Assembly (NCBI GenBank): GCA_947477885.1
Contig: CANJUD010000008.1
Location: 29,569-93,568, forward strand
Length of the DNA: 64,000 nucleotides
Origin: Bacteroidota bacterium
Lineage (GTDB): Bacteria; Bacteroidota; Bacteroidia; UKL13-3
Reading direction: 5' to 3'
Shown: positions 1 through 64,000 of the stretch, in pieces
Position numbering within the stretch: position 1 is the first letter of the stretch
How the letters are laid out: each line of letters starts with the position of its first letter
Translations under genes and position numbers: made by a program
The notes under the pieces: model-generated
What the model saw: the letters and a program-made list of their open reading frames with translations, nothing else
What the model was told of the DNA's origin: nothing
Database searches by the model: none

Positions 1-2054
1 GCAGCAGGCAATACCACATGGGCAAGCATCGCTGTTTCGGTCATAAATATTTCTTGAACAACCAGTAAATCTAATTTACCTAAAGCCGCTTTTACATGGT
101 TGGTATTGGGGTCGGTTTGCACATTATCTTCACCCATCAACCATAATGCTTTCAATTTATTATCGAGAGCGGCATCATACATTTGAGGAATTTTCAAACC
201 TACGTACATCGGCAATTTAGTATCATAAAAGGCTTCATACATTTTATGATATTCAGGATTTGTCACATCATAATAACCTGCTCCTTGGTGAGGTTGGCAA
301 CCCATATCTGCTGCTCCCTGCACATTGTTTTGTCCGCGTAAAGGATTCACGCCCACGCCACGGCGGCCAATGTTTCCAGTGATCATGGCTAAGTCAGCAA
401 TAAGCATAACGGTATAAGTTCCTTGTGAATGTTCGGTAACGCCCAATCCGTGGAACGACATCGCGTTTCCAGCACTTGCATAAGCAATCGCAGCTTTGCG
501 AGCGAGTTCCTTATCTACGCCAGTTATTTTCGATAATTCATCTATATCATTTGCCAGAATTTGTTTTTTGAAATCATCATAACCTTCAGTGCGTGATGAA
601 ATGAATTCTTTGTCTTCCAAGCCTTCGCTAATGATATAATATAATAACATATTCATCATTGCAACATTGGTTCCTGGTTTTAATTGCAAATGGTAAGTAG
701 CATATTTTGCCATTTCAGTTCTGCGAGGATCTATTACAATAGATGGTCCTTTCATGGCAAATTGTTTCAATTTTGCACCGGTAACTGGATGTGCATCGGT
801 AGGGTTTGCACCTATTACCATAATACAATTTGTATATTGTAAATCTATTACAGAATTGGTAGCAGCACCAGTTCCAAACACACGCTGCATGCCTAGAGCT
901 GTGGGAGAGTGACATACTCTTGCGCAACTATCTATATTATTAGTTCCAATAGTTTTTCTGATAAATTTCTGCATCAAATAATTCTCTTCGTTGGTACAAC
1001 GTGCAGAAGAAATTCCACCTATATAATCAGGTCCGAAATCATTTTTAATTCTAGTAAGTTCATTAGCAATATATGTATATGCTTCATCCCAAGTTGCAGG
1101 AAGAAGCTCACCATTTTTACGAATTAAAGGTGTGCGCAAACGCTCAGGATGGTTATAAAACGAAAATGCAAAACGACCTTTCAAGCAGGTGTGACCTTTG
1201 TTTACATCCGCATCAAAAGGTGCTTGTATACTTTTTACTTTTCCATTTACAGTAGCAACTTCTAAATTACAACCCACGCCACAATAAGTACATATAGTCC
1301 GGGTAGTTTCTGCTTTTGCTATAGATTTCGATTCGAATATATCACTGATAGCTGAAGTGGGACAAGCCTGTGCACAAGCTCCGCAGCTAACGCAATCACT
1401 TTCATTAAATGTAACTTCAGATCCTTTTACTATATGACTATCAAAACCACGACCTGCCATACTTAATACAAATTGTCCCTGTACTTCATCGCATGCGCGC
1501 ACACAACGGAAGCAGTTTATACATTTGCTCATATCTGAAGTCATATAAGGATGACTCAAATCTTTTGTTCTATCCAAATGGTTTTTTCCTTCGGGATATC
1601 TAACATCTCTAATTCCAACTTTTGCAGCAACTTCTTGTAGTTCGCAATTGTTATTTACTTCGCAGGTTAAGCAATCTAATGGATGGTCGGTTAGTACCAA
1701 CTCTATAATATTCTTTCTTAGTTTTTGTATGCGATCGGATGAAGGATATATATATGAATTCTCCATCACTGGTGTATGACAAGAGGCTTGTGTTTTAACA
1801 GAACCATTCTGTTGCAAAGCCACATCCACACTACATACACGGCACGAACCAAAAGGTTCCAAATTAGGTGCATCGCATAATGTGGGAACCAATTCTTGTC
1901 CAAAATTTCTGCGTATAAAAGATAATATAGTTTCACCTGGCTTTATTTCGTAGGGAACATTATCTATATAAGCCAATTTAACATCAACACCATTGTTGTT
2001 GCTAAAGCTGCCTGATTCGGAAACTTTGTTTTTGAAATTTGCTTTTATGTCCAT
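1..2054 (-). CDS. fdhF: Formate dehydrogenase alpha subunit (Mo/W-bis-PGD, NAD-linked FdsA/FdhF type), 3' end runs off the window
   Basis: Not in the ORF track because it is open at the edge. Hand translation from ATG 2054 gives an N-terminal Fe-S region (PTLC..GSCRVC..ASC), IGTNNIDSCARVCHSP (Cys ligand, not Sec) and VNPLRGQNNVQGAADMG. Confidence 0.93.
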   Translation of the reverse strand, partial: MDIKANFKNKVSESGSFSNNNGVDVKLAYIDNVPYEIKPGETILSFIRRNFGQELVPTLCDAPNLEPFGSCRVCSVDVALQQNGSVKTQASCHTPVMENSYIYPSSDRIQKLRKNIIELVLTDHPLDCLTCEVNNNCELQEVAAKVGIRDVRYPEGKNHLDRTKDLSHPYMTSDMSKCINCFRCVRACDEVQGQFVLSMAGRGFDSHIVKGSEVTFNESDCVSCGACAQACPTSAISDIFESKSIAKAETTRTICTYCGVGCNLEVATVNGKVKSIQAPFDADVNKGHTCLKGRFAFSFYNHPERLRTPLIRKNGELLPATWDEAYTYIANELTRIKNDFGPDYIGGISSARCTNEENYLMQKFIRKTIGTNNIDSCARVCHSPTALGMQRVFGTGAATNSVIDLQYTNCIMVIGANPTDAHPVTGAKLKQFAMKGPSIVIDPRRTEMAKYATYHLQLKPGTNVAMMNMLLYYIISEGLEDKEFISSRTEGYDDFKKQILANDIDELSKITGVDKELARKAAIAYASAGNAMSFHGLGVTEHSQGTYTVMLIADLAMITGNIGRRGVGVNPLRGQNNVQGAADMGCQPHQGAGYYDVTNPEYHKMYEAFYDTKLPMYVGLKIPQMYDAALDNKLKALWLMGEDNVQTDPNTNHVKAALGKLDLLVVQEIFMTETAMLAHVVLPA

Positions 2055-2145
2055 GGTGGATTTTTTTATTTTATAGTTGATATTTTTTATTTGTAATATA
2101 TTATATTTTAGGGTCACGATTTATTTTGACAGTACAATATATATA

Positions 2146-3795
2146 TTATTTGAAATATTGTTTTAACTCATCATCAAAATACATTAATGCATTTCTGATA
2201 GGTAATGGAACGCCTCCGCCTAGGGCACAGAGGGAACCAATCTCCATTGTTTCAATTAAATCGGTTAATAAAACTTTGTCGATTTTATAATCTGTAGTTC
2301 TTGCTTTATATAATAGTTCTTGACCACGTGTACTTCCCAATCGGCAAGGGAAACATTTGCCACAACTTTCGTGAGCAGTGAACTGGAAAAGATGTTCCAT
2401 ATATTCTATCATAGGGAAAGTTTTTGGCAAACAAACTACCGAAGCGTGTCCCAATAAAAATCCTGCTTGATTAAAACTTTCGAAGTCGATTGTGAGTTCA
2501 TTGATTTTGCTAACTGGCACCATTCCACCAAGTGGACCGCCAATATGCAAAGCTTTTATATCATTGTTAAATCCTTGTCCCAAATCATTCACTACGACAG
2601 AAAGTGGAGTTCCCATATCTACTTCATATATACCCGGACGATTAAAAAATCCATCCAAAGAAACTAATTTTGTTCCAGTAGATTTTCCACGTCCGATGGC
2701 TGCAAATTTCTCTCCGCCTTCACGCATAATCCAAGGCACACAAGCCAAAGTTTCTACATTATTTACTACAGTAGGTTTATTGAACAATCCTTCCTGTGCT
2801 GGGTAGGGCGGGCGAATCCGAACTTCTGGTCTTTGTCCTTCAATAGAAGAAAGCAATGCAGTTTCTTCGCCACATATATAAGCACCTTGTGCACGAATCA
2901 CTTTAAAATTATAACTAAAACCAGAGCCTAATATATTTTCTCCGATCAAGTTTTTCTGTAATAGTTTTTGTAATTCTTCTTCTATAATATCGATACTTTC
3001 TGGATACTCGCCACGGATATATAATACACCCATTGCTGAACCTATGATATAACCAGTAATTATCATACCCAGTAAAACGGCGTGTGGTCTGTGCTCCAAT
3101 AAATATCTATCGCTATATGCTCCGGGGTCTCCTTCATCGGCATTGCATACTACAAATTTAGTAACGCTAGGTGTATTTTTACAACTTTCCAATTTAAACG
3201 ACATCGGGAAACCTGCACCACCTCTGCCTCTCACGCCTGATGTTTTGAGTTTGGCTAACAATTCGTTGGGAGTTTTCTTAAGACAATCTGCAAGTATTTT
3301 ATAGAACTCATCGATGCCAGGGAATTCTTCTGTTAATACAGGGGTTCCTAATGATTCCACATGATAATTATCAGTGGGTTTGGCTTCTCCTTTGCTGATT
3401 TTTTCAATCTGTTCAATCGCATCGCCTGAATAATTTTTGCCATCATAATAGAACGAACTATTTTCGTGGCAACGACCCAAGCAACACATTTCACCAATCT
3501 CGTTTGCGGCAAAATGCTCGCCTATTTTTTGGTGTACTTTGTCCTGCGTTCCCGCAGTCATGCACGAGCTGCCATTGCAGACATATATCATTTTACCTTT
3601 GTTTTCTTCACGCGTAAAATCGTAAAATGAGGCACTTCCATATACATTGGCTTTGCCAATCAGAAATTCATCAGCAAGTTTTTCTAAATCTTTCTTAGTT
3701 GGCGTCCCTTCGGCTTTTGCCAGTATTCCCAACTCTTCAAAAAGGTTTTCCTGTAGGCCCTTCCTGCCTGATAATTCACTAATATTCTTTGACAT
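2146..3795 (-). CDS. NAD-dependent formate dehydrogenase diaphorase subunit, NuoE(FdsG)-NuoF(FdsB) fusion
   Basis: N-terminal 2Fe-2S motif VCNGSSC...CCLGRC; NuoF motifs GRGGAGF, NADEGDPG, GAYICGEETAL, ESCGKCFPCRLG, CALG; lies directly upstream of the FDH alpha gene. Confidence 0.9.
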   Translation of the reverse strand: MSKNISELSGRKGLQENLFEELGILAKAEGTPTKKDLEKLADEFLIGKANVYGSASFYDFTREENKGKMIYVCNGSSCMTAGTQDKVHQKIGEHFAANEIGEMCCLGRCHENSSFYYDGKNYSGDAIEQIEKISKGEAKPTDNYHVESLGTPVLTEEFPGIDEFYKILADCLKKTPNELLAKLKTSGVRGRGGAGFPMSFKLESCKNTPSVTKFVVCNADEGDPGAYSDRYLLEHRPHAVLLGMIITGYIIGSAMGVLYIRGEYPESIDIIEEELQKLLQKNLIGENILGSGFSYNFKVIRAQGAYICGEETALLSSIEGQRPEVRIRPPYPAQEGLFNKPTVVNNVETLACVPWIMREGGEKFAAIGRGKSTGTKLVSLDGFFNRPGIYEVDMGTPLSVVVNDLGQGFNNDIKALHIGGPLGGMVPVSKINELTIDFESFNQAGFLLGHASVVCLPKTFPMIEYMEHLFQFTAHESCGKCFPCRLGSTRGQELLYKARTTDYKIDKVLLTDLIETMEIGSLCALGGGVPLPIRNALMYFDDELKQYFK

Positions 3796-3992
3796 TTCGT
3801 ATAATAAAATAGTATAATTCGCTTGATAGTTTTTCGCAACTATCTACAAACAAAAGTAAGCATTTTGTTTGCTATGCAAAAGTAAATATTTTCAGCCTAT
3901 TTAAAGCTAATTGCTGAAAAGGTTATTAACAGGGTGTGGAGGGGGGAAGAATTACGAATTACGAATATGGAATTATTAATGCATTGTCCACT

Positions 3993-4168
3993 AAATATTT
4001 CGTCCCTCGGGACTTGGGGGTGGGGGGGGGGGGGGGAGGGTTCGCTATCTATTACCAGTATATCGTCCCCATGGGACTTTGTCAAAAAGTATTATAGTCC
4101 CATCGGGACGATATATCGGTAATAGAAAATATCCCACAAACGCTAAAGTCCCGTAGGGACGTAATATT
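3993..4168. repeat. Cluster of four REP-like GTCCC-N2/3-GGGAC palindromes arranged as nested inverted repeats, with a G15 run
   Basis: Units at about 4001-4014, 4064-4078, 4096-4110 and 4147-4161. 4048-4078 is the reverse complement of 4096-4126 with 3 mismatches, and 3993-4014 pairs with 4147-4168. G15 at 4022-4036. Confidence 0.8.
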
Positions 4169-4191
4169 ATTGCATCACTTTAGAGCACTCC

Positions 4192-4695
4192 TCAACTTCC
4201 AAACAACATCAACTCTTCCTTACCACCCAGTAAAAACATATTCTTCTCAAAATGAAAACCTATCTTTTCTAATAATTTTATCGAGTGTAAATTCTCTTCA
4301 ATTGCAATAGCAACAATTCGTTTTAAATTCAGATTTATATATCCATAATTCACTGTTGCTGAAGCAGATTCAAATGCATATCCTTGAACGATATATTGTG
4401 GTAAAAACGCAAACCCAATATCTATATCATCCAACGTTTCTCGTTTCAGTAAACCACAGATTCCAATAGGTGTTTCATCATTTTTTAATTTGGTGAGAAA
4501 TAATCCAAAACTATGTGCTTCATAGCCTTTCATCAGGCCATTGATGATATAGTTTTTAGCATCATCCAAAGTTATTATTCCGCGGTCACCAATATATTTT
4601 ATCCCTGAAGGGGAGTTTAAAAGTTAATATATAAATTCTGTATCATCTGTGTTACGATGACATAGAATTAATCTTTCTGTGGCAATTATTCCCAT
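4192..4695 (-). pseudogene. GNAT (RimJ/RimL-like) N-acetyltransferase with an in-frame stop
   Basis: Reading from ATG 4695: MGIIATERLILCHRNTDDTEFIY*LLNSPSGIKYIGDRGIITLDDAKNY..., with TAA at 4624-4626 in frame with ORF 4192..4569. Downstream GNAT motifs IGICGL, DIGFAFLP..GYAFE, SIKLLEKIGF. Confidence 0.8.
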
Positions 4696-4935
4696 TGAAA
4701 TATTCAGTGTTAAAAGTTTGCAAATATGGGCAATATTTTTTTTACCATCTATGTCTTGCTAAACTATTGAATATGAACTATATTTGTTGCCCAATTTTTC
4801 AACTTCGTAATTTTAAATTTTCACGATGTTGTATTGTAATGTATTAAAAAATAGGATTTTATATTTAATTTTTAATTACGAAGCAACCCGTAAGCGGTGT
4901 AATTGTTCATATATAATATAAAAAACTGGATGAAA

Positions 4936-6663
4936 ATGAAAAAAATAATTTACCCAATCCTCTTTGGTTTCTTGTTCCTCTTCTCGCTTAACCAAACTAA
5001 GGCTCAATGTCTATTAGCAAAAGCTTATCCTTATGCCAATTTTTGGGACAGTTGTTCCAATAACAAAGGCTCACTGAATGCCTATGTTGCTTTTAAGGCA
5101 AAATCTAGCTGCTTCAAGTACGAATGGACTGTGAATGGCAATCTAGTTGACAGTAGCTATCTGTTGCATTATACCATTACGCAAAATGGAACTTACGATG
5201 TTTGCGTAAAAGTGAAAGACACTTGCAATAATTGTGATACGACTATTTGCAGCAAACGAACTATTACTTGTTTCAGTTCTACTTGCAATTGGGCAAGCAG
5301 ATATGGTAAAGTCAATAATTTTGACAGCTGTTCCAATAATGCGGCTTCAATGCATGCATATATATATTTCAATTATAGCAGCTCTTCTTGTTTCAAATAT
5401 GAGTGGACCGTGAATGGAAGCAAGGTTTCAAGCGGTACAAACTATCCCTATTATATTAAGTATCAAATTACCCAAAACGGCACCTATGATTTATGCGTAA
5501 AAGTTACCGATACCTGTAATAATTGTGATACCACATTTTGTAGCAAACGCACTTTTACGTGCTTCAGCAGCGGCTCTACCTGCGATTGGTCATCAAGGCC
5601 TTATAATACCTATATTGGAGATAGTTGCAAAACAAGTTCCTCCAATACTATCACCTCGTACATCGCCTATAAAACTAAGGGATGTTATAAGTACCAGTGG
5701 ACGGTGGGAGGTGTAAATGCAGGAACTGCAAATTTCATTCAATATCCGGTTTATAAAAATGGAACATACGCAGTGTGTGTGAAAGTAATAGATACCTGCA
5801 ATAATTGTGATACCACTATTTGCTGGTCCCGCACCATTACTTGTATTAGCAATGCCAGTACCTGTAATTGGGCAAGTCGTTACCCCAACAGTATTTTTAG
5901 AGACTCTTGTAAAAATACATCGGTTAATTTATTTGGATATATTTCATTCAATAGCAACTTATATAAATGCTTCAAATACCAGTGGACTGTGAATGGCAAT
6001 GCAGCAGGAACGGGTTCATATATTAGCTATACCGTTAACCAAAATGGTACTTATAATGTATGTGTGAAAGTAACTGATACATGTAATAATTGTGATACTA
6101 CTATATGTAGCACTCGCACCATTACTTGCCTTGGTGGATGTAATTGGGCAAGCAAAACACCATATACCTATTTATGGGATAGCTGCAAATCGAATCTATC
6201 TTTTGTGAATGCTTATATATCATTCAAAACAAAGGGTTGTTACAAATACCAATGGACTGTGAATGCTAACAATGCAGGAAATGGATATGTGATGAAATAT
6301 GCAATCTTTAATGCAGGCACTTATAATATTTGCGTGAAGGTGACCGATACCTGCAACAATTGTGATACCACCATTTGTGTTAAATACAAAACAAACTGTT
6401 ATAATGGTATAAATAATATAGAGCTGAGCGAAGGAATTAATCTATATCCTAACCCAACCCAAGGTATCGTAAAACTAGATTGGAGCAAAGGAAATAGTTC
6501 GTATGTAATTTATAATATCTCAGGTCAGAGTATAGCTACTGGTAATTTGACCAACGGCATGCAAACATTAGATTTGACATCGCAGCCTACAGGACTATAT
6601 ATACTGCAAGTAAAAGCTGCTGATGCGAATATTACCAAGAAAATATTCCTGCAAAAAGAGTAA
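4936..6663 (+). CDS. T9SS type A CTD secreted protein with five tandem Cys-rich PKD/Ig-like repeats
   Basis: Signal peptide MKKIIYP...TKAQ; five copies of C(F/Y)KYxWTV...GTYxxCVKVxDTCNNCDTT(I/F)C; C-terminal LYPNP...IYNISGQ...GLYIL CTD. Confidence 0.85.
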   Translation: MKKIIYPILFGFLFLFSLNQTKAQCLLAKAYPYANFWDSCSNNKGSLNAYVAFKAKSSCFKYEWTVNGNLVDSSYLLHYTITQNGTYDVCVKVKDTCNNCDTTICSKRTITCFSSTCNWASRYGKVNNFDSCSNNAASMHAYIYFNYSSSSCFKYEWTVNGSKVSSGTNYPYYIKYQITQNGTYDLCVKVTDTCNNCDTTFCSKRTFTCFSSGSTCDWSSRPYNTYIGDSCKTSSSNTITSYIAYKTKGCYKYQWTVGGVNAGTANFIQYPVYKNGTYAVCVKVIDTCNNCDTTICWSRTITCISNASTCNWASRYPNSIFRDSCKNTSVNLFGYISFNSNLYKCFKYQWTVNGNAAGTGSYISYTVNQNGTYNVCVKVTDTCNNCDTTICSTRTITCLGGCNWASKTPYTYLWDSCKSNLSFVNAYISFKTKGCYKYQWTVNANNAGNGYVMKYAIFNAGTYNICVKVTDTCNNCDTTICVKYKTNCYNGINNIELSEGINLYPNPTQGIVKLDWSKGNSSYVIYNISGQSIATGNLTNGMQTLDLTSQPTGLYILQVKAADANITKKIFLQKE

Positions 6664-6689
6664 AACAGAATCCAAACTTATATAATAAT

Positions 6690-6718
6690 AAAGCCAGGCA
6701 GTATTGTCTGGCTTTTTT
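6690..6718 (+). terminator. Rho-independent terminator
   Basis: aaagccaggca-gtat-tgtctggcttt stem followed by a T run, just after the stop at 6663. Confidence 0.8.
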
Positions 6719-6733
6719 GTTGTATAAAACTTT

Positions 6734-6781
6734 CGTCATTGCGAGGAGTGGCGGGCATGCCAGGGGCCGACAAAGCAATCT
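6734..6781. repeat. Family A palindromic element, left half only
   Basis: cgtcattgcgaggag...ccgacaaagcaatct matches the left arms of the copies at 24729 and 45598. Confidence 0.65.
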
Positions 6782-6900
6782 TAATTGGCGTATAACCTTA
6801 GGGTGGGGTCGCCATTATCTATCTGTCCAACACATTTTGACAGAATTCCAAATGAAATTATTAATAAATATATTCGTATCATAAACTATTTAATTCAACC

Positions 6901-8952
6901 TCACTCCCCAACCACAACCATCCCCACCATCCTTCTCCCATTCTCCAACAATTCCACCAAATAAATCCCAGTCCCATATTCCCCAATATCATAACTAAAA
7001 CTCTCTCCAGAAATATTGGTTTTCTGCATAATTACTTGCCCAGTTATATTATATATTTTAAGGTTTGCATTTTGGATTCTTTTATCAAGCGAAATCATAA
7101 ATTTTCCTTGGGTTGGATTGGGAAATATTTGTATATTATCTTGGTTTTGTTGGGCAATACTTGCATTGTTAATATGATAACAAGTAGAGGTATAAGTGCA
7201 GATGGAATCAGTAATAATAACGCCGTAATCCCCATTCACAGCGGGTTTGAAGCTCTGTTTAGTTTCACCAGAAATGGGTGCATAGTTTTTATTACAATCA
7301 ATCCATTGGTATTTTTTTCCTATTGCTTGGGCAGTGAGTACATTCCAAATTTTTATTACCGCCGTATCTATGGCATCAATGGTTACATTCAGAGTAATAA
7401 AACTATCACAACCTCGGGTATTGATTAATGTGTCATGGTACACACCAGTTGTATTATAATACTTTTTGTTAAATAAAATCTTAAAACATGACAATGTATC
7501 TTTTGTGCCTACTGTGCTTTCACATTGTTTTATTTTATGTATAAATAAATCACTATTACCCGCAGAAATCAAATTTGTAGTTTGTGTACTATCAATAGCA
7601 AAATTTGAAGTGTCCTCAAAATAGCCTCCTGTATATACATCCCCATAACTATCTGTTATCAACGTTTGACCTATATCATTAAGCAATCCTCCTAGCTTAT
7701 AGGCCCATACAAACCCTCCCGAGGTGTCCAGTTTATATATAAATGCATCTAACCCATTTGCTGTAATATTATATACTGATGCTCCCGGGTCAAAATCAGC
7801 GGTGCTATCAAAATATCCAGTACTATATAGATTGCCTTTTTTATCTAAAGTAATACAATTGCCCAATTCAGTCCCAGTGCCGCTAATTTGTTTGGCCCAC
7901 GAAAAGTTACCTTTCACATCCAACTTTAATATATATATATCTACACCACCAGCCACTGTTAAATTATACTTAGGTGGCCCTGGATTAAAATCAACTGTGT
8001 TGGAAAAAAAACCAGTACTATATATATTTCCCGCAGCATCTGAAATGATGGAAAGCCCTTGATCATCGCTAGTTCCACCCATTCTTTTGGCCCAAACAAA
8101 ATTACCTCCTGAGTCGAGTTTTGAGATAAATATTTCAGTACCCCCTTGCGATTTTAATATAAAAGTATTGGAGCCTGGATCAAAATCTGCATCTTCCTGA
8201 TAAAAACCAGTTGTATATATATTTTCAGATGCATCAACGGTGATGGAATTTCCGCCTTCGGTAAAAAGTCCGCCCATAGCTTTGGCCCATATAAAATTAC
8301 CTGCTGTGTCCAATTTAATAAGATGTATATCGAACTCACCTGCAGAAGTAAGATTGGAAGTATTTCCCGATGGGTCAAAATCTACAGTGTATTGAAAAGT
8401 TCCTGTTATATATATCGATGAATTTTTTATAACCATAGAATTTGCATAATCATATCCAGCTCCGCCCATTTTTTTGGCCCACACAAAATTTCCCGACGCG
8501 TCTAGTTTTAAAATAAATATATCATCTAACCCTGCCGAACCCAAATTGTATGCTTGATTTGAAGGATCAAAATCGGCATAGTCTTCAAAAAAACCAGTTG
8601 TATATATTGCTCCTTCCGCATCAACTGCAATGGATAGTCCCGTCTCCACAAAGTCGCCGCCCATTGCTTTGGCCCACATAAAGTTTCCTTTTGCATCTAA
8701 TTTACAAACAAAAATATCCTGAGTTAATGAAGCAGCAGACAAGTAAAATATACCTGTTGGCGACGGGTCAAAATCTACTTTACCTGTAAAACTTCCAGAT
8801 ATGCAAATATTACCTTTGGGGTCAACAGCTATGGCATAAGCCTCATCGAAAGCTGCACCGCCTATTTTTTTTACCCAGTCCAAAGTTACTGTTTGTGCCT
8901 GAACACAGCAGCTTATAAGAATAACGAAGAGCGTGAATGTTATTTTTTTCAT
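6901..8952 (-). CDS. SBBP-repeat beta-propeller protein with T9SS type A CTD
   Basis: Signal peptide; repeated D..GNIY.TG.F....DFDP...DIFI.KLD..GNF.WAK.MGG units; IFPNP...GIYLV CTD. Confidence 0.88.
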   Translation of the reverse strand: MKKITFTLFVILISCCVQAQTVTLDWVKKIGGAAFDEAYAIAVDPKGNICISGSFTGKVDFDPSPTGIFYLSAASLTQDIFVCKLDAKGNFMWAKAMGGDFVETGLSIAVDAEGAIYTTGFFEDYADFDPSNQAYNLGSAGLDDIFILKLDASGNFVWAKKMGGAGYDYANSMVIKNSSIYITGTFQYTVDFDPSGNTSNLTSAGEFDIHLIKLDTAGNFIWAKAMGGLFTEGGNSITVDASENIYTTGFYQEDADFDPGSNTFILKSQGGTEIFISKLDSGGNFVWAKRMGGTSDDQGLSIISDAAGNIYSTGFFSNTVDFNPGPPKYNLTVAGGVDIYILKLDVKGNFSWAKQISGTGTELGNCITLDKKGNLYSTGYFDSTADFDPGASVYNITANGLDAFIYKLDTSGGFVWAYKLGGLLNDIGQTLITDSYGDVYTGGYFEDTSNFAIDSTQTTNLISAGNSDLFIHKIKQCESTVGTKDTLSCFKILFNKKYYNTTGVYHDTLINTRGCDSFITLNVTIDAIDTAVIKIWNVLTAQAIGKKYQWIDCNKNYAPISGETKQSFKPAVNGDYGVIITDSICTYTSTCYHINNASIAQQNQDNIQIFPNPTQGKFMISLDKRIQNANLKIYNITGQVIMQKTNISGESFSYDIGEYGTGIYLVELLENGRRMVGMVVVGE

Positions 8953-9054
8953 TACGCAATATTACAATAAATAGGATAAAGATAAAAGACGAAAGACAAA
9001 AGGGATAAGGAGCAAGGAATAAGGAGTAAGTCATCAGGCGTTTGCTCCTTACCC

Positions 9055-9768
9055 TTACTCCTTCTTTCTCCAAACCTTCTGTATACAAAAATTATCACCT
9101 TCACATATTTCTAACCAATAAATTCCTTCTGCAAATTCAGCAACATTTATCATGAAATTGGTTTCATTTATATTTACTTTTTGTATTATAATTTTGCCTG
9201 TTGTATTATATAGTATGATACTGGCATTTTTAAAATTTGCAGTAGGTTGTATATTTATTACACAACCTGCCAGGTTTTCTTCAATGCTTACATTATAAGG
9301 TAATACAGGGCCAGCATAGCCATTTGGGTTTGAGGTAGAAGTTTCCATAACGGTGATATTAATTTTATTTTCATTGTGATATTGTTCGCATCTATTATTG
9401 ATACAGTTTTGTATAAGTTCAGTATCAGGGCCATCAAATTCGGTTTCTAATTTAAAAGGTCTGATCGCATATAAATCTCCATGATTATCTATATTGATTG
9501 ATTCTCCCAATATGCTGCCTACAACCTGCGTGGCAAAACCATAGGTATTATCTGCATTTAATTTGATTGGAATGCCCGTTGTATTCAGTAATTCTGAATC
9601 GGATGTTGTATTTATTGGGGCGTCATAAAACCCCCTTGACGTAATAGTTTTGCTTGGGATAGCTTGGTGTATATTATACTTCCTTGCTATTTTATCGGGG
9701 GTAATTGTTTGAGCATTTATTATACCAACTAACATGGTGGTAATAAAAAGATATATAAAGTGTTTCAT
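9055..9768 (-). CDS. Secreted hypothetical protein with T9SS CTD-like C-terminus
   Basis: Signal peptide ending INAQ; C-terminal LYNTTGKII...INVAEFAEGIYWLEI. Confidence 0.7.
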   Translation of the reverse strand: MKHFIYLFITTMLVGIINAQTITPDKIARKYNIHQAIPSKTITSRGFYDAPINTTSDSELLNTTGIPIKLNADNTYGFATQVVGSILGESINIDNHGDLYAIRPFKLETEFDGPDTELIQNCINNRCEQYHNENKINITVMETSTSNPNGYAGPVLPYNVSIEENLAGCVINIQPTANFKNASIILYNTTGKIIIQKVNINETNFMINVAEFAEGIYWLEICEGDNFCIQKVWRKKE

Positions 9769-9897
9769 TGTAGTAAGTATTATTTGTGTTAACTGGTATC
9801 GAAATAGTTTTTCATTGTATTATTTATAAAGGAAAAGGTTTGAGGAGCTTGCGCCGCATGGTCCTTATTCCTTGCTCCTTATTCCTTACTATTGTTT

Positions 9898-10569
9898 TTA
9901 ATGTTTCACCACAAATTTTAAAGATTGTATTCTTTTACCATACGAAGTTAAATAATATATACCTTCAGCATAGTTTGAAACATCAATTCCTGAATTGTTA
10001 TAAGGTCCATTATAATATATCTTACCATCATTTGCAAATATTAAAATTGTAGTTATATCTAAATAATCTGTTGTGTTATTAATAAGTGCCATATTGTTAT
10101 TGGTAGGGTTTGGATATATGCTAATAGTAGGAACCAATATTGGTTGTGCTATAGTAACAGCTTTTACTCCTAAGGTTTGCGCATATTGATTCATATCTTT
10201 TTGTAGCAGTTTATAATACCAAGTTCCAGTTTGCCCGGTAAGTTGTTCAGAAAAACTATAACGTGCAGTTATAGTGCTGTTAACTTGTGCAGATAGTTCA
10301 CCTACATATTCAAATAGTATCCCATCTTTACTACGTTGTATTATAAAAAGTTCGGAATTTATTTCAGAATTTGTACTCCACTTAAGTGTGACAATTTCAT
10401 GGTCAATTTCAGCAGTGAAGCTGGTTAGCATTACTGGCAGAGCAATTGATTTGCTTGCAGTGCCTAAGGCATACCCATCGCCATTGCCTCCGTGGTACTT
10501 GTTTAGTGTTTGTGCTTTTACATGTAAGCTACAAATAATAATTGCGGTTGTTAATATTAAATTTTTCAT
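9898..10569 (-). CDS. Small T9SS type A CTD protein (short GGNGDGY N-terminal peptide, LPV Ig-like domain, CTD)
   Basis: Signal peptide; LPVMLTSFTA...W.T.SE.N...F.IQRS.DG..F; IYPNP...GIYYL. Confidence 0.85.
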   Translation of the reverse strand: MKNLILTTAIIICSLHVKAQTLNKYHGGNGDGYALGTASKSIALPVMLTSFTAEIDHEIVTLKWSTNSEINSELFIIQRSKDGILFEYVGELSAQVNSTITARYSFSEQLTGQTGTWYYKLLQKDMNQYAQTLGVKAVTIAQPILVPTISIYPNPTNNNMALINNTTDYLDITTILIFANDGKIYYNGPYNNSGIDVSNYAEGIYYLTSYGKRIQSLKFVVKH

Positions 10570-10654
10570 GAGTGAAATATGTTTAATGATGAATGATAAA
10601 TGATAAATTATGGATTATGGATGGTAAATTTTGACTAACTACTAACTACTAAAT

Positions 10655-12187
10655 TTAAGGTGCTGTTCTAACTCCACGTCCGCTGCGACCCCAATTGTAT
10701 GAGTAATCGGTATAGCCTATCCATTCGCGGTCAGATACACGCAACTTTGTACTTCCGTATGCAATACTTCCACCACGGTAACCACAACCTGTTCCATTTG
10801 ATATATATGCTGATGCACTTGAATATCCAGGCCAATCACTGTTGGTTGCATAGCCACCTGTAGTTAAATTTCCATCACCATGTGTACCTGTAAAACCGCG
10901 ACCTGTGCTGGTGGATATGTTCACCACACGTTCCCAAGCATTGCCACTCATTTCCATTATACCATAATAAGATGCACCAGAAGTAACACGCGAAGAACTT
11001 GATGTGGCGAACATACCGGTTCTAACAACGCCATCAATATAACTTGCACCTGTGGCAAAATATACTGCATTGCCCGTTGTGGTGCTGGCTGAACTAGCTA
11101 CCTCATTGCTGTCAGCTGCGTGAGACAAGCTATAGCTTGATGAGTATATAGAAGTAGTTCCCCAAGCATATTCATTGCTCACAGGTGTTTGATCGCCCCT
11201 GCATGCTTTCTCAAATTCAAGTTCGGTCATGGGGCGCAGACCTGACCAGTCTAGGTATGAGGCCACCTGTCCGTAGGTCATATAGTTGCAGCTAATATTT
11301 GCACCCGCACAGCTAAAGGTTATTGCATCACTTGTGCCACTGCCTGATGCGGGACACATAATATAGTTTCTGTTCAATGCCCAGTTCTGTAAGCACATCA
11401 CATAGTTTTTACCGCCGCTCACTGAACTTGATGATATGGTGGAATTAACCATATGGTTTTGTTGGGTGCGGGTGAGGCAGTTCAAAAAATCAGTATATTG
11501 CCCTTGCGAGATTTCGTATTTCATGCAATAGAATGCTGTATATCCATTTGGCCAAGATGCATTAGAAGGAGCAGTTTGACTTGTTGGATATCCGCCGCAT
11601 TTTGGAGAGCTGCCACTGGGTGTGGTAGTTGCATCAGAAGTATTTATATAAGTTTTTGTAAACTCTGAGCTGCCGCTACCACCGCTGCCTGCATAGAAAG
11701 ATGCAGTGGGCACGTATACCATTTCGCATCCCATTACTTTAATATTATACGCCTCATTGTCGCCAATTGAGTCGATTACATAATACCATTTAAGTTTTAC
11801 TGAAGTGAGCGAAAGCGTGCCACTTCCAGTATCAGTGCGGTATATAAATGCACCCTTTCCGTCTGATGGCACGCTGATGGTAGAACCAGTTGGTGCAGTA
11901 TTGCCAGTTGTAGTGAGCGTAGCATGTTTCCAAGTAGTGCCGCCGCTGGTTTTAAATTTGATAAATACCCAAGCGGCATCCCAGTTAATAGCATCTCGGA
12001 AAGAATTTTCCCAACTGATGTCGAACTGCACCATTATATAGTTGCCAGTACTACCTGATCCACCAGAGGTATTCTGCCCTGTTAGTTGCACGTTAGAGAT
12101 GCTAAGGTTGTTAGCTTTTGCGTTGCCTAGCCAAAATAAACATAATATAATGACTACGATTTTTAGGATGTGTAATAGATTTTTCAT
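10655..12187 (-). CDS. Secreted FGE-sulfatase (SUMF1/EgtB/PvdO, C-type-lectin fold) domain protein
   Basis: Signal peptide from ATG 12187; MVYVP, FYCMKYEISQGQY..FLN, GLRPMTELEFEKACRG, YGIMEMSGNAWE, RGGS...RVSDR...GRGVR. Confidence 0.88.
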   Translation of the reverse strand: MKNLLHILKIVVIILCLFWLGNAKANNLSISNVQLTGQNTSGGSGSTGNYIMVQFDISWENSFRDAINWDAAWVFIKFKTSGGTTWKHATLTTTGNTAPTGSTISVPSDGKGAFIYRTDTGSGTLSLTSVKLKWYYVIDSIGDNEAYNIKVMGCEMVYVPTASFYAGSGGSGSSEFTKTYINTSDATTTPSGSSPKCGGYPTSQTAPSNASWPNGYTAFYCMKYEISQGQYTDFLNCLTRTQQNHMVNSTISSSSVSGGKNYVMCLQNWALNRNYIMCPASGSGTSDAITFSCAGANISCNYMTYGQVASYLDWSGLRPMTELEFEKACRGDQTPVSNEYAWGTTSIYSSSYSLSHAADSNEVASSASTTTGNAVYFATGASYIDGVVRTGMFATSSSSRVTSGASYYGIMEMSGNAWERVVNISTSTGRGFTGTHGDGNLTTGGYATNSDWPGYSSASAYISNGTGCGYRGGSIAYGSTKLRVSDREWIGYTDYSYNWGRSGRGVRTAP

Positions 12188-12491
12188 AATGTTTTGTATT
12201 AATTTCTTGATACAAAATTGAAGACTCCACAATGGCTTATAGGATAAAAATTGAGGCTAAATTAAATTCCCAAGTAATGAGAAATTCGCCTTAAAAAAAC
12301 TTAAGTATTTGAAAAAGAAGTTTTTAATTATGATTAATGGGAGTATAAATTAAATAGCTAGTTGCCTAATATCAGTCAAATTAAACTTCTTTTCTACCCA
12401 ACTTATGCATCTCATTATAGGAACCTTTGTTCTTTTAAATAAGTGCCACATTTATTATCAAATTTCAACATAACAATCGTTAAACCATAAA

Positions 12492-14435
12492 TTACTCAAA
12501 ACGCTCTTTCCTATCATACTCCCCTGTCTCTTTATAATACTTCCAAACCCCCATTTTGAGTCCGTTTTCGTAATTACCTTTTATTTTTAGCTTCCCATTT
12601 TCCCAATATTCTTTGTATTCGCCATGCATTTTATTTTCTTCATTCATCTTGGCTTCTACTTTTATTTGACCATTAGGATAATGTTCTTCTTTGGTATTGT
12701 TTGCATAAGCAACTTGGGTTGAGTCATCTGTAATTACTTTTTCTACACTGTCAGTAATAGTGGCTGAGTCATTCATTTTATGTTCATCAATATTGAATGC
12801 TAGGCGCAGTTTTACATCATAATACTTTCCGTTTCCTGTCATCTGAAAACCCATTTTTGGGAAACAAGTAATATACTTTTGGTTTTGTTTCATTTTATAA
12901 TAGGTTTCAGGTTTCACGCTTGTGCGCATCAGTGGGAAGTACTGTTCCATATTTACATATACAAACACATTTGAATTGTCATTGAACTGGTCAATCAGTT
13001 TATTATATTCATCATTCTTGGCCAAAGTATTTCCTGCTGTATAGTCATCAATCATGCGGTGCATATTATACTCGGTGTTGGTAAAAACAATTCGATCTTC
13101 TATAATAGTATAATAAGGCATATCAAATTTTTCAAACATTTTCCCAAACATTTTTCTGAACAAACCACGAATTTTCATCCGTTTAATAGTATGCTCATTA
13201 TACTCTTCAGTCTGTACTTTAAGTATTCCGAGGCTCCTTCTTTTGAGGCGTTTGGCAATCAAATCCATATTTTCCTGCATCGATTCTTTTTTATTGGCAT
13301 GTATTACAATAGCATAGTCTGCACCTTTTGCCGAATCGTTTGGCGATAGCGTTACATAAGTTACTTCATCACCAATCCACGATATAATATTTTTTCGCAG
13401 TGTGATACCCAGAAACTGTTCGGTAGTATTTACAATGCTGCTCATGGTGCCATAATCTTTATCGTTTAGTTGCATACTTTTATCTAGCTTCTCATAAAAG
13501 TCCCCAAATTTTTCATAGCCTAAACTCATACACATGGCTGCTTGGTTTGTTATATATTCTTGGTTGCCCAATTTCCCCGTCCCGAATTGTAGCATATCAC
13601 TCAAATGATTGTCCAACGAATCGTGTATGTTCAAATTACCATCCATTCTTATGGCATCATCGTCAACACTTCCAGTCATACCCGCATACTGTATAATATT
13701 ACTGATATCTATATTTATTTGATCGAGCGGCTGCTGATAGCAGGCAATCAGATCATCATAATAAGTAGCATTTAGGTATAGTTTAAACAAACCACCATCG
13801 CCCGTGCGATTAGATACATCTTTAAATTTATTTTGTTTGGTAAAATAGGGCGAATCAACTGTATTGATAGCAGATTCAACCAACTTGCCCACATAGCTGC
13901 ACACTAATTGATTTTCTATAATACTGGTATATAATATTTCCCCTGTTTCAGGATCTAAGTTTTCAGTGATTTGATAGCTTTTATATTCCTTCGTTTTGGT
14001 TTTGAAACCACCCATTTTGCAAAGCATGTCAATAGCCTGCTTGATAACGCCAATCTTAGATGCTCCCTGCAAATCGACTACATATAGAAAATCATAATCA
14101 TTGGGCTTGGTTTTGTGGGCTGATATAAAAACTTTGCGGTCGCCAAATGCATCAAATATGATATCATGTTCTTTAATCATTTTGTCAAGAGCATCGGCAC
14201 TTTTTGCAATTTCAGAAAAAGTAGCCTGTGTTTTAATATGATTCCAGGGCTTAGACTCAGAAATTTTTTTCCATGATTTAATGGGCTGAGATGTTTCAAT
14301 AATATATATCGCATCCGATGGTATACAGGCCATGGCATCAATATTTTTAGATGCTGCAAAAAACTTAAGATATACAAAATATCCCACACCCAAAAGCAGG
14401 ATGATGATGGTGAACCAAATGAAGAATTTTTTCAT
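12492..14435 (-). CDS. DUF3352-like membrane-anchored protein with C-terminal MORN-variant repeats
   Basis: N-terminal TM helix; SWIGDEV motif; C-terminal YPNGQIK...HGEYKEYWENGKLKIKGNYENGLKMGVWKYY; TAnnTTTG promoter box just upstream on the minus strand. Confidence 0.75.
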   Translation of the reverse strand: MKKFFIWFTIIILLLGVGYFVYLKFFAASKNIDAMACIPSDAIYIIETSQPIKSWKKISESKPWNHIKTQATFSEIAKSADALDKMIKEHDIIFDAFGDRKVFISAHKTKPNDYDFLYVVDLQGASKIGVIKQAIDMLCKMGGFKTKTKEYKSYQITENLDPETGEILYTSIIENQLVCSYVGKLVESAINTVDSPYFTKQNKFKDVSNRTGDGGLFKLYLNATYYDDLIACYQQPLDQINIDISNIIQYAGMTGSVDDDAIRMDGNLNIHDSLDNHLSDMLQFGTGKLGNQEYITNQAAMCMSLGYEKFGDFYEKLDKSMQLNDKDYGTMSSIVNTTEQFLGITLRKNIISWIGDEVTYVTLSPNDSAKGADYAIVIHANKKESMQENMDLIAKRLKRRSLGILKVQTEEYNEHTIKRMKIRGLFRKMFGKMFEKFDMPYYTIIEDRIVFTNTEYNMHRMIDDYTAGNTLAKNDEYNKLIDQFNDNSNVFVYVNMEQYFPLMRTSVKPETYYKMKQNQKYITCFPKMGFQMTGNGKYYDVKLRLAFNIDEHKMNDSATITDSVEKVITDDSTQVAYANNTKEEHYPNGQIKVEAKMNEENKMHGEYKEYWENGKLKIKGNYENGLKMGVWKYYKETGEYDRKERFE

Positions 14436-14679
14436 AAGGGCAAAGGTAATGAAGGATTTACGAAATTAGGAATTGGGAACAGAATAAGATTCGGGAGGGG
14501 TTTAGGTCGCCTGATTTTTTAGAACCATTAAGAAGTTAAGAAAATAAGGCTTGTTCGTTGTATGCATTATTGCCTTAATGTTTAAAATAAGTGGCAGTAT
14601 AATTATCAGGCGTAAGCCAAATCGTATATCGTAAATTAGGTGCCAGCTCCTAAATCCATACCCCTTAATTCTCCGCACC

Positions 14680-15345
14680 CTAATTCATCTTCTTCACTGC
14701 AACTTTCTTATCATCTTCCAATAATAAATTTTTCTGCCATTCTTCTACATAGGCTGCTTCAAAATCGGAAAACTGGGGTTGATTGAGGGTGTAGCCATAT
14801 ATATAATACTGTGCTGATGCTCCAGAACTAATTTTCTTGTCACGCCTCACATAAGAGAGAGCTACTTTTTTGCTAGCCTCGCCCTTGGTGATATTAGAAG
14901 TGGTAAGGTAGAAAGTTATCTGCTCGGCAATACTACAGCTAGATAAGAAATAGTTAAAATGGTCAATCAAATATTGGGGTTCCTTTTTCATAGGCAATTC
15001 AAATTCTAAATCAGAATTTGGATCAACCATGATAATGGCAGGTAGTTTATATACATTATATCTTCGGGCTATAGTGTTACCGTTACTGCCAGATATTTCA
15101 GCATCTAAACAATTGTAGTTGGCTTTTAATACATTCACTAACTCCGCATTCGACATAATCTCACGGGTAAATTTTTTGCTTTCGTAGCAATGGTTTGAGT
15201 GCACATATATCAATAATGGATGGTGCTCTTTTTTAGCAAATTCAAGTGCTGAATTTAAGTCGTGATGTGTGAAACATTTAGGCAAAGCTGATTTTGCACT
15301 ATTTATACATATACTTATCGACAATATTACGAGTAGCTTTTTCAT
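14680..15345 (-). CDS. Secreted thioredoxin-fold protein (CxxS)
   Basis: Signal peptide MKKLLVIL...; ALEFAKKEHHPLLIYVHSNHCYES; YNVYKLPAIIMVD cis-Pro motif. Confidence 0.7.
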   Translation of the reverse strand: MKKLLVILSISICINSAKSALPKCFTHHDLNSALEFAKKEHHPLLIYVHSNHCYESKKFTREIMSNAELVNVLKANYNCLDAEISGSNGNTIARRYNVYKLPAIIMVDPNSDLEFELPMKKEPQYLIDHFNYFLSSCSIAEQITFYLTTSNITKGEASKKVALSYVRRDKKISSGASAQYYIYGYTLNQPQFSDFEAAYVEEWQKNLLLEDDKKVAVKKMN

Positions 15346-15539
15346 ATAATACATGGTTAAGGGATGCAATTTTAGAGTATCTGATTTTAAATGTCAACAT
15401 TGTTTTTAACTTATAAACAATTTATAGACACATGTTTTAAAATCTATATTATTCTTAGATATATATGATAGTGTAGGATTTTAGGATGTTTATTAAAGTG
15501 TACATAATGTTGTTTGGAAGAGGAATGTTTGCAGATACG

Positions 15540-15676
15540 CGTAATTGCGAGGATGAACGACGACGAACTCTCATTAAATGTGTGCTCGGGAACTTTTATC
15601 ACTTCTAGCATACTATGATGGAGATTGCTTCGTCGCCCTTCCGCACAGGTATTACACACTACTTCTCGCAATAACG
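15540..15676. repeat. Family A palindromic (MITE/REP-like) element
   Basis: Ends cgtaattgcgagga / ttctcgcaataacg; central gtgtgctcggg...tagcatac hairpin shared with the other copies. Confidence 0.75.
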
Positions 15677-15740
15677 ACAGAAGAGCTAGGAATATTTTTT
15701 TACAAGTTATTTATATTCTTCCTGTAGTTTTGAACCAAGA

Positions 15741-16667
15741 TTGAATATTGAAAAACATACCGCTACTGTTAAACAAATTGCCCTAGAACTGGGATTCTCG
15801 TTTTGTGGAATTTCCAAAGCTGGATTTTTGGAACAAGAAGCACCGCGTCTAGACAATTGGCTTACCCAAAATCTAAATGGTGAAATGGGCTATATGGCCA
15901 ATTATTTCGACATGCGAGTTGACCCTAGAATCTTAGTTCCTGGGGCAAAAGCAGTTGTATCTTTATTATATAATTACTATCCCAAAGAGACAGAAATATA
16001 TAATACGGGCGATGTGAAAATTGCCAAATATGCGTGGGGAGAAGACTATCATAAAGTAGTAAAAAGCAAACTGAAAACCATGCTTAAATTACTGAAGGAA
16101 CAAATTGGAGATATAAGTGGGCGTGCATTTGTAGACAGTGCCCCCGTGCTCGACCGTGCATGGGCAGCAAAAAGTGGTTTAGGTTGGATAGGAAAAAATT
16201 CGATGCTCATCAATAAAAGTATCGGCTCCTATTTTTTTATTGCTGAACTTATCATAGACCTGGAATTAATTCCGGATATAATACCCGCAAAAGACCATTG
16301 TGGAACCTGCACCGCTTGTATAGATGCTTGCCCCACTGATGCGATACTTTCGCCACAAATTGTAGATGGATCAAAATGTATATCATACTTTACTATTGAA
16401 CTAAAAGGTGAAATCCCAAAAGCATATCATGATAAAATGGAAGGCTGGGCTTTTGGTTGCGATATATGTCAGGATGTATGCCCTTGGAACAAATTCTCCC
16501 AACCACATCATGAACCCAAGTTTGAGCCCAATAAAAATATATTAAATATGGACAAAAAAGAATGGCTTGAAATTACAGAAGATGTATTTAATATCATTAC
16601 CGAGAAATCTCCATTGCAAAGGACTAAATTAACTGGGATGAAAAGGAATTTGGGATTGAGTACTTAG
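15741..16667 (+). CDS. queG: tRNA epoxyqueuosine(34) reductase
   Basis: [60 protein letters not shown]; TAGTTTTG promoter box at about 15725. Confidence 0.97.
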
Positions 16668-16725
16668 TTCGCCGCGGCGGATAGGTTCACGCAAGTTTGC
16701 TTAATATATGCTGTTGTCGAGCGGC

Positions 16726-16757
16726 CTCTCTTCCCCTAGCCACTCTTAAGGAGAGGA
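16726..16757. repeat. Family C palindromic repeat, degenerate
   Basis: cctctcttcccctagccactcttaaggagagg resembles the reverse complement of the element at 47459-47509. Confidence 0.4.
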
Positions 16758-16958
16758 CAATTTCGGCTTTGCAGGATATCATATTATATATAGAATTGGA
16801 TCTCATGTAAATTGAACAATGTGTTTATAAGTGCTATAGGAGCAACATTGGTAAAAAAAGCATGTATAAAGGGGGCGGAAACAACCGTAAAATATGAGCT
16901 ATAAATGTTTATAATCTTAGCTAACAACATTGAATCACGAATCCTTATATTTGTCGCT

Positions 16959-18155
16959 GTGATTTTATCGAACCCTACGCATATTTCCAAAATAAAATTT
17001 GTACAATCAATTGCTGCATGCGCTGTGGCTGGTGGATTGGTATTGGGTCACTTTCCAGCATTTATGAGTGTGGGTGCTATATTACTTTGTGCATGCGGTA
17101 TATTGTTGAACACTTCAAAAGATTGGCGTAACACTATATTTATTGCATTTGCATTATTCTGGTTATGGCAATTAATCAGCGGTTTTTGGTGCGATGATAT
17201 ATCTGGGTGGCAAGCGGAAGTAACGCGTAAAATATCTTTCATACTGATACCCGCTGGTCTGCTAGTGTGCACAGCTCGATTGGTAAAAAGTATATTGATT
17301 ACTTTTTGTTTAGCTGTATTATTAGTTGCCATATTAAGTGTAGGGAATTATTTTATACATTATGATGAAGTTAATTTGCAAATTACTAAATCTATTGGAA
17401 TGCCAATTATATCGCAGCTCTCACATATTTATTTTAGTATACTAAACGGATTGGCTGCATTATTATGTATTCACTTGTGGAACTTAAGCAATAGAAAAAA
17501 TATATTTTGGATAGTTGCAAGTATTATATTGATTATTTGTCTTCATATACTTTCTTCACGAACAGGTTTGGTTGCATTTTATATAACCAGTTTTTTACTG
17601 CTAATACAACTTGTAATCGTAAAAAAACGTTGGAAAATGGCACTGCTCATCGGTATCACAGCTTTACTATTACCTGTGGCAGGCTATTATACAACTACAA
17701 GTTTTCGCAATAGAATAGATAATACTGTAGAAGATATGGACCATTATTTCAATGGCAAATACCTGAACTATTATTCCATTTCTATGCGTTTTGAAGCTTG
17801 GAAAATTTGCGGGTATATATTTGAAAAGCATCCGATAATAGGAGTAGGTGTTTCGGATTTACCCAACGCCATGACCAAAGAGTATGATGCAAAGAAAATA
17901 CAGAATGAAGTACGAATATATGAAGCACATAACCAATATTTAGAGCAATTAGCCGACTTGGGTATTATAGGTTTTTTAACACTCATATTTATATTATATA
18001 CTATTGTAAAAGGTCGTGGAAGTTCTTTTTGGGTAGTATCTGTATTAGGCATGTTTGCTACTGCATTTTTGTTTGAGTCCGTATTGGAGAGCCATAATGG
18101 TATTGCAGCTTTTGCTCTGTTTGGGACATTGGTGGTGGCGAGCAAGAAACTATGA
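16959..18155 (+). CDS. O-antigen ligase (WaaL/Wzy_C) family membrane protein
   Basis: Many TM helices; SSRTG, SMRFEAW, HPIIGVG, AHNQYL, GIIG motifs. GTG 16959 chosen because the TATATTTG promoter box lies at 16946-16953 (ORF track starts at 16905). Confidence 0.88.
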   Translation: MILSNPTHISKIKFVQSIAACAVAGGLVLGHFPAFMSVGAILLCACGILLNTSKDWRNTIFIAFALFWLWQLISGFWCDDISGWQAEVTRKISFILIPAGLLVCTARLVKSILITFCLAVLLVAILSVGNYFIHYDEVNLQITKSIGMPIISQLSHIYFSILNGLAALLCIHLWNLSNRKNIFWIVASIILIICLHILSSRTGLVAFYITSFLLLIQLVIVKKRWKMALLIGITALLLPVAGYYTTTSFRNRIDNTVEDMDHYFNGKYLNYYSISMRFEAWKICGYIFEKHPIIGVGVSDLPNAMTKEYDAKKIQNEVRIYEAHNQYLEQLADLGIIGFLTLIFILYTIVKGRGSSFWVVSVLGMFATAFLFESVLESHNGIAAFALFGTLVVASKKL

Positions 18156-18190
18156 GTAGTCCCGCTGGTTGGTGGAAACGCCAGCCAGGG
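18156..18190. repeat. GTAG-prefixed hairpin (REP-like or terminator)
   Basis: gtag followed by a ctggttggtg-gaaa-cgccagccag stem immediately after the stop at 18155. Confidence 0.4.
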
Positions 18191-18207
18191 TCTGTAATAT
18201 ATACAAT

Positions 18208-18323
18208 ATGATATCCTTCATCATACCACTAATAAAATTCGCTAAGAAAGGGTAAAAACGGGCTGGTCGTATATAGAAATTTCTGAAGAATTGGCAATGT
18301 TGAGAGAAAAAGTATTAAAATAG
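18208..18323 (+). pseudogene. N-terminal remnant of a DUF1905/YdeI-OmpD-associated family gene
   Basis: MISFIIPLIKFAKKG, then a frameshift, then KTGWSYIEISEELA; resembles the family N-terminal KFxxxGEKTGWTYIEIP motif. Confidence 0.5.
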
Positions 18324-18330
18324 GGAACTA

Positions 18331-18738
18331 TTATAACGCCCGCATCCTATTATTTTTAGGATTGTGTTCCAGTTCTGCCAAACCGAGTTCTTCCAAAAGT
18401 GGTGGCAAATACATTCCAAAACGTCCGCGTAGTCCTTTCTTCAAACCATACCAACCACCTAGTGGATTTTTTTCTGAACGACCCCAAGCTTCCACAGTTC
18501 CCTCGATTACTGGTTTTTGTTCATCGGCACTTCCGAGAAAAATCCAGTTTCCATGTTCTTGTAACATATTATGAAGATCATTAATGCAGCGATAATCATA
18601 ATGCAATATAGTCTTGCCAACAGTACAAACTAATATTTCTTTTCCATCTTTCACATCCTTATGCATTTCATATTCCGATGTGCCGGGTGGAGTTTTCAAC
18701 TTCCAAGGATTTTCATTGGTTCCTTTTGTATCTGACAT
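18331..18738 (-). CDS. Conserved hypothetical protein (DUF6855-like)
   Basis: GTNENPWKLKTPPGTSEY...GSADEQKP..GTVEAWGRS..NP.GGWYGLKKGLRGRFGMY.PP; start at ATG 18738. Confidence 0.75.
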   Translation of the reverse strand: MSDTKGTNENPWKLKTPPGTSEYEMHKDVKDGKEILVCTVGKTILHYDYRCINDLHNMLQEHGNWIFLGSADEQKPVIEGTVEAWGRSEKNPLGGWYGLKKGLRGRFGMYLPPLLEELGLAELEHNPKNNRMRAL

Positions 18739-18837
18739 GATTAATAATATAATAAATTGGATTAGAGAGAGCGAAGATAAGGAATATAAAAATACATTCC
18801 AAAAAAATTTATTTGTCAAATTTGCGGGAAAATATAT

Positions 18838-19384
18838 TATCTATTTTTATGAATTTTATCAAGCAAATTATTTAAAACTTCTTTGAGTTTTTCATTTGTA
18901 CTTTAATCAATCACCAATCCTTTTTTGTTCAATTTATTATTTACATTTCCTATACTAAAAGTTAAATCTTAATTTATAATAGCCCCAAAATCCGTGAGCG
19001 TAAGAAGCAATGATGCCATGGCTTTATCGCCACCTAAATATAATTGTGAGACACTAATTGCAGCTACAGGTTTCTCATTAAACTTTCACGATGATACTAC
19101 CCAATCAAATGTTTTTTTTAACTCCAGGTACACCAAAAGCATATTCGTGAGTACATATAATAATGCCATCTGCTTGAGATAATTTTTCTCGTAAATTAGC
19201 AACTGTGGTAAAATAATTTTTCTTGTTTGGATTGAAAGCAGAAATGTATTCCAAACTATTATATATTTCTATCGTTACATTTCCTGGAGCAAGTTTGGCA
19301 ACCATTCGTAAAATATTTGTACTGGAAGAAGTGCTTTTTAAGCTTCCGGATATACCTAAAATTGTATCTTTTATTATCGTTCAT
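18838..19384 (-). pseudogene. NADPH-dependent FMN reductase, decayed
   Basis: ILGISGSLK...ADGIIICTHEYAFGVPGV, a frameshift, then FDWVVSS*KFNEKPVAAIS...GGDKAMASLL; at least two frameshifts and several stops. Confidence 0.8.
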
Positions 19385-19402
19385 GATATAAATCCAACGC
19401 TT

Positions 19403-19651
19403 TTATATAACATCAAACTCACCACTCAATATACTTTCATTAGTAATCACCATCTCGTTATCGCCCCAGCACAGTGAACCAAGCTCGTTTAAATATACTT
19501 CACAGAACAAGTCTATATCCAAATATTCCTCAATAACAGGACTGTCGCTGTTACGAATATATTTTTCTAAATCAATGGTTTTAGTCGAGTCATCATCAAA
19601 CTCAATAGCCAATCTGTAGTTTCTTATATGTGTTACTGAACTTATTTGCAT
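19403..19651 (-). CDS. DUF2442 domain protein (putative antitoxin-like)
   Basis: V..IRNYRL.IEFDD.....IDL...F..V.L...GSLCW.....I; own TATATTTG promoter box at about 19678-19685 on the minus strand. Confidence 0.75.
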   Translation of the reverse strand: MQISSVTHIRNYRLAIEFDDDSTKTIDLEKYIRNSDSPVIEEYLDIDLFCEVYLNELGSLCWGDNEMVITNESILSGEFDVI

Positions 19652-19744
19652 GTTATAATTATTATCATATTACGATGCAAATATATGAAAGTATGAATAC
19701 AAAAATGAGTTTAATTCACTACTACTTTTCACTCCGCTACTTTG

Positions 19745-19770
19745 GTAAGCTGAGCGAAGTCGAAGCTTAC
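19745..19770. repeat. Family B REP-like hairpin (CTGAGCGAAGTCGAAG core)
   Basis: gtaagc-tgagcgaagtcgaa-gcttac; related copies at 26947, 38135 (reverse) and 49671. Confidence 0.7.
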
Positions 19771-19777
19771 TTTTTAT

Positions 19778-20626
19778 TCAATACAAGAATCCCATTTTCC
19801 CTTGCTGATAATCCCTCATGGCTTCCATAATTTCTGTTTGAGAAGTCATCACAAATGGGCCATAAGTAACCAAAGGCTCATTGATGGGATCTCCTGCCAT
19901 CAGTAGTAATTTCGAATCATCACCAGCTTCGAGCAGAATATCTCCATCCATATTTTCAAATACAATTAAACTATGTTGCAAAGCGAATTTCTCCCCATTA
20001 ATTTTTACCTGACCTTCCAAAACATAAAATACGACATTATGATTCGAAGGGAAATTAAATGCATTATCACTTCCACTTTTCATCTTCAACATCGCAGTAA
20101 AAACATCCGATTTTGCTGGTCCTTTTTTATCCAAATAATTACCTGAAACAAGACGAAATTCTACACCTTTTTTTTCTATCAAAACTATTTCATCTTTTGT
20201 AATGGGTTGATAAGAAGCAGGCTGTAATTTCAATGCTCTTGGTGTATTCACCCATAATTGTATACCCTGATATCTGCCACCTTTTTCTACAAATTCTTTA
20301 TCCGTCTTTTCACTATGTATTATACCCCTGCCTGCATTAATCCACTGCACTTCATTGTCGTGAATTACTTTTTTATTTCCCAAAGAATCTTCATGCTCCA
20401 CTGCACCTTCATACATAAACGTAATGGGACTAAAACCCCTATGCGGATGCGGCGGCACATTAAACCCAGCTTCTCCAGGTTGCATCGTTTTATCGAAATG
20501 ATGTAACAATATAAACGGACTAATCTGCTCTATATTATTCACCGGTATTGCTTGTCTTAATTTGATATCACCCATCATCACCTCTGGTGCATTCATGATA
20601 TACTGTACTTTTCTAAAATTTTCCAT
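19778..20626 (-). CDS. Pirin family protein
   Basis: SPFILLHH, PHPHRGF, HEDSLG, AGRGIIHSE, QLWVN, P..EP...YGPFVM. Confidence 0.95.
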   Translation of the reverse strand: MENFRKVQYIMNAPEVMMGDIKLRQAIPVNNIEQISPFILLHHFDKTMQPGEAGFNVPPHPHRGFSPITFMYEGAVEHEDSLGNKKVIHDNEVQWINAGRGIIHSEKTDKEFVEKGGRYQGIQLWVNTPRALKLQPASYQPITKDEIVLIEKKGVEFRLVSGNYLDKKGPAKSDVFTAMLKMKSGSDNAFNFPSNHNVVFYVLEGQVKINGEKFALQHSLIVFENMDGDILLEAGDDSKLLLMAGDPINEPLVTYGPFVMTSQTEIMEAMRDYQQGKMGFLY

Positions 20627-20637
20627 GGTAGTATTTG

Positions 20638-20805
20638 TTATATATTATTTAACAAAAAAAAGTTGTTTTGGCCCCACCAAGCGTGCCCTGAGGGGAAGGG
20701 AAATTTCAAAATTTCTACCATTAATTTGAGAGCATCCATCTTAATCATTTTTTGACCGCTTACGTTTATGCCTCGCAGAATTGATATATATGTATTATTT
20801 TCCAT
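20638..20805 (-). pseudogene. Truncated DUF1697 family gene (N-terminal 35 codons fused to repeat-derived sequence)
   Basis: MENNTYISILRGINVSGQKMIKMDALKLMVEILKF then PFPSGHAWWG..., the latter encoded by a family C-like repeat at 20671-20700. Confidence 0.7.
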
Positions 20806-20890
20806 TTGATATTTTATGTTTTTATCACTCTGAGTTCATCCAAGAGCGACAATGGAGTAGTAGTTCATTTCATACCTGTCTTCGATAAAC

Positions 20891-21724
20891 TCAGACTGAC
20901 ATACTTTCATATCCTATCCCGTGTCTCTTCAACAAAGTTTCAATTGTAAATGGGTGCACCCCGATTCCCACATTGAAAAACTGGTTTTCTTCTATCATTT
21001 GCCCGTTCACCTCTATACTGCCTTTAAAGCCAAGAGGTATTGTTAGGTTTTGCGATTGTATGGCATAGAGCGTTCCCTCGGTATCGAAAATCGGCCCACC
21101 ACTTTGTCCTTTTAATCCCGGTGACGAGGTTTCCAAAAACAATATATCCATCGTCCCATCTTGTGATTTTCCCATTTTCATATTTCTTGTATATATACCT
21201 TCAATGGGGAATAATGGAATGGGCAATGTATTGGGAGGTAATATAAAACTTTTCGTATTTGTATCAAATGTTGCTCTCACCTCAACAAACGGGAAACCCA
21301 GTTTACACAAGCTTGTCCCCGGACTTATCGAATTTGAATTAATGATTTTCGGGAATATAGTTTGTCCATTTAATATACTCGGATCAATTCTCAAAAATGC
21401 CAAATCGTGTTCTTGATATATGTGACTTTCTAGGATATTTATTTTTTGGCCACTCAACAAAATTGCGAAATCTGTTATCCATTTATTATTGGGTATTACA
21501 GATAGATTTTGAACTTTATTTTGTTCATATATTTTCAACTCATCCTTGTGCTGATTGAACCTAAATGCTGCACCCAAATTATGAGCTGCGGACATTAACC
21601 AACCTTCTTTATTAAGCACCACATAAGAGCCTAATCCACTCTCCACCGCACCATCGAAGAACCGCATGGCTACTACCAATGGATGGGTATATTTGTTCGC
21701 AATATTATAAGCCTTATTAAACAT
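20891..21724 (-). CDS. Trypsin-like (S1/PA clan) serine protease, no signal peptide
   Basis: Catalytic triad motifs SAAH, HDLAFL, GQSGGP. Confidence 0.88.
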   Translation of the reverse strand: MFNKAYNIANKYTHPLVVAMRFFDGAVESGLGSYVVLNKEGWLMSAAHNLGAAFRFNQHKDELKIYEQNKVQNLSVIPNNKWITDFAILLSGQKINILESHIYQEHDLAFLRIDPSILNGQTIFPKIINSNSISPGTSLCKLGFPFVEVRATFDTNTKSFILPPNTLPIPLFPIEGIYTRNMKMGKSQDGTMDILFLETSSPGLKGQSGGPIFDTEGTLYAIQSQNLTIPLGFKGSIEVNGQMIEENQFFNVGIGVHPFTIETLLKRHGIGYESMSV

Positions 21725-21806
21725 ATTTATATATTTTAATTACATTGAATCAGGGCAGTCTGCATACACTTTGCCATAAATATTTTCGTGACAAGTTGAC
21801 TATATA

Positions 21807-22733
21807 TTATACAAAAACAATACAACCTTTTTTTCTTAAAACTTCTATACAACTGGGCTCGACTTTAAAATTATTCCAACGCAAATCCAATTTTTCCAAA
21901 GTAGAAATATTAGACAAATTGTCGGGGAGTGAGGTGAGTTGGTTGGCTCTCAAATCCAAATACACCAAGCTTTTCATATTACTTATTGATTCTGGAATTG
22001 ACGTGAGTTTGTTTTTTCTAAAATTCAATTCTGTCAGTAAATCTAGGTTAGAAATGGAAGATGGAAGTTCAGATAATTCATTTTTTTCAAAACTAAGTTT
22101 TCTTAATTGCTTTAAATTTCCTATAGTTTCAGGCAGTACGTTGAGTTTATTTTCCATCAAATAACATTCACGTAAATTAGTTAAATTACCTATATCGTCG
22201 GGGAGTGCAGTGAGAGAATTATTATATAATCTCAACTCTATCATATTCGTCAAGTTACTTATGCTGCTTGGGATTGAAGTGAGTTTATTTTCTGCAATAT
22301 TGAGATATAATAGACTTTCCAAATCGCCTATACTCTCAGGTACAATAGAAATATTATTCGTACTTAAATATAGAAAAGCTAGTTTTTTTAGACCGCCAAT
22401 TGAGTCTGGAAGTTCATTCAAATTATTATGCCCAATATCAAACATATATAAGTTTGATAATTCTCCAAAACTTTCTGGAAGTGCAGTTATATAATTATTG
22501 CCGACATTAAATATTTGTAGCTTATTTAACTGGCCTATTGATTCTGGAATTGAACTCAATTTATTACTAAAAGCATTGAGTGTTTTTAGATTTTTCATTT
22601 GCCCAATTTCTTCAGGCAAGGATTCAAGCAGATTTCTATCTAATAATAGTTCTTCTATTTCTGTATAGTTAAAAACAGGAAGCATATCAAATTGTTTTCC
22701 TGTTAAATCTAAAGTATTATATATGTTTTCCAT
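21807..22733 (-). CDS. Leucine-rich repeat protein (about 12-13 repeats of 23 aa, LRR only)
   Basis: LxxLxLxxNxLxxLPxxIxxLxx repeats throughout; no signal peptide and no other domain seen. Confidence 0.93.
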   Translation of the reverse strand: MENIYNTLDLTGKQFDMLPVFNYTEIEELLLDRNLLESLPEEIGQMKNLKTLNAFSNKLSSIPESIGQLNKLQIFNVGNNYITALPESFGELSNLYMFDIGHNNLNELPDSIGGLKKLAFLYLSTNNISIVPESIGDLESLLYLNIAENKLTSIPSSISNLTNMIELRLYNNSLTALPDDIGNLTNLRECYLMENKLNVLPETIGNLKQLRKLSFEKNELSELPSSISNLDLLTELNFRKNKLTSIPESISNMKSLVYLDLRANQLTSLPDNLSNISTLEKLDLRWNNFKVEPSCIEVLRKKGCIVFV

Positions 22734-22755
22734 ATTATATAAATTTATATTTTTC

Positions 22756-22945
22756 TTTATTACGAGGAATTTATTTTTAACCTGCCGTCATTCTGAACCC
22801 AATGCGTCTGTCGGTGAATAAGCTGGGTGAAGAATCCCATGGAGTGTGTACTCGACAAGATTAAATTTCCGAGCACACTTAAATGAGATTCTTCGTGGGA
22901 GCCCACTCAGAATGATGGCGTACAGGGTTCCTCCTCGCAATGACA
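22756..22945. repeat. Nested palindromic element: family A ends enclosing a gtcattctga...tcagaatga-ended variant with the shared gtgtg core
   Basis: Outer tttattacgaggaa (22756) / tcctcgcaatgaca (to 22945); inner gccgtcattctga (22784) / tcagaatgatggc (to 22919); core gagtgtgtactcg...ccgagcacact. Confidence 0.7.
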
Positions 22946-22951
22946 GAAGCA

Positions 22952-24136
22952 TTACAATCCCAGCAACCTTTCCAAATGATGATACCCAATCCCAAAATAA
23001 GCTTTCGCTTCTTGAAATTGCAATAATATATCAACGTCTTTATATACTTTTTTATCATCTTTAATTCCAACAATCATCACATTTTTTGGTGTGTGGGCAT
23101 CAGAAATAAATTCCATTACTTTGGTTTTGTATCCATGATATTCTAATAACATAGCCCGCATTCCATCCGTTACCATTTCGGCTTGTCGTTCCATAAATAT
23201 TCCATACTTGGTTAGGAAATCTATATCGTTTGAAATAGCATCTTTTTCCATTTGTTTGCGTATTTGTTTATGGCAACATGGAGCAACAATAATCAAATCT
23301 GCTTTGGCGGTGATACCTTTGTAGATTGCATCGTCCGTGGCGGTATCGCAAGCGTGGAGAGCGATTAGTATATTGCTTTCTTTACTATCATATTCTTCTA
23401 TGGCTCCTTCTGCAAAACTAAGCTTTTTAAAGTCTGACTTTTTTGCAATAGTATTACATAAATCTACCAAATCTTTTCTGGTCTCTACCCCTATTACTTC
23501 CGTTTCAAGTTTTAAAACATTCGTTAAATAATCATATAATGCAAAAGTGAGATATCCTTTGCCACAGGCCATGTCCACCACTTTTTTAATTTTATCTTGT
23601 GGAATATCTTTTATCAGCGGACTCAAAATTTCTATATAATGATTAAGCTGTTTGTACTTATCCTGAGCAGCTTTATATATATTTCCTGCAGCGTCTGTTA
23701 TATTTAATTCGTGGAGATATGTTTTATCATTTGCTGTAATAATGCGTTTCTTAGCTTGATCGTGCTCTGTTGATGGGGTAGCACTTTTAGATGCTTTTAG
23801 TTTTTTTACTAAGATTCTTTCATCATTAAAATTCTCCAATTGCAAATCATAATCTGTAGTAAATAAGGTAGCAAATCTGAAACCTTCTCCCAATGCATTT
23901 TTTATCAAATCATAAGATTCTTTGATATCATAATTCTTAACTATATCATTGGTTTTATATCGATACGTAAAAGTAAGTTTCTCTTCTTTCTTAATCAATA
24001 TTTTTTTGACATATATATTTTTGAGTTGGTCCTCAGTTCCTTTGTAATTGCCCAATGACAAACTCACAAATATATTTTCTGTAATACTTTGCTCAATGTT
24101 TTTGGTGAATGATTGTATGTTTTCTTGTATGTTCAT
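22952..24136 (-). CDS. SAM-dependent methyltransferase (Methyltransf_32-like)
   Basis: KYKQLNHYIE, VVDMACGKGYLTF, IALHACDTATDDA, APCCH, HTPKN. Confidence 0.9.
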   Translation of the reverse strand: MNIQENIQSFTKNIEQSITENIFVSLSLGNYKGTEDQLKNIYVKKILIKKEEKLTFTYRYKTNDIVKNYDIKESYDLIKNALGEGFRFATLFTTDYDLQLENFNDERILVKKLKASKSATPSTEHDQAKKRIITANDKTYLHELNITDAAGNIYKAAQDKYKQLNHYIEILSPLIKDIPQDKIKKVVDMACGKGYLTFALYDYLTNVLKLETEVIGVETRKDLVDLCNTIAKKSDFKKLSFAEGAIEEYDSKESNILIALHACDTATDDAIYKGITAKADLIIVAPCCHKQIRKQMEKDAISNDIDFLTKYGIFMERQAEMVTDGMRAMLLEYHGYKTKVMEFISDAHTPKNVMIVGIKDDKKVYKDVDILLQFQEAKAYFGIGYHHLERLLGL

Positions 24137-24160
24137 TTGTGGGGCAAAGATAGGATATAT

Positions 24161-24703
24161 TTACAAGCCCGTGGCCAACCCATCCAAACTTACCCTATTC
24201 TTCTCCTGCTTATAATCTTCCAAACCTTGCTCACCTTTCTTCTCAGCCCAGTCGAAATGTATATGTCTTTCACCTTGGTATTCGTAGAATGGAATTCCAT
24301 AGCCACATGAGTTTTGTATCATGAATATATCTGCAACAATAATTTGACGGGTGCTTGGATAAATATTGAAATGTGCCGAAAACTCCCCCCATTCAGCATC
24401 TTCACGTGTTACCGAATAGCCTTTGCCATATAATCTTAATATATTCGGCACCTTGTCATACGAACAAAACATGAACGTGATTCTTTTGTTTTCCAATATA
24501 TGTGCAGCTGTTTCGTTTCCACTGCCAATCAAATCCATATAGGCCACTTTTGTAGGTGACAATATCCTAAAAGCATCCAATCCTTTCGGCGATAAATTGA
24601 TATGTCCTTCGCTGGTTAATGGTGCTGTGGCAACAAAAAACATATGCTGTTTTGCAATGAATTCTCTGGTTACGTCTGTGATGCTTTCGAGGAATTTTCC
24701 CAT
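24161..24703 (-). CDS. Pyridoxamine 5'-phosphate oxidase-like (FMN-binding split barrel) protein
   Basis: FIAKQHMFFVATAP, NLSPKG, GSGNETAAH, ILRLYG, SCGYGIP. Real start MGKF at 24703; the upstream ORF extension is repeat sequence. Confidence 0.9.
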   Translation of the reverse strand: MGKFLESITDVTREFIAKQHMFFVATAPLTSEGHINLSPKGLDAFRILSPTKVAYMDLIGSGNETAAHILENKRITFMFCSYDKVPNILRLYGKGYSVTREDAEWGEFSAHFNIYPSTRQIIVADIFMIQNSCGYGIPFYEYQGERHIHFDWAEKKGEQGLEDYKQEKNRVSLDGLATGL

Positions 24704-24728
24704 GATTGTATTATAATAGTTTTTTGAG

Positions 24729-24872
24729 CTGCCGTTATTGCGAGGAGGCTTCCGACGTGGCAATCCCATCGAAGTGTGCTCGGGAATTTCTATCACTCTG
24801 AGCACACACTGCAGATGATTGCCAAGTAACCCAACCGCACAGCCCGTGCTTCGTTTCTCGCAATGACGGCAG
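24729..24872. repeat. Family A palindromic (MITE-like) element, 144 bp
   Basis: Terminal inverted repeats ctgccgttattgcgag / ctcgcaatgacggcag (1 mismatch); inner tggcaatc/gattgcca and gtgtgctc/gagcacac pairs. Confidence 0.85.
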
Positions 24873-25006
24873 ATTTTAAAATGACAGAAACAATGCAAAG
24901 ATAAATTAAAATACGTATTTCCAAATTACACATTAACATTGCAATAAATTTCTCATTTAAAGTAAAACCAAATCCCATCCGTCTACTTACAAAAAAAGGA
25001 GATGCC

Positions 25007-26806
<1,800 letters not shown>

Positions 26807-26946
26807 TTAAATTTTCGGGGTGCAAAGATACGGGAGGAGTATCAAGTAGCTAGTATCAAGTATTTGCTACTGTCAGCTAGTATAAGGTATAAAGTAGTTA
26901 GTAAAAAGTAACAAGTAAAATCTGGTGTTATCCCATTAACCATTTT

Positions 26947-26970
26947 TACCCTGAGCGAAGCCGAAGGGAA
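26947..26970. repeat. Family B REP-like hairpin
   Basis: taccc-tgagcgaagccgaa-gggaa. Confidence 0.65.
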
Positions 26971-26977
26971 TAACTCA

Positions 26978-27253
26978 TCATTTATTATTATTAAAACCCT
27001 TGTTAATTAATACCAACATATTCAGAAGCCAGTGCACAGCTATAATGAGCATCAGATAAACCAACCATGCCAAGCCTGCACCGCCAGCACTATTATATTC
27101 CAAATTATAAAGCAGAATCATACTATATATAATTTGAATAGCTAAATTCAATACAATCGTTCTAATTTTATGCTTGCTTTTTAATACAATAAAAGCGAGT
27201 GTAATCCAATAAACAATATAACATAATAACAGGATTTGAGTATCGTCAGCCAT
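26978..27253 (-). CDS. Small hypothetical membrane protein (about 3 TM)
   Basis: 91 aa with three hydrophobic segments; ATG start; same strand as its neighbours. Confidence 0.65.
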   Translation of the reverse strand: MADDTQILLLCYIVYWITLAFIVLKSKHKIRTIVLNLAIQIIYSMILLYNLEYNSAGGAGLAWLVYLMLIIAVHWLLNMLVLINKGFNNNK

Positions 27254-27335
27254 ATATATAAATATTATACAAAATATTTTTGCGCCAGCATCAGCTATCT
27301 CCCATCAAACATTCACCATTTATCATTAACCATTA

Positions 27336-27884
27336 CTATACCCCCTTATCCGACTTCAGCAATCCAAAATACATCATATCGGCATACTTGCCATCTAGTC
27401 CTCTAAAATCTTCACGCAGCACACCTTCCAAAGTAAATCCTAATTTCTCGGCAGTTCTAATATAACGCACATTATTTTGATGGATTTTAAAAAACACCTT
27501 ATTCAATTCGAGCACCCAAAAACAATGTTTAATTGCTATGGTTAAAGCTTGACTAAAAATACCTTTACCTTCATAGCTCTCTTCTACAAAAGCACCAATT
27601 TCCGATTTCAAACTTTTCCAATCAATGGCTTTCAAAAACGTAGCACCAATAATTTTGTTTATTTCAATATCTACAATCACAAAGATGATATATTCTTTCT
27701 TTTCAGCACGCTCCATCCTTCTTTTAATATATCCGTGGGTGTCTTCCAAAGTAAGCGTTGACTGAGCTATAACAGGAAATAAAGGAGCTATTCGATCCCT
27801 ATTTTTCTCAACAAATGAAAAGTATTTTTCTACGTCATCAATGGTGATGGGGCGAATTATAAAATTATTAAAAGTTACGGCCAT
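27336..27884 (-). CDS. GNAT family (RimJ/RimL-like) N-acetyltransferase
   Basis: SEIGAFV...YEGKGI, NVRYIRTAEKLGFTLEGVLR. Confidence 0.88.
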   Translation of the reverse strand: MAVTFNNFIIRPITIDDVEKYFSFVEKNRDRIAPLFPVIAQSTLTLEDTHGYIKRRMERAEKKEYIIFVIVDIEINKIIGATFLKAIDWKSLKSEIGAFVEESYEGKGIFSQALTIAIKHCFWVLELNKVFFKIHQNNVRYIRTAEKLGFTLEGVLREDFRGLDGKYADMMYFGLLKSDKGV

Positions 27885-28047
27885 ATTATAAGCTACAATA
27901 ATACAAGATATTAATTAGAATTTTGTTGGATTTTACTTATTAATATTTCCAAGATTAGAAGCTCTCCTCTTTATCCCCAATTTAGCGTCTTCCTGCCGAT
28001 AGCTATTGGGATATCATTTATAGCTTATAATTCATCTTTATACGCCC

Positions 28048-28055
28048 TATCTTTG
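28048..28055 (+). promoter_or_regulatory. Bacteroidota housekeeping promoter -7 box for the rimO-purC genes
   Basis: TATCTTTG matches the TAnnTTTG consensus, 34 bp upstream of the likely TTG start. Confidence 0.65.
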
Positions 28056-28060
28056 CCGCT

Positions 28061-28079
28061 TCCCGAATAAGGTTTGGGA
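28061..28079. repeat. Family D 19-bp mini-palindrome in the rimO leader
   Basis: TCCCGAATAAGGTTTGGGA; relatives at 14482-14496, 47481-47499 and 49685-49718. Confidence 0.55.
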
Positions 28080-28088
28080 TCAAACGAT

Positions 28089-29408
28089 TTGAAGACCAAA
28101 ACTACCAAGCAAAATAAAATAAATATCATCACCCTAGGTTGCAGTAAAAACTTGGTGGACAGCGAAGTGCTGATGGGTCAACTGAAAGCCAACGACATGG
28201 CGGTGGAGCATGAATCGGAAAAAGATGACTCCAATATCATTATCATAAACACTTGCGGTTTTATCGACAACGCCAAACAGGAAAGTATTGATACCATACT
28301 CCGCTACTCAGAAGAGAAAGCTGCAGGCAATATAGAAAAACTATATGTTACGGGTTGCCTTAGCCACCGTTATAAAGATGAGTTAAACTTAGAAATTCCA
28401 GAAGTGGATGCTTGGTTTGGCACTTTGGAATTACCCAACATGCTAAAAACATTGGGAGCTGACTACAAACACGAACTCATCGGAGAACGTCTGCTAACAA
28501 CACCTCCGCATTATGCTTACTTAAAAATATCGGAAGGTTGCGATAGACCTTGCTCCTTTTGTGCGATACCCTTAATGCGTGGCAAGCACGTATCAAGACC
28601 TATAGAATCTTTGGTAACCGAGGTCAAAAACTTAGTGCGAAATGGTACCAAAGAAATTATGCTTATTGCCCAAGATTCTACGTTTTACGGATTGGATTTA
28701 TACGGAGACCGCAAGCTTGCCGACTTATTGAAAAACCTCAGCGATGTAGATGGTTTGGAATGGATTCGTTTGCATTACGCGTATCCAAGTCAGTTTCCAT
28801 TGGATGCATTGGATGTGATGGCAGAGCGATCGAATATTTGTAAATATTTGGATATGCCAGTGCAACATGTTACGGACAATATGCTTAAGATTATGCGAAG
28901 AGGAATTACACGTAAACGCACCGAAGACCTGATTGACACTATCCGTCAAAAAGTACCGGGCATTGCATTGCGAACAACCTTGCTGGTGGGGCATCCTGGC
29001 GAAACTGAAAAAGATATAGAAGAGTTGAAAGAGTTTGTAAAGCAAACCAAATTCGACCGCTTGGGTGTGTTCACCTACTCACATGAAGATGGAACACACG
29101 CTCACAGTATGGCTGATGATATACCACAAGAGACAAAAGAATCGCGAGCTGCGGAAGTGATGGAACTGCAACAAGAAATATCCACACAAATAAACCAAGA
29201 AAAAGTGGGCAAAACGTTGAAAGTATTATTCGACCGCAAGGAAGGCTTATATTTTATTGGCCGCAGTGAATATGACAGTCCGGAAGTAGATAATGAAATT
29301 TTGGTTAACGCAGAAAACAACTATATTCGCATCGGAGATTTTGCCAATATTAAAATTACCCATACTGATGCGTTCGATTTATATGGAGAAGTTCAACAAA
29401 ACAACTAA
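28089..29408 (+). CDS. rimO: Ribosomal protein S12 methylthiotransferase
   Basis: TLGCSKNLVDSE, NTCGFI, YLKISEGCDRPCSFCAIP radical SAM motif, C-terminal TRAM with DSPEVD; TTG 28089 is the likely start. Confidence 0.97.
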   Translation: MKTKTTKQNKINIITLGCSKNLVDSEVLMGQLKANDMAVEHESEKDDSNIIIINTCGFIDNAKQESIDTILRYSEEKAAGNIEKLYVTGCLSHRYKDELNLEIPEVDAWFGTLELPNMLKTLGADYKHELIGERLLTTPPHYAYLKISEGCDRPCSFCAIPLMRGKHVSRPIESLVTEVKNLVRNGTKEIMLIAQDSTFYGLDLYGDRKLADLLKNLSDVDGLEWIRLHYAYPSQFPLDALDVMAERSNICKYLDMPVQHVTDNMLKIMRRGITRKRTEDLIDTIRQKVPGIALRTTLLVGHPGETEKDIEELKEFVKQTKFDRLGVFTYSHEDGTHAHSMADDIPQETKESRAAEVMELQQEISTQINQEKVGKTLKVLFDRKEGLYFIGRSEYDSPEVDNEILVNAENNYIRIGDFANIKITHTDAFDLYGEVQQNN

Positions 29409-29442
29409 AAATGCAGTGCTAATAAGCTCTAGCAAATAAATT

Positions 29443-30402
29443 ATGTTAACTAATAAAGCACTAGTATCAACCAATTATTTTTTCCCAGGTCAGAAAAAAT
29501 TTTACCGCGGAAAAGTTCGCGATGTATATCATATAGCCGATAAATATCTGGTAGTTGTGGCCTGCGATCGTATCTCAGCATTCGACAATGTGTTGCCCAA
29601 GCCCATTCCGTATAAGGGACAAATATTAAATCAAATTGCAGCTTATTTTTTAGATGCTACCAATCACATTTGCCCAAATTGGAAAATCTCTACTCCCGAC
29701 CCTAATGTAACTATCGGATACCAATGCAAACCTTTCAAAATAGAAATGGTGATACGTGGATATTTAACCGGCCATGCTTGGCGTGAATACAAGAGTGGTA
29801 AACGCATGATATGCGGCAGCCCTATGCCTGACGGGATGAAAGAGAATGACCGATTCCCTGCTCCGATTATTACGCCAACTATCAAAGCAGATAGAGGACA
29901 TGATACCGATATAAGTCCTGCAGATATCGTATCACAAGGGATGATAAATGCCGAACACTGGGAAAAGCTAGAAAAATATACCAGAGAGTTATATGATTAT
30001 GGTAATGCGATGGCCAATAAAAATGGATTGATATTGGTGGACACCAAATATGAATTCGGATTGAAAGACGATGAAATCATGTTGATTGATGAAGTGCATA
30101 CACCCGATTCCTCTCGCTATTTTTATTTAAATGAGTATGAAGAGCTGCAACAAAAGGGATTAGAACAAAAGCAATTGTCAAAAGAATTTGTACGTCAATG
30201 GTTGATTGAAAATGATTTCCAAGGCTTAGAGGGGCAGTCGATTCCTGAAATGACAGAAGAATTTATCAATAGTGTTACAGATAGATATATAGAATTATTT
30301 GAAAAAGTGACTGATCAGAAATTTGAAAAAACTGACTATGTAGATATTGACCTTCGTATCGAAAACATTGTCTTAATGAATCTAAAACAATTTAATATAT
30401 AA
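29443..30402 (+). CDS. purC: Phosphoribosylaminoimidazolesuccinocarboxamide (SAICAR) synthase
   Basis: [40 protein letters not shown]. Confidence 0.97.
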
Positions 30403-30425
30403 TAAACTAATACATAACAAAAACA

Positions 30426-32072
30426 ATGAAAAAAATCCTACTAATTTTAGCTGTGGTAATTAGCACGTTTGCTAGTGCACAGTATGTAACAACAATGGCC
30501 GGCAAGCCAACCAAAGCTGGTTGGAACGGAGGATCGGCCAAATTAACTGATGCTGAATTTACTGACCCATATGGCCTTGTAGTAGATGCAAGCGGCAATA
30601 TATGGGTAGCTGAATATGGCGGATGTCGTATCCGTATGATAACAGGCGATTTACAATCTATATATACCCGTTCAGGACCTCTTACCGACCCTGCGCAAGC
30701 TCCCGGATATGTTAATTCGTCAGCGAGTAACGCAAGATATAATGGATGTAGTGGCATTGATATGGGAGCAGATGGTGCTTTATATATTGCCGACCGCGAC
30801 AACCATTGCATACGTAAGTTAGATAAATTTATGAATATTGGTCAAACACAAGCTGTTAACTTACTTGCAGGTTCTGAGAGCCAAACCCCTGGCTATATTA
30901 ATGGTATTGGCAATGCAGCTCAATTTACCAGCCCAACCGATGTGGCAGTTGATAAAAACAACAATGTATACGTTGCTGACTTAGCTAACAACTGTATTCG
31001 TAAAATCACACCAGCAGGTGTAGTTACTTTATTTGCGGGGACCCCTGGTACAACTGGCGGTTTTGCTGATGGTGCTGCTACCTCTGCTAAATTTGATTTA
31101 CCAAAAGGTATTTGTTATGACAAAACCAATGATGTATTATATGTTGCCGATTTAAATAATTCAAGAATCCGTAAAATTATTATATCAACTGGCGTTGTAA
31201 GTACAATTGCCGGCTCAGGAAATTCAGGTAATGCGGATGGCAATGCCCTATCAGCCGAAATTACCAACCCAGTAGATATAAGTCTCGATGGTAGTGGAGG
31301 AATGTTCATTATTGACGGAAATGGTTCAAGCATGATTAGATATTTATCGAATGGCAAGGTAACAACAGTAGCTGGTGATTATCAATACCAAGGCCATAAA
31401 GACACAGTTGCTGATAAAGCTTGGTTCGATCAACCTGCAAGTATTTCATATATCCCAAGTCAGAAAATTGCTTATTTAACTGATCAAAATAACCATTGTA
31501 TTCGTAAAATAGATTTGAAACCTACTGTTAATTTTAAAGCAGATAAATTAACTCCTGCAAAATTGACTGATGTGAACTTTACTAATTTAACTCCCAATCA
31601 ATCTAGTGTAAGCTCTTTCCTTTGGACAGTAAGCGGCGTAGAAGGTACAGACTTTAACTTAAACGGTGGTAAATTAACCGATGCGAATATCAAACTGCAA
31701 TTCCTTAAAAATGGTTTATATACTGTTTCCTTGCAAGCAACCAATTCATTTGGAACAGGGACCATCACTAAAACAAATTATATAAATGTAGGAAATGTTA
31801 ATGGTATTGAGCCACTAGTTGCTGCATCATTTGGTGTGTTCCCCAACCCTTCTAACGATGGAAACATTATTATAGAGAATAATCAAAATATCAATATAAA
31901 TACATTATTGGTAAGTGATATGACTGGCAAAACTGTATATTGGGATTACAATAATCCATACTTCAAACAATTCCATTTCGGTATCGGAATTGGTCATTTG
32001 CCAAAAGGCATGTATGTGATAACGCTGACTGACGGTGTAAGTACTTTCCACCAAAAAGTAGTGTTGCAATAA
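30426..32072 (+). CDS. NHL-repeat beta-propeller + PKD + T9SS CTD secreted protein
   Basis: Signal peptide; A.F..P.....D...N.YVAD..N..IRKI repeats; PKD-like GLYTVSL.ATN..G; VFPNP...GMYVI CTD. Confidence 0.88.
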   Translation: MKKILLILAVVISTFASAQYVTTMAGKPTKAGWNGGSAKLTDAEFTDPYGLVVDASGNIWVAEYGGCRIRMITGDLQSIYTRSGPLTDPAQAPGYVNSSASNARYNGCSGIDMGADGALYIADRDNHCIRKLDKFMNIGQTQAVNLLAGSESQTPGYINGIGNAAQFTSPTDVAVDKNNNVYVADLANNCIRKITPAGVVTLFAGTPGTTGGFADGAATSAKFDLPKGICYDKTNDVLYVADLNNSRIRKIIISTGVVSTIAGSGNSGNADGNALSAEITNPVDISLDGSGGMFIIDGNGSSMIRYLSNGKVTTVAGDYQYQGHKDTVADKAWFDQPASISYIPSQKIAYLTDQNNHCIRKIDLKPTVNFKADKLTPAKLTDVNFTNLTPNQSSVSSFLWTVSGVEGTDFNLNGGKLTDANIKLQFLKNGLYTVSLQATNSFGTGTITKTNYINVGNVNGIEPLVAASFGVFPNPSNDGNIIIENNQNININTLLVSDMTGKTVYWDYNNPYFKQFHFGIGIGHLPKGMYVITLTDGVSTFHQKVVLQ

Positions 32073-32080
32073 GTAAATGA

Positions 32081-32737
32081 ATGAAGTGGCCTAAATGGAA
32101 AATCCTTGTTAAAAACGAAGTACTGGAACAAACCGGCAGCGATAAAAATCCCCATTTGGAGGTGGCTATCGAATATGGCAAAACAGTTTTAAATACAGAG
32201 CACGGAAACTTTTCTTTTGGCAATCTTCATACTGTATTTGATGAAGCATTTAAAAAAATAGAAATAGAAAACAGGCAAATAAACAATTGTTTATTGCTAG
32301 GCTTAGGAGGGGGCAGTGTATTGGATTTGTTAATTAACAAGTTTCAAATACAGTGCCCCTTTTCTGTGGTTGAACATGACGCTAAAGTAGTGGAGCTTGC
32401 CCGCAAATACTTTGGATTGGACAACTATAAAGATATAGAAATAAATATTACAGATGCATTTGAATATGTAAAATCGTGCAATAAAAAGTTCGATTTAATT
32501 ATTATAGATTTATATGATGATTTGAATGTGCCCGAACAAGCACACACCAAAGAATTTGTAATTGATATTAAAAATATTTTGGAAACTAAAGGACTTGCGA
32601 TGTTCAACAAAGTTGTGATTCATAAAATTGAGAAACAACAATATAATAACCTACTAAATAATTTTCTTGAATTCTGCAACTGCAAAACCATTCAAGTATT
32701 GGGCATGAACAATATACTGGTGGCCGAAAAAATATAA
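32081..32737 (+). CDS. Spermidine-synthase-like SAM-dependent methyltransferase
   Basis: LLLGLGGGS, VEHD..VVELARKYF, DAFEYV, FDLIIID. Confidence 0.8.
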   Translation: MKWPKWKILVKNEVLEQTGSDKNPHLEVAIEYGKTVLNTEHGNFSFGNLHTVFDEAFKKIEIENRQINNCLLLGLGGGSVLDLLINKFQIQCPFSVVEHDAKVVELARKYFGLDNYKDIEINITDAFEYVKSCNKKFDLIIIDLYDDLNVPEQAHTKEFVIDIKNILETKGLAMFNKVVIHKIEKQQYNNLLNNFLEFCNCKTIQVLGMNNILVAEKI

Positions 32738-33108
32738 TGGCAAAGCATAACGAAACTGGCAAGTGGGGCGAAGAACAAGCCCATGCATTTATAGCGGAGC
32801 AAAAACCGAATTGGGAGCTATTATATAAAAACTGGAAATACAAAAAGTGTGAAGTCGATATTATATGTAAAGATGCTAAACAAATAGTTTTTGTGGAAGT
32901 GAAAACCCGAACCGGCGATAAATTTGGCCATCCAGAAGAGTCGGTAGGGTATAAAAAGAAAGTAAAATTGGCAGAAGCTGCATCTGCATTTATAGAAGAA
33001 ATAAATCACCAAGGCGAAATAAGATTTGACATTCTATCTATTACTATTAAAAAAAATAATACCGAAATATATCATATAGAAGATGCTTTTTTTCCAGGAT
33101 TAGATTAA
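32737..33108 (+). CDS. yraN: YraN family putative endonuclease
   Basis: HNETGKWGE, EVDII, VFVEVKTR, RFDI, HIEDAF. Confidence 0.93.
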   Translation: MAKHNETGKWGEEQAHAFIAEQKPNWELLYKNWKYKKCEVDIICKDAKQIVFVEVKTRTGDKFGHPEESVGYKKKVKLAEAASAFIEEINHQGEIRFDILSITIKKNNTEIYHIEDAFFPGLD

Positions 33109-33120
33109 TTTAATTATTAT

Positions 33121-34116
33121 ATGTCTGCTATTTCTATATATAATATCGATAAGTTTATTGAATTGGATATACCCACCATCGATGTTCGCAGCGAGGGCGA
33201 ATACGAGCAAGGACATATTGTAGGTGCTAATAATATCCCTATACTCAATAATGATGAACGAAGGCAAGTGGGTATTTGCTATAAACAAAAAGGCAATAAT
33301 GAAGCTGTGCTTTTGGGATACCAATTGGTTGAACATAAATTTAAAGATTATATAAAAAAAGCTATTGAAATAGCTCCCAATAAAACGATAGCAGTGTATT
33401 GCTTTCGTGGAGGGCAGAGAAGTGGCATTATGAGCGACCTGTTGCATCATGCGGGGCTAACTGTTATCAAACTGCAAGGAGGCTATAAATCCTATCGAAG
33501 ATATGCATTAAACACCTTAACCATTCCTAAAAATTTAATGATACTCGGTGGATATACGGGCTCGCAAAAAACTGAAAAACTCCACGAACTCAAATTGAGT
33601 GGCCAACAAGTAATAGACCTAGAAATGCTTGCCAACCATAAAGGTTCTGCATTTGGTGGAATTGGTGAAGAACCTCAACCTACTAACGAACAATTTGAAA
33701 ACCTACTTGCTGATGAATGGCGAAAAATTGACCCCCTAAAGCCATTATGGCTTGAAGATGAGAGCAGTAGAATTGGAAGAATCAATATACCTAAAAGTAT
33801 ATATATACAAATGCGTGAAAGTAGCATGGTGAAAATGATAGTAGATAAAATAAAACGCATTGATTATATATTATCCAGCTATGGCAAAATGCCTATTGAC
33901 AAATTACATGAAGCAACTCAAAAATTGGAACGCCGATTGGGGAACGAACAATGCAATGCCGCGTTAACCTATTTGCAAAATGGAGAACTGAGGGAATGGC
34001 TATATATTATATTGAAGTACTATGATAAAACATATGAATATGGAAATTCACTAAGAGACCAAAGCAAGATAGAAACTTTATCTGAAGCTGAATTTTATAA
34101 GAAATATAAAGCATAA
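33121..34116 (+). CDS. mnmH: tRNA 2-selenouridine synthase (SelU/MnmH)
   Basis: Rhodanese domain DVRS..EY..GHI.GA, VYCFRGGQRS, GGYKSYR; P-loop GYTGSQKT; DLE.LANHKGSAFG; EDES.RIG. Confidence 0.93.
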   Translation: MSAISIYNIDKFIELDIPTIDVRSEGEYEQGHIVGANNIPILNNDERRQVGICYKQKGNNEAVLLGYQLVEHKFKDYIKKAIEIAPNKTIAVYCFRGGQRSGIMSDLLHHAGLTVIKLQGGYKSYRRYALNTLTIPKNLMILGGYTGSQKTEKLHELKLSGQQVIDLEMLANHKGSAFGGIGEEPQPTNEQFENLLADEWRKIDPLKPLWLEDESSRIGRINIPKSIYIQMRESSMVKMIVDKIKRIDYILSSYGKMPIDKLHEATQKLERRLGNEQCNAALTYLQNGELREWLYIILKYYDKTYEYGNSLRDQSKIETLSEAEFYKKYKA

Positions 34117-34149
34117 AAAAAACCGTCCCAGTTATTGAGACGGTTTTTT
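34115..34149. terminator. Bidirectional rho-independent terminator
   Basis: aaaaaaccgtccca-gttat-tgagacggtttttt stem-loop (one mismatch) between convergent genes. Confidence 0.85.
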
Positions 34150-34165
34150 ATTTATTAAAAGATTA

Positions 34166-35611
34166 TTATTTGCTTACTACAAAACGCTGTGTGGTGCTAA
34201 ATCCATTCATGTTTAATGTGTAGTAATATACGCCGCTATTTAAGTCGCTGGTAGTTATATCAACACCGTTAACACCTTGTGCAAATTGACCGTTAGCAAT
34301 AGTTTTAACTACTTGGCCAAGGTTATTATAGATGCTGATATTGATGTTAGAAGTTTTAGCAAGTTCAAAAGGAATACGTACAATCTGACCGTTTGAAGGG
34401 TTAGGATAAGCCTCGCCCAATCTGAATCCTTTGTTTTCCAAATCAGCAATGCCCAAGTTCTTACATGAAACATAATAACGAAATACTGGGAATACAGGCA
34501 CACGCTCAGTACCTTGACTACGCGTATATATTAAAGTACCGGGAAAGTACATATCATGCAAACTTGTTGGAGGATATGAATCATAAAGTAAGCCTTCCAT
34601 GATGAATAACCCATTTTGATAAACCTTGTCGTTTTTAATGGGGATATTGGTATTGTCTTCAAACACGCGGGTTTGATCGTAAACAAATTTATAATAGAAC
34701 TGATTAAAACGATTGGCTATCGGAGCACCGTTAAATGAATCGGCTCCCAATGAATCGAATGGGGCTGTTTTGTTGTGCGAAGTTCCTGGCTCATATTTAG
34801 CCACTACTGCTGAACCCTGTCCGCTATTGGTATTAACTTGTTTGTTAACTACTAAAGTAAGCCAACGAGCATCATCTACTGAACTCGTGTCGCTTGAAGT
34901 TAAATCAAAAGTTTTTTCTACTGTAGCATTAGGTGCTGTATTGGTAGTATGGTCATAATTAGGGATACCTACTTCTGGGTATTCAGGTTTTGGGCCTCCT
35001 GCACTGCCAAAGCCACTTTTGTATTTAAAGTTACTATTGTTCAAATATTGCATAGTAACATGGTCGTTCACTGCTGCATCTGAACTTCTAATATACCAGT
35101 ATGGAAATTGAATAGAATCGATAGTATATATATTATACCTTCCTAACTGGAAATAATCTTGATTGGGAGATAAACTCCAAGCTAATGAGCGAGCATCAAA
35201 TGTAAAACCTACATTGAAGCTATAAGCCATGGCACCGTTGCTCACGTCTTGAGCGTAATCATTAAAGCTCCAAGCCGTATCGGAGGTTTGCGCAAAGTCT
35301 TTTGAAACAATTGTAAACGCAGTATCGGGCAACATCATCACTGCTTGTGTAAATGTTGGTTGTGCGGTACTTTGCTGATCGTAGTCGATAATGGCTTGTT
35401 TATAATCATACAAACCACTTACCATAGCAGCATTGGTTTTATTAGATACCACTACTTGCTTTTTTGTGGACTGGTTCACAATAAGTTTTGAATTGGCACG
35501 AGCGGTTTTTAGTGGATTAAAATCTATCGTTTTGATAGGGCTTTGCGAAGTTTGGGCTTGAGCAAATATAGCTGTTCCCAATAGCATTAAAATTAAGTAA
35601 CCTTTTTTCAT
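34166..35611 (-). CDS. Secreted protein with T9SS type A CTD, unknown N-terminal domain
   Basis: Signal peptide ending AQA; AYPNP...IYNNLGQ...SGVYYYTL...RFVV. Confidence 0.85.
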   Translation of the reverse strand: MKKGYLILMLLGTAIFAQAQTSQSPIKTIDFNPLKTARANSKLIVNQSTKKQVVVSNKTNAAMVSGLYDYKQAIIDYDQQSTAQPTFTQAVMMLPDTAFTIVSKDFAQTSDTAWSFNDYAQDVSNGAMAYSFNVGFTFDARSLAWSLSPNQDYFQLGRYNIYTIDSIQFPYWYIRSSDAAVNDHVTMQYLNNSNFKYKSGFGSAGGPKPEYPEVGIPNYDHTTNTAPNATVEKTFDLTSSDTSSVDDARWLTLVVNKQVNTNSGQGSAVVAKYEPGTSHNKTAPFDSLGADSFNGAPIANRFNQFYYKFVYDQTRVFEDNTNIPIKNDKVYQNGLFIMEGLLYDSYPPTSLHDMYFPGTLIYTRSQGTERVPVFPVFRYYVSCKNLGIADLENKGFRLGEAYPNPSNGQIVRIPFELAKTSNINISIYNNLGQVVKTIANGQFAQGVNGVDITTSDLNSGVYYYTLNMNGFSTTQRFVVSK

Positions 35612-35721
35612 TTTGTTTTTTTTTTGATTGATTATTTTGGCTTCAAAAATAAGTGATTTTTTTATGTAATCAAATAATTAACTCTTTTTATTACAAAATA
35701 GTTGCACGGGGCAAAAAATAA

Positions 35722-38097
35722 TTATTCCAAATCAATCACTGTTACTGCATCTCCGCCAAATTCAGGGGCTTCGTCCTGCAAATTCTTAACTGCCCTTATT
35801 TTTTTTAGTTCGCTCCTGATAAGTCTTTTAAGTATGCCTGCTCCCCTGCCATGCACTATGCGTACCCGCGAAAAATTGAGCATGATGGCCTCATCCAAAA
35901 AATGCATTACCTCTTGCATAGCCTCTTCTCCCCGCTTGCCTATTACATTTATCTCGGCATTAAAATGAGCTAACTTCTCATTCAAGTCCACTCCATTATT
36001 ATGACGTTTGAGAAGTTGGGATGATTTCTCTTCTTCAGGGGCCAGTTCCAATCTGTCCATATCAACCCAGGTTTTAATATTGCCCATCATCACCTCTACC
36101 TTGTTCTTTTTGATGGCCGATACTTCAACTATTGTTTGACTGTCTGGCATCTTCACTTTGCTGCCGATTAGAATTTTTAAATCGCTACTCGATAATTTAA
36201 TATCAGCTTGTTCTTCAGGCATCAGATTCAAAACCATTTCATCCAGATTCTTTCTCACAGATTTTGTGACTTCATTGCTTGCTTTATTTTCTTTGATCAA
36301 TTTAATGGTTTGCTCAATTTCCTTGTTCGCATTTTTAAGCAATTGCAATGCTTCGTTTTTGGCCTTTGAAATAATCTCTGATTTTGTTTTTGATAATTCA
36401 TTGCTCTGCTCTTCAAACTTTGTTTGCTTCTCAACAGATTTTTGCATCTGACTTTCCAAATCTTTTTTCAGATTTTTTATATATGTTTTTTCTCTTTCAA
36501 GTTCTATAATAAGTTTTTCAACCTGATTATGTTTGTTCCCCGATTTTTGTATTGCTTTTTGTATTATATCTTTGTCAAGACCTGTCTTTTGTGCTATCTC
36601 GAAGGTATAGCTGCTACCGGGCACGCCAGGTTCAAATTGGAATAAAGGAGCCAATTCTTTGCTATCGAACAACATACTTCCATTATATACACCATGCAGA
36701 TGTTGGGCAAGGATTTTTAAATTACTAAAATGTGTTGTTATAATACCATAAGCAAATTTCCGGTTCAATGCTTCTAATATTGCCTCAGCCATGGGGCCGC
36801 CCAATTGAGGGTCGGTGCCTGTTCCAAATTCATCAATTAAAAACAAAGTTTTTGAATGGGCAAATGTGGTAAAATGTTTCATATTCAACAAATGACTACT
36901 ATAAGTACTCAAATCATTTTCTATACTTTGCTGGTCGCCAATATCTATATATATCTGTTTAAACATGCCCATCTCACTGCCATCTTTGCAGGGCACTGGC
37001 AATCCATGCTGAAACATCATTTGTATCAATCCCACCGTTTTTAATAATACTGATTTTCCTCCCGCATTCGGTCCTGATATAACCACAATTCTTTTATCCC
37101 TATCCAATTCTATTGAAAGGGGAACTACTTGTTTCTTTTGCTTTTTTAAACTTATATATAATAGCGGATGCCGCGCATTCACTAATTTGAGTATCGGCTT
37201 ATCATGTATCTGTGGAGTTATACACTTTAACTCAATACTTAGCAATGCTTTTGCTCTGATAAAATCGAACATGCCCAATCTATCGCAACATACAGACAAC
37301 TCTGAAACATGCGGCATCACTAGGCTGGTAAGCTCTATCAGAATTTTTCGTATCTCTTTTTTCTTTTCATGATGCAGTTCAATGGTATAATTGTTCAGCT
37401 CAAAAATTTCACCCGGTTCTATATATAATGTTTGCCCCGTTGCCGATTCATCATGCACAATTCCGGGAATTTTTCTTTTATGTTCTGGAAATACTGCCAC
37501 CACTAATCTATCATTACGAATTGTGATAGTTGTTTCAGGTCCCCAATTATTTTCCGTAATATTTTTTGCTATGCTATTTATCCGTTTTCTAACCAAGTTT
37601 TCATTGGCAGAGATCTTACTATATAAGCCTTCCAACTCTTTGCTGGCATTGGGTTTCATCAGCCCGTTCACATCTATTTTGGTATTGATGGCATGGGTAA
37701 TATCATTAAACTGGTGCAGTCCCTCTGTTATCTTATATAACTCCGCAAATTGCTCTTCTTTTCCTTTAAAAAAATGTATAATACGATTCACTGTACTCAA
37801 CATATTTCGCAGCTCGTGCAACTCGTGTTCGCTGAGGTGAGCACCTTCAATATTTGCTTTGCTTATATATTCTTTTATGGGCAAATAATGTTCTGTAGGA
37901 AATACTAGAGCCGTACTAATAATCTCTACAAACTCATCGGTCTGCTTCAGCAATTTAGTAATCAATTTCGCATCGGATGTATACCGCATCTTTTGCACAT
38001 AGCCCTCCCCCATCGTGCTGATACACTTAGCCGCTAGCAGCGCACGTATCTGGTCGAAGCCAGTTTTTTGTTCAATATTTTCGGGATATAGACTCAT
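35722..38097 (-). CDS. mutS2: MutS2 family protein with C-terminal Smr domain
   Basis: HDESATGQTLYIEP, SGPNAGGKS, DIGDQQSIENDLSTYSSH, DEFGTGTDP, IVHGRGAG, GGDAVT. Confidence 0.95.
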   Translation of the reverse strand: MSLYPENIEQKTGFDQIRALLAAKCISTMGEGYVQKMRYTSDAKLITKLLKQTDEFVEIISTALVFPTEHYLPIKEYISKANIEGAHLSEHELHELRNMLSTVNRIIHFFKGKEEQFAELYKITEGLHQFNDITHAINTKIDVNGLMKPNASKELEGLYSKISANENLVRKRINSIAKNITENNWGPETTITIRNDRLVVAVFPEHKRKIPGIVHDESATGQTLYIEPGEIFELNNYTIELHHEKKKEIRKILIELTSLVMPHVSELSVCCDRLGMFDFIRAKALLSIELKCITPQIHDKPILKLVNARHPLLYISLKKQKKQVVPLSIELDRDKRIVVISGPNAGGKSVLLKTVGLIQMMFQHGLPVPCKDGSEMGMFKQIYIDIGDQQSIENDLSTYSSHLLNMKHFTTFAHSKTLFLIDEFGTGTDPQLGGPMAEAILEALNRKFAYGIITTHFSNLKILAQHLHGVYNGSMLFDSKELAPLFQFEPGVPGSSYTFEIAQKTGLDKDIIQKAIQKSGNKHNQVEKLIIELEREKTYIKNLKKDLESQMQKSVEKQTKFEEQSNELSKTKSEIISKAKNEALQLLKNANKEIEQTIKLIKENKASNEVTKSVRKNLDEMVLNLMPEEQADIKLSSSDLKILIGSKVKMPDSQTIVEVSAIKKNKVEVMMGNIKTWVDMDRLELAPEEEKSSQLLKRHNNGVDLNEKLAHFNAEINVIGKRGEEAMQEVMHFLDEAIMLNFSRVRIVHGRGAGILKRLIRSELKKIRAVKNLQDEAPEFGGDAVTVIDLE

Positions 38098-38134
38098 AAT
38101 TGGGGCTGCAAAAATATAGGGTTTTTGTGGAGGA

Positions 38135-38154
38135 TGGTTCGACTGCGCTCACCA
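38135..38154. repeat. Family B REP-like hairpin (reverse orientation)
   Basis: tggttcgactgcgctcacca, the reverse complement of tggtgagcgcagtcgaacca. Confidence 0.6.
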
Positions 38155-38338
38155 CCACAACTTAAGACATTATAACAGTTTGAGAGCAAGAGAATAGGGG
38201 AAGATTGCGTCAGCCCCCCGAATCCAGAATCCAGAAACCGCTTCGGTTCAAGCTTCGTAATCCCGCCCCCCTATTCCCATTTTCCAAATCCCAAATTCTC
38301 CCCTACTTTTGTCTCGGGCAATTTTTACTATTTGGGGC

Positions 38339-38881
38339 TTGAGGAAATTTTACAAGTTAAAACTATGGACATTGATGATGGCGTTAACAGCTATGGTCGT
38401 GTTTCCTGTGTTCGATGCTATAGCCCAGCAAGAGATTGACTACACCCTGCACGCCAAATTTATTTATCACTTTACCAAGTATATCCAATGGCCTGAAGAA
38501 AAAAGGACAGGCAATTTTGTAGTAGGTGTGGCAGGCAATGATGACGTTTATGCTGCCATGGATAGAATTGCTCAAATAAAAAAAATAAAAGGACAAAAAC
38601 TGGTGGTGCTAAAAATTAAAAATACCGACGATCCATCTAACTGCCACATTCTGTTTGTAGGTAAAGCGAAAAATTCCGCTTTGCCAGGATTTGTGCTAAG
38701 GATTGCAAATAAAGCAGTATTAATCATCACTGAAAAAAGCGGCTCAACCAGACAAGGTTCTGATATAAACTTTGTAATTAAAGATAATAACCTTAATTTT
38801 GAACTTAATTCGGCAGGTGTGTCCGGTAAAGGGATGGCAATATCTGGCGAATTAAGAAACCTTGCACTAAGAAATGAATAA
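38339..38881 (+). CDS. YfiR/HmsC family (DUF4154) periplasmic protein
   Basis: AKFIYHFTKYIQWP, CHILFV, VLIITE, INFV....L.FELN, ISGEL.NLA. The TACTTTTG box at 38304-38311 implies a start at TTG 38339. Confidence 0.9.
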   Translation: MRKFYKLKLWTLMMALTAMVVFPVFDAIAQQEIDYTLHAKFIYHFTKYIQWPEEKRTGNFVVGVAGNDDVYAAMDRIAQIKKIKGQKLVVLKIKNTDDPSNCHILFVGKAKNSALPGFVLRIANKAVLIITEKSGSTRQGSDINFVIKDNNLNFELNSAGVSGKGMAISGELRNLALRNE

Positions 38882-40883
38882 ACTTTACAGTCTAATATTC
38901 CTGCTACTTATATTGGGCTTAAGTCGTGCACAAGCTCAAATTGACACCAACGAGTTTAAGGAATTGGACGAGATTGATATATATAGTTTGCTTAAAGAGT
39001 CTGTATTTAAAAAAGTGGTGGTGCGGTTTGAAGAATCTCCAGGTAATCTCACTGAAATAAGTCATGAAGAATTTGCCAATCGTGGTGCCCGCGACCTAAT
39101 GGATGTGATGCGTATGATACCTGGATTTGAGTTTGCACAAAATATTAATGGCCAAATAGGAATGGGCTACCAAGGTATGTGGGCTCAACAAAATAAAATT
39201 ACGATATTGATTGACAATGTGGCCATGAACGATGGGCTGCAAGGTGGATTTGCTGCAGCACAGCGCATTTCTATTGATATGATAGAGAAGATACAAATTG
39301 TAAAAGGTGCAGGCTCTATCCAATTCCAAGGAGCAAATACAATGACCACAATCAATATTATAACACGTAGTGGAGACAAAATGGGAGGAGCAAGAATCGC
39401 ACTAAGCAATGGCACCTTCGATTCCACCTTTGCCCGCCGAGGTATATCGCTGGTGATGGGAGACAATCTGGGGAAAAACAAATACTGGAGTGTGATTGGA
39501 AGTTATAATAGTGGCAAAGTAACTAATATTGGCAAAATAAATCCAACAAGTCCCAGCTGGGAGCAGTATTGTAATTTGAGTGACCTATTTCTGTTTGCCA
39601 AACTTAAATTAAATAAATGGGACATTAAATATTTATTGAACAACTATAATAGTCAAGCTAGCATAAGGCAGTCGACAGTGAAAAGTTTGATTCAGAATTT
39701 TCAGGTGAGCAATGAGTTTAAAATTAAGAAAACAGATTTGGCCATTCTCCCTGTTCTAAATTTATCTGCGCAGTTGCCCATGAACTGGATAGTACAAAGC
39801 CTTATGGCAACCGACACCAATAATATGATGCAAACAAAAGCACAGGCACGCTTGATGTTAAAGCATACTTACGAAGATAATAAAATAAAATCACTATCAT
39901 ACTTTGGTATTGATTATAATTGGGAACAAAATACTTTATTGCAACATAAAACAAAATTGAATCCTTATACTTCAACTTCTCTTTATGCTCAGAATGTATT
40001 TCAAAAAAACTTGAGCCGCATATATATAAACAGACTATTGGTTAAAACTGGAATTAAAGCTGATATTCAATCGGGACAAAATATCAATATATCTCCCAAA
40101 ATTGGTATTGAATATTATTATAAGAATTTACAAATTAATGCATTTGCCGGACGCTATGGAATAAACCCCAATAACTATGGCAACTATTTAAATGCGAACT
40201 TAAAGCAAGAACAAATACAATCTGCTCAGTTTAGGGTGAATTATATATTCAAATCGAGTTGCAATATTGCTGCTAATTTGTTTATGAATAAGTCTACCAA
40301 TATGATATCTTTTATGGAAAAGGACTTTAAAGATACGTTTGTCAATATTGCTACGGCTGGTTCTCAGGGTATCGAGTTGGAATTTAATTGGAAGCTGATG
40401 GATGGGCTACATTTCAAATCGTATTATACTTATTTCCAAAAAGCCAACAAAGATTCAAACCAATATTCACTTGAATCGGGCAACAGCGGATTGTTGGGAT
40501 TTGCATCGCACAAACTATATGCATCGCTTCAATACAACTTGGTGAATCATTATTGGATTAATGTTAATGGGCAGTATTATAGTAAAATAACAGGTATCGA
40601 ATCAGGCGACCTTAAGCAGCAAAATCCTTTGCTCATGCTCGACTTGACAATGAGCTATTCGTCGCCCAAAAGCCCTATCGAAGTGCAAACAGGAATATAT
40701 AATATATTGAATCATAATTTCAAATATTTCCAAGCATATAATAACTCAAATAATATCGCAATGGGTATTAACAACCCCGTGCCTGGAGGTGGAAGGGAAT
40801 TGTTCCTCAAAATTATATTTAAACTCAGCTTCTACGACAACGATCACCAATCGTATAATTATTCTAATCCCATCATCTTTTAA
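38874..40883 (+). CDS. TonB-dependent receptor-like outer membrane protein (plug + barrel), short
   Basis: Signal peptide; plug motifs ESP..L..I..EE...RGARDL.DVMR.IPG, ILID, IEKIQIVKG.GS..., INIITR; C-terminal GIYNILN...GRELFL. Confidence 0.85.
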   Translation: MNKLYSLIFLLLILGLSRAQAQIDTNEFKELDEIDIYSLLKESVFKKVVVRFEESPGNLTEISHEEFANRGARDLMDVMRMIPGFEFAQNINGQIGMGYQGMWAQQNKITILIDNVAMNDGLQGGFAAAQRISIDMIEKIQIVKGAGSIQFQGANTMTTINIITRSGDKMGGARIALSNGTFDSTFARRGISLVMGDNLGKNKYWSVIGSYNSGKVTNIGKINPTSPSWEQYCNLSDLFLFAKLKLNKWDIKYLLNNYNSQASIRQSTVKSLIQNFQVSNEFKIKKTDLAILPVLNLSAQLPMNWIVQSLMATDTNNMMQTKAQARLMLKHTYEDNKIKSLSYFGIDYNWEQNTLLQHKTKLNPYTSTSLYAQNVFQKNLSRIYINRLLVKTGIKADIQSGQNINISPKIGIEYYYKNLQINAFAGRYGINPNNYGNYLNANLKQEQIQSAQFRVNYIFKSSCNIAANLFMNKSTNMISFMEKDFKDTFVNIATAGSQGIELEFNWKLMDGLHFKSYYTYFQKANKDSNQYSLESGNSGLLGFASHKLYASLQYNLVNHYWINVNGQYYSKITGIESGDLKQQNPLLMLDLTMSYSSPKSPIEVQTGIYNILNHNFKYFQAYNNSNNIAMGINNPVPGGGRELFLKIIFKLSFYDNDHQSYNYSNPIIF

Positions 40884-40895
40884 ATATCTACTAAT

Positions 40896-43037
40896 ATGGC
40901 AAAGCTAAGATTTGGGCTGAACGGCCAGATATTTACAGGTTTCTTTATCCTGGTATTCCTGCTGATGTTATATGCTATCGTTAGCTTTTTTGCTTTGAAA
41001 GCCAATACCAATATTTCTGAAAAGATATCGACGGTGGTTGCCCCATCCCTCGAGGCCGTGAATGACTTGGATAATATGGTGGTAAAATCGAGAATGCTTA
41101 CCATTACTTGGGTGCTATCGCAGCCTAATGACTATGATAAATCTGCATTAAAAAAACTTCATCAAACAGAATATAGACAAATAAAACAAAACATCAAAAA
41201 ACTAATGGCCAAATGGGATGACCCAAGTTCCGCAAAAGAGATGGATTCCGCATTTGTTTTGTTTGAAGTTATTCTAGGTTGGGAAAAAGAAATTATGGCT
41301 TACTTGCCCGATTTTAAATCCTATGAAATAGCGGAAGCCAAAATTGAAAGCAGTGATTTATTGGGCAATGTAATAGAACAATCGGATGAGCTTGCTGCAC
41401 GAGTTGACAAAATTAAAAAATTGAAATCGAAAGAGTTTGCTGAGAGCGAACTCATACTGTCAAAAACAGCAGATAATTTAAGATATAGTATTATAGGGCT
41501 TTCTATATTGTTCAGTATTTTGGGCGTTATCATATCTATATATATGGGTAACCTTATTACCAAACCCGTGGTGCAACTTCGTAATGTGATAAATCGTTTG
41601 AGTCGCGGAGAATTGGCCAAGAGCGACCTGCGTGTGAGCCAAAACGAAATTGGTAAAATGATACAATCGGTTGACATTCTTACCGAATCATTGAAGCAAA
41701 AAACACAATTTGCAAACGCGATAGGAACACGCAATTATGATGAACCGTTCAAACCCATCGGACCGCGTGACGATTTGGGAACAGCACTCATTTCGATGAG
41801 AGATAACTTAAAAAAGAATGAGTCGCAATTAATTGAAGCCAAAGATGCAGCTGAATCTGCCGACAAAGCAAAGAGCCAATTTCTAAGCAATATGAGTCAC
41901 GAGATTCGCACACCGATGAACGCCATCATTGGTCTCACAGAATTACTTTTACAAGAAAAAGAACTCGACGAAATGCAAGCCGACAATCTTCGTTCTATAC
42001 AATTATCAGCCGACAACTTATTAGAAATTATCAATGATATATTAGACATTTCTAAGATTGATGCTGGGAAATTGAGTCTGCAAACATCAGAATTTAATTT
42101 GAACGATGTATTACAACAAGTGCTTCGTGTGGCTAGTGTGAAAGCCAGTTCCAAAAAAATACAACTCAACAAATCTGTCGATACACGCTTGCCAATGATG
42201 CTGAAAGGTGATGCGGTTAGGCTTAATCAAATACTCATAAACCTTGTTGACAATGCTCTAAAATTCACAGAGAATGGCAACGTGGAAGTGAAATTAACCG
42301 CCAAGTCGCTGGATATACAAAATGCCAAATTAATTTTACATATAGAAGTAGTTGACACTGGAATTGGAATACCTCGCGAAAAATTCAACATTATATTCGA
42401 AAGTTTCCGTCAGATAAAAGACGAACACAATCGCCAATATGGTGGCACAGGTTTGGGCCTCGCCATTACCAACAAATTGGTTGAACTGATGAAAGGTAGA
42501 ATATGGTTGGAGAGTGAAGTAGACCGCGGAACTACGTTCTATATAGAGTTGCCTTTCGAGATATCAGAAAACTATATGAATGTGGCACAGTTTATCCAAT
42601 CGCCAGTGAAGATAAGCCCCGTGATGGAGAATACGGCCAATAACAAAAATTTTGCAGGCAGGCATTTCTTGGTTGTTGAAGATAATCTGATCAATCAGAT
42701 ATTGATGAAAGAGATTTTGAAAAAATGGAATGCTACCTTCGAGGTTGCTTCTAATGGTGTAGAATGCCTTAAATATATGGAGCAAAAAGAGTATGATGCG
42801 GTGCTAATGGATTTGCAAATGCCTATTATGGATGGCTATGAAGCTACGCAAAAAATAAGGCAGAGCCAGACTTATAAAAATCCACTAATACCGATTATCG
42901 CTATATCTGCAGATGCTTATGAAGCCACAAAAGTTAAAGCTCTTGAAACAGGCATGAACGACTATATCTCAAAGCCTTTTAGTAACGACGGACTATATAA
43001 TATCATTAATAAATGGATAGGCCGCAAAGCAGCGTAA
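40896..43037 (+). CDS. Hybrid sensor histidine kinase (2 TM, helical periplasmic sensor, HAMP, HisKA, HATPase, REC)
   Basis: FLSNMSHEIRTPMNAI, QILINLVDNALKFT, DTGIGI, GGTGLGLAI, VVEDN, MDLQMP.MDG, KPF. Confidence 0.96.
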   Translation: MAKLRFGLNGQIFTGFFILVFLLMLYAIVSFFALKANTNISEKISTVVAPSLEAVNDLDNMVVKSRMLTITWVLSQPNDYDKSALKKLHQTEYRQIKQNIKKLMAKWDDPSSAKEMDSAFVLFEVILGWEKEIMAYLPDFKSYEIAEAKIESSDLLGNVIEQSDELAARVDKIKKLKSKEFAESELILSKTADNLRYSIIGLSILFSILGVIISIYMGNLITKPVVQLRNVINRLSRGELAKSDLRVSQNEIGKMIQSVDILTESLKQKTQFANAIGTRNYDEPFKPIGPRDDLGTALISMRDNLKKNESQLIEAKDAAESADKAKSQFLSNMSHEIRTPMNAIIGLTELLLQEKELDEMQADNLRSIQLSADNLLEIINDILDISKIDAGKLSLQTSEFNLNDVLQQVLRVASVKASSKKIQLNKSVDTRLPMMLKGDAVRLNQILINLVDNALKFTENGNVEVKLTAKSLDIQNAKLILHIEVVDTGIGIPREKFNIIFESFRQIKDEHNRQYGGTGLGLAITNKLVELMKGRIWLESEVDRGTTFYIELPFEISENYMNVAQFIQSPVKISPVMENTANNKNFAGRHFLVVEDNLINQILMKEILKKWNATFEVASNGVECLKYMEQKEYDAVLMDLQMPIMDGYEATQKIRQSQTYKNPLIPIIAISADAYEATKVKALETGMNDYISKPFSNDGLYNIINKWIGRKAA

Positions 43038-43681
43038 AATTTAACCTGTACCCTACCCTTTTTGTTTTTTTATTGCCTATAGTTATATTAACTATTTGTA
43101 TTGGGGTATACGGCAACCATACTGCTTTCTTATATATTAATAACCATTTCCATTCTGGATTATTAGATACGCTGATGCCATTTATTACTATGATGGGCGA
43201 ATGGGTAGTAGTTATCCCTACTATCATTATCGTTGCATTTTTTAATTATAAACAGGCATTGGGAATTGCAATTTCTGGTATTGTTTCAATGATAGTTGTG
43301 CAAGGATTAAAAGAATATGTATTTGCTGATATGGCTAGGCCATCAGGTGTTTTTGCAAATGATTTATCTGTTCTGCACATTGTTGAAAATACAGATTTAC
43401 ATTCATGCTACACCTTTCCTTCAGGACACAGTGCTGGAGTTTTTATGTTGTGCATGTCTTTGGCATTTTATTTTAAGAATATAAATGTAACAATGGGATT
43501 GATATTGGTGGCTTGTTTAACGGGTTGGTCCAGAATGTATCTTGCCCAACATTTCCCAATCGATGTGGCAGTTGGCGCCCTTATTGGCATTGCTTCGTCA
43601 TACTTTATGGAAATTTGGATTTCTAAAACCAAGAAATTTAAAGGTGAAGCAAATTTTATGACACTTTTTCGCAAAAAATAA
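43013..43681 (+). CDS. PAP2 family membrane phosphatase
   Basis: K......RP, FPSGHS, SRMYLAQHFPIDV. Confidence 0.9.
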   Translation: MDRPQSSVKFNLYPTLFVFLLPIVILTICIGVYGNHTAFLYINNHFHSGLLDTLMPFITMMGEWVVVIPTIIIVAFFNYKQALGIAISGIVSMIVVQGLKEYVFADMARPSGVFANDLSVLHIVENTDLHSCYTFPSGHSAGVFMLCMSLAFYFKNINVTMGLILVACLTGWSRMYLAQHFPIDVAVGALIGIASSYFMEIWISKTKKFKGEANFMTLFRKK

Positions 43682-43795
43682 ATAGCTGAATAACAACACT
43701 ATATAGCAACTGATGCAATTATCAAAATCAACACTTATTGCAGAGTACTATACAAAGCATACATTTGTCGACTCAAAAAAAAGTATAGAAAAAGT

Positions 43796-44119
43796 ATGGA
43801 TGACTACAACCAGGACAGGAACATTGTATTTTCGAGAAAAGTAAAGGCCGGAAAAAGGACCTATTTCTTTGATGTGAAAACTACCAAGGGTAATGATTAT
43901 TACATAAACATTACCGAAAGCAAAAAGAATTTGGATGGAGGTTTTATGAAAACCAAAGTGTTCTTATACAAAGAAGACTTCAATAAATTTATGGATGGCC
44001 TGCAAGAAACTGTTTCATATGTAAAAAACGAGTTGATGCCCGACTATAATTTTGATGAGTACCAAAGGCCTGAATATAATGCCACTCCGCCTGCCGAAGA
44101 GGACTTTAACCAAAGCTAA
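43796..44119 (+). CDS. DUF3276 / PUR-family nucleic-acid-binding protein
   Basis: FSRKVKAGKRTYFFDVK.T...DYY..ITESKK, FLYKEDF.KF; TACATTTG promoter box at about 43760. Confidence 0.9.
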   Translation: MDDYNQDRNIVFSRKVKAGKRTYFFDVKTTKGNDYYINITESKKNLDGGFMKTKVFLYKEDFNKFMDGLQETVSYVKNELMPDYNFDEYQRPEYNATPPAEEDFNQS

Positions 44120-44135
44120 TCCACCAATTGTATAT

Positions 44136-44172
44136 AAAAAAAATGCGACGCACTAGAGTCGCATTTTTTTTT
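44136..44172 (+). terminator. Rho-independent terminator
   Basis: aaaaaaaatgcgac-N8-gtcgcatttttttt. Confidence 0.85.
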
Positions 44173-44206
44173 ATCCCTGTTTTTTAACTAGGTTTGCAAC
44201 ATCACA

Positions 44207-45031
44207 ATGACCGCATACGAAATTCAGGCTGCTAGCTATAACGATGATATAAGCCATCTGTTGGACTTATATATCAAATTGGCCGACCGTGAAATGGCCT
44301 ACGGGCTTTATGACCCTAAGTTTTCATCCTTCATTGCACTGAAATCGTTCCCGCTATCAACCCCAGATGATTTGCGAGACATTGTAAACCACGAATTCAC
44401 TAAAACATATCGCAGTTCAAGAATTATTATAGAGAATAACCAATCGGCACTATTCCCTGAAAATTTGTTTGACCGCAATAAAGCCAAAGATATTTTTTCA
44501 TTTACAACACCTTTTAATGCCAACGAAGAAACATTATATACTGACCACTTAAAAACTAGTGGCATGCTGAATGTGTTCAAAATATCAAACCTACTTAAAG
44601 AAATCATTACCCCATATTTTCCGCAAGCAAAAATTACACATTATGCCACAGCACTGCTATCAGGACTAATGGTGAATAGTAATGATGAAACTGAATTTAC
44701 AGCACATGTTAATCCCGATTTTTTTCATATTGTAATTACCAAAAACAATAAGCTAATTTTCTGTAATTCCTTCGAGTATGAAACTATTGAAGATATACTA
44801 TATTATATATTAGCCAGCTACGAACATTTTGAATTTTCGCCTAAAACGCAACCCCTAAAACTATATGGCTCTATCAATCGGTTTGATGAATTGAAAGATT
44901 TGCTGAATACCTATATCATGTTTACAGAACTTGGCGAACGCCCTGCCAACTTTTCTTTCGACAAGGCATTTGACCAATTGCCCGAGCATTTATATTTCCC
45001 GCTTTTATCATTGCCCCTGTGCGAATCATAA
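44207..45031 (+). CDS. DUF3822 family protein
   Basis: LFPENLF, L.FCNSF....EDILYYIL motifs; usual position upstream of rsmD in Bacteroidota. Confidence 0.8.
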   Translation: MTAYEIQAASYNDDISHLLDLYIKLADREMAYGLYDPKFSSFIALKSFPLSTPDDLRDIVNHEFTKTYRSSRIIIENNQSALFPENLFDRNKAKDIFSFTTPFNANEETLYTDHLKTSGMLNVFKISNLLKEIITPYFPQAKITHYATALLSGLMVNSNDETEFTAHVNPDFFHIVITKNNKLIFCNSFEYETIEDILYYILASYEHFEFSPKTQPLKLYGSINRFDELKDLLNTYIMFTELGERPANFSFDKAFDQLPEHLYFPLLSLPLCES

Positions 45032-45558
45032 GTGGAAAATATCGTGGCCATGTGCTCCGTCCTCCCACAGGATTGCCTGTTAGACCCACTACTGACCGAG
45101 CCAAAGAAAGTTTGTTCAATATATTAGAAAACAAATATTATATAGATGAACTAAATGTACTGGATTTATTTAGTGGTACCGGTAATATAGCTTTTGAATT
45201 TGCAAGCCGCGGTGCCATTGAAGTAATTTGTGTAGATAAATATCCGAAATGCTGCAAGTATATATATGCTGAAGCTCAAAAAATTGGGCTCAATCAAATA
45301 CATACCGTTACCGAAGATGTAATACACTTTATCAAAAATTGTCCTACTCAATACACTATTGTATTTGCTGATCCACCCTATGAAATGGCCAATCAAGAAG
45401 ATATAATCGCCCTGATATTTGAAAAAGAATTGGTCAAAAAAAATGGGATGCTTATATGGGAACACCACAAAAATCTGAATTTTAAAAACCTAAAACACTA
45501 TAGCGAAACGCGGAACTATGGAGATTCGGCATTTAGTTTTTTTGCAATCAATGAATAA
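45019..45558 (+). CDS. rsmD: 16S rRNA m2G966 methyltransferase
   Basis: MRIISG..RG, RPTTDRAKESLFNIL, LDLFSGTG, FADPPY, R.YG. Confidence 0.93.
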   Translation: MRIISGKYRGHVLRPPTGLPVRPTTDRAKESLFNILENKYYIDELNVLDLFSGTGNIAFEFASRGAIEVICVDKYPKCCKYIYAEAQKIGLNQIHTVTEDVIHFIKNCPTQYTIVFADPPYEMANQEDIIALIFEKELVKKNGMLIWEHHKNLNFKNLKHYSETRNYGDSAFSFFAINE

Positions 45559-47398
45559 TATATTATTATATATATGCTCGTCATTGGGACTGTATGCCGT
45601 CATTGCGAGGAGGCTTCCGACGTGGCAAATTTCAATTCGACGCAGTCAATCCCATGGTGTGTGTGCTCGGAAATTTAAACTCGCCGAGCATACACTCGAG
45701 GAGATTTCCACGTCGCCCTTCGCACCGCTCCTTGCAATGACGCGTAAGGGGTTAGTTTTCCTCCTTCCCCTTCTATTATACACCCTCCCATCCTACTCCC
45801 AATCCGATTCAACAATTACGATATATCACAATGCCACTATATATAGTGTCGATAGTCTGTTTACCAAGTATGATGCAATGGCAATTGTTGAATATCCATT
45901 GAATGAAAAGAAAAATAAAATTTTAGCAACAGGGCAAATTGAAAAACTAAAAACAAAATATCCGAATGCAATTTTAAATAATGTAAAAGGTAAATATATA
46001 TATCCTGGTTTTATTGATGCTCATTGTCATTTTTTTGGATTGGGTGTGAGTATGCAAATAGTTGACCTGGTAGGAACAAAAACATACGAAGAAGTATTAG
46101 AACGGTGTAAAAAGTATTATAATACCAACAAAGGAAACTACCTGATGGGCCGTGGTTGGGACCAAAACGACTGGCCTAAAAAAGAATATCCTACTAATGA
46201 GCAATTGAATTTACTTTTTCCTGATATTCCAGTTGTATTAAAACGAATAGATGGTCATGCCGCATTAGTAAATAAGAAAGCATTGGCAATAGCAGGAATT
46301 AAAAAAGGAACAAAAATTAAAGGTGGTGAAATTATATTAAAAGATGGAAAACCAACAGGAGTTCTAATTGACAATGCTGTTGATTTGGTGATGAAAGTAA
46401 TCCCCAAAATGAGTGATATACAAATTAAACTTGCAGTGGAACAAGCCGAAAAAAAATGTATATCAGTGGGCTTGACCAGTGCGGTTGATGCCGGATTGGA
46501 GATGGACACTATATATAAAATTGCTAAATTTTTAAGGGATATAAATGTATATGCCATGCCAATGTTCACAACTGATTTTATTGAATCGCACGATGCTAAT
46601 ATCGACCATCCCATAGACTATGATAAACTGCATTTAGATGGCGTAAAAGTATATATAGATGGTGCACTCGGCTCGCGTGGTGCATTATTATTAAAACCCT
46701 ATAGTGATAATCCAAAATCATATGGATTAGAATTAAAAAGCTATAAGGAACTTCAAAAAATATTTCTATGGTGTGCCGAATACGGATACCCACTCAATGC
46801 CCACTGTATAGGCGATTCAGCCACTCGCATATATTTTAAATTGATAGAAGAATTGAAACCCATCTTGAAAAAAAATATATATAAATGGCGAATCGAACAT
46901 GCACAGGTTGTTGACACAAATGATTTACACAAGTTTAAAAAGTATGGCATCATACCTTCAGTGCAACCCACCCATGCTACAAGTGATATGTATTGGGCTG
47001 AAGAGCGATTGGGCAAGCAACGCGTAAAAACCGCCTATGCCTATAAAGATTTATTAAAAGCAGCTGGCGTAATTGCACTTGGCACCGATTTTCCTGTGGA
47101 AGATGTAAATCCATTATATACATTTACCTCAGCCGTATGGCGAATGGATAGCAATGAATTCCCAAAAAACGGTTTCCAAATAGAGAATGCACTCACCAAA
47201 GAAGAAGCCCTGAGAGGTATGACAATATGGGCAGCATACAGTGTGAATGCCGAACGATATACTGGCAGCCTAGAACCCAACAAACAAGCCGATTTCATTA
47301 TCTTTGATACCGACCTCATGAATGCCACTTTTAAACAATGTAGAAATGCTAAAGTGATTGGAACTTATATAAGGGGGAAACGGGTATATAGTAGATAG
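45551..47398 (+). CDS. Amidohydrolase 3 (YtcJ-like) secreted metallo-hydrolase, with a palindromic element in frame in the N-terminus
   Basis: PGFIDAHCH, GRGWDQN, RIDGHA, K.YIDGALGSRGA, HCIGD, RIEHAQ, QPTH, GTDFP. ATG 45551 overlaps the rsmD stop; alternative ATG 45737. Confidence 0.92.
   Translation: MNNILLYICSSLGLYAVIARRLPTWQISIRRSQSHGVCARKFKLAEHTLEEISTSPFAPLLAMTRKGLVFLLPLLLYTLPSYSQSDSTITIYHNATIYSVDSLFTKYDAMAIVEYPLNEKKNKILATGQIEKLKTKYPNAILNNVKGKYIYPGFIDAHCHFFGLGVSMQIVDLVGTKTYEEVLERCKKYYNTNKGNYLMGRGWDQNDWPKKEYPTNEQLNLLFPDIPVVLKRIDGHAALVNKKALAIAGIKKGTKIKGGEIILKDGKPTGVLIDNAVDLVMKVIPKMSDIQIKLAVEQAEKKCISVGLTSAVDAGLEMDTIYKIAKFLRDINVYAMPMFTTDFIESHDANIDHPIDYDKLHLDGVKVYIDGALGSRGALLLKPYSDNPKSYGLELKSYKELQKIFLWCAEYGYPLNAHCIGDSATRIYFKLIEELKPILKKNIYKWRIEHAQVVDTNDLHKFKKYGIIPSVQPTHATSDMYWAEERLGKQRVKTAYAYKDLLKAAGVIALGTDFPVEDVNPLYTFTSAVWRMDSNEFPKNGFQIENALTKEEALRGMTIWAAYSVNAERYTGSLEPNKQADFIIFDTDLMNATFKQCRNAKVIGTYIRGKRVYSR
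45598..45742. repeat. Family A palindromic element inside the 5' coding region of the amidohydrolase gene
   Basis: Begins cgtcattgcgaggaggcttccgacgtggcaa (near-identical to the left arm of the 24729-24872 copy) and ends ctccttgcaatgacg. Confidence 0.85.
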
Positions 47399-47422
47399 TA
47401 TAAAGTATAAAGACAGTGATAA

Positions 47423-48157
47423 ATGATAAATATGTTACTTAAAACTTTAAAGTACCCAACTCCCCTATCCTTCGGAAAGGTCCCGGATCTTATTCGGGAG
47501 GGGGTGAGGCTTTGCGGCAGCCCTGTGCGTAAAATCCACTTTCTTTTTCTCCTCTTCACTTTATTATATATAATACCTTCCAATATCTTTTCACAACAAG
47601 CAAAATTTAAAGCAAGTTTTGGCCTTAGTTTATCGCAGATAGATAATGATGGCATGAGTGGTTATCACAAAAACGGATTAACTGCTGGATTAGCAACACA
47701 GTTCCCTCTCAAAAAAAATATGTTATGGTCAATAGGTTTGAAATACGTGAACAAAGGCAGCAAAAAAATATACGGTGAATTTGGCCCAGTTGGGGGAAAT
47801 GGGAAATGGGAAATCGCCAGATTACAATACATTGATGTGCCACTTACTTTTACTTATGTATATAAGGACAGATTTCATATAACGACAGGACCCTTAGCAG
47901 GTATATTAACAGGTGGCAATATAGAATTTACTCCTTTTACCAAAACTCCGGCACTTGATGTATTTAAACGTGTTGAGGCGGCTTGGATTTTATCTGCATC
48001 CTATAATTTTACCAATAATTGGTTTGTTCAGGTATCAACTGAGACCAGTTATATTTCTATAACCAAAGGTGATAATCGTCCCCATTTTCAAAGATATTTT
48101 GGACATATGAATGATAATATTTTGATTGAATTGGTAAAGGTTTTTGATAGTAAATAA
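47423..48157 (+). CDS. Outer membrane beta-barrel (porin-like, OMP_b-brl_2 type) protein
   Basis: G...SQID.D...GY.K.G..AG, L.Y..KGS, L.YIDVPL; start uncertain (47423, 47432 or GTG about 47525). Confidence 0.75.
   Translation: MINMLLKTLKYPTPLSFGKVPDLIREGVRLCGSPVRKIHFLFLLFTLLYIIPSNIFSQQAKFKASFGLSLSQIDNDGMSGYHKNGLTAGLATQFPLKKNMLWSIGLKYVNKGSKKIYGEFGPVGGNGKWEIARLQYIDVPLTFTYVYKDRFHITTGPLAGILTGGNIEFTPFTKTPALDVFKRVEAAWILSASYNFTNNWFVQVSTETSYISITKGDNRPHFQRYFGHMNDNILIELVKVFDSK
47459..47509. repeat. Family C element carrying a family D insert
   Basis: actcccctatccttcggaaagg-[TCCCGGATCTTATTCGGGA]-gggggtgagg. Confidence 0.6.
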
Positions 48158-48256
48158 AAGAAATAGTGGTAAGTGGCTGACGCGGCAATTACCACTAAAA
48201 TTTGCCAATTGATTACCTTAATACATGCATCAAACAAAATATTATCGCATTAATAC

Positions 48257-48281
48257 CGCGTCATGCTGTTTTATGACGCGT
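48257..48281. terminator. Hairpin between convergent genes (possible terminator)
   Basis: cgcgtcat-N9-atgacgcg, next to the lpxH stop; no clear U tract. Confidence 0.4.
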
Positions 48282-48289
48282 AACCTATA

Positions 48290-49042
48290 TCAAATCTTCT
48301 TCAAATTGAGGTGTTCCCCATCAAACACGGCATAGGTAAAATGTGTTATCCAGTCGCCTAGATTTATATAAGTTGCACCATTTCCCAAATCCAATTGCAG
48401 GGGATAATGACGATGCCCATATATCATATAATCATAATGCGTTTGTTGTAATAGTTCTTTCGAATATATAATCAACCATTCCTTCTCTTCACCCAAAAAC
48501 ACTTTGTCTCTATCAGCATTTACACTGCGACTGCTTTTGCTAAAATAATTTGCCAAGCGAATTCCTATATCGGGGTGCACTTGCCTGAAAAGCCATTGGC
48601 AAAAAGAATTGCGAAATAGTTTTTTAATAAACTTATATCCATGATCACCCGGACCAAGTCCGTCACCATGTGCTATATAAAACTTTTTATTTCCTATAGT
48701 TTTAATCAATGGTGCATGATGCACTTCTATATTAAACTCTTTGCTAAAATAATCACGCATCCACACATCATGGTTGCCACTGAATATATATATCTTAATA
48801 TCAGCATCACTCATCCGAGCAAGCTGACCTAAAAACCGAGTATAATACTTTGGAATAGCGTGCTTATACTCAAACCAAAAATCGAACAAATCGCCTACTA
48901 AATATAATTCTTTTGCATCCACCGAAATCTGCTCCAACCAATCCACTAGCTTACGCTCACGCTGCAAACTACTTTCGTAATCAGGCACGCCGAAATGAAA
49001 ATCGGATGCGAAGTAGGTTTTGGTTCTGTGGGTTTCTGGCAC
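48290..49042 (-). CDS. lpxH: UDP-2,3-diacylglucosamine diphosphatase (LpxH family)
   Basis: ASDFHFG, GDLFDFW, GNHD, AHGDG, GHRH, NLGDW metallophosphoesterase motifs. Confidence 0.9.
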   Translation of the reverse strand: MPETHRTKTYFASDFHFGVPDYESSLQRERKLVDWLEQISVDAKELYLVGDLFDFWFEYKHAIPKYYTRFLGQLARMSDADIKIYIFSGNHDVWMRDYFSKEFNIEVHHAPLIKTIGNKKFYIAHGDGLGPGDHGYKFIKKLFRNSFCQWLFRQVHPDIGIRLANYFSKSSRSVNADRDKVFLGEEKEWLIIYSKELLQQTHYDYMIYGHRHYPLQLDLGNGATYINLGDWITHFTYAVFDGEHLNLKKI

Positions 49043-49150
49043 TTTTACAACTGGTATTTAGCACAAAGATAAGGGAGATTGGGAAATGACAAGTTTAGCT
49101 GATATCTATGATTTAGATTGTAGATTTCTTTTGTATCCTTTTATGCCACA

Positions 49151-49634
49151 CTAAAAGAAAGTTAAATAGACATTACTTCTGAAATACCTATGTAACATAC
49201 CGCCTAGCAGGCAGCAACTGCCCCTTTTTGGAGGCATCGCATGGTTCTTTATTAATATCGAAAAAAGTGAGGTATACATTTTTTTGTTTTGGGTCACACT
49301 CTTTTCTTTGCAGGCTGGCATATACCAATAATTATTAATGATTCTTTTTGCAAACAGGGTATCGCATTTCACCACCAAGCGTGAATCGACACGGTAGTTT
49401 TCGGCAGATTTGTAGAACCATTTCAAGTACCCACACCCTGATTTACATATAATCATAGTCGGCTATTATTTTTGGTAAATATTTCTTTAAGGCGACATTC
49501 ACATCCCACATTGCTATGGCATTTTTGTAGGTAAGCAGTTCATTTTATTTGACTAATGCTTTTTCGGCATCCGAACGTTTGGCATCCAGTTTTGGATTTG
49601 CTTCAAGATGCTTTTTTTGTTCAGAAAAATTCAT
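49151..49634 (-). pseudogene. Possible decayed gene of unknown function
   Basis: ATG 49634 MNFSEQKKHLEANPKLDAKRSDAEKALVK*NELLTYKNAIAMWDVNVALKKYLPKIIADYDYM*, continuing in another frame as ORF 49151..49456; family not recognised. Confidence 0.3.
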
Positions 49635-49670
49635 GGGATTCCGAAATATACGATTTACGATTTATTTTTT

Positions 49671-49727
49671 GTCATGTTGAGCGTTCCCGAATAAATCCGA
49701 ATCTTATTCGGATCGGGAGAAACATAC
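49671..49727. repeat. Family B hairpin interrupted by doubly nested family D mini-palindromes
   Basis: gtcatgttgagcgt-[TCCCGAATAAA-(TCCGAATCTTATTCGGA)-TCGGGA]-gaaacatac. Confidence 0.6.
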
Positions 49728-49787
49728 GATTTACCCCGCCGCGGAGGGGCTGACGACTGATTTACTTGATACCTGTTACTCTATACT

Positions 49788-50204
49788 TTATACTTTTAAA
49801 AACTCCACTGGCAAATTTACTGTTTTTCTGAGTGAATAATCAAAACATACAATTCCTGTTTTGGCAACGGCGAGTTGTTTTTGTGTGGTGTGGTTATATA
49901 TATTATAATACATATCGAAACCCTTGGGGCTGAAGTCGGACAAGGCGAGCTCGAATTGAATATCGTTGCCTGCAAAACCTTCTGATTTATATACTACTGC
50001 CACATCGCTCATTATAATACCAACCCCATAAAAATCTATTTCAGTTTGATTAAGCGAATTAAAATATTGCACACGTGCTTCTTGCATCAATCCTAATAAA
50101 GAATCATTGCCCAAGTGGTTGCCATAATTAAGCTCGGATACACGAATTTGTAATCGGGTATTGTACACCACAACTCCCTGAAAATGTAGTTGAATTCTTG
50201 CCAT
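49788..50204 (-). CDS. Acyl-CoA thioesterase (4HBT hotdog family)
   Basis: IRVSELNYGNHLGND...EAR, YKSE.F.G, AKTG.VCFDY. Confidence 0.88.
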   Translation of the reverse strand: MARIQLHFQGVVVYNTRLQIRVSELNYGNHLGNDSLLGLMQEARVQYFNSLNQTEIDFYGVGIIMSDVAVVYKSEGFAGNDIQFELALSDFSPKGFDMYYNIYNHTTQKQLAVAKTGIVCFDYSLRKTVNLPVEFLKV

Positions 50205-50837
50205 CTATTTCTTCTGCCTCCAGGTAAAGCCTGCTATCACAAATGTTTTCATAAAACCAACTTCGGCATAAGCCCCCCAATGATCATTGAAATAGGTACG
50301 ACCTCCTAAATATAATTCTGCAAATATGGGTGTTTCGTTTAGCGGGTTTGCCATGGAGTGAGAACCCGTTGTTGATATATTATAACGCGTTTTATTTTGC
50401 CCCAAACCAACCCCCCAATACACATCCAATTTTTCTGATTTAGAAAAATGATTGTTAATCCGCACACTCATTCCGGTTACATGCTTTGCATTATTAAAAG
50501 TTGACGTAAGAGTCTCAAACGCATTGGTATTCTGGTTCCATACTTTCTCAGTATAACTACCTTTTTCAAATGAGTGCATATTTGCTACATGAAAAGCTAT
50601 ACCTATTTTGCTACTGACACCATACTCAGTTTGCAACGTAAATGGCCCAACACTGTAATTCTGATATGAATTATATTGTAGATTATTGGAATTATTGATA
50701 CTATTATTCGTCTCAATAGTAGCTGCCCCAAATCCATAACCTCCGCTAATATAAAGACCATCGAGTTTAAATATTTGTGCGTGAGAAAAAGTGGTAAATA
50801 TTAATACCCAGCTTAAAAATAATATTGCTTTCTTCAT
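50205..50837 (-). CDS. Outer membrane beta-barrel protein
   Basis: Signal peptide MKKAIL...HAQ; alternating beta strands, DVYWGVGLG, G.RTYF...WGAYAEVG. Confidence 0.75.
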   Translation of the reverse strand: MKKAILFLSWVLIFTTFSHAQIFKLDGLYISGGYGFGAATIETNNSINNSNNLQYNSYQNYSVGPFTLQTEYGVSSKIGIAFHVANMHSFEKGSYTEKVWNQNTNAFETLTSTFNNAKHVTGMSVRINNHFSKSEKLDVYWGVGLGQNKTRYNISTTGSHSMANPLNETPIFAELYLGGRTYFNDHWGAYAEVGFMKTFVIAGFTWRQKK

Positions 50838-50902
50838 ATTGATTTGTTTATGCAATGATACATATAAAAGTAAAAAGGGTTGCAAATAAGCTGGAAAATT
50901 TT

Positions 50903-51808
50903 TTAAAAATAAAGCCAATAAAAACTAAATCCCTCACCGGTACTGAACTTGAGAGTAGGCAGGGGCGTTTTAAAATTATTTGCCAAGAACATACAACGCC
51001 GTATCCATTTATATCGGGTAAATAAAATCTCCCAATCAATATCCAATGATAAATAAATCTCGGATAATCTTTCCACAGCAAGCATCTCCATAGTTTGTCC
51101 ATTTTGTTCCCATCGGTTTTCATAGCCACCCAGCAGGCCTGCTGCTCCCACCCCTACACTAACTTGTAACCAGCCTGGAATAAATTTAATATTTGTTATA
51201 TCCTTCAGCCCCATGCTGTACCAATACGTCTGGCCATTATAATCTTTTAGTGCCTGCTCAGCCCATGTGCCGCCGAGCATTGAAGGCCGCATCACCGCAA
51301 ACTGCGAAAACTGAAATCCAAATTTGGGCATCAACTTTATTTTGCTGAATAGCTTTATTTGTATAACAACGATTAACGTCCCACACACATTTGCCAATAT
51401 ATCAGTAAGCGATGCACCATACTTGGGCGACATAGAATCGAGCACTTCAATAGAACACATAAAAGCAAATCCCAAAAATGCCCCAAGCCATATGGAAACG
51501 TTGGGTTTGCATTTTGCCCATTTCAATACTTTATACATAAAACGCACAATAGTAAAAGCTGTGAACACATGCCCCAACTTGTCCATATAACGCCACTCCC
51601 CCAAATCGTTAAACCAATGGGGACTCGCAATTGAATCATTGCCATACCAGGCATTTGCTAAACCTACCAATGCTCCTAAATATATAATAAGGCAAATAGT
51701 AACTATCCCCAAAACCCGCGTGCTACTCTTACCCTGCCATCGCCATAATAATAAATAAGTAATAAGCGATACGGCTACGAAGTATATATATATCCAGGAA
51801 CAACCCAT
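50903..51808 (-). CDS. DUF2279 (YfiM-like) membrane protein
   Basis: AWY, HWFND..EW..MDKLGH, IE.LD...YGAS..D..AN, LKDYNGQTYW, YLSLDID, K.PLP.L. Confidence 0.85.
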   Translation of the reverse strand: MGCSWIYIYFVAVSLITYLLLWRWQGKSSTRVLGIVTICLIIYLGALVGLANAWYGNDSIASPHWFNDLGEWRYMDKLGHVFTAFTIVRFMYKVLKWAKCKPNVSIWLGAFLGFAFMCSIEVLDSMSPKYGASLTDILANVCGTLIVVIQIKLFSKIKLMPKFGFQFSQFAVMRPSMLGGTWAEQALKDYNGQTYWYSMGLKDITNIKFIPGWLQVSVGVGAAGLLGGYENRWEQNGQTMEMLAVERLSEIYLSLDIDWEILFTRYKWIRRCMFLANNFKTPLPTLKFSTGEGFSFYWLYF

Positions 51809-51908
51809 TGTGCAAAGATAGTCATTAGGCATTAGTCGTTAATCGTTAGTCATCAGAATTTAGGCCTTACTACAGAAAACCGATAACAAGAGCATCTGCC
51901 CTTGCTAA

Positions 51909-52195
51909 ACTGACTAATGTTTACTGACTAATGTTTACTGACCACTGACTACTGACTACTGTTTACTGACTACTGTTTACTGACTACTGTTTACTGACTA
52001 CTGACTACTGTTTACTGACTACTGTTTACTGACTACTGTTTACTGACTACTGTTTACTGACTACTGTTTACTGACTACTGCTTACTGACTACTGTTTACT
52101 GACTACTGTTTACTGACTACTGTTTACTGACTACTGTTTACTGACTACTGTTTACTGACTACTGTTTACTGACTACTGTTTACTGACTACTGTTT
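51909..52195. repeat. Tandem array of 41 heptamers (ACTGACT / ACTGTTT, mostly a 14-bp ACTGACTACTGTTT unit)
   Basis: 287 bp = 41 x 7; a few variants (AATGTTT, ACTGACC, ACTGCTT); no spacers; lies between divergent genes. Confidence 0.97.
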
Positions 52196-52200
52196 ACTAC

Positions 52201-52214
52201 ATGATGTATATCAT
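52201..52214. promoter_or_regulatory. Palindromic operator-like site (Crp/Fnr-like TGAT-N4-ATCA)
   Basis: ATGAT-GTAT-ATCAT, about 130 bp upstream of the 52347 gene and right after the array. Confidence 0.4.
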
Positions 52215-52346
52215 ATCAAAATGCATAGCTGCATCATTATTTGGTGGTATTCACTTGACGTTTCTTTGCACCTACAAAATGGAAGGATCCTCCATAGATA
52301 ACTAACAACAAAACATAAACAACTCAAAACAACAACTTATCACTAA

Positions 52347-54764
52347 ATGAAAAAGACTAATTACAAACTATTGCTATTAATTTTCGCAATAAATTTATCG
52401 AATGCAATCGCACAAACAACAACAAGCTGGAAAGGCACTTCAAGCACAAATTGGAGTACTTCAGCCAATTGGACAAACGGCATACCTTCATCAACAATCG
52501 ATGCAGTGCTAGGAGACGCAAACTTTACCGGGTCGAAACAGCCCACTTTAACTGCCACATCATCAGCCAAATCCTTAACTATAGGTGCTAGCGTAACTAC
52601 AACCTTAACAATATCAGAAGATATATCAATTTCAGGTAATATAACTATAAATTCGAATGGCAAAATTTCACATACGGATAATACTATAACACTAAATGGT
52701 AATTTTAGCAACTCGGGAACTTATACTGCATCAAGTTCGGGCTCAGCAATTACTTTTGCTGGAAGCACGCAAACTATTGGCGGGAGTGTTGCAAGTACTT
52801 TTAGAAAACTCACTATTAATTCTGGAAGCACCGTTTCGCTAAACTCTAATATTAGCATATCTGGCACATCGAGTAATTTGACGGTATCAGGTGTACTCAA
52901 TCCAGATACCTATACTGTATCTGGAACCGGAACCTACACTGTAAACGGAACTTTAAAAGTTTATGCATCTACCTATGCTGGCAATTATTCTATTTCGGGA
53001 ACTGCCACAATTAATGTAGGAAGTATTATAGAATATGCTGCCTCATCGATAGACCAAACTGTAAGCAACAGTATAACTTATTCAACACTCACCATTAGTG
53101 GTGGCCGAACAAAATCATTGTCTGGAAATCTGGCTTCGCTAAAATCCTCCACTTCAGCTATCGGAAATATATATGTAAATAGTGGCACTTTTGATTTGTC
53201 AACGTATACCGCTAGCAGGGGAACAAGCGTTGCAGGCGGCACATTGAGCGTGGCAGATGGGGCAACATTAAAAATTGGTGGAACAAATTCTATTCCTTCA
53301 AACTATAATACTATTACCCTAAATTCAAATAGTACGGTTGGATATACTGGCACTACGCAAGCAATCTATAATACTACTTATGGCAATTTAACCCTATCAG
53401 GTTCAGGCAATAAAACTCCAAGTGCAAACCTAACAATTGCGAAAAATTTTAACCTAAGTGCTGCAACTTTTGTTGCAGGAAGCTATACCCATAGCATTGG
53501 AGGAGATTTCACGATGAGTAGTGGCACATTTACAAATACAGGAAGCACCGTCATTTTAAACGGAAGCGCCATTCAAAATTTAAGCAGCACCGGTAGTTTT
53601 AATAAATTGAAAATAAACAATACCTCCAATATCAATTTAGCAGGCAGTATTACAGTGAATGATTCTTTAGCACTAGTGGCTGGTAAAATTGTACTTGGCA
53701 ACTACAACTTAACCTTGGGATCGAATAGCAAAATCACAGGAGCATCATCTTCTAATTATATAGTAGCAGTAGATTCAGGTACTTTAACACAGCAAATCAC
53801 AAATGGAGGAAGTAAAGCATTCCCTATAGGCAGCAGCAGTGATTATTTGCCAGCAACAATTGCACTTACATCGGCATCGACTACTGACAATTTTAGTCTT
53901 AATTTAAAAAGTGAATTGCGGTTAAAAGGTACCACAGGAAATCTTGTTACTGACAAATCTGTCAATGCAACTTGGCATATCAGTGAAGGAACTGTAGGAG
54001 GCTCAAACGCTACAATCACGCTGCAGTTTAAAGGTTCATTAGCACATTCAGGCATGTCAAAAACTAAATGCAGACTTATACATTTTTCTAGCAACTCGTG
54101 GGATTATGGCAGTACTGATTTAGCTGTAACAGGAACCGATCCATATAGTATTAGCAGATCTGGATTTACCAGCTTCTCTCCTTTTGCAGTGTCGAGTGCA
54201 ATTCCACTACCTGTAACTTGGGTGAAAGTAAGTGGAGAGCGAATTAAAGATGACAATTATATTCACTGGACTACAGCAAATGAATTGAACAACGAATATT
54301 TTGCAATTGAATCATCGGCTGATGGGAAAAACTTTAATGAGATTGGCCGTGAAGCTGGTGCAAGCAATTCAATGACTTCACACGATTATAATTTTATTCA
54401 TAAGGAAGCAAATGAGGATATGTATTTTTATCGCATTAAACAAGTTGACTATAATGGACATAGCGAGTATTCTAAAATTATTATAGTAACACCCGCACAA
54501 AACCAAGTAATAAACAATGTAATATTGTATCCCAAACCTGTAACTGACGCAGCAGCCTTATCAATTTCATTAAATGAAAATACTATTTCTGTAATAACAG
54601 TAAGTGATGTGCAAGGTAAATTGGTGTATAATAAAAGTTCGATACTCACCAAAGGGAATAACTTACTATCAGTTGATATGACAAATTACCCCCCTGGCAC
54701 CTATTTCTTGCAAATAACTAATGATTCGGGGGTATTACACTCGAGTAAATTTATCAAAAACTAA
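52347..54764 (+). CDS. Ser/Thr/Gly-rich T9SS type A CTD surface protein (adhesin-like beta-helical repeats)
   Basis: Signal peptide; W.G..STNW....NW; Y..LTISG..TK repeats; SFSPF, LPVTW, W.TA.E.NN..F.IE.S.DG, YYRIKQVD-like, LYPKP...GTYFL. Confidence 0.88.
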   Translation: MKKTNYKLLLLIFAINLSNAIAQTTTSWKGTSSTNWSTSANWTNGIPSSTIDAVLGDANFTGSKQPTLTATSSAKSLTIGASVTTTLTISEDISISGNITINSNGKISHTDNTITLNGNFSNSGTYTASSSGSAITFAGSTQTIGGSVASTFRKLTINSGSTVSLNSNISISGTSSNLTVSGVLNPDTYTVSGTGTYTVNGTLKVYASTYAGNYSISGTATINVGSIIEYAASSIDQTVSNSITYSTLTISGGRTKSLSGNLASLKSSTSAIGNIYVNSGTFDLSTYTASRGTSVAGGTLSVADGATLKIGGTNSIPSNYNTITLNSNSTVGYTGTTQAIYNTTYGNLTLSGSGNKTPSANLTIAKNFNLSAATFVAGSYTHSIGGDFTMSSGTFTNTGSTVILNGSAIQNLSSTGSFNKLKINNTSNINLAGSITVNDSLALVAGKIVLGNYNLTLGSNSKITGASSSNYIVAVDSGTLTQQITNGGSKAFPIGSSSDYLPATIALTSASTTDNFSLNLKSELRLKGTTGNLVTDKSVNATWHISEGTVGGSNATITLQFKGSLAHSGMSKTKCRLIHFSSNSWDYGSTDLAVTGTDPYSISRSGFTSFSPFAVSSAIPLPVTWVKVSGERIKDDNYIHWTTANELNNEYFAIESSADGKNFNEIGREAGASNSMTSHDYNFIHKEANEDMYFYRIKQVDYNGHSEYSKIIIVTPAQNQVINNVILYPKPVTDAAALSISLNENTISVITVSDVQGKLVYNKSSILTKGNNLLSVDMTNYPPGTYFLQITNDSGVLHSSKFIKN

Positions 54765-54899
54765 CTTGAGCATATAATATATAAATAAATGATGTATCTT
54801 TTATTATCTGTTGCCCTCTGGATTCCAGTAAAGCTAAGCAAATAAAGAATACTACTATATAAAAGAATCTAAATTCCAACTTGTAAGTAAGTTCCTTAT

Positions 54900-54939
54900 A
54901 AACAAAGAAATCGTCCCAGTAAGGCGGTTTCTTTGTTTT
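54900..54939 (+). terminator. Rho-independent terminator
   Basis: aaacaaagaaatcg...cggtttctttgttt. Confidence 0.65.
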
Positions 54940-55069
54940 GTGGGAGATTGAGAATGATTAACAATTATTGTGGTGAGAGGGATGAAGTAAAAACAGCTTT
55001 GATGAAAATATTTGTACTGCCATTTATTAAATATTTGGTAATTTGATTATACTAAACAAAATTTCAAAC

Positions 55070-55294
55070 ATCACCCACAAAAAATTCTTCACCAGTCAGT
55101 CCGGGAAATATCTTTTCCTACTCAGTGTTATTGGCCTCACCATCGCCCTCCCCTGCCTGCCATTAGCAGGCGAGATTGGACTAGTTCCAATACCACTGAT
55201 TAATTTAGGAGCGATGTTAGCAATTGTTGCTGCAGATATTATAACGGCAGATATGTTGAAGATTTGGTTTTTTACAAGGTACAAAGAGGCTTGA
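55070..55294 (+). pseudogene. C-terminal remnant of an MgtA-like Mg2+-transporting P-type ATPase
   Basis: THKKFFTSQSGKYL...ALP.LPLAG.IGLVPIP...AMLAIV...IITADMLKIWFF resembles the last two TM helices of MgtA; the rest of the gene is absent. Confidence 0.6.
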
Positions 55295-55518
55295 TGATAT
55301 TTATGATTTCAAACCCAACCATCTGGTGAAATTTGTTTTTATTATTCAAGCTTGTTTCAGGTCTCCAATTCCAAAATATTCATTCGAAATATTTAACTAA
55401 ATATTCATGATAACAAGGCTTCCCGTAATAATAGTTAAACAAAACTACCGTAATATTTAAAAAAAAAACAATTGATTCAAATCATTGTTAGTTACACTTA
55501 TAAGTAAATATATCGAAT

Positions 55519-56997
55519 TTGTCTAAAATTATAGTTATAGGTTCTGGGTTTTCAGGATTGAGTGCTGCATCATACTTAGCTGCGTCTGGGCATGAAGTGC
55601 ATATCTATGAAAAAAACGATCAAGAAGGTGGCAGAGCGAGGCAATTTGTAAGCGATTCGGGCTATACATTTGATATGGGGCCAAGTTGGTATTGGATGCC
55701 GGGCGTATTTGAAAAATTCTTCAACGATTTTGGTCACAAGGTTTCTGATTTTTATGAACTTAAATTACTAGACCCTTCATTTGAAATTGTATATGGTAAA
55801 TATGAAACCATGCAAATTCCTGAAAATTTTGAAGAGTTATGTATACTATTTGAATCTATTGAAGCTAAAAGTTCGGCCAAACTCAGAAAGTTTATGGATG
55901 AGGCTGAATATAAATATAAAACAGGCATCGAAAATTTAGTATACAAACCAGGGCTTTCTTTAACAGAATTTGCCGATATGGATTTGCTAAAAGGAATATT
56001 CCGACTACAAGTTTTTTCATCATTTAGCAAACATGTTCGAGATCATTTTAAAAATCTCAAACTAATTGCATTGATGGAGTTTCCGGTGCTGTTCCTTGGA
56101 GCCATGCCGCAAGACACACCCGCACTATACAGCCTGATGAACTACGCGGGATTGAAACTAGGCACTTGGTATCCTATGGGTGGTTTTAAAAAAGTAATTG
56201 ACGGCATGGTAGCAGTTGCTAAAAGTAAGGATGTTATATTTCATTTAAATGCCAATGTAGAAAAAATAAACATAGAAAATAAGCAAGCCAAAAGTATAAC
56301 AGTAAACGGTGAAACTATATACTGCGATGCAATCATTGCTTCCGCCGATTATCATCATGTAGAAAGTAAACTGCTAGAAGCAGAATACAGAAACTATAGT
56401 GACGCCTATTGGGATAAAAAAACCTTTGCTCCATCCTGTTTGATATATTATATAGGCTTAAACAAAAAAGTAAAATCACTGCAGCATCATACTTTGTTTT
56501 TTGATGAAGACCTTTTTATACATTCAAAAGAAATATATAAAACTCCGCAATGGCCCACCAAACCACTTTTCTACGTATGTTGTCCATCGCAAACTGATGA
56601 TAGCGTTGCCCCTCCAGGTCATGAAAACTTATTTTTATTAATGCCTATTGCTCCAGGTTTAATAGACAATGAAGAAACACGTGAGAAATATTTTGAAGTG
56701 ATGATAGAACGCCTGGAAAAACAAAGCGGAGAAGATATAAAATCATTTATCGATTACAAAAAAAGCTATTGTATCAACGATTTTATCACTGACTATAATT
56801 CTTATAAAGGCAATGCATATGGGTTAGCAAATACCTTATCGCAAACAGCCATATTGAAACCCAAAATTAAAAACAAAAAACTTAATAATTTATATTACAC
56901 AGGCCAGCTAACTGTTCCTGGGCCGGGTGTTCCGCCGTCTATTATATCAGGTAAAGTAGCCGCTGATGAAGTATTAAAATATTTGAACAAATTATGA
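55519..56997 (+). CDS. crtI: Phytoene desaturase
   Basis: VIGSGFSGLSAA FAD motif, GGRAR, FDMGPSWYWMP, GQLTVPGPGVPPSIISG. Confidence 0.95.
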   Translation: MSKIIVIGSGFSGLSAASYLAASGHEVHIYEKNDQEGGRARQFVSDSGYTFDMGPSWYWMPGVFEKFFNDFGHKVSDFYELKLLDPSFEIVYGKYETMQIPENFEELCILFESIEAKSSAKLRKFMDEAEYKYKTGIENLVYKPGLSLTEFADMDLLKGIFRLQVFSSFSKHVRDHFKNLKLIALMEFPVLFLGAMPQDTPALYSLMNYAGLKLGTWYPMGGFKKVIDGMVAVAKSKDVIFHLNANVEKINIENKQAKSITVNGETIYCDAIIASADYHHVESKLLEAEYRNYSDAYWDKKTFAPSCLIYYIGLNKKVKSLQHHTLFFDEDLFIHSKEIYKTPQWPTKPLFYVCCPSQTDDSVAPPGHENLFLLMPIAPGLIDNEETREKYFEVMIERLEKQSGEDIKSFIDYKKSYCINDFITDYNSYKGNAYGLANTLSQTAILKPKIKNKKLNNLYYTGQLTVPGPGVPPSIISGKVAADEVLKYLNKL

Positions 56998-57830
56998 AGA
57001 AAATATTTGACACCATCTCTGTAAAAAGCAGTAAGCTCGCCACCAGGGCTTACAGCACCAGTTTTTCTATGGGAATTTATTTCTTAAACAAAGAGCTCCA
57101 CAATCCCATATATTCTATTTATGGATTTGTGCGTTTTGCCGATGAAATTGTAGATAGTTTCGAAGACTATGACAAGCGATATTTATTGAATAAATTTAAG
57201 AACGACACCTATGAAGCAATTGAACAAAAAATTTCTCTAAACCCTATATTAAATGCGTTTCAACAAGTAGTAAATCAATATGAAATTGACCACAAATTAA
57301 TAGAAATATTTTTACAAAGTATGGAAATGGATTTAGAGAAAAAACAATATACTCAAGAAGTATATAATCAATACATTCTTGGTTCAGCCGAAGTTGTTGG
57401 ATTGATGTGTTTGCATGTGTTTACTGATAATAATAAAAAACAATATGAAGAGCTAAAACCTTACGCCATGAAGCTTGGTGCAGCTTTTCAAAAAATTAAT
57501 TTCCTACGCGATATGAAAGCCGACTACCATGATTTGGGCAGAACTTACTTTCCAAATGTAGATATGAACAAGTTTAATAACCATGTGAAGCAGCAAATTG
57601 AACAAGAGATTGAAGCCGATTTAAAAGATGCCCTGATAGGTATAAAAAAACTGCCCAGCTCAAGTAAAGGCGGCGTTTATCTTGCTTATGTATATTATAA
57701 CTCATTGTTCAAAAAAATAAAAAATGTGCCTGCACATAAAATCCTCAATGAACGTATCCGCATTAGTAACGGAAAAAAAATTGGACTGATGATTAATAGT
57801 TTGCTTCAATCAAAAATGAAATTAGTATGA
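56994..57830 (+). CDS. crtB: Phytoene synthase
   Basis: YSTSF, IYGFVRFADEIVD, SMEMD, GSAEVVGLM, LGAAFQKINFLRD. Confidence 0.95.
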   Translation: MKKIFDTISVKSSKLATRAYSTSFSMGIYFLNKELHNPIYSIYGFVRFADEIVDSFEDYDKRYLLNKFKNDTYEAIEQKISLNPILNAFQQVVNQYEIDHKLIEIFLQSMEMDLEKKQYTQEVYNQYILGSAEVVGLMCLHVFTDNNKKQYEELKPYAMKLGAAFQKINFLRDMKADYHDLGRTYFPNVDMNKFNNHVKQQIEQEIEADLKDALIGIKKLPSSSKGGVYLAYVYYNSLFKKIKNVPAHKILNERIRISNGKKIGLMINSLLQSKMKLV

Positions 57831-58333
57831 GAAAAATAACCTACGTCATCATCTTATCTTTTATCTGCTATCAAACAAATGGACAAGCCCCAACAAAAAC
57901 GCTGATTCGTTCACTATATAAAAAAGCAGCTACGGATGAAGCAGCGTGCAAAGAAATTATCACTACACTTGAATCCTATAACGAAAACAATAACGCTTTA
58001 TGGGCTGGCTACAAAGCATATGCAACTATCATGCTGGCCAATCATGTTTTTAATCCTTATAGCAAATTATCAAATTTTAATGCCGGAAAAAAATTGCTCG
58101 AAAATTGTATCAATGCTGATAAAGGAAATGTTGAACTCAGATTACTTAGATTTGCAATTCAAACGAATGCCCCTTCCTTTTTGGGTTATAGTAATTCCAT
58201 TAACGAAGACAAATTAATACTTATTAATACAATCGGGTATATAAAAGAAAACGAACTAAAACAACAAATAATCTCCTATTTAAAAACCTGTGAACAGCTT
58301 ACTCCTGCTGAAAAACTAAAACTAAACCAATGA
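57827..58333 (+). CDS. Secreted alpha-helical hypothetical protein in the crt operon
   Basis: Signal peptide; NP.SKL..F..GK..LE, N.ELR.LR...Q.N.P.FLGY; overlaps crtB and idi by 4 bp. Confidence 0.8.
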   Translation: MRKITYVIILSFICYQTNGQAPTKTLIRSLYKKAATDEAACKEIITTLESYNENNNALWAGYKAYATIMLANHVFNPYSKLSNFNAGKKLLENCINADKGNVELRLLRFAIQTNAPSFLGYSNSINEDKLILINTIGYIKENELKQQIISYLKTCEQLTPAEKLKLNQ

Positions 58334-58854
58334 CCGAATATTTAATACTTGTTGACCCTAATGATATAGAAAAAGGCAAAATGGAAAAGCTTTTGGTTCA
58401 TCAGTTGGGATTACTGCATCGGGCATTTTCTGTTTTTATATTTAACACAAAAGGCGAATTAATTCTGCAACAACGTGCCGATGAAAAATACCATTCGGCT
58501 GGCCTTTGGACCAATACCTGTTGCAGCCATCCGCAATATGGCGAAGATGTTGCAGTGGCTATAAAAAGGCGGCTGCATGAAGAAATGGGTCTTGCTTGCG
58601 AAACGCATTTTGCCTTTAAATTTATCTATAAAGCCCAATTCCAAAATGGATTGATGGAGTACGAATACGATCATGTATATTTTGGAATAACCAATGATCA
58701 TCCTATTTTGAAACCCGAGGAAGCCAAAGACTGGCGATATATAAGTTTATCCGCTCTAGAGGCAGAACTAACAAAGCATTCTGAAAACTACACCGAATGG
58801 CTTAAGATTTGTTTTGTCGAATTAAAAGAACACTATAATAAAATAAATTTTTAA
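58330..58854 (+). CDS. idi: Isopentenyl-diphosphate delta-isomerase, type 1
   Basis: LHRAFSVF, LQQRA..KYH, WTNTCCSHP, RRL.EEMG, E.EYDHV. Confidence 0.95.
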   Translation: MTEYLILVDPNDIEKGKMEKLLVHQLGLLHRAFSVFIFNTKGELILQQRADEKYHSAGLWTNTCCSHPQYGEDVAVAIKRRLHEEMGLACETHFAFKFIYKAQFQNGLMEYEYDHVYFGITNDHPILKPEEAKDWRYISLSALEAELTKHSENYTEWLKICFVELKEHYNKINF

Positions 58855-58864
58855 GCCATCAAAT

Positions 58865-59317
58865 ATGTATCAATTCCGAGCAGATCAATTCCTACCTATC
58901 CCCATCGAGCAAGCTTGGGCATTTTTCTCCGCTGCTCAAAATTTATCCAAAATAACCCCGCCGGAAATGAAGTTTAATGTGCTCACTCAATTGAAAGATG
59001 AGGAAATATACAATAGAATGCTTATCGATTACACCGTGAGACCCTTGTTTGGAATACCTTTGCATTGGCAAACTGAAATTTGCAAAGTAGAACGCCCAAC
59101 GATGTTTACCGACCAGCAATTAAAAGGCCCATTTAAAATTTGGCACCATACCCATACTTTCAAATCTGTATCGGGAGGCACCCTTATGAGCGACGTTGTA
59201 GATTACGAATTACCTTTGGGACTTATTGGCAAATTAGCCCATCGTATTCTCGTAAAAAAAAGGGTAGAAAATATATTTATATTTCGTAAGAAAATATTAG
59301 AAACACTATTTAAATAA
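58865..59317 (+). CDS. SRPBCC (START-like) family protein
   Basis: W.FF....NL..ITP, F.D.Q..GPF..WHH.H.F, GT.M.D.V.Y, IF.FR. Confidence 0.88.
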   Translation: MYQFRADQFLPIPIEQAWAFFSAAQNLSKITPPEMKFNVLTQLKDEEIYNRMLIDYTVRPLFGIPLHWQTEICKVERPTMFTDQQLKGPFKIWHHTHTFKSVSGGTLMSDVVDYELPLGLIGKLAHRILVKKRVENIFIFRKKILETLFK

Positions 59318-59794
59318 ATGAGTACGATTTTAATTAATATCATTATAACACTAGCTACGTTCTTTGCTATGGAAAGCGTGGCGTGGCTTGCTCATAGATT
59401 TGTGATGCATGGTTTTCTATGGTACTTGCACAAAGACCATCACAAAAAAGAAACCGATGGCTTTTTAGAACACAACGATTTTTTCTTTATCATTTTTGCG
59501 GTACCAGGCATCTTAGGATTACTCTTTGGCATGCAAAACGATTTCAATTTTTTGTTTTGGATTGGTTTGGGAATTACCATTTACGGCTTTGCGTATTTTG
59601 TAGTGCATGATATTTTTATTCACCAACGCTTCAAATTGTTTCGCAATGCAAATAACGCCTATTTCAAAGCTATTCGCAGGGCACACAAAATGCATCATAA
59701 GCATTTAGGTAAAGAACATGGCGAATCGTTCGGTATGCTTTGGGTGCCTTTCAAATACTTCAAGAACAACTCCAAAAATTTACTTGATAATTGA
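59318..59794 (+). CDS. crtZ: Beta-carotene hydroxylase
   Basis: ME..AW..HR..MHG.LW..H.DHH, E.ND.F, HD..IHQR, AH..HH histidine boxes. Confidence 0.93.
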   Translation: MSTILINIIITLATFFAMESVAWLAHRFVMHGFLWYLHKDHHKKETDGFLEHNDFFFIIFAVPGILGLLFGMQNDFNFLFWIGLGITIYGFAYFVVHDIFIHQRFKLFRNANNAYFKAIRRAHKMHHKHLGKEHGESFGMLWVPFKYFKNNSKNLLDN

Positions 59795-60489
59795 AATCCC
59801 TATATCTTCTTATCAATATTTTTACCATAATCGTTCCGGTTATCTTTTCCTTTCATCCCAAGCTGCAATTCTATAAAAACTGGAAAGCATTTTTTATATC
59901 AAGTATTATAGTTGCTGTTGCATTTGTTTTATGGGACATACAATTCACCAAGCTGGCCGTGTGGGGCTTCAATCCTAATTATGTAACGGGAATCTATCTA
60001 TACAAGCTTCCACTTGAGGAAGTATTATTTTTTATCTGCATTCCCTTTTCTTGCGTGTTTACCTATCACTGTTTAAATATATTTTATCAATACAAATGGA
60101 AGCCAAAAACGGAAACATTTTTTATTATCATATTATCTATTTTACTGCTTGCCATAGGAATAATTAACTACGATAAACTATATACTTTTTATACATTTGT
60201 AAGCCTCGCCATTTTACTTATACTTTTAAAATTTGCATTTAACGTTACGTGGCTATCCAAGTTACTTAGCATCTACCCCATCCTCTTGATTCCATTCTTT
60301 ATTGTTAATGGCATCCTCACAGGCACCGGAATTGAGCAGCCCGTGGTGTGGTATAATAATGCTGAGAATTTGGGAATCCGATTATTGACCATTCCTGTGG
60401 AAGATATATTTTATGGCTTTGAATTAATACTTTTGAATGTATTTTTGTATCAGTCTATGATTCAAAAAGCCAATTCAAAAAACCAATAA
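59791..60489 (+). CDS. crtY: Lycopene cyclase (membrane CrtYcd-type, two repeated domains)
   Basis: WD......VWGFN, LPLEE.LFF, VNG.LTG, VWYN..E.LG.R..TIPVED..Y. Confidence 0.88.
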   Translation: MKSLYLLINIFTIIVPVIFSFHPKLQFYKNWKAFFISSIIVAVAFVLWDIQFTKLAVWGFNPNYVTGIYLYKLPLEEVLFFICIPFSCVFTYHCLNIFYQYKWKPKTETFFIIILSILLLAIGIINYDKLYTFYTFVSLAILLILLKFAFNVTWLSKLLSIYPILLIPFFIVNGILTGTGIEQPVVWYNNAENLGIRLLTIPVEDIFYGFELILLNVFLYQSMIQKANSKNQ

Positions 60490-60490
60490 T

Positions 60491-61801
60491 TTGAGAAATT
60501 ACCTAACCATAGGTTTCATTTTTATATCATTAAATTTATTTTCGCAGGATGATATATACTTGAGCAAGAATTCAAATTTAATTTGTTTTCCTGGCTCCAA
60601 CATTGCATTTTTTGGTGATATAATAAACGATGCAAGAGGTGGTCTTAATCACCAAAATGGAGGTGATGCGTATTTAATTAATAGTAAATTTACGGGCTTC
60701 AGAAGTTTCAGAATTATTAATGGATTTGATTCCTCAATTTCATCCACTGCGTTTAACGCAAATGGGCCTTTTGTACGTTTTTGGAATTTACATACCGACA
60801 ACGATTATTTTAACAATATACCTAGTGCTACTTTAATAAATAAAGACAGTGGCCGCGGGCATTTTAATTTTGAACAAGAAGTTAAAATTACAAACCAACA
60901 CACTTTCATACATGGTATTATTTGGACTCCCAGAAGCAAATGGAAACAAGCCTATGTAAACTATGAAACTGATAGCACTATAGTAATTGGGAATAACAAT
61001 GATAACCATATCGATGGTTATGCTGTAAAAAGTGGCTGCACCAGCTTTGAATTTCCTATTGGTGACGGCATTTTTCAGCGAACTGCAAAAATAATTTCAC
61101 CCGATTGCGGCATCTATAAAGCTGCCTATTTTAAAACTAATTCACAACTTGGGACCACAGGAATTAGTGGCGAAAAGGCACTTACAGCTACTCCCAATAA
61201 CTGTATGGATAGTATTATAAAAGTTAATAGCACTGAGTTTTGGGATATCGACGGGAGTCAAAATACCTATCTCGGGCTATCTTCCTTAAACAGCTCAAAT
61301 GGTTATTCAGAATGGAGTTCAGATTCCAATTTCTTGGGCTGCTATGCAGAAAAAATTACTATTACAGGCTTTAATGGCAAATGGCAAAATTTATCAATTG
61401 TAAAAAGTCCCGTCAGTTTGCAAGAAAATGGACAGTACGATTCTAAGTTAAAAATTGTTCCTGACTCTGGATATAGTTGCTTCACCTGGGCTGCCAAAGA
61501 TACCGCAACTGCCAACCTCGCTATCAAACAGCAAACTCCCACAAATTCCTATAATATTTATATCTACCCCAATCCATGCACAACAGCATTTACAGTCAAA
61601 TTTGCAGGTAGTAAAGACGAAAAGGTGACCTATTTTTTAACCAATAATATGGGAGCAATAGTGTTAGAAAATGACGTTGAAATAAACGCAAAGCAAAACA
61701 ATATATATATTGAATTTACTATCCTACCTGCAGGTATTTACTTTCTAAATATTTGTACCAATAATACCCCATTCCAGACCAAAAAAATTATAAAACTATA
61801 A
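60491..61801 (+). CDS. Secreted protein with T9SS type A CTD
   Basis: Signal peptide ending FSQ; HIDGYA.K.G...F.FPIGDG, EFWDIDG; IYPNP...GIYFL; starts 1 bp after the crtY stop. Confidence 0.82.
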   Translation: MRNYLTIGFIFISLNLFSQDDIYLSKNSNLICFPGSNIAFFGDIINDARGGLNHQNGGDAYLINSKFTGFRSFRIINGFDSSISSTAFNANGPFVRFWNLHTDNDYFNNIPSATLINKDSGRGHFNFEQEVKITNQHTFIHGIIWTPRSKWKQAYVNYETDSTIVIGNNNDNHIDGYAVKSGCTSFEFPIGDGIFQRTAKIISPDCGIYKAAYFKTNSQLGTTGISGEKALTATPNNCMDSIIKVNSTEFWDIDGSQNTYLGLSSLNSSNGYSEWSSDSNFLGCYAEKITITGFNGKWQNLSIVKSPVSLQENGQYDSKLKIVPDSGYSCFTWAAKDTATANLAIKQQTPTNSYNIYIYPNPCTTAFTVKFAGSKDEKVTYFLTNNMGAIVLENDVEINAKQNNIYIEFTILPAGIYFLNICTNNTPFQTKKIIKL

Positions 61802-63742
61802 ATGAAATATACCCTTCTATTTATATTAATTAATATAGTAGCCTTGCAAGCTGCAGCACAAATAAAGATTGGCGACAATCCCAAAAGCATTTCACCTGCC
61901 TCACTTCTTGAACTTGAAAGTACCAACAAAGGACTTTTAATACCGCGAATTCATCGTGATTCACTGTTGAGCTCAGCTCTAAATTCTGCCCCAAATGGCA
62001 TGCTGATTTATCAAATAGAAGGCGACTCCCTTTTTATTCGCCAGCAAAACAAATGGGTGTGCATTTCCAATCAAAATAATATAGAACAAAAAAATATATA
62101 CCTGTTCCCTGAAGACTTTGGAGCAAATCCAAATGATGCAAATTTCGATAACAGCTCAGCCATCCAGCAAGCTATCGATTCAGCTTTGCAATGTGGCAAA
62201 ATTGTATATTTCGACCAAGGCGACTACTATGTGCAAAAAACAATATATATAAGAAAAAGGCTCAGTAATAACCATGACGATGGTATAAAAATGGTAGGAG
62301 CAGGAATCAGTCACACCAGAATAATTTCAAAGGTAAATAACAATGCACTGATTGTAATGGAAAACACCTTGTATAGCAATTCAAAACCAATACCCGGCTA
62401 TTTTTTCAAAGGTGGATATATAAAAAATATCTTATTTATGGGCACTGGTGGCAAGGGCAACTGCTTCAATATAACCGGATGGTGGGCTGGACTCTTGGAG
62501 AATATTCAAATACAAAATTTTAACGGCAACGGCATTCATATGCCTACACAAAATAATTTTGGCCCGCCTTACGACGCTTTCGGAAATGCCTATACCGATA
62601 ATTATTCAAGTTTTATTAGTTTGAAAAATTCTCAAATTGACAACAATGAAGGTTGGGGCTATTATGATGAAAAAGAAAATACATCCTCCGATTTGAATTG
62701 CGAAAAAACAGTGATAGCATCCAACGGGAAAGGTGGGATACGATTTGGTGGACAAAGCTTACGGCTTGTAGGTTGTGCGATTGCTTATAATGGCTTTGGC
62801 TCCAACACTGGTGGCGGACTAGAACTTGCTGTAAATGGCAACTCTTCCCATAATAACTTTATTACACAAAATGAATTTGATGCGAACCATCAATATCACA
62901 TTAAAATGAATGGTGTTATCAATAATCAAATTGTTTCAAACCGCTTTTTGTTTCACGACTTAATAGATACCAGCAAAATGACGCCAGCAAATGGTGCTAT
63001 TTTACTTGCATCAGATTCCTTATATCCTTATGCAGATAATGTAACTATCTCAAATAATTATGTGCGAGTTGATTACCCCACAAAGGCATTTACCAACAGA
63101 CAACAATTGTATTTTGTCCGATTTTTGAACCACGCGTCGTCCATAAATATTAAGATTGAAAATAATTTCTTTCAAGCATTGCCCACTGGCTTTACAAAAT
63201 ATCACAACTTTACAAGGTATGATTATTATTTCGATTCGCGACTTGGCATTACCAATAATATTATAATAGACGACCCAAATACAGGAAGTTATTTTAACAG
63301 TGCCCGCGGTGCACTTCCACCCTATTTCGATGGCATTATTCAAAATAAATCCATCGATACTATTTCATCTACTATTAATCTTAAATTTCCAATTACCTAT
63401 GGCGGTTATAATATACTGAATTTAGAAGAGTATGTACAATTTTACGACACGACCAAAAACGAATTTCAAATTCCGGAATCGGGTTACTATGAAATTAATG
63501 CATCTCTAGGAATCCAATCCAATTCTGCGTCGAATAACTTGAAATTGGAATATTATATTGACCATGCTTTATACAGTACCCACGCTTACCCTGTGCTTAC
63601 AGGCAGCGATTCTTGGGTTAGTGATAAACTAATCATTTACTGCTATAAAGGATTAAAATTAAATATTAAACTGAAAGCAAGTTCTGCTATTAATTTTTCC
63701 GTGAGTGAACAATCAAAAGTTTTTATAAAGATGCTTCGGTAA
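61802..63742 (+). CDS. Secreted fibre-type protein with a right-handed beta-helix (pectate-lyase-like) domain and C1q-like C-terminus
   Basis: N-terminal QIKIGDNP..I...SLLELES.NKGLLIPR; PEDFGA.....DNS.AIQ.AID, F..G.Y; Asn-rich beta-helix; F.IP.SG.Y.I.A near the C-terminus; no CTD. Confidence 0.78.
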   Translation: MKYTLLFILINIVALQAAAQIKIGDNPKSISPASLLELESTNKGLLIPRIHRDSLLSSALNSAPNGMLIYQIEGDSLFIRQQNKWVCISNQNNIEQKNIYLFPEDFGANPNDANFDNSSAIQQAIDSALQCGKIVYFDQGDYYVQKTIYIRKRLSNNHDDGIKMVGAGISHTRIISKVNNNALIVMENTLYSNSKPIPGYFFKGGYIKNILFMGTGGKGNCFNITGWWAGLLENIQIQNFNGNGIHMPTQNNFGPPYDAFGNAYTDNYSSFISLKNSQIDNNEGWGYYDEKENTSSDLNCEKTVIASNGKGGIRFGGQSLRLVGCAIAYNGFGSNTGGGLELAVNGNSSHNNFITQNEFDANHQYHIKMNGVINNQIVSNRFLFHDLIDTSKMTPANGAILLASDSLYPYADNVTISNNYVRVDYPTKAFTNRQQLYFVRFLNHASSINIKIENNFFQALPTGFTKYHNFTRYDYYFDSRLGITNNIIIDDPNTGSYFNSARGALPPYFDGIIQNKSIDTISSTINLKFPITYGGYNILNLEEYVQFYDTTKNEFQIPESGYYEINASLGIQSNSASNNLKLEYYIDHALYSTHAYPVLTGSDSWVSDKLIIYCYKGLKLNIKLKASSAINFSVSEQSKVFIKMLR

Positions 63743-63790
63743 GAAGATAATCGACTGTTGCATTATTATCTTGAATTTGCAAAAATATGA

Positions 63791-64000
63791 GCTGCTGAAA
63801 TAGCTTTGATAAATTGCTTAGCTACTTTAATGTTGTTTCTATGTACAATTAATTGGCAGAAAATATATACTTTTTATTTATTTTTAAACCTTGCAATTTT
63901 ACCCCTACTTATTAATTTCGCATTCAAAGTAACTAGGCTCCCCAAATTGCTCAACATTCCTGTGGAGGATATATTTTATGGGTTTGAATTGATTGTTTTG
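63791..64000 (+). pseudogene. Degenerate second copy of the 3' half of crtY with an internal deletion (runs off the window)
   Basis: Translates ...KIYTFYLFLNLAILPLLINFAFKVTRLPKLLNIPVEDIFYGFELIVL versus crtY KLYTFYTFVSLAILLILLKFAFNVTWLSKLLSI-(40 aa)-PVEDIFYGFELILL; preceded by an in-frame TGA at 63788-63790. Confidence 0.8.

Follow-up and report, generated by a model that had tools for sequence, protein, structure and literature searches.

TonB-dependent receptors (TBDRs) of the FecA-FecR-FecI and FpvA type are transducers of cell-surface signalling, and TorT-TorS and LuxP-LuxQ are binding-protein-dependent sensor kinases. To our knowledge TBDRs signal inward only through pairs of anti-sigma and ECF sigma factors, and the only role we know of for YfiR proteins is that of cyclase repressors. 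YfiN is an inner-membrane diguanylate cyclase with the architecture CHASE8-HAMP-GGDEF. In the classical YfiBNR system YfiR acts on an inner-membrane enzyme, according to two papers (PMC4655355; PMC13591309). NCBIfam contains models for a YfiR-like protein (NF053591), its TBDR (NF053590) and a kinase named 'HK_near_YfiR_like' (NF053592). NF053589 and NF053593, considered as further members of this set, are unrelated families. In the literature covered, from which subscription journals are excluded, no experimental study of a unit of TBDR, YfiR-like protein and kinase was found. The arrangement is less novel than was supposed in an earlier note on the DNA, since the NCBIfam models had already been named for the neighbourhood.

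The locus described here lies within 64,000 nucleotides of a contig from a Bacteroidota bacterium (CANJUD010000008.1), and this whole stretch is called the window. It carries a real, divergent variant of the catalogued but uncharacterized cassette. On balance we lean towards its operon encoding a diverged member of a widespread class of three-part envelope sensors. A signal would pass from the TBDR through the YfiR-like protein into a kinase relay.

The operon comprises four genes on the forward strand, encoding in order the YfiR-like protein, the TBDR, a hybrid histidine kinase and, probably as its last member, a PAP2-family membrane phosphatase. In the list of open reading frames the region 38339-43037 holds the first three, at 38309/38339..38881, 38874..40883 (669 aa) and 40896..43037 (713 aa). 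The YfiR-like and TBDR genes overlap by 8 bp, the TBDR and kinase genes are separated by 12 bp, and the kinase and PAP2 genes overlap by 25 bp. The first two spacings had been given before, and the ORF coordinates yield the same values. The earlier note had the three genes of its operon right, but did not list the fourth ORF (PAP2, 43013..43681). MutS2, PAP2, DUF3276 and others are found by Pfam among the neighbours.

A match to TAnnTTTG, the Bacteroidota -7 promoter motif, reads TACTTTTG at 38304..38311 of the forward strand, in the 210-bp gap that follows the divergent MutS2 gene. The motif occurs 100 times in the window compared with 98.1 expected from shuffled sequences, and because this is the frequency of chance it is by itself no evidence of a promoter. 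Only the position in the intergenic gap fits, making TACTTTTG suggestive as a promoter. The TAnnTTTG motif of the single promoter proposed previously is thus present and intergenic, but occurs at chance frequency. A separate TAnnTTTG is found at 43760, ahead of the gene after PAP2, and scans for promoters and terminators gave nothing above shuffled sequences that bears on the operon. In the metatranscriptome run X20, from a library that may hold DNA, the kinase gene is covered in places by short contigs of a related strain, and a contig at 42990-43155 crosses the kinase/PAP2 junction; none falls on the YfiR-like or TBDR genes. The stretch is contained in metagenome runs labelled freshwater or lake-water. 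The source is apparently a freshwater bacterium that has not been cultured, and experiments will need a cultivable relative.

The first gene (38339..38881) encodes a periplasmic protein with an N-terminal signal peptide that matches Pfam PF13689 (DUF4154, 'YfiR/HmsC-like') with E = 1.2e-32; Pfam agrees with the domain calls made in the earlier note for all three genes. The start is uncertain. The candidates are TTG at 38339, which would begin a lysine-rich signal peptide, and ATG at 38375 or 38378, the last being in agreement with 167-aa clusters of homologues. The protein scores 112.1 bits with the 'TOL_0243 family YfiR-like' model NF053591, close to but below the cut-off of 125, and 33.5 bits with the YfiR equivalog NF053586, for which the cut-off is 85. 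A profile of homologues of this family matches the solved YfiR (PDB 4yn7) with E = 1.1e-4. The gene is the sole DUF4154 match in the genome. In a tree of YfiR-like proteins the labels by partner type change 19 times, compared with a mean of 56.9 after shuffling, and the window copy lies in a starred clade with those of loci L022, L023, L131 and L024. Since kin share labels, the clustering is that of modules inherited vertically and not of co-evolution.

The second gene was formerly described as encoding a 'TBDR-like' protein of 669 aa. The length and the plug (Pfam TonB Plug, E = 2.7e-12) stand, but the description understates the protein, which is modelled as a complete TBDR. A signal peptide is followed by an N-terminal segment of ~35 residues modelled as disordered, the plug and a full beta-barrel. 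The AlphaFold2 model has pTM = 0.81 and a mean pLDDT of 77.2, with residues 14-57 below 50. Foldseek matches it to PfeA, BtuB and FepA with E about 1e-27 and TM about 0.70, and since this is the fold of ordinary transporters the protein may simply import something. Pfam finds no STN signalling domain, and only about 35 residues separate signal peptide and plug. The segment modelled as disordered contains, ahead of the plug, a short hydrophobic V-V-V stretch, for which there is no TonB-box consensus to score against.

Of the TBDRs compared, that of the window fits the cassette signature least well. Its score of 50.5 bits with NF053590 ('TOL_0244 family TBDR', cut-off 645) comes from the plug region only, and ties with that of a model for ordinary ligand-gated channels. 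Among TBDRs that adjoin DUF4154 genes, NF053590 is the best NCBIfam match in all five tested (105-172 bits), in each case within the first 187 or fewer positions of the model. An 'S-L-E-E-L'-like motif lies directly after the signal peptide in 17 of 17 DUF4154-adjacent TBDRs from outside the genus of the window and in none of 12 unlinked TBDRs; it is degenerate in the copies of the window's genus, including that of the window.

The kinase has Pfam HAMP, HisKA (with H-box; E = 1.1e-21), HATPase_c (E = 7e-31) and Response_reg (E = 2.9e-27) domains. From the N-terminus it comprises TM1 (~12-34), a periplasmic four-helix bundle (~35-196; nucleotides ~40998-41483), TM2 (~197-220), HAMP, HisKA, HATPase and REC. 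The model of residues 1-290 is all-helical (mean pLDDT 86.5) and, with the Pfam HAMP match, bears out the helical periplasmic sensor and HAMP read from the sequence before. The best Foldseek matches of the sensor model are sensor-TM-HAMP fragments of NarQ with E = 2.6e-3; none was found at E <= 0.001, and the likeness to NarQ and chemoreceptors is at the level of the fold only. Residues 1-290 can be aligned to 36 sensors adjoining DUF4154 genes at a mean column identity of 45%, which shows, at the level of sequence, that the sensor module shares ancestry with other DUF4154-adjacent sensors.

With NCBIfam the kinase scores 342 bits on the TorS model TIGR02956 over residues 36-708, and 330 bits on the LuxQ model. 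A search of the complete genome with NF053592 (cut-off 194) gave no match at E <= 0.001, and the model is absent among the NCBIfam matches of the first 320 residues of the kinase. Pfam finds neither CHASE8 nor GGDEF in the window kinase; other DUF4154-linked kinases have a CHASE8 sensor by Pfam, where that of the window is a modelled four-helix bundle. An alignment of window-type and CHASE8-type sensors by hhalign gave a probability of 97%, but the alignment covers chiefly TM2 and HAMP, and homology of the periplasmic domains is not accepted. There is no Hpt domain in the kinase. The Pfam scan of neighbouring genes, in agreement with the earlier note, reveals no adjacent gene for a response regulator or an Hpt protein. 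The one stand-alone Hpt ORF of the genome (112 aa) is on another contig, beside a glycosyltransferase and an amino-acid kinase.

The fourth gene (43013..43681, forward strand) encodes a protein of 222 aa with a Pfam PAP2 match of E = 2.2e-18 and weak NCBIfam matches to undecaprenyl-diphosphatases. A PAP2 gene also comes after the kinase in L131, which belongs to a different genus and has a TBDR 27% identical to that of the window, and L022 and L023 have a 222-aa ORF in the same position.

The conservation of the cassette was surveyed from both sides. In a Bacteroidota sample of 401 genomes the TBDR has a match at E <= 1e-10 in 17, one of them being the genome of the window. DUF4154 adjoins the TBDR in 12 of the 17 regions fetched, and nine of the 17 have a kinase as well. 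The commonest order in regions with the cassette is TBDR, DUF4154, kinase, while in the window the YfiR-like gene comes first, followed by TBDR and kinase. Genomes of the same genus retain the YfiR-like and TBDR genes in three of three cases, with the kinase next in two; the third locus ends at the end of its contig. The window's order is kept in L131 and L132, with TBDRs only 27% and 25% identical to that of the window, and the adjacency persists in many families at TBDR identities to the window's as low as 17-27% (alignment A2). Within Bacteroidota the trio is thus found repeatedly, arranged in either of two orders, and so the proposition that it is not conserved, which the earlier note would have counted against itself, is refuted.

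These data also bear on the view that there is no functional link at all, the three genes being neighbours by chance or sharing nothing but a promoter. The chance frequency of the promoter motif would suit this view, but the conservation contradicts it: adjacency survives divergence of the TBDR, in many families and in two gene orders. In addition, gene fusions exist, and the curators of NCBIfam named their models for the neighbourhood. We consider it highly improbable.

The survey from the DUF4154 side took the best 80 of 558 confirmed matches, in Bacteroidota only, a set that leans to relatives of the query for that reason. In 58 of the 80 loci there is a downstream membrane sensor with the N-terminal sensor and HAMP of the window kinase (alignment A3), and its output is a HAMP-SpoIIE phosphatase in 29, HAMP-GAF(-PAS) in 22 and a hybrid kinase in 4, while in the remaining 3 the contig ends within the gene. 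That a kinase could take the place of the cyclase, as had been proposed, fits these DUF4154 genes followed by membrane sensors of varied output, and also the existence of DUF4154-kinase fusions. A TBDR adjoins DUF4154 in 8 of the 80 loci. The other 72 are without one. L024, of the window's own YfiR clade, pairs a YfiR-like gene with a kinase but lacks a TBDR, and some relatives can therefore do without the receptor.

Natural fusions are of two kinds. In the six DUF4154-kinase fusions DUF4154 forms a periplasmic head, and is the only periplasmic domain of the kinase. It is connected to a single TM helix by a linker of 147-156 residues that is free of proline and 43-51% charged, and a TBDR gene lies directly upstream in five of the six. 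The earlier note had YfiR as a shuttle; a freely moving one cannot be general, because the fused heads are tethered to the kinase on a stalk of ~150 residues. The second kind joins TonB_C and DUF4154, in two domain orders (P0028/P0030 and P0163). Such fusions are rare: among the best 150 of 8345 matches Pfam confirms both domains only in P0030, the query's cluster, and P0163, and in P0032, where the match ran into the DUF4154 part, Pfam shows no DUF4154. A word-indexed search with the TonB_C-DUF4154 fusion returned only the query's own cluster. A word-indexed search for longer fused homologues of the YfiR-like protein found none, which is in itself weak evidence; fusions were found by other routes.

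TonB_C binds TonB boxes, and its fusion to DUF4154 can be read in either direction. The YfiR-like protein might be mainly a regulator of the TBDR, perhaps one that competes with TonB for access to the TonB box, and the kinase would only adjust how much of it is present or available. The flow of information would in that case be outward, from cytoplasm to outer membrane. Pairs of YfiR-like protein and TBDR genes with no adjacent sensor are consistent with this direction (twice in L028, and in L049, L067, L089, L096 and L121). Yet the partner that DUF4154 keeps most consistently, in 58 of 80 loci, is a sensor whose input domain is periplasmic and whose outputs are cytoplasmic, and as the only periplasmic domain of the fused kinases DUF4154 occupies the place of an input, not an output. 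YfiR of YfiBNR, moreover, acts on an inner-membrane enzyme (PMC4655355; PMC13591309). We regard control in this direction as improbable.

Structure prediction was applied to TBDR residues 22-669 with YfiR-like residues 30-180. The complex scored 0.58 (0.58, 0.56 and 0.58 in the three runs), the best of three controls scored 0.00, and the verdict is weak support. Contacts agree between the runs to at least 88%, and the partner has a pLDDT of 86 or more. In calibration 116 of 157 solved complexes and 2 of 215 mismatched pairs attained this mark, but scores of 0.60 or under included only 18 of the 157 as well as both mismatches that passed, counts that hold only roughly because our own alignments were used. 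The prediction of a YfiR-TBDR complex called for in the earlier note thus gave a score above its controls, but one in the weak band, and no interface was returned. Taken with the adjacency and the TonB_C/DUF4154 fusions, it leads us to favour a direct link between TBDR and YfiR-like protein, as a model.

A contact of this kind would not be needed if the TBDR were an importer and the YfiR-like protein captured what is imported and presented it to the four-helix bundle, without ever touching the TBDR. It would act as a periplasmic binding protein, in the way that TorT serves TorS or LuxP serves LuxQ. The fold of the TBDR, that of a true transporter with no signalling extension, would fit such a relay of ligand, as would the good scores that most of the kinase sequence gives with the models for TorS and LuxQ and the pairs of YfiR-like protein and sensor with no adjacent TBDR in most loci. 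The solved YfiR is, moreover, said to bind small molecules. Against this, the TonB_C/DUF4154 fusions point to action at the periplasmic face of the TBDR and not to capture of free ligand, and the uniform stalks of ~150 residues would keep the DUF4154 head far from the inner membrane. The DUF4154-linked TBDRs also share a conserved periplasmic N-terminal signature that a pure importer would not need, and the complex scored in the weak-support range where its controls gave 0.00. In our analysis this alternative is unlikely, though a good deal less so than control of the TBDR by the YfiR-like protein.

For the favoured route, from TBDR through YfiR-like protein to kinase, we infer every physical contact, the ligand, the output and the direction in which the signal travels. 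The TBDR in the outer membrane would bind a ligand at the cell surface, and binding would alter its periplasmic face, comprising the flexible N-terminal segment with a putative TonB box and the plug. The YfiR-like protein would read the state of the TBDR by direct contact, and would then change its hold on the periplasmic four-helix bundle of the kinase, which would be switched through TM2 and HAMP. The phosphoryl group would pass from the conserved histidine to the kinase's own receiver domain, and from there to a partner encoded elsewhere, possibly the single stand-alone Hpt protein of the genome. The PAP2 protein would be co-expressed and may adjust an envelope lipid phosphate.

A broader reading, to which we give rather less than an even chance, is that DUF4154 is a general adaptor that reads the state of the TonB box in a dedicated class of TBDRs and feeds interchangeable transducers. 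The stalk would serve as a ruler, and the window would hold a split version. Among the transducers would be histidine kinases, GAF/PAS proteins and PP2C phosphatases, the cyclase of YfiBNR being a further case. A stalk of ~150 residues (about 22 nm if helical) would place the DUF4154 head against the outer membrane. For the window operon the transducer would be the kinase with the four-helix bundle, with the PAP2 lipid phosphatase co-expressed as part of the response. If this is true many bacteria would possess a second route for signalling from the cell surface, independent of sigma factors, by which the outside is sensed without importing the signal, and YfiR proteins would gain a role broader than the repression of cyclases. 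The window offers a compact split version, with four genes and a single DUF4154 gene in its genome, and the natural fusions together with the N-terminal motif of the TBDRs make simple tests possible.

The described systems each share part of this arrangement. The NCBIfam set of TOL_0243, TOL_0244 and HK_near_YfiR_like, which are models for annotation, has the same three kinds of protein side by side as the window. All three window proteins fall under its cut-offs, however (112.1 against 125, 50.5 against 645, and no match against 194), and the window has the order YfiR-like protein, TBDR, kinase, a four-helix-bundle sensor and a PAP2 gene thereafter. YfiBNR (TpbB/DgcN; Pseudomonas aeruginosa, Escherichia coli) and HmsCDE (Yersinia) share with the window a periplasmic protein of the DUF4154/YfiR type, an inner-membrane enzyme with a periplasmic sensor and HAMP, and an outer-membrane component. 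In the window, by contrast, the output is a hybrid histidine kinase and not a GGDEF cyclase, and a sensor other than CHASE8 precedes it. In the outer membrane a TBDR of the 22-strand type stands in place of an OmpA/Pal-like lipoprotein such as YfiB; a scan of the 12 ORFs between 33121 and 48157 shows no OmpA-family gene. The likeness to FecA-type systems lies in the TBDR as the outer-membrane input of a trans-envelope signal, which for the window is proposed. The window TBDR differs in having no STN domain and no adjacent gene for an anti-sigma or ECF sigma factor, and its relay would pass via a soluble DUF4154 protein to a two-component kinase. As in TorT-TorS and LuxP-LuxQ, a periplasmic accessory protein would modulate a hybrid kinase through the periplasmic domain of the latter, but in the window the accessory protein is DUF4154 in place of a periplasmic binding-protein fold, and a TBDR is encoded with it.

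Four open reading frames (ORFs) lie on one strand of the window with near-zero spacing. The first (38309/38339–38881, +) encodes a 'YfiR/HmsC-like' protein of the Pfam family DUF4154 (E 1.2e-32). It is followed by the ORFs of a TonB-dependent receptor (TBDR; 38874–40883, +; Pfam Plug, E 2.7e-12), a hybrid histidine kinase (40896–43037, +; Pfam HAMP, HisKA, HATPase_c and Response_reg) and a PAP2 phosphatase (43013–43681, +; Pfam E 2.2e-18). The ORF calls agree with the earlier note on the coordinates of the first three genes and on the spacing between them (an overlap of 8 bp, then a gap of 12 bp). Missing from the note is the PAP2 gene, whose first 25 bp coincide with the end of the kinase gene. 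A promoter of the TAnnTTTG type had also been proposed. A copy of the motif, TACTTTTG, is read at 38304–38311, but the motif occurs in the window at the frequency of chance (100 copies against 98.1 expected from shuffles) and is thus not enriched.

By Pfam the operon is preceded by a divergent MutS2 gene and followed by genes for DUF3276, DUF3822, an RsmD-like methyltransferase and an amidohydrolase. The MutS2/Smr gene (35722–38097(–)) and that of a type IX secretion C-terminal sorting-domain protein (34166–35611(–)) are just upstream, and together with a G+C content of ~36% they are consistent with Bacteroidota. The source genome (3.1 Mb in 25 contigs, 99.9% complete) has a single DUF4154 match, the operon's own. 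The stretch 38300–43700 is present, whole or in part, in 20 rows from 11 studies, nearly all labelled as metagenomes of freshwater, lake water or drinking water. At least half of its words are found in ten rows (four studies), eight of which, from two studies, are possible sources of this DNA.

The TBDR is modelled as a plug within a full barrel (pTM 0.81, mean pLDDT 77.2), with N-terminal residues 14–57 disordered. It resembles PfeA, BtuB and FepA in a structure search (E about 1e-27), and the STN signalling domain is absent from it. At the C-terminus (40841–40883) the TBDR of this genus has an extra tail of low confidence that continues ~14 residues past the last barrel strand, ending in Phe. 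The homologue profile of the YfiR-like protein matches solved YfiR at E 1.1e-4, so the protein is a distant YfiR relative. Residues 1–290 of the kinase are modelled as TM1, a four-helix bundle, TM2 and HAMP (mean pLDDT 86.5); the closest solved folds to this sensor are NarQ sensor-TM-HAMP fragments, at E 2.6e-3 only. Pfam finds no match in this kinase to CHASE8, a sensor domain that it detects in other DUF4154-linked kinases, and most of the alignment in a profile comparison with CHASE8-type sensors is made up of TM2 and HAMP.

The neighbourhoods of DUF4154 genes were surveyed in Bacteroidota records, taking one genome per species and the best 80 of 558 confirmed loci. ORFs of at least 90 aa were called by a simple in-house script that keeps the longest and removes overlaps greedily, and the two downstream ORFs were scanned with Pfam. 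The co-occurrence of TBDR and kinase genes that the earlier note suggested looking for is found among these 80 in three loci (L022, L023 and L075), and one more (L024) has a hybrid kinase immediately after the YfiR-like gene. The YfiR-like gene is followed by that of a 4HB-HAMP-GAF(-PAS) protein in 22 loci, and by those of a secreted 293–400-aa protein and a 4HB-HAMP-SpoIIE phosphatase in 29. Three loci have a sensor N-terminus within which the contig ends, and one a 299-aa middle ORF after which it ends. Five have a TBDR with the sensor absent (L028 (twice), L049, L067, L089 and L096), 15 have another partner or none, and in L033 the DUF4154 ORF was missed by the in-house caller. Among these best 80 of 558 loci a downstream sensor is thus present in 58, while a TBDR adjoins DUF4154 in eight. 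The first ~290 residues of the sensors can be aligned with those of the window's kinase, with a mean column identity of 45% (alignment A3, covering 36 of the 58). What the loci have in common is the YfiR-like protein with this sensor module, whereas the cytoplasmic output is interchangeable.

Most records of the GAF group (L026–L087; e.g. L030:7947–11205) have Cytophagales, Cyclobacteriaceae or Roseivirgaceae in their titles. Its 4HB-HAMP-GAF(-PAS) proteins have no recognisable output domain, and a Tll0287-like ORF is often found downstream, with a lipobox in all four read. Record titles of the SpoIIE group (L039–L100; e.g. L058:7914–11127) are Vicingaceae or Flavobacteriales. About half of its middle proteins have TPR repeats by Pfam; the 15 read have a signal peptide and no lipobox. 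Many of these loci share a conserved upstream block consisting of kinase and response-regulator genes with three small ORFs, and the group looks like a YfiR-controlled input to partner switching through a PP2C phosphatase. Two YfiR-like paralogues are encoded at L075:5237–11980 (Flavobacteriaceae); the first precedes the TBDR gene, and the second separates it from that of a GAF hybrid kinase. At L099:7989–12933 cas9 and cas1 lie just downstream of the DUF4154 gene, which is probably a coincidence.

A second survey started from the TBDR. Among 41 relatives the TBDR is full-length in all three same-genus genomes and in two others (27% and 25% identity), and partial in two more. The YfiR-like and TBDR genes are kept in all three same-genus genomes; the kinase is next in two, and a contig end interrupts the third. 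TBDR matches at E ≤ 1e-10 occur in 17 of 401 phylum-sample genomes, the window's own included. Regions were taken from 13 of the 16 others (leaving out G423, G339 and G209) and from four relatives, giving 17. DUF4154 adjoins the TBDR by Pfam in 12 of these Bacteroidota regions (L120–L122, L124–L126, L128–L132 and L134), and nine (L122, L124–L126 and L128–L132) have a kinase as well. Outside the window's family the order is usually TBDR, DUF4154, kinase, often with a receiver gene next. Pfam finds CHASE8 in six of the nine kinases, where the hits of L124, L125 and L128–L130 come close to the cut-off or exceed it, L129 by a narrow margin. Of the five regions in which DUF4154 is absent, L123 and L133 have SpoIIE sensors in its place, and in L127, L135 and L136 the TBDR match is weak and the neighbouring genes are unrelated. 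In G339, outside the 17, a DUF4154 match follows the TBDR frame within ~0.3 kb. The distribution of DUF4154 is patchy (35 of 401 genomes, 29 of 180 genera).

A tree of 98 YfiR-like proteins was built by a quick method, with a midpoint root for drawing and without the fused forms (L120, L126 and L137–L141) and L033. Partner types are strongly clustered upon it (19 changes of label, where shuffling gives a mean of 56.9); since kin share partner labels, the clustering shows only that modules are inherited whole. The window's protein falls in the starred clade with L022, L023 and L131 (trios) and L024 (kinase only). The trio L132 adjoins this clade, and the CHASE8-type trios form deep, long branches. 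L131, from another genus, retains all four genes, with PAP2 at 10252–10848 after the kinase and a TBDR 27% identical to that of the window.

The linked TBDRs share an N-terminal feature. An 'S-L-E-E-L'-like motif lies immediately behind the signal peptide, ahead of the first plug strand (about columns 85–125 of the alignment A2, n = 21; window 38940–39050) in all 17 linked TBDRs outside the window's genus, and is degenerate in the genus copies. It occurs in none of 12 unlinked TBDRs of relatives, controls too few for us to claim exclusivity. The NCBIfam model NF053590 is the best for all five DUF4154-linked TBDRs scanned, matching through at most its first 187 positions at 105–172 bits.

DUF4154 is fused to a kinase in six proteins (L126:7966–10296, L137:3884–6016, L138:3728–6109, L139:1208–4510(–), L140:2222–4540(–) and L141:3902–5833), all comprising a signal peptide, DUF4154, a linker, a single TM helix and the kinase. 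The six linkers are strikingly uniform, with 147–156 residues, free of proline and 43–51% charged or Gln. A TBDR gene directly precedes the fusion in five, the exception, within the 8.4 kb fetched, being L139. If helical, ~150 residues would extend ~22 nm, which is about the width of the periplasm as usually quoted; the linker is a candidate periplasm-spanning ruler that would place the DUF4154 head at the outer membrane. DUF4154 also occurs in fusion with the TonB-box-binding domain TonB_C, and two domain orders are seen: CarboxypepD_reg, TonB_C, DUF4154 (P0028/P0030; L120:8146–9450(–), directly upstream of a TBDR gene) and DUF4154, TonB_C (P0163). Such fusions are rare. Among the 150 best of 8345 matches to P0028, the majority span only its first ~285 residues. 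Pfam did not find DUF4154 in P0032.

Complex prediction, another check raised by the earlier note, used TBDR residues 22–669 (A2) and YfiR-like residues 30–180 (alignment A1). The score is 0.58 (runs 0.58, 0.56 and 0.58) against 0.00 for the best of three controls, a verdict of 'weak support', with no interface returned. The runs share at least 88% of contacts, and partner pLDDT is at least 86. Of 157 solved complexes 116 pass the support mark, as do 2 of 215 mismatched pairs, a benchmark that holds roughly here with self-made input alignments; only 18 of the 157, plus both passing mismatches, pass at 0.60 or under. Taken with the prior from adjacency and fusions, the score gives a modest push toward direct contact of TBDR and YfiR-like protein.

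The best-supported reading of the anatomy, conservation and fusions is that the operon encodes a trans-envelope sensor, for which we infer contacts, signalling direction, ligand and output. The TBDR would be the input at the cell surface. The YfiR-like protein would read its periplasmic face and then modulate the four-helix bundle of the kinase, which would pass the signal to a partner encoded elsewhere, with PAP2 co-expressed. The chief alternative, also plausible, is a ligand relay: the TBDR would import a molecule, and the YfiR-like protein would offer it to the kinase. Against a necessary role for the TBDR stand the 72 of the 80 surveyed loci in which no TBDR adjoins DUF4154, L024 of the window's own YfiR clade among them. 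For the trans-envelope sensor a candidate relay partner of the hybrid kinases is a stand-alone 112-aa ORF (contig C14 of the window's genome, G000:C14:27991–28212(–), equivalent to L102:1444–1782(–)), the only Hpt match in the genome, flanked by family-2 glycosyltransferase and amino-acid kinase genes. PAP2 may serve the system as an output or in an accessory role, which might, for instance, concern lipid A or undecaprenyl-phosphate chemistry.

No experimental study of a TBDR/YfiR-like/kinase cassette was found in the literature searched, subscription journals lying outside it. The best NCBIfam match of the YfiR-like protein is NF053591, 'TOL_0243 family YfiR-like periplasmic protein' (112.1 bits, cut-off 125). 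The TBDR scores 50.5 bits (cut-off 645) against NF053590, 'TOL_0244 family TonB-dependent receptor', and the kinase has no match to the following accession, NF053592, named 'HK_near_YfiR_like'. All three cut-offs are therefore missed. As read from the model names, curators have already modelled this neighbourhood, and the operon is a divergent variant of their cassette, from which it differs in its gene order, its four-helix-bundle sensor and its conserved PAP2 gene.
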